Assembly (NCBI RefSeq): GCF_000260965.1
Contig: NC_017856.1
Location: forward strand, 60,001-92,000
DNA from: Methylophaga frappieri
GTDB taxonomy: Bacteria; Pseudomonadota; Gammaproteobacteria; Nitrosococcales; Methylophagaceae
Direction: 5' to 3'
DNA length: 32,000 bases
Made by a program: the position numbers and the translations under genes. The notes beneath the pieces were generated by a model. The model worked only from the letters and a program-made list of their open reading frames with translations, was not told the DNA's origin and made no database searches. Positions 1 through 32,000 of the stretch are shown piece by piece; positions within the stretch are counted from its first letter, which is position 1; every line of letters begins with the position of its first letter.

Positions 1-8229: not shown

Positions 8230-8841
8230 GTGGCGAATGATATCTACACCACCAAAGATACCGCGCAGGTATTAGGCGTTACGCCTAGAACCATTCAGTT
8301 GTGGTGTGAATCGGGTGTATTGGAGTCCTGGAAAACACCGGGTGGTCACCGACGTTTTGACCGTCAGGTTGTAGAAGCTTTTGCCAAAGACCGGCAAATA
8401 ACGAAGAAATCTGTCGATGCTGAAGTGATCGAGGATAGTGAGAGCTGCCGGGTACTGATTATCGAAGACGATCCGATGCTACTCAATCTTTATAATATGA
8501 ACATCAACAGCTGGGAACTGCCGATCAAGCTGGCGTTATCGCAAGATGGTTATGATGGCTTGGTAAAAATTGGCCTCATTCAGCCACATATTCTTATTCT
8601 GGATCTCTCCCTACCTAGTGTGGATGGCTTTCAAATCATCGCGACACTACTTAAAAATAACCTGTTGAGCAGCATGCGAGTCATTGTTGTTTCTGGCCTT
8701 GCCAAAGCCGATATTGATCAAAATATTGAGAATATAAAAAATATTAGACACCTGCAAAAACCTGTCGACTTCAAAATAATTCGCGAAGAAATTCAAAATA
8801 GGTTAGAGTCAAATTTTAAAAAGATGGATATGATTGGTTAA
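8230..8841 (+). CDS. Response regulator with N-terminal MerR/excisionase-type HTH and C-terminal receiver domain
   Basis: GTG start at 8230 with AAGGA upstream. The N-terminus is TTKDTAQVLGVTPRTIQLWCESGVLESWKTPGGHRRFDRQVV (excisionase-family HTH pattern). The C-terminal part has VLIIEDDPMLL...ILILDLSLPSVDG...VVSG...LQKP. Confidence 0.8.
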   Translation: MANDIYTTKDTAQVLGVTPRTIQLWCESGVLESWKTPGGHRRFDRQVVEAFAKDRQITKKSVDAEVIEDSESCRVLIIEDDPMLLNLYNMNINSWELPIKLALSQDGYDGLVKIGLIQPHILILDLSLPSVDGFQIIATLLKNNLLSSMRVIVVSGLAKADIDQNIENIKNIRHLQKPVDFKIIREEIQNRLESNFKKMDMIG

Positions 8842-8906
8842 CCATCTAAATCATTAATTTATGGGTGTTTTACTTTGGGTGGCGGGATGCCGCAAAGGCT
8901 TATAAA

Positions 8907-10043
8907 ATGAACCCACGTTCTTCGGCAGCGTCTTCAATATCTTTAGTAGAAGAAAGTTTTTCAGAAAAATTTTCAGCGATATTGACCGACGATAATCATA
9001 ATTCCAGCGGTTTTCTGGATCTCTTGCCTGATGCAGTCGCATATTTCAATAAAGACGGTGTCATTACTGTTACCAATCAATTATTCGACCAGTTTGTTGC
9101 GGCATATAATTTTCAAGCCCCACGACCATTCACTCGTCATATATTTGAAAAATTCTTAAATGAGATTGCGTTAGCGGGTAGTCAGCTCAATATCGACCGC
9201 ACGCCTCCTGATAACAACATTTCAGAACCGTTAAAATGTATTGTGTTACTTGCAAACCCGCAGCCAATGGTTATCGAAAAAACCGTTCAATACGCCCATA
9301 ATGACAATATTGCCGGGTTGATTCACCTCCGTGATATTACTCGTAGTTACCACCTTGAAAAAACCAAAACACAGTTTTTGTGTACGACGGCTCATGAGTT
9401 GCGGGCACCACTGGCCGTTATATATGGTTATGCCGAGTTAATGGCTAATTACCAGTTTGAACCAGATGACGAGCAGAACATGGTATCCGTGGTTTATCAA
9501 GAAACGGCCAGAATGCTCAAAATCCTCAATGATTTATTGGATTTAGCTAAAATTGAAGCGCAGCACCCATCTGAACTTGAGTTAGAAAAACACTTGCTTT
9601 CGGATTTGATTAACAACGTGCTTGAAGTGCAAAGTCTGGCTCTGGAAAATCATGTCATTAGCGTTGACGCTCAGGAAGAACTCGCAATTTATTGCGACAA
9701 AACCAAGATCCAACAGCTTTTGATTAACCTGCTAACCAACGCCGCAAAATACTCTGAAGCAGGCAGCAACATAGCCATTCAAGTGTCCACGGAGCGCCGT
9801 CAGGAACAATCAGGAATCAGGCTGGAAATTGCTGATCAAGGGATTGGTATTTCACCAGAAAATCTGACTCGGATTTTTGATCATTTCTTTCGGGCTGACG
9901 CATCCCGCTCTGTATCTGGAAGTGGCTTGGGTATGAGTATCGTCAAAGAAATTGTCAAATTGCACAAGGGTACAATCGATATACACAGTCAAATAAACCA
10001 AGGAACGCAGGTTATAGTGTGGTTACCTGCAGGTACTCCCTGA
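8907..10043 (+). CDS. Cytoplasmic PAS-domain sensor histidine kinase
   Basis: ORF 8865..10043 (GTG at 8865). I prefer the ATG at 8907 (MNPRSS...). There is no TM segment. It has a PAS-like segment, the H-box TAHELRAPLAVIYGYAELM, LLTNAAKYS, DQGIGI and GSGLGMSIV. Confidence 0.85.
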   Translation: MNPRSSAASSISLVEESFSEKFSAILTDDNHNSSGFLDLLPDAVAYFNKDGVITVTNQLFDQFVAAYNFQAPRPFTRHIFEKFLNEIALAGSQLNIDRTPPDNNISEPLKCIVLLANPQPMVIEKTVQYAHNDNIAGLIHLRDITRSYHLEKTKTQFLCTTAHELRAPLAVIYGYAELMANYQFEPDDEQNMVSVVYQETARMLKILNDLLDLAKIEAQHPSELELEKHLLSDLINNVLEVQSLALENHVISVDAQEELAIYCDKTKIQQLLINLLTNAAKYSEAGSNIAIQVSTERRQEQSGIRLEIADQGIGISPENLTRIFDHFFRADASRSVSGSGLGMSIVKEIVKLHKGTIDIHSQINQGTQVIVWLPAGTP

Positions 10044-10151
10044 TCTGTTCATAAGTCAGCTCAATTGGCGTACTGTTTTCTCTCAATTGTTATCGTTTCA
10101 GACTGATGCAGTAATCCGGCACAGTCATCTGTACCGGATTACCCCTAAAAC

Positions 10152-10570
10152 TTACAGTGCTTGTACTTCAAACACGGCTGAATAGTTGGCACTTCTCTCT
10201 TTAGCAGGGGCTTTGGCATTCTCGTCACTGTATTCCATTTCCAGGTAATACAAGCCCGCCTCTTCAAATGTGATATTGATATTTCCGTCATTATCCGTGC
10301 TGGTTTTAATGGCTTTAGCCTCGTTACGATATTTCTCGCCATCTTTGACAATAACAACATCACCACCGCTGACTGGCTGGCCATTCAGCATGAACTGCAT
10401 TGTCGCCTCTTCGCCGGTATACAGATCATTAGGATGCGTAACCGGGTTTAATTCGATGCCTTTGCCTGTCATTTTGATTTCTGATGGTTTACCGAGGCTG
10501 ACAAAGACTTCAATACGGCGTGAAGAGTCGATAACTCTCAACTCATTGGCCTCTTTGGGTACGGCTTTGT
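10152..10570 (-). pseudogene. DUF4198-family periplasmic protein gene, 5'-truncated by the transposon IR
   Basis: The frame stays open upstream of the track's TTG start, right up to the IR tip at 10571 (...HKAVPKEANELRVIDSS...). Only about 140 C-terminal codons remain. GKGIELNPVTHPNDLYTGEEATMQFMLNGQPVSGGDVVIV...GLYYLEMEY is DUF4198-like from memory. Confidence 0.65.
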
Positions 10571-10612
10571 GGGGTTCTAGGGATTTTCCCCTCTAAAGTA
10601 ACATAAATCGCC
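10571..10612 (+). repeat. Terminal inverted repeat IRL, copy 1
   Basis: GGGGTTCTAGGGATTTTCCCCTCTAAAGTAACATAAATCGCC. The exact reverse complement is at 13736-13777. Confidence 0.95.
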
Positions 10613-10708
10613 ATACTCACCATATTTAAAGGCATACAAAGGTGGGTTACTTCTCCAAAGTATGGCAAATTATGAGGTTAACAACCCCTTAAACTTAATT
10701 TAATTCCT

Positions 10709-13689
10709 ATGGCTATAAAAAACGAACTATCAATTCTTACCAAAGCTGAGCAGCTTGATCTATATTCTCCGCCGCTATTATCACTTGAACAACAACGATT
10801 GTATTTTACGCCAAACGAGATCGAGTTAACAGAGTTGAAAAGTATTCGCCTAAGGAACCACCGATGCTATTTCATTGCGTTATTAGGGGTATTTTTAAGT
10901 CTAAGCCTGTGATTCTTTCACCTAGCTTTAACCTCATCTTTGACGATATGCAGTTTATTTCAACGCAAGTTCAAGGAGGCAAAGGGATCAGGCCTCAGCA
11001 TTAATAAGATGCAGCGTGACCGTATATATCAAAGAATACTGAGGTTATTAAACTATCAGAAATGGGACGAAAGTCTGCACTTTGCGCCGCTGTACGAACA
11101 TCTTGTTATGGTCGGCAAAGCTTGGCTTGAGCCTCGTTATCTATTCGATGCAGCCGCTGAATATCTAGCAACGCATAGAATTGCCATCCCTAAATATACT
11201 GTCTTACAAGCTTATCAGTCGTGTTATCCAACAGGTCAAGAAGGCGTTAAATAATAAGCTTCGTATTCATGTTTCATCTGAACTACACGGATTTCTAAAT
11301 ACTATTATCGATGACAAAGATGGGCTCTCCTTAAGCCAGCTTCGAGCCGGTGCAAAAAGCGTTATGGTGACAGAGCTAAAAAAAGAACTGACGGTGTATC
11401 ATCAGTTACAGCCTTATACAAGACAGATTGATAATGCTGTTAAGGGCTTAGCCTTATCGTCTAAAAACCAACAACACTTCGGTGAAATGGTGGATTATTA
11501 TGGCAGTAAACTAACGCTTTAAGCGTCCACAGCAACACCTATGGTTGCTGTGTTTTCTGACTCAACGCATACGGCAAAGCCTAGAGCGATTGGCTGATGG
11601 GTTTATTCATCATATCCGTAAACAACAAGAAGCTGCGCATGCGTTTGCCCAACAGGCAGTGTTTGACTCATGGAGGTCAGCTGCAGACAATGTCACCAAA
11701 GCCGCAGAATTACTGCATCTGTTTGTTGATGACAGTATCGACGATAATCAACCATTTGCAACGGTTAGGCAACAAGCATTAAGTGTAATGAATAACCAAG
11801 ATATAGAAACGCTATGCCTGTACTTAAAAAAGCAAAAACGCACGGTAGAAGAATATCAATGGCAATATTATGATGATCAAAACGGGTTAATTGAGCAGTT
11901 ATTAAGGCCCGTGTTTCTATGTCTTGAATGCCAAGCAGGTAAAGGCTCAGAAGCATTAGTGACCCAGCTCAAAACCACAAAAACAGAACTATTAGCAGGT
12001 AATACATTGCAAACAATGGATAGTACACTTATCCAACAAAAACATCGTCCATGGTTAATTAACAAGGATGTTGTTCATCCACAGCGATACGAATGGTTGC
12101 TTTACCGTCAACTGGCTTCTCGGCTTAATGGTCGAATTTACTTATCAAACGTCACTAAATATCGTGCGCTAGAAGACGACTTAATTGCATCGTCAATACA
12201 GCCTGATCTATTGGCATCATCAACATTGGAAAAGCTAAAGCAGCCGATTCAGAAGCTACTGCAAGTAAAACAAATACGCTTAACAACATCCCTAGAAGAT
12301 GTTGCTCGTCACATTGATAATGGTGATAACCGCAATGTGATCATGAAGAGCCGAAGTGGCACACGATGGCGACTGCCAGTTAAAGGCTCCCAATCACTTG
12401 TCAACAACCCTTTCTTTAAACAAATGATCCCCGTCAGTATTGCTGATGTGTTGCGTTATGTTGAACAAGAAACCAACTTTATGCAATGCTTCGCACACGT
12501 GCTGCCAATACAAAAACAAGTAGGCGCCAATCAGGATGATTTATTGGCTATTCTAATTGCGAATGCGACACATCGCGGCGTATATGGGATGGCACAAATA
12601 TCTGATCGCAGTTATGAGCATCTAAGCACTATACAAGCTAATTATATTAGGCCTGAAACCTTGCAAGAGGCTAGTGATATCATCAATAACGCAGTAGCGG
12701 CACTCCCTATTTTCCGCCACTATCACATCCAAGAAGACGTCCTGCACGCCAGTACCGATGGGCAAAAATTTGAAACTCACCTTGAGACTTTTAAAACTCG
12801 CTACTCCTCGAAATACTTCGGCACCAACAAAGGTATTACGGCCATGACGTTAGTTGCCAATCATAGTGCGTTAAATGCCCGTATCATAGGATCTAATGAG
12901 CATGAGTCCCATTATATTTACGACTTACTACAATCTAATACTAGTGATCTTAAGCCAGATGTCCTCTCAACCGACACCCATGGTGTTAATCATGTTAATT
13001 ATGCCTTATTGGATTTATGCGGTTATAGTTTTGCGCCTAGGTATGCTCAGTTCACCAGTGTGATCAATGACCTATTTAACGTAACTGAAAGCGACGACGG
13101 AAACACGCATCTGGCGCTGAAAAAGCCGATAAAAATGAATGTGATTGAAGAAGGCTGGCAGGATATTCAGCGTATTGTGTTATCCCTTCAAGAAAAACGC
13201 ACAACACAGGCATTGCTAGTACGCAAATTATCTGGTTATCCATCTAGACACCCTATATTACAAGCATTAACGGAATATAATAGGCTCATCAAAGCCCAAT
13301 ATTTACTTGATTATATTGATGATGCAAGTCTGCGCCAATATGTTCAACGAGCACTGAACCGAGGCGAAGCCTGGCATTTCCTCAGGCGAGCTATTGCATC
13401 GGTCAATCGTGACCAGTTCCGTGGAAAAAACGAATCAGAAATAGTCGTCTGGAACGAGTGTGCCCGTTTGACGGCAAATGCTATTATCTACTTTAACTCG
13501 ATGATCCTAAGTCATCTATTACTGCACTTTGAAGAAGTTGGTGACGAGGAAAAAGCAGCAATAACTCGACAAGTATCACCCGTTGCATGGCAGAACATTA
13601 ATCTGAGCGGCACTTATCAGTTCGCTAGTAACCGCAAACTACCTGATTTACAGGAAATAACTAGGCCTATTGTTGAAAATGAAGTCTAA
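10709..13689 (+). pseudogene. tnpA: Tn3-family transposase TnpA, copy 1, broken into 4 ORFs by frameshifts
   Basis: ORFs 10709-10912, 10940-11254, 11181-11522 and 11545-13689. It has a DUF4158-like N-terminus (SILTKAEQLDLYSPPLLSLEQQRLYFT) and a DDE_Tnp_Tn3-like core (STDTHGVNHVNYALLDLCGYSFAPRYAQF). Confidence 0.9.
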
Positions 13690-13735
13690 AATGAAAGGTA
13701 ACCCAGCTCCACAAGCCATTAACTGCGAGGGTTGT

Positions 13736-13777
13736 GGCGATTTATGTTACTTTAGAGGGGAAAATCCCTAGAACCCC
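13736..13777 (-). repeat. Terminal inverted repeat IRR, copy 1
   Basis: Exact reverse complement of 10571-10612. Confidence 0.95.
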
Positions 13778-13778
13778 A

Positions 13779-14330
13779 TCAACCGGCAAGCTGCTTGATG
13801 CGCTCGGCCAGGCGGCCGAAAGCCTCGTTCACGTATTCCAGCACCTTGGGTTCTGCGCCCTGCGTGCGCAGCGAGTCTTTGAAGGCTTCCAGGTCGGACA
13901 GCCATTGCCGATGCAGGCGGCCCAGCTCGTCGAGCTGAGGCCGGAAGTCTTGGAGACTGCCGCTCGCACGAAACGCCTGGTAGCCACGCTCAAGCGTGGC
14001 CGCCGTGGTCAGCAGTTGCGCGCCCATTTGCTTGTGCTGTTCGGAGAACTCGGCCATGCCGTCATAGGGCCGCGAAGCCTTGCGGCGCTCGGCTTCGGAT
14101 GCCTCTTCCATGATGCGGGCGTAGCGGTAGAACCCTGGGAACTCGCGGGACAGCGCCATGAGCTGCTGATCGGATGTGCCGACCCAAATCCTGTGCAGGT
14201 CAGGCCCGTACCCCATCATGCGATTGATGATGGCATGGGCCTCGCTGACACCCTGGGCGGCAAGCTGCTGCATGTGTTGGTCGATCTTCGCGGCCAGTCG
14301 GCGGAATTCGTTCATGCTCATGTCCGTCAC
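13779..14330 (-). CDS. Hypothetical 183-aa helical protein, third gene of the vapBC cassette
   Basis: It is a GC-rich ORF. Its GTG start overlaps the vapC stop (GTGA at 14327-14330), with an alternative ATG at 14321. Its stop TGA (13779-13781) is 1 nt from the IR tip. I recognise no family. Confidence 0.6.
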   Translation of the reverse strand: MTDMSMNEFRRLAAKIDQHMQQLAAQGVSEAHAIINRMMGYGPDLHRIWVGTSDQQLMALSREFPGFYRYARIMEEASEAERRKASRPYDGMAEFSEQHKQMGAQLLTTAATLERGYQAFRASGSLQDFRPQLDELGRLHRQWLSDLEAFKDSLRTQGAEPKVLEYVNEAFGRLAERIKQLAG

Positions 14331-14722
14331 AAAAGGCGCGTTGATTGCCCTTGCGCCGTGAGAAGTGCCACCGCCTTCTTATCGAAGGAAACGAAGGTTT
14401 CCCCGCCAAGCCAGTTGCCTTCGTAGGCAATGACGCCATCGGCAAAGTCTCCGCCCGCGTCGAGCACCAGCAAGCCAGCCTCCACGGCAGGCCGGTTCAC
14501 TTCCACATTCGCGGCGGCCAGTAGTGCCCGGATCGCGCTGGCCGCGTCGGCTTGCTGGAAGCCGTAGACACGCAGCAGCACCCAAACAAATTCGCATAGG
14601 CACGGCAGCGCGACCGCGATCAACTCGGCGTCGGTCAAGACTGCGGCGGCAACGTCCGCTTGTGCGGGATCGTCACGCACAACCGCACGCACAAGGACGT
14701 TGGTATCGACTGCGACCTTCAT
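14327..14722 (-). CDS. vapC: PIN-domain ribonuclease toxin VapC
   Basis: 131 aa. MKVAVDTNVLVRAVV... gives the first acidic residue in DTN. CEF, DFADGVIA and the C-terminal FVSFDKKA fit the PIN acidic tetrad pattern. ATGA overlaps the upstream antitoxin stop. Confidence 0.88.
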   Translation of the reverse strand: MKVAVDTNVLVRAVVRDDPAQADVAAAVLTDAELIAVALPCLCEFVWVLLRVYGFQQADAASAIRALLAAANVEVNRPAVEAGLLVLDAGGDFADGVIAYEGNWLGGETFVSFDKKAVALLTAQGQSTRLL

Positions 14723-14970
14723 TGCTTACCTGCCCAGCCTTGCGCCGCCGCCTCGTTGATTTCTTCGATGGTGGCAACCTTCTGCGTCTTGCCCGCGAGC
14801 AGGCCGACAAAGCTGGCTATCGTCCCTGCGGGCCGTGCCGCCTTGAGCACGCCCCGACCGTCTGGCAACAAGTCCAGCTCGATCTTGTCGCCTGGCCTGA
14901 TGCCGAGGTGTTGCAGTACGTCCTTCCGAAACGTCACTTGTCCCCGTGCGGTAACGGTCAATGTGGTCAT
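14719..14970 (-). CDS. vapB: AbrB/SpoVT-fold antitoxin VapB
   Basis: MTTLTVTARGQVTFRKDVLQHLGIRPGDKIELDLLPDG is a swapped-hairpin AbrB-type motif. The ATG is at 14970 with SD GAGGG 9 nt upstream. The track's start at 14988 is a TTG. Confidence 0.85.
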   Translation of the reverse strand: MTTLTVTARGQVTFRKDVLQHLGIRPGDKIELDLLPDGRGVLKAARPAGTIASFVGLLAGKTQKVATIEEINEAAAQGWAGKQ

Positions 14971-14999
14971 GGTGGTTTGCCCTCGCAATCAAGGTTGAT

Positions 15000-15041
15000 G
15001 GGGTTCTAGGGATTTTCCCCTCTAAAGTAACATAAATCGCC
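15000..15041 (+). repeat. Terminal inverted repeat IRL, copy 2
   Basis: Identical to 10571-10612. Confidence 0.95.
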
Positions 15042-15137
15042 ATACTCACCATATTTAAAGGCATACAAAGGTGGGTTACTTCTCCAAAGTATGGCAAATT
15101 ATGAGGTTAACAACCCCTTAAACTTAATTTAATTCCT

Positions 15138-18120
15138 ATGGCTATAAAAAACGAACTATCAATTCTTACCAAAGCTGAGCAGCTTGATCTATATTCTCCG
15201 CCGCTATTATCACTTGAACAACAACGATTGTATTTTACGCCAAACGAGATCGAGTTAACAGAGTTGAAAAGTATTCGCCTAAGGAACCACCGATGCTATT
15301 TCATTGCGTTATTAGGGTATTTTAAGTCTAAGCCTGTGATTCTTTCACCTAGCTTTAACCTCATCTTTGACGATATGCAGTTTATTTCAACGCAAGTTCA
15401 AGGAGGCAAAGGGATCAGGCCTTTCAGCATTAATAAGATGCAGCGTGACCGTATATATCAAAGAATACTGAGGTTATTAAACTATCAGAAATGGGACGAA
15501 AGTCTGCACTTTGCGCCGCTGTACGAACATCTTGTTATGGTCGGCAAAGCTTGGCTTGAGCCTCGTTATCTATTCGATGCAGCCGCTGAATATCTAGCAA
15601 CGCATAGAATTGCCATCCCTAAATATACTGTCTTACAAAAGCTTATCAGTCGTGTTATCCAACAGGTCAAGAAGGCGTTAAATAATAAGCTTCGTATTCA
15701 TGTTTCATCTGAACTACACGGATTTCTAAATACTATTATCGATGACAAAGATGGGCTCTCCTTAAGCCAGCTTCGAGCCGGTGCAAAAAGCGTTATGGTG
15801 ACAGAGCTAAAAAGACTGACGGTGTATCATCAGTTACAGCCTTATACAAGACAGATTGATAATGCTGTTAAGGGCTTAGCCTTATCGTACTAAAAACCAA
15901 CAACACTTCGGTGAAATGGTGGATTATTATGGCAGTAAACTAAAACGCTTTAAGCGTCCACAGCAACACCTATGGTTGCTGTGTTTTCTGACTCAACGCA
16001 TACGGCAAAGCCTAGAGCGATTGGCTGATGGGTTTATTCATCATATCCGTAAACAACAAGAAGCTGCGCATGCGTTTGCCCAACAGGCAGTGTTTGACTC
16101 ATGGAGGTCAGCTGCAGACAATGTCACCAAAGCCGCAGAATTACTGCATCTGTTTGTTGATGACAGTATCGACGATAATCAACCATTTGCAACGGTTAGG
16201 CAACAAGCATTAAGTGTAATGAATAACCAAGATATAGAAACGCTATGCCTGTACTTAAAAAAGCAAAAACGCACGGTAGAAGAATATCAATGGCAATATT
16301 ATGATGATCAAAACGGGTTAATTGAGCAGTTATTAAGGCCCGTGTTTCTATGTCTTGAATGCCAAGCAGGTAAAGGCTCAGAAGCATTAGTGACCCAGCT
16401 CAAAACCACAAAAACAGAACTATTAGCAGGTAATACATTGCAAACAATGGATAGTACACTTATCCAACAAAAACATCGTCCATGGTTAATTAACAAGGAT
16501 GTTGTTCATCCACAGCGATACGAATGGTTGCTTTACCGTCAACTGGCTTCTCGGCTTAATGGTCGAATTTACTTATCAAACGTCACTAAATATCGTGCGC
16601 TAGAAGACGACTTAATTGCATCGTCAATACAGCCTGATCTATTGGCATCATCAACATTGGAAAAGCTAAAGCAGCCGATTCAGAAGCTACTGCAAGTAAA
16701 ACAAATACGCTTAACAACATCCCTAGAAGATGTTGCTCGTCACATTGATAATGGTGATAACCGCAATGTGATCATGAAGAGCCGAAGTGGCACACGATGG
16801 CGACTGCCAGTTAAAGGCTCCCAATCACTTGTCAACAACCCTTTCTTTAAACAAATGATCCCCGTCAGTATTGCTGATGTGTTGCGTTATGTTGAACAAG
16901 AAACCAACTTTATGCAATGCTTCGCACACGTGCTGCCAATACAAAAACAAGTAGGCGCCAATCAGGATGATTTATTGGCTATTCTAATTGCGAATGCGAC
17001 ACATCGCGGCGTATATGGGATGGCACAAATATCTGATCGCAGTTATGAGCATCTAAGCACTATACAAGCTAATTATATTAGGCCTGAAACCTTGCAAGAG
17101 GCTAGTGATATCATCAATAACGCAGTAGCGGCACTCCCTATTTTCCGCCACTATCACATCCAAGAAGACGTCCTGCACGCCAGTACCGATGGGCAAAAAT
17201 TTGAAACTCACCTTGAGACTTTTAAAACTCGCTACTCCTCGAAATACTTCGGCACCAACAAAGGTATTACGGCCATGACGTTAGTTGCCAATCATAGTGC
17301 GTTAAATGCCCGTATCATAGGATCTAATGAGCATGAGTCCCATTATATTTACGACTTACTACAATCTAATACTAGTGATCTTAAGCCAGATGTCCTCTCA
17401 ACCGACACCCATGGTGTTAATCATGTTAATTATGCCTTATTGGATTTATGCGGTTATAGTTTTGCGCCTAGGTATGCTCAGTTCACCAGTGTGATCAATG
17501 ACCTATTTAACGTAACTGAAAGCGACGACGGAAACACGCATCTGGCGCTGAAAAAGCCGATAAAAATGAATGTGATTGAAGAAGGCTGGCAGGATATTCA
17601 GCGTATTGTGTTATCCCTTCAAGAAAAACGCACAACACAGGCATTGCTAGTACGCAAATTATCTGGTTATCCATCTAGACACCCTATATTACAAGCATTA
17701 ACGGAATATAATAGGCTCATCAAAGCCCAATATTTACTTGATTATATTGATGATGCAAGTCTGCGCCAATATGTTCAACGAGCACTGAACCGAGGCGAAG
17801 CCTGGCATTTCCTCAGGCGAGCTATTGCATCGGTCAATCGTGACCAGTTCCGTGGAAAAAACGAATCAGAAATAGTCGTCTGGAACGAGTGTGCCCGTTT
17901 GACGGCAAATGCTATTATCTACTTTAACTCGATGATCCTAAGTCATCTATTACTGCACTTTGAAGAAGTTGGTGACGAGGAAAAAGCAGCAATAACTCGA
18001 CAAGTATCACCCGTTGCATGGCAGAACATTAATCTGAGCGGCACTTATCAGTTCGCTAGTAACCGCAAACTACCTGATTTACAGGAAATAACTAGGCCTA
18101 TTGTTGAAAATGAAGTCTAA
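15138..18120 (+). pseudogene. tnpA: Tn3-family transposase TnpA, copy 2, one frameshift (extra A at 15889)
   Basis: ORFs 15138-15893 and 15916-18120 are in frames differing by +1. Deleting the A at 15889 (absent in copy 1) joins them into one reading frame of about 993 aa. Confidence 0.9.
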
Positions 18121-18166
18121 AATGAAAGGTAACCCAGCTCCACAAGCCATTAACTGCGAGGGTTGT

Positions 18167-18208
18167 GGCGATTTATGTTACTTTAGAGGGGAAAATCCCT
18201 AGAACCCC
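18167..18208 (-). repeat. Terminal inverted repeat IRR, copy 2
   Basis: Exact reverse complement of 15000-15041. Confidence 0.95.
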
Positions 18209-19293
18209 AGCCAGGAAAAATCCAGAACGTCTCCGCCGCCATTGAACATAAAGCCAAGGCGCCGATCAGAGATTTTGTTCTCAAGACGGGAAATCATGCG
18301 GGAAAGCTTTCCGTTGAAATCGCCTTGCTTTTCACCACGAGCGCCTGGAACCATCTCTACGTTGATGTCATTCAACCTGCCCATGAGAAAATCTAGTTTG
18401 AAGGGGACCGGGCTATCGACGGTGAAGTGCTTCAGTACATCTGTCTGGCCGCCATCTTCCAGGTATTTTTGTTTCGCCTGATTGATCTCACGCGCCATGA
18501 TCATGGCCTGGTTGGGCGCATTCTGGTCGCTTCGATCAACGAACATGGATACGAGTGCTTCGTACGAAAGTAGCCAGTAAGGCAGGTATAGAACACCGTC
18601 ATCAATGGTGCGTTTAGCCTCAACATCTGCGGGCCCGGCCACCTTGAAGTGCTGAATGCCTGGGTCTACCAATGGTGAGTATTCACCATGAAGATCAAAA
18701 ACAATGGCGTTAGCCGTAGAGAGTCCTGCCATTTGCTCAATAATCTTGGCTGTCGTCCAGGACTTACCTGACCCGGTACTGCCGCCGATGAAGGCGTGAC
18801 GCTGGAAAAACTTATTACCGTTGAGATAGGCAACAGCGTGTTCGTCCAACGTGTATTTGCCCAGCGTCAGGGCATTACCATCTGCTGAGATGCTAGAGAG
18901 AGTCCGCATAAAGCCGGTAAGGTTTTCGCCCTCTAGCGAAAAGCAATTCGCATCAATTTCTGGAACACTTTCCAGAGTGCGGCGAAATACATTTTCTCTT
19001 TCTCCATCACGATCCAGCATCGTGCCAATCAGGGCGATTTTGCACAGGTTCAGTTCGGAGGTCTGCTCGCTGATGCCATCATTTGCAATGTCCTCGATAC
19101 CACGCTTACGGGTCACCTGGGTGATGAGCCCGATGAGATGCTGTCCAGGCCTGCTGCTTTGGAGCACGGCCAGATGGTTGACTTGCAACCTTTTGAGTTG
19201 GTCGATATTTTCTACGTCCACGATGACGTTTGTCGTATCGACGGAGGCCACCTTTCCAAGAGCGTCTTCATCCCTAAAATTAAATATCGGCAT
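18199..19293 (-). pseudogene. herA: HerA-like (DUF87) ATPase of a SIR2-HerA defence pair, 3'-truncated by the transposon IR
   Basis: The Walker A motif is FIGGSTGSGKSWT. About 361 native codons end at the IR tip (18208/18209). The last residues and the TAG stop (18199-18201) are supplied by IR sequence. As far as I recall, full-length HerA partners of SIR2 are considerably longer. Confidence 0.8.
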
Positions 19294-19302
19294 ATCTTCT
19301 TC

Positions 19303-20343
19303 CTACATAATGAGTGACAGGTAACCCTCAAGACTCCATAAGTTTTTTTCAACAGTTACAGGAGTCTTATCTAAAGAGGAGTAGATGATGGACTGGTCGT
19401 CTGTAGCACCCCGCTCTATTGCTAGGCAATTTTTCGCCTTGCCGTCCGTAATTAGTTTTCTGGCCGCATCTGAAAGCGCATATGTAATAATCGTGATCGG
19501 GGTATTCAGACGCTGACATCTCGCCATGAGTTTTGGCTGAATGTGCTCGTCATTGAAGCCGTATCCAATGCAAAGGTAAGAGTTCGCCGCAGTAATGGCT
19601 TGGTCTGCATTGTTGATGATTGAGCGGTATGGTTCTAAATGTGTCGTTTGATATTTCTGAGTGCCTGGAGTCACTATTTCCGGCTTGTAGTTGACAGGGA
19701 TACCTTGAATATTTGAAAGAGCCACAATGTCTTCGAGCGGCGATTTAAACCAGTCCAGCGAGCCGTGAACCTTCCAGATATTGACTCTGCGGGCAGAATT
19801 TATCTCATTCGGTGCAGCCAGTTGTCGAAAAAAACCGTGCGTGAAGCCCGTATAATGGTGAATTCGCTCCTGATCACAGGCGTATTCGGCGAGTCTGTCG
19901 TAATTCGTAGTAACAATGTTTAATTTGGTAAGACTGCTTTTGAACATGTGGCTCAACAGTCGGCTAAGCGGAAAAATCGCTTGGTTCTGAAGGCTTCGGT
20001 TGAAAATGTGAATGTCTTCAGCGTTGATGAGCGACCAGGTTGCTCTGATAATTCTGGAAGTTAGCTCTTCTGTAACAGCCACCTGATGCAGCGCCGACTC
20101 CAGATCAACGCCAGCATTCAAGACCTCACAGAATTTCTCCCAGACGTCTATCTCTCCAGCGGATAATCCAGAAATGTCGGTATTTTCAGTCAAATGCTTC
20201 GCAAGCGCCCACATGCCAGAAATGCCATGGGCAGCCGATGCACCGCTGCCCAGGATGATAAGGGGAGCCTTGTTGTAATAATCCTGTGCTTGTTTTTGGT
20301 AGTTCACATCTGACATATCATCTTCGCCATTAATTCTCTGCAT
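19303..20343 (-). CDS. SIR2-family (SIR2_2-like) NAD+-utilising effector protein
   Basis: 346 aa. It has PLIILGSGASAAHGISGMW (a GAGxS-like NAD-binding start), IVTTNYDRLAEYA (catalytic Asn region), NIWKVHGSLDWF (catalytic His) and CIGYGFNDEHI. It ends 9 nt upstream of herA. The alternative start at 20316 gives MSDVNY. Confidence 0.85.
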   Translation of the reverse strand: MQRINGEDDMSDVNYQKQAQDYYNKAPLIILGSGASAAHGISGMWALAKHLTENTDISGLSAGEIDVWEKFCEVLNAGVDLESALHQVAVTEELTSRIIRATWSLINAEDIHIFNRSLQNQAIFPLSRLLSHMFKSSLTKLNIVTTNYDRLAEYACDQERIHHYTGFTHGFFRQLAAPNEINSARRVNIWKVHGSLDWFKSPLEDIVALSNIQGIPVNYKPEIVTPGTQKYQTTHLEPYRSIINNADQAITAANSYLCIGYGFNDEHIQPKLMARCQRLNTPITIITYALSDAARKLITDGKAKNCLAIERGATDDQSIIYSSLDKTPVTVEKNLWSLEGYLSLIM

Positions 20344-20432
20344 CCTTCTTGCTGGATTTTCAGCACATCGATAACTTTTACTCGCTCTAAAAGTCTGTTA
20401 ATGGGGTCTTTGACCTCATAATTATCAGGCAT

Positions 20433-20467
20433 AAAAACTAATCGTGAATGATTCACGATTAGTTTTT
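20433..20467. terminator. Perfect 17-bp-arm palindrome with flanking A5/T5 runs (bidirectional terminator-like)
   Basis: AAAAACTAATCGTGAAT-G-ATTCACGATTAGTTTTT. It lies between the SDR gene 3' end (20700) and the SIR2 gene start. Confidence 0.6.
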
Positions 20468-20699
20468 GCTATTTGGGAGAGATATAAATGTGGGCTGGGC
20501 TTCCATGTCTTGCTCAATCAAGTCAGATGGTTTTGAGTTTACCCACAATCGATATGGTTATACAAAGTTTTGTGATGTATTGGTTTTTAGATTCAGAATA
20601 CTCAAGTTATCTTTAGATAGGTTCATCTTTATCGTGTGCCTATGCCCTACCTTGCGTCGCTGAGACCTATCGGGCTTATGACTTACCAAACTTTTAAGA

Positions 20700-21758
20700 T
20701 CAGGGAATTATTTTCTCAGCACGCAGACGATCAAACAGGTCAAAAAATGCAGCTCTTGTTTCGCGGAAATGATCAAAACCAAATTCACGAGATTTAGTCG
20801 TATCGTTGACGCATTCTTGATCCCGGCCCAGGTCTGCATCGGTATGCCACCAGGAAGCCAATTTGCTAATGTCCGGCTCAATCAAATCATGCTTTCTAGC
20901 AATTTCACGCCAGATCAAATCTGCTTCGCCCATCTGCACTTCCAATGGCTGCGGCGTTTCAGGACAATCCGCGACTTCGAGACCGAAATACTCACCAATC
21001 TCACGCCACATGCGTCTCCAGCGAAAAACGTCACCATTAACCGTATTGAATTCCTGATTTGCTGCGCCTGGAGTTGTGGCGGCCCACTCCATCTGGCGCG
21101 CCAGAACCAGTGCATCGGTCATATCAGTCAGTGCGTTCCATTGAATTTTCGAACCTGGAAACACAAAAGGTTTGTCTTTTTCCCTGCAGATCGTGGCATA
21201 GACGGCAAGTGTTGTTCCCATGTTCATAGCGTTACCGCGGGCGTAGCCAATCACTGTATGTGGACGATGCACGTTCCAGGTAAAGCCTTGTCGTTCGGCA
21301 GTTTCGAACAGCACATCTTCCAGCGCGTAGTAAAAGTTGTCGCCGGGAACACGCGGTTCGGATTCACGGAACGGGGTCTCGGTGCGACCGCTACCGTATG
21401 CTTCGAATGAACCGAGATACTGCTTGGTTCCAGTGACTAGTGAGCCGTGCTGTAGGTCGGCATCTTCGAGCGCCTCGAACAGGTTACGCATCATGGCACT
21501 GTTGGCTTCAATGTTAGCTTTTTCATTGTCGCGACGGATCCATGTGCAGTAGAAAACATGGGTGATCGGCAGACCAACCAACGCATCTCGGGTAGCCGAC
21601 TCATCAAGCAGATCTGCGGTAACTGGAATCACGCCACTCTGTTCAGTCGCGCGACGTGAAAGCCCGAATACCGTCCATCCACTGGCAACCAAATATGAAG
21701 CTAGATTACCACCCGTTATTCCGGTGGCGCCGACGACTAGTGCGATACCTTTACGCAT
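20700..21758 (-). CDS. SDR-family NAD(P)-dependent oxidoreductase (extended SDR, enone 5-beta-reductase-like)
   Basis: The start is MRKGIALVVGATGITGGNLASYL (Rossmann GxxGxxG), with the ATG at 21758 preceded by a strong SD AGGAGA. Overall the sequence resembles progesterone-5-beta-reductase-like bacterial SDRs, from memory. Confidence 0.8.
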   Translation of the reverse strand: MRKGIALVVGATGITGGNLASYLVASGWTVFGLSRRATEQSGVIPVTADLLDESATRDALVGLPITHVFYCTWIRRDNEKANIEANSAMMRNLFEALEDADLQHGSLVTGTKQYLGSFEAYGSGRTETPFRESEPRVPGDNFYYALEDVLFETAERQGFTWNVHRPHTVIGYARGNAMNMGTTLAVYATICREKDKPFVFPGSKIQWNALTDMTDALVLARQMEWAATTPGAANQEFNTVNGDVFRWRRMWREIGEYFGLEVADCPETPQPLEVQMGEADLIWREIARKHDLIEPDISKLASWWHTDADLGRDQECVNDTTKSREFGFDHFRETRAAFFDLFDRLRAEKIIP

Positions 21759-21841
21759 GAGATTTCTCCTTTCGGAAATGGTTTCGGCCCACATAAGCCG
21801 CATGAAGTACACAGCACAACCAACGCTGAGAGCTGTATTAT

Positions 21842-22561
21842 TTACTGGACTTCGTTATATTTCATTAATCTGTCTGTTTCTACTTTGACAATCTGATAAC
21901 ATTCGCAGACGCGGTTTTCTAAACCTTCGCGATCCAATACGGTAATTTTCCCACGGACATAACGGATCAAACCGTCACGTTGTAAACTACATGCTGCTTC
22001 TGTGACACCTTCACGGCGAACGCCCAACATATTGGAAATCAGCTCCTGGGTCATGGTGAGTTCATTTGAGGGTAACCGATCCAAGCTTAATAATAACCAT
22101 CGGCATAATTGCTGATCGACCGTATGGTGTCGATTACATACCGCTGTTTGCGCCATCTGAGTTATCAGTGACTGTGTATAACGCAACAACAGCCGCTGTA
22201 ACTTTCCCGCTCGAAAAAACTCCTTTTTCAATAGTTTCCCAGTCAACTTGTAAGCAAATCCCTCACTCTGTACCAATGCCCAACTGGAAGTAGTTTCGCC
22301 TCCCAAAAACAATGAGATACCGACAATGCCTTCTTTGCCCACTACTGCAATTTCGGTTGAAGCGCCGCTTTCCGTTAAATGTAATAAAGACACCATCGCT
22401 GTGGTTGGAAAATACACATGCTTAATCTGTTTATCAGGAGAATGAAGTACCTCTCCCAACGGTAGCTTCACCAGCTCTAAATTCGGAAAGACTCGTTTAC
22501 GTTCTTCCTCTGTCAGCGCTGCCAGAAGGTAATTATGACTGGGGTATTGTTCTAATTTCAT
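21842..22561 (-). CDS. Crp/Fnr-family transcriptional regulator (cNMP-binding-like domain + C-terminal HTH)
   Basis: It has a beta-roll effector domain (VYFPTTAMVSLLH...EIAVVGKEGIVG) and the HTH LTMTQELISNMLGVRREGVTEAACSLQRDGLI. I prefer the ATG at 22561 (MKLEQY) over the TTG at 22576. Confidence 0.85.
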   Translation of the reverse strand: MKLEQYPSHNYLLAALTEEERKRVFPNLELVKLPLGEVLHSPDKQIKHVYFPTTAMVSLLHLTESGASTEIAVVGKEGIVGISLFLGGETTSSWALVQSEGFAYKLTGKLLKKEFFRAGKLQRLLLRYTQSLITQMAQTAVCNRHHTVDQQLCRWLLLSLDRLPSNELTMTQELISNMLGVRREGVTEAACSLQRDGLIRYVRGKITVLDREGLENRVCECYQIVKVETDRLMKYNEVQ

Positions 22562-22648
22562 AGGCTCGCAACACAAATATCCATGAATATCTGTTTATCT
22601 AGCGATTATTCCTCTCACATTGCGTGTCAGTCATTCCTTCCTTTCAAA

Positions 22649-22665
22649 CTTGATCCTTATTCAAG
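22649..22665. promoter_or_regulatory. Candidate Crp/Fnr-type palindromic box upstream of the regulator gene
   Basis: CTTGA-N7-TCAAG is a perfect palindrome about 90 bp upstream of the ATG at 22561. The spacing differs from the canonical TTGAT-N4-ATCAA. Confidence 0.25.
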
Positions 22666-22817
22666 GGTAAGCTATCGCACACAATTCAAAAAAAACAATA
22701 TTTCAATTTCTCCGTGTTTGTTGGAAAACATAATACATACAACTTTTGCTGTTACCTTTAATCCAAAAAAATCTAGGAATAACAAATCACCTCTTCAAGC
22801 AAAATAGCCTTGGCATG

Positions 22818-23426
22818 CTAACTTCCGTGGCGCAAAACTTGAAAATCAATTGGCTTGTAGCAAAAGTTGTTTGACTGCCCAGCGGAGCATGCAGTCATCG
22901 CCACCACGAGTGGCATCTCTGCTCGCAGGCGAACGAAATCCCCTGCTTTGCTGAGTGGCGGAAGCACGCTGAACTCACCAGTTTTGGCATCTACCGCAAC
23001 ATACATAAAAACGTTAAAAGCGATGGGAATGCGATCGACTCCGATATTGTAAGGTGCCAGTGCTGCCACAAGATTTCCCTCACAACCCGGCCGTCCTTCA
23101 TTCTCACCGTAGATGATCTTGAAGGTATCTTTTGAACAAGGTGTTAAGGTAAAGTCGTGTCGGCCACAGGTGTCTTCCATGATAGTGAACATGGGGCGGC
23201 TACGATTCGAGTACAACACGTCGCCTGTTGTAAGCCATAGACGTGAGGCATAATCGAGCGAACGACCTGAGGACAAATACTCTTCATGATTGGTTTGCTC
23301 AAAAGCGACCAGGTCACTTACTTGTTGACCATCGGGATCGATAATTACCAGCTCATCACCCGTGGCAAGTTCGACCGACTGTGCAGAGCAAGGCTGAATT
23401 CTAATTGTCTCTAAGTCCGTATTCAT
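22818..23426 (-). CDS. DUF1989 (urea-carboxylase-associated) family protein
   Basis: 202 aa. IQPCSAQSVELATGDELVIIDPDGQQVSDLVAF...TPCSKDTFKIIYG...GCEGNL...NVFMYV fits DUF1989 from memory. Its start overlaps the upstream gene stop by 4 nt. Confidence 0.75.
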   Translation of the reverse strand: MNTDLETIRIQPCSAQSVELATGDELVIIDPDGQQVSDLVAFEQTNHEEYLSSGRSLDYASRLWLTTGDVLYSNRSRPMFTIMEDTCGRHDFTLTPCSKDTFKIIYGENEGRPGCEGNLVAALAPYNIGVDRIPIAFNVFMYVAVDAKTGEFSVLPPLSKAGDFVRLRAEMPLVVAMTACSAGQSNNFCYKPIDFQVLRHGS

Positions 23427-24139
23427 AACTTCTCCTTAAAATCAAAAGGACACTGCCAGTCCTTCTCTACCTCACGACCACTATATTGCCTGGCCTCACT
23501 TGCCTCCCCGAAATCTGCCAGATTGGGATTGATCGACCCTTGCAATTCGATATCGCGGGAACGAGTAGCCGCTTGCATTTTCTCAAAACGTCCGTCTTCT
23601 CTGAGCCTCTCGAACTGACGGTGAGAATTGAACACCAATACCGGACGCTTGAAACGTCTGGCAAGTCGCGAAGCATTTGGATGAAGCCCAATCAGGAAGA
23701 ACGGATGTCCCGACATGCTCAGGCTAAATCGTGAGCTTTCTGTATCATTACTGACATCGTCGGCTGGTAAATTGCCTGCCAAAACATCAAGTTTGTGGAT
23801 TCGCCACAATTGCGACCACATTAATGACTCAAAACGATGCTCGCTCATATTGAACGGTCCACGGAATATTGCGACAAAAGAATGCACTATGTCGCTGTCG
23901 GACACGTTTGTCTCGATCATGTCAACAAATTCAGAAAGCCCATCTGCAATGGCTTGGTCATTGTCGGGATCGCCCAATGTTCCGAACTCATGCGTTTCAA
24001 TCGAGTCATGGGCTAACGCTGACTTTGCACCCACACAGGGAAAGGCATTGTCATCCAGAAACGCTAAAAAGCTCTCGCCTATTTCTGTAATGGGCTTTTG
24101 ATTTTTTTCAATTGTTTGAGAATATTCGTTACGTATCAT
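23423..24139 (-). CDS. YqcI/YcgG-family protein (family includes heme-dependent N-hydroxylases)
   Basis: The FPCVGAKSA motif near the N-terminus and HPFFLIGLHPNASRLARRF...LVFN are family hallmarks as I remember them. I prefer the ATG at 24139; the track's start at 24181 is a GTG. Confidence 0.75.
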   Translation of the reverse strand: MIRNEYSQTIEKNQKPITEIGESFLAFLDDNAFPCVGAKSALAHDSIETHEFGTLGDPDNDQAIADGLSEFVDMIETNVSDSDIVHSFVAIFRGPFNMSEHRFESLMWSQLWRIHKLDVLAGNLPADDVSNDTESSRFSLSMSGHPFFLIGLHPNASRLARRFKRPVLVFNSHRQFERLREDGRFEKMQAATRSRDIELQGSINPNLADFGEASEARQYSGREVEKDWQCPFDFKEKL

Positions 24140-24818
24140 TAGTTTATCTTTAATTCGCAAATTAATAACAGCGAAAGACACTTATAGCCACAGTGGTGAA
24201 GGTATCTTAGGCATTACTTGAGTTTGAAATACAAACCCGCGAATAAATACTAACGTTCGTTGCGAAGATAGTATGTACGGTTCCTAACCCAGCTAGTCGA
24301 TATTTCCCCTTAATTTTTTGGTTATAAGCAAGGGGCTGGTAACCGTCATAAAGAGTTTGAATTAGACGTAAATCGATTGATGCTCGATATGTTTATTTAC
24401 AGGTTATTTTTGATTTTATTGCAGATTTTTATTAACTGCTTGACCTCAGTTTCATTCAAGCCAGTAGCACACAATGCCAGCTTGGCAATGTTTTCTCCTT
24501 CATCAGCAAACTCACGTCCCTATTTTTTATGACATTGCCATTGTTAATGCCAATTAACCTTTCTGCCAATATCTACCCACTTTAATTACCGAAACACCCT
24601 ATGAAGGTCGTCAGCTAGCCATTAAATTGGTGCGAAAAACCATTGGAACAATTCAAACCGATCCTGCTGCAAAACATCGTGTAAGAGCGAAGTATGCTGA
24701 AGATCCTGCACTATTAATGGTTGCTGCTGAGCTTGTGGCAATAGAATTTAAAACAATAGCCATTTGCCAACGATTATTGGCGTAAATAAGCAGCTAAACA
24801 AACAGCGTAGTTATGCCG

Positions 24819-26021
24819 TTAACCTGGTTTACCATCGGGTCTGGGTGTCGTTAAAATCGGAAAATAAAGAATGATATACAGTAAGTAAGCAGTAGCCCAT
24901 GCAAGGACGCTAAACCATAACCAAAAAGAAATTTGCGTTGGTAACAGCCAAATCATCAGTGTTCGAATTAAGCCGACGGCAATAATGAAAATAAATGCTA
25001 ATGAGATTAAACGTTTTGGCGTTAATGATCTGCCGCTGTGTCCTAGTGATACGCGAGACATCATACTGAGAATCATTGTGCCCATGGCACCCGCGGTTAA
25101 TGCATGTAAGGCAACACTATAGGGCATGTCGAGACCGGCATAATATGCTGAAAACATAATCAGTCCCAGCGGGATGAACCAATAGCCTATATGCAAAGAC
25201 CAAAGCAGTGGCACGCGGAAGGTGACCCAAATTTTCCATCTAAACCCACGAATAAATACCAGTATTGCCGAAACAGCGAACAACAAACTCAGAAGATTAG
25301 ATGGAATCAATTTTGTCAGCATTAAAAAATGTAAGGCAAATAGCAGCCAAACACTTGTAAGTGCAGTTTTATCCAACCAGGCAATGTTGTTTACTTTGGA
25401 TGTTTGAGTACCGTTTGCGGTAAACATTGGAATAACACGACCACCAATCACTGTCATTAATAATGTGATCAACAATACGGCACTAAGGCTGCCAGTTTGT
25501 TGAATATCCGGGCGTTCCATCACCAGCCCTGCGTACATTACTGCATTGCAGATAGTCAGTAATAACAGTACTGGAATAAAAAATAAGCTTTTAGTTTGTT
25601 TAGCTCGCAAAATGGGGTTCGCCAATAAATAGGCGCTTACCGGTAAAAAACTTAGATCAATCGCTATCACTAACCATAAAGGTAACCCAGCACCAAATAG
25701 CAATGCCAGCCTTCCAGCCAGCCATAACATGACAATTACTAACAGTGTTTTGCCATGTGGTGCTCGCTGACCTGTCCAGCTCTGCACTGCGGTTAATAAA
25801 AATCCAATCACTATCGCTGCAACATAGCCGAAGATCATTTCGTGGCTATGCCAGAACAGTTGATTGCCAACAAACTGGAAGTTGATATGACCAGATATGA
25901 TCAAGCCCCACAACAACATGGCAATCACACTGAAGGCTGCCCCAAACAGAAATAGCGGTCTAAACGCCTGACGAAATAAGGGCACAATGGCTTTTTCGCT
26001 TTCTGATAATTCTGGCGTCAT
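24819..26021 (-). CDS. nnrS: NnrS-family heme/copper membrane protein (NO-stress associated)
   Basis: 400 aa and polytopic. The N-terminus PLFRQAFRPLFLFGAAFSVIAMLLWGL with the following His-containing helices is typical of NnrS. It lies 36 nt downstream of nirK. Confidence 0.85.
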   Translation of the reverse strand: MTPELSESEKAIVPLFRQAFRPLFLFGAAFSVIAMLLWGLIISGHINFQFVGNQLFWHSHEMIFGYVAAIVIGFLLTAVQSWTGQRAPHGKTLLVIVMLWLAGRLALLFGAGLPLWLVIAIDLSFLPVSAYLLANPILRAKQTKSLFFIPVLLLLTICNAVMYAGLVMERPDIQQTGSLSAVLLITLLMTVIGGRVIPMFTANGTQTSKVNNIAWLDKTALTSVWLLFALHFLMLTKLIPSNLLSLLFAVSAILVFIRGFRWKIWVTFRVPLLWSLHIGYWFIPLGLIMFSAYYAGLDMPYSVALHALTAGAMGTMILSMMSRVSLGHSGRSLTPKRLISLAFIFIIAVGLIRTLMIWLLPTQISFWLWFSVLAWATAYLLYIILYFPILTTPRPDGKPG

Positions 26022-26057
26022 AGATACAAATCCAATTTTAAATTTACAGCATTCACA

Positions 26058-32000: not shown

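Follow-up and report, generated by a model that had tools for sequence, protein, structure and literature searches.

A SIR2-HerA gene pair related to known anti-phage systems has lost the end of its ATPase gene at the tip of an insertion sequence. In the window, by which we mean the whole 32-kb stretch of DNA that was analysed, sir2 is intact, and herA keeps only its first 362 of 575 codons, after which the right inverted repeat (IR) of a copy of ISKox2 takes over and supplies two codons and a stop. We hold it probable, at roughly 85%, that the locus represents what is left, in a Methylophaga-like marine gammaproteobacterium, of an anti-phage operon gained by horizontal transfer and killed by this truncation; by analogy with the studied relatives, the system most likely no longer defends. 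Truncation of a defence operon by an insertion sequence is an ordinary kind of event. The features at the break are the following.

20317..20523, minus strand: region upstream of the sir2-herA module, shared with an intact locus on a metagenomic contig (L005)
19303..20316, minus strand: sir2, an intact SIR2-family effector of 337 aa, from PADLOC, Pfam and homologue lengths
18199..19293, minus strand: herA', a 364-aa ORF for a truncated HerA ATPase, from PADLOC, tblastn and the comparison with L005
15000..18208, plus strand: ISKox2 copy 2, a Tn3-family insertion sequence with IRs at 15000-15037 and 18171-18208 and a tnpA gene; its right IR tip breaks herA

A reading made from the sequence alone had recognised a SIR2-like protein with TTNYD and VHGS regions, followed 9 nt later by a DUF87/HerA-like ATPase, and both genes lie where it placed them, with PADLOC and Pfam in agreement. 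The two genes are on the minus strand and are separated by nucleotides 19294-19302. PADLOC model PDLC04087 matches the sir2 product over the full model (E=1.7e-144), and Pfam SIR2_2 matches it as well. In the 337-aa numbering, TTNYD occupies residues 136-140 and VHGS residues 183-186, with N138, D140 and H184 as the catalytic-motif residues; TTNYD and HGS align with the same conserved motifs in the solved chain 8yhx_G, and chain 8w9l was also matched. The sir2 ORF runs 19303..20343 (minus strand), and an alternative upstream ATG at 20343 would yield a protein of 346 aa. Since SIR2 is 337 aa long in 107 of the 120 homologues, translation probably begins at the ATG at 20316. The protein shares 98% amino acid identity with the SIR2 of an intact locus. 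L270 is the only one of its residues that none of the 120 homologues has, a count not exceeding that of the homologues themselves, and a comparison with these homologues revealed no excess of unique or non-conservative residues indicative of relaxed selection on sir2.

The pair is somewhat richer in GC than its surroundings, as had been observed, at 48.4% versus 43-44% in the native flanks and 41% in the insertion sequence. Homology to L005 extends to 20523 and homology to two Methylophaga genomes (L007 and L008) stops at 20684, placing the junction of the sir2-herA module with native Methylophaga-like DNA between 20524 and 20683. The region 20317..20523 is presumed to hold the promoter of the module; a single, weak sigma-70-like match is present at 20448-20421, not above what is expected by chance.

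The truncation of herA is evident from several comparisons. PADLOC model PDLC04105 matches herA' at E=2.7e-132 over model positions 1-363 of 576 only, and Pfam DUF87 is also matched. DNA derived from herA ends at 18209, and the 38-nt inverted repeat of ISKox2 copy 2 (GGGGTTCTAGGG...) finishes at 18208, breaking the gene. The frame ends in ...DFSWL and then reads G-F-stop from the repeat, with the TAG at 18199-18201. The earlier count of about 361 codons before the frame enters the IR is thus essentially exact, the retained residues being 1-362. When a 575-aa HerA homologue was used as a tblastn query, residues 1-362 were covered at 94% identity, and residues 363-575 had no match anywhere in the 32-kb window, in keeping with the expectation that the C-terminal part of the ATPase is missing. 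The retained portion comprises the N-terminal beta-barrel, the first RecA segment including Walker A (GGSTGSGKS, residues 170-178), and the helical bundle. The last 37% of HerA is gone: the RecA core has lost its second half, with Walker B (LLCDEAH, 422-428) and the later conserved motifs EGRKYG (454-459) and SQRPS (466-470), and the C-terminal region is missing as well. Alignment with full-length HerA therefore sets the cut, at about residue 362, ahead of Walker B. In an alignment to solved HerA, the break falls at about residue 392 of the Paenibacillus protein, in which the helical bundle spans aa 228-396 and the second RecA segment aa 397-575 (PMC11472057). The break thus comes where the helical bundle finishes and the second RecA segment is about to begin.

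The possibility that HerA is naturally short or split in this lineage would be compatible with the good match of PADLOC's short HerA models (214-400 positions) to herA', and with a few HerA matches of 361-411 aa in the representative library. However, the three such matches that we inspected stop inside conserved motifs and are fragments, and the last two codons and stop of herA' derive from the IS repeat. All 120 of the closest HerA homologues are 573-578 aa long, bearing out the statement in the sequence-only reading that such partners are much longer than 361 aa. Additionally, in the 50%-identity representative library, every HerA match that covers query residues 1-362 and exceeds about 540 aa extends beyond the break. 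A naturally short HerA is exceedingly improbable.

The search for intact versions of the locus, which the first reading had proposed, was productive. Orthologues are carried by the Pseudomonas aeruginosa plasmid pF045_1, by Serratia plasmids (e.g. NC_002523.5, S. entomophila) and by L005; they show 84-99% nucleotide identity and have the 9-nt gap and the 337-aa SIR2 of the window, but, unlike the window, encode a complete HerA of 575-577 aa. L005 is 98.7% identical in nucleotide sequence up to 18209, after which its herA goes on where the window has the IR. Over HerA residues 1-361, the two differ by 13 synonymous and 3 non-synonymous changes. Because neither sir2 nor the retained part of herA shows decay, the truncation was probably recent in evolutionary terms.

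The junction of herA' with the IR was found, 100% identical, in two outside contigs, which indicates that it is not an artefact of the present assembly. Both contigs end a short way upstream of where herA starts. One derives from the metatranscriptome of a marine denitrifying reactor fed with methanol; it was assembled from reads not mapping to GP59 or JAM1, and it suggests that the remnant is still transcribed. An origin of the window in M. nitratireducenticrescens GP59 was rejected on account of those reads and because the nirK of GP59, which encodes 363 aa, adjoins norD and is situated between two Mu prophages (PMC5918138), has a context unlike that in the window. Exact-protein look-ups with sir2 (both starts), NirK, NnrS and two small genes nearby gave no match. 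A scan of genome contigs for the same junction found none. The reciprocal junction (IR followed by TGGCT and the herA 3' part) had no match among metagenome contigs, but neither had the positive control, the known junction of herA' with the IR, so that this collection evidently does not contain the contig in question and its negative carries no weight.

With respect to known systems, the locus has the SIR2 with its catalytic Asn/Asp and His motifs and an adjacent herA gene on the same strand. Walker B and everything beyond it are gone from HerA, however, and the locus is therefore a remnant rather than a complete member of the SIR2-HerA group. The systems of Paenibacillus sp. 453MF, E. coli (Nezha), S. 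aureus and E. coli types I-III consist of these two genes, arranged in this order. As in those systems, SIR2 has the N/D/H motifs, and HerA the barrel, Walker A and the helical-bundle insertion; the window HerA differs from theirs in having no residues 363-575. PADLOC SIR2 and HerA models match the pair at E=1e-130 to 1e-157. The studied systems are distant relatives: with the window HerA as query, E is 1e-42 for Paenibacillus HerA and 4e-29 for Nezha HerA, and the window SIR2 reaches only about 1e-7 against solved SIR2 chains. By sequence, the HerA structures of the HerA-DUF4297 systems 9c1m (E=4e-73) and 8xau (1e-65) are among the nearest that have been solved; the partner effector in them is a DUF4297 nuclease, whereas the partner here is SIR2. 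No DNA match was present in 5,426 complete E. coli genomes, in near and distant search modes.

The initial reading had offered two outcomes, that the system is inactivated or that SIR2 is released from HerA control. Without HerA, the SIR2 proteins of the S. aureus, Paenibacillus and E. coli systems show minimal NADase activity or none, and their activation requires HerA (PMC11514289, PMC11472057); furthermore, swapping HerA abolishes defence (PMC13434337). As SIR2 alone is inactive in three other systems, a dead system is far more likely than a released SIR2, and of the two outcomes inactivation is the one to be retained. The HerA region that was lost is, in solved relatives, the part that holds the hexamers together. 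The truncated protein would be expected neither to hydrolyse ATP nor to form a hexamer that could dock onto and activate the SIR2 ring, and SIR2 would consequently remain auto-inhibited, with loss of defence.

That the truncation instead yields a partly active or deregulated system is very unlikely. In such a system SIR2 would be freed, or HerA(1-362) would dock through its beta-barrel to give an altered complex, for example one with no ATP checkpoint or one that is dominant-negative. The S. aureus complex lends this some substance, as the N-terminal beta-barrel and the N-terminal helix of HerA contact SIR2 there (PMC11514289) and both are retained in the window; by this analogy the herA' product may still bind SIR2 to some extent. 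The integrity of sir2 and the appearance of the remnant in a metatranscriptome assembly are in line with it as well. Against it, SIR2 was inactive or minimally active by itself in all three studied systems, and half of the RecA core is gone, making it unlikely that the fragment folds or hexamerises. Toxicity would also be expected of a constitutive NADase, but the lineage has survived and its junction recurs in separate data sets. The specific proposal that transcribed SIR2 and HerA(1-362), with the barrel and no ATPase site, still assemble as an altered module is a long shot; were it correct, that module could be a checkpoint-free NADase or a dominant-negative decoy interfering with related HerA-based systems. 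Loss of defence remains our preferred reading, and its bearing is largely on annotation, beyond which it has little significance. Defence finders that score single genes would call SIR2-HerA here because both PADLOC models match strongly, and the locus should be flagged as a pseudogenised remnant. The cut falls exactly where the helical bundle meets the second RecA segment and also offers a ready-made construct for testing which parts of HerA are needed for SIR2 activation.

The insertion sequence that breaks herA is one of two copies that, with the DNA between them, form a 7.6-kb block. The remaining features of this block and its outer flank are the following.

10152..10570, minus strand: 5'-truncated DUF4198 gene that abuts the left end of ISKox2 copy 1 and matches Pfam DUF4198 positions 95-209 of 209 only
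10571..13777, plus strand: ISKox2 copy 1, with IRs at 10571-10608 and 13740-13777, in direct orientation relative to copy 2
13778..14999, minus strand: GC-rich (62%) internal fragment, 1222 bp, of a different Tn3-family transposon, between the two ISKox2 copies
13779-14315, minus strand: hypothetical gene on the 1222-bp fragment
14327-14722, minus strand: vapC, PIN toxin (PIN domain E=2e-6)
14719-14970, minus strand: vapB, AbrB-type antitoxin, from its translation and the RefSeq annotation of identical DNA

ISKox2 is a 3.2-kb Tn3-family insertion sequence with tnpA as its sole gene. Copy 2 is 99.9% identical over 3209 bp to annotated ISKox2 on many plasmids, and its tnpA matches both Pfam DUF4158 and DDE_Tnp_Tn3. 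The 38-bp IR, starting GGGG, occurs in four exact copies in the window against none expected. The window copies share the IRs and the single tnpA with annotated ISKox2, but differ from it in that tnpA is frameshifted and target duplications are missing. In copy 2, small indels split tnpA into ORFs at 15138-15893 and 15916-18120, and in copy 1 the gene is disrupted by four small indels, so that neither copy encodes an intact Tn3-type transposase in one frame. Relative to the reference, the indels in both copies are of 1-3 nt and lie within the first 950 bp; they may be genuine mutations or may reflect errors of the consensus in repeats.

Simple insertion of the element into herA does not account for this arrangement. 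No 5-bp target-site duplication was found at any of the four IS ends (copy 1 is flanked by TTTGT and ATCAA, copy 2 by TTGAT and AGCCA), nor for the outer pair (TTTGT at 10566-70 versus AGCCA at 18209-13). Moreover, the 3' part of herA is absent, and the outer flank of the block opposite herA' is the truncated, unrelated DUF4198 gene. The lack of target duplications at the four ends, together with the truncated gene in the outer flank, points to an IS-mediated deletion. We propose that the break arose through IS activity with an accompanying or subsequent deletion, in which the 3' end of herA and some neighbouring DNA were probably removed, whether by recombination of IS copies with each other or by intramolecular replicative transposition. 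Synteny gave no size for such a deletion: the genomes L007 and L008 share only SDR, NnrS and NirK, and the left half of the window was not found within 10 kb of these genes.

Alternatively, herA might have been interrupted and rearranged, its 3' 213 codons lying elsewhere beside another ISKox2 end after simple insertion and an inversion or translocation between IS copies, or the window might contain a mis-join across the 3.2-kb repeats. ISKox2 is multi-copy in several marine genomes, and the confinement of indels to the IS copies hints at an imperfect consensus in repeats. Yet all four IS ends in the window lack HerA C-terminal coding sequence beside them, and the genes on the two outer flanks are both truncated and share a strand, the pattern expected of a co-linear deletion. 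We therefore regard a split herA as unlikely, and even a rearranged gene would still be split and non-functional.

The sequence-only reading had also proposed that the inactivating element brings its own toxin-antitoxin module, one abortive-infection-type module thereby replacing another. The first part fails in that ISKox2 carries only tnpA and vapBC resides on the fragment of a different transposon. The vapB and vapC genes overlap by 4 nt, and a PIN toxin preceded by an AbrB/MazE-type antitoxin identifies the pair as a type II VapBC module. Functional replacement of SIR2-HerA by the ISKox2-vapBC-ISKox2 block is highly improbable: both genes are complete and 100% identical to widespread copies, but the pair belongs to a captured internal transposon fragment in which no more than 29 bp of the native res/promoter sequence ahead of vapB is left, and such modules in Tn3-family elements have been interpreted as transposition and maintenance machinery (PMC7157771). 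The replacement is conjectural. A simple scan of the 29 bp detected no promoter-like site, and no record among 72,556 plasmids covered at least 80% of the whole ISKox2-vapBC-ISKox2 unit.

The deletion reading leaves a clean, datable case in which ISKox2, known mainly from clinical resistance plasmids, has reworked the defence islet of a marine methylotroph from the environment and, at the same time, has carried in a piece of a Pseudomonas/Xanthomonas-type transposon that bears a toxin-antitoxin pair. The two direct ISKox2 copies bracket a passenger segment in the manner of IS-flanked pseudo-compound transposons. The vapB-vapC-hypothetical segment is 100% identical to that of the transposon in Rms149, where the order is tnpA, hypothetical gene, vapC, vapB, res, tnpR, and this transposon is one of those Tn3-family elements in which a toxin-antitoxin pair has res/tnpR on one side and tnpA on the other (Lima-Mendez et al. 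2020, PMC7157771); in contrast to such a transposon, the window keeps the internal 1222 bp only, without tnpA, tnpR, the res site or an IR. This 1222-bp fragment is 100% identical in more than 150 plasmid records.

The SIR2-like and HerA-like pair proposed by the sequence-only reading is present, with the 9-nt spacing and motifs described for it. The genes, and the insertion sequences beside them, lie as follows in window coordinates:

19303..20343, minus strand: sir2, 346-aa ORF
18199..19293, minus strand: herA', the retained 5' part of herA, 364-aa ORF
15000-18208: ISKox2 copy 2, direct to copy 1
10571-13777: ISKox2 copy 1, direct to copy 2

In profile searches the SIR2 ORF matched PADLOC model PDLC04087 end to end (E=1.7e-144) as well as Pfam SIR2_2, with TTNYD at residues 136-140 and VHGS at residues 183-186. 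The HerA ORF matched PADLOC HerA models and Pfam DUF87, and covered only positions 1-363 of the 576 in the full-length model PDLC04105. Because SIR2 is 337 aa long in 107 of 120 homologues, the ATG at 20316 is more likely to be the sir2 start than that at 20343. The pair has a GC content of 48.4%, against 43-44% in the native flanks, in keeping with the GC enrichment noticed earlier.

The herA frame enters the tip of an inverted repeat at 18208 and stops at a TAG inside it, as had been read from the sequence; its HerA part comprises 362 codons. The 38-nt sequence GGGGTTCTAGGGATTTTCCCCTCTAAAGTAACATAAAT occurs as four exact copies in the window, where none is expected by chance, and one of these has its end at 18208. 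On the minus strand, herA ending in GATTTTTCCTGGCT directly abuts GGGGTTCTAG, and the repeat contributes the last base of codon 362 followed by Gly, Phe and TAG. The closest intact locus, on the 4.7-kb public contig L005, is 98.7% identical to the window from 20523 down to 18209, where it goes on from TGGCT into TGAAAAGTTC and the remainder of herA. With a full-length homologue as the tblastn query, HerA residues 1-362 were found in the window at 94% identity and residues 363-575 nowhere in the 32 kb, which upholds the claim that the C-terminal part of the ATPase is missing; that a rearrangement moved this part elsewhere in the genome, beyond the reach of a 32-kb search, is in our view unlikely. 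Contig scans directed at such a rearrangement recovered nothing, but neither did they recover their positive control, the known junction. Locating the break relative to Walker B, a check proposed earlier, gave the following order of residues in full-length HerA:

170-178: Walker A (GGSTGSGKS), kept
after 362: break, between DFSWL and EK
422-428: Walker B (LLCDEAH)
454-459: EGRKYG
466-470: SQRPS
up to 575: C-terminus

Residue 362 aligns with approximately chain residue 392 of the Paenibacillus HerA structure 8wiv, in which the helical bundle spans aa 228-396 and the second RecA segment aa 397-575 (PMC11472057). The truncated product thus retains the beta-barrel, the helical bundle and that half of the RecA core which contains Walker A. 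It is without the remaining half of the ATPase core and without the C-terminal part, which in the S. aureus and Sulfolobus enzymes is described as a brace joining adjacent subunits (PMC11514289).

HerA partners are, as the sequence-only reading stated, much longer than 361 aa: all 120 of the closest proteins measure 573-578 aa. Complete herA genes were found on L005, P. aeruginosa pF045_1 and Serratia plasmids, the latter two encoding HerA of 575-577 aa, separated as in the window by 9 nt from the gene for a 337-aa SIR2. When 1.84 billion cluster representatives were searched exhaustively, all matches covering query residues 1-362 and longer than ~540 aa extended well beyond the break, and the three short matches inspected (P0241, P0261 and P0262; 361-411 aa) terminate within conserved stretches and are gene fragments. 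Natural HerA partners ending near residue 361, which would have refuted the sequence-only reading, thus did not appear among these proteins, and a naturally short HerA is very unlikely.

The 38-nt repeat is that of ISKox2, a Tn3-family insertion sequence of 3.2 kb whose sole gene encodes a transposase with DUF4158 and DDE_Tnp_Tn3 domains. Annotated copies on many enterobacterial, Vibrio/Aliivibrio and Alteromonas plasmids match it at 99.9% identity. Compared with reference ISKox2, the window copies show no changes other than 1-3-nt indels (four in copy 1, two in copy 2, none shared), all within the first 950 bp (10571-11520; 15000-15945), and have zero independent substitutions in their 3.2 kb. 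The indels shift the reading frame of both transposase genes, and reflect either repeat-confined consensus errors or independent inactivation of the copies. The 1222-bp segment between them (62% GC) is 100% identical to one on >150 plasmids, and on Rms149 it lies inside a Tn3-family transposon ordered tnpA, hypothetical, vapC, vapB, res, tnpR, an arrangement discussed by Lima-Mendez et al. (PMC7157771). Of that transposon the window has just the three small genes and, upstream of vapB, 29 bp; the res region, the expected promoter site, is absent, and expression of the pair is uncertain. Thus vapBC is a captured passenger between two insertion sequences and not part of the element that cut herA. 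The earlier proposal that the inactivating element brought its own toxin-antitoxin module thus fails, since ISKox2 carries a transposase alone.

The 5-mers at the four IS ends are TTTGT, ATCAA, TTGAT and AGCCA, and their comparison revealed no target-site duplication for either copy or for the 7.6-kb block. On its left the block is flanked by a DUF4198 gene that shares the strand of herA and is missing approximately the first 94 positions of the model. Two same-strand truncated genes without a duplication fit the pattern of IS-mediated adjacent deletion or of recombination between the two direct IS copies; either route could have made the break, and would have taken out the 3' end of herA together with all DNA as far as the middle of the DUF4198 gene. 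The insertions bracketing the vapBC fragment share a 5-mer in opposite orientation (ATCAA on the 13778-13783 side, TTGAT on the 14994-14999 side), so that the inverted-repeat match runs 6 nt past the IS tips; this could reflect target preference or chance.

Two outside contigs encode the exact 364-aa product, including its repeat-encoded tail:

L003: window 18162-19347
L004: window 18181-19319

Both match the window at 100% identity through the junction, which is therefore not an artefact of the window's assembly. One, JGI Ga0510010_004923, comes from Trinity metatranscriptome assemblies of a methanol-fed marine denitrifying reactor, assembled from reads not mapping to Methylophaga nitratireducenticrescens JAM1, GP59 or Hyphomicrobium NL23 (PMC12530212). 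The remnant is therefore probably still transcribed into the IS end, the RNA origin being as given in that report and DNA carry-over being possible. Both contigs end just within the sir2 3' end, at 26-54 nt upstream of where herA starts, which may reflect a second sir2 context, filtering of reads against reference genomes, or a transcript 5' end.

S. aureus Sir2 lacks NADase activity by itself and gains it when HerA binds (PMC11514289), Paenibacillus and E. coli SIR2 alone are minimally active, all activities being turned on by complex formation (PMC11472057), and exchanging HerA between E. coli subtypes abolishes protection (PMC13434337). By extension from these systems, the remnant should be inactive and its SIR2 harmless rather than unleashed. 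The window SIR2 is distant from the studied systems, matching solved SIR2 chains at only E ~1e-7, and the nearest HerAs with solved structures (9c1m, 8xau) belong to HerA-DUF4297 systems, whereas the partner here is SIR2. SIR2 has one residue absent from 120 homologues, no more than typical homologues show, and between the kept herA part and L005 there are 13 synonymous and 3 non-synonymous differences. Neither comparison reveals sequence decay, suggesting either a recent truncation or genes still under constraint. Of the sequence-only reading, then, the identity of the pair and its truncation stand, and inactivation is the expected outcome; its view of the element, the release of SIR2 and the replacement of one abortive-infection module by another are wrong or unsupported. 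That an insertion sequence pseudogenises a defence operon is common and well understood, and both the SIR2-HerA system and ISKox2 are already catalogued; per-gene HMM matches would nonetheless over-call a functional system at this locus.

Products encoded in the right flank are an SDR-type protein, NnrS, NirK, NorR and Hmp. The first three are 87-93% identical to proteins of two uncultured Methylophaga genomes with conserved order, and sir2-herA is absent within 10 kb downstream of the SDR gene in both. Homology stops at 20684 for Methylophaga and at 20523 for L005, so the defence islet starts just downstream of the SDR gene. The sir2-herA module is widespread, occurring on Pseudomonas and Serratia plasmids and in Shewanella, Aeromonas and other bacteria.

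The nitric-oxide/nitrite cluster (24819-31122) comprises nnrS, nirK (437-aa ORF), norR and hmp. Its nirK-nnrS part shares 84.5% identity with a plasmid segment of Methylophaga pinxianii. The nirK context of M. nitratireducenticrescens GP59 is different (PMC5918138), so the window is not from that strain. At 22818-24181 (minus strand), a GntA-like gene, scoring 293 bits for the NCBIfam guanitoxin N-hydroxylase family (cutoff 145), shares 4 nt with a gene whose product matches the NCBIfam urea-amidolyase-associated families UAAP1 and UAAP2, in what looks like a small two-gene unit. On the minus strand at 5059-7320, a 753-aa protein that has bacterial collagen as its middle region and contains long internal repeats (15-nt period at 6728-7117; 177-nt period at 5128-5706) adjoins a ShlB/FhaC-type two-partner-secretion transporter (3274-4971, minus strand). 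A tRNA-Ser(TGA) gene (563-652, plus strand) lies at the left end of a block of genes for two-component systems and secretion, and may mark a genomic-island boundary.
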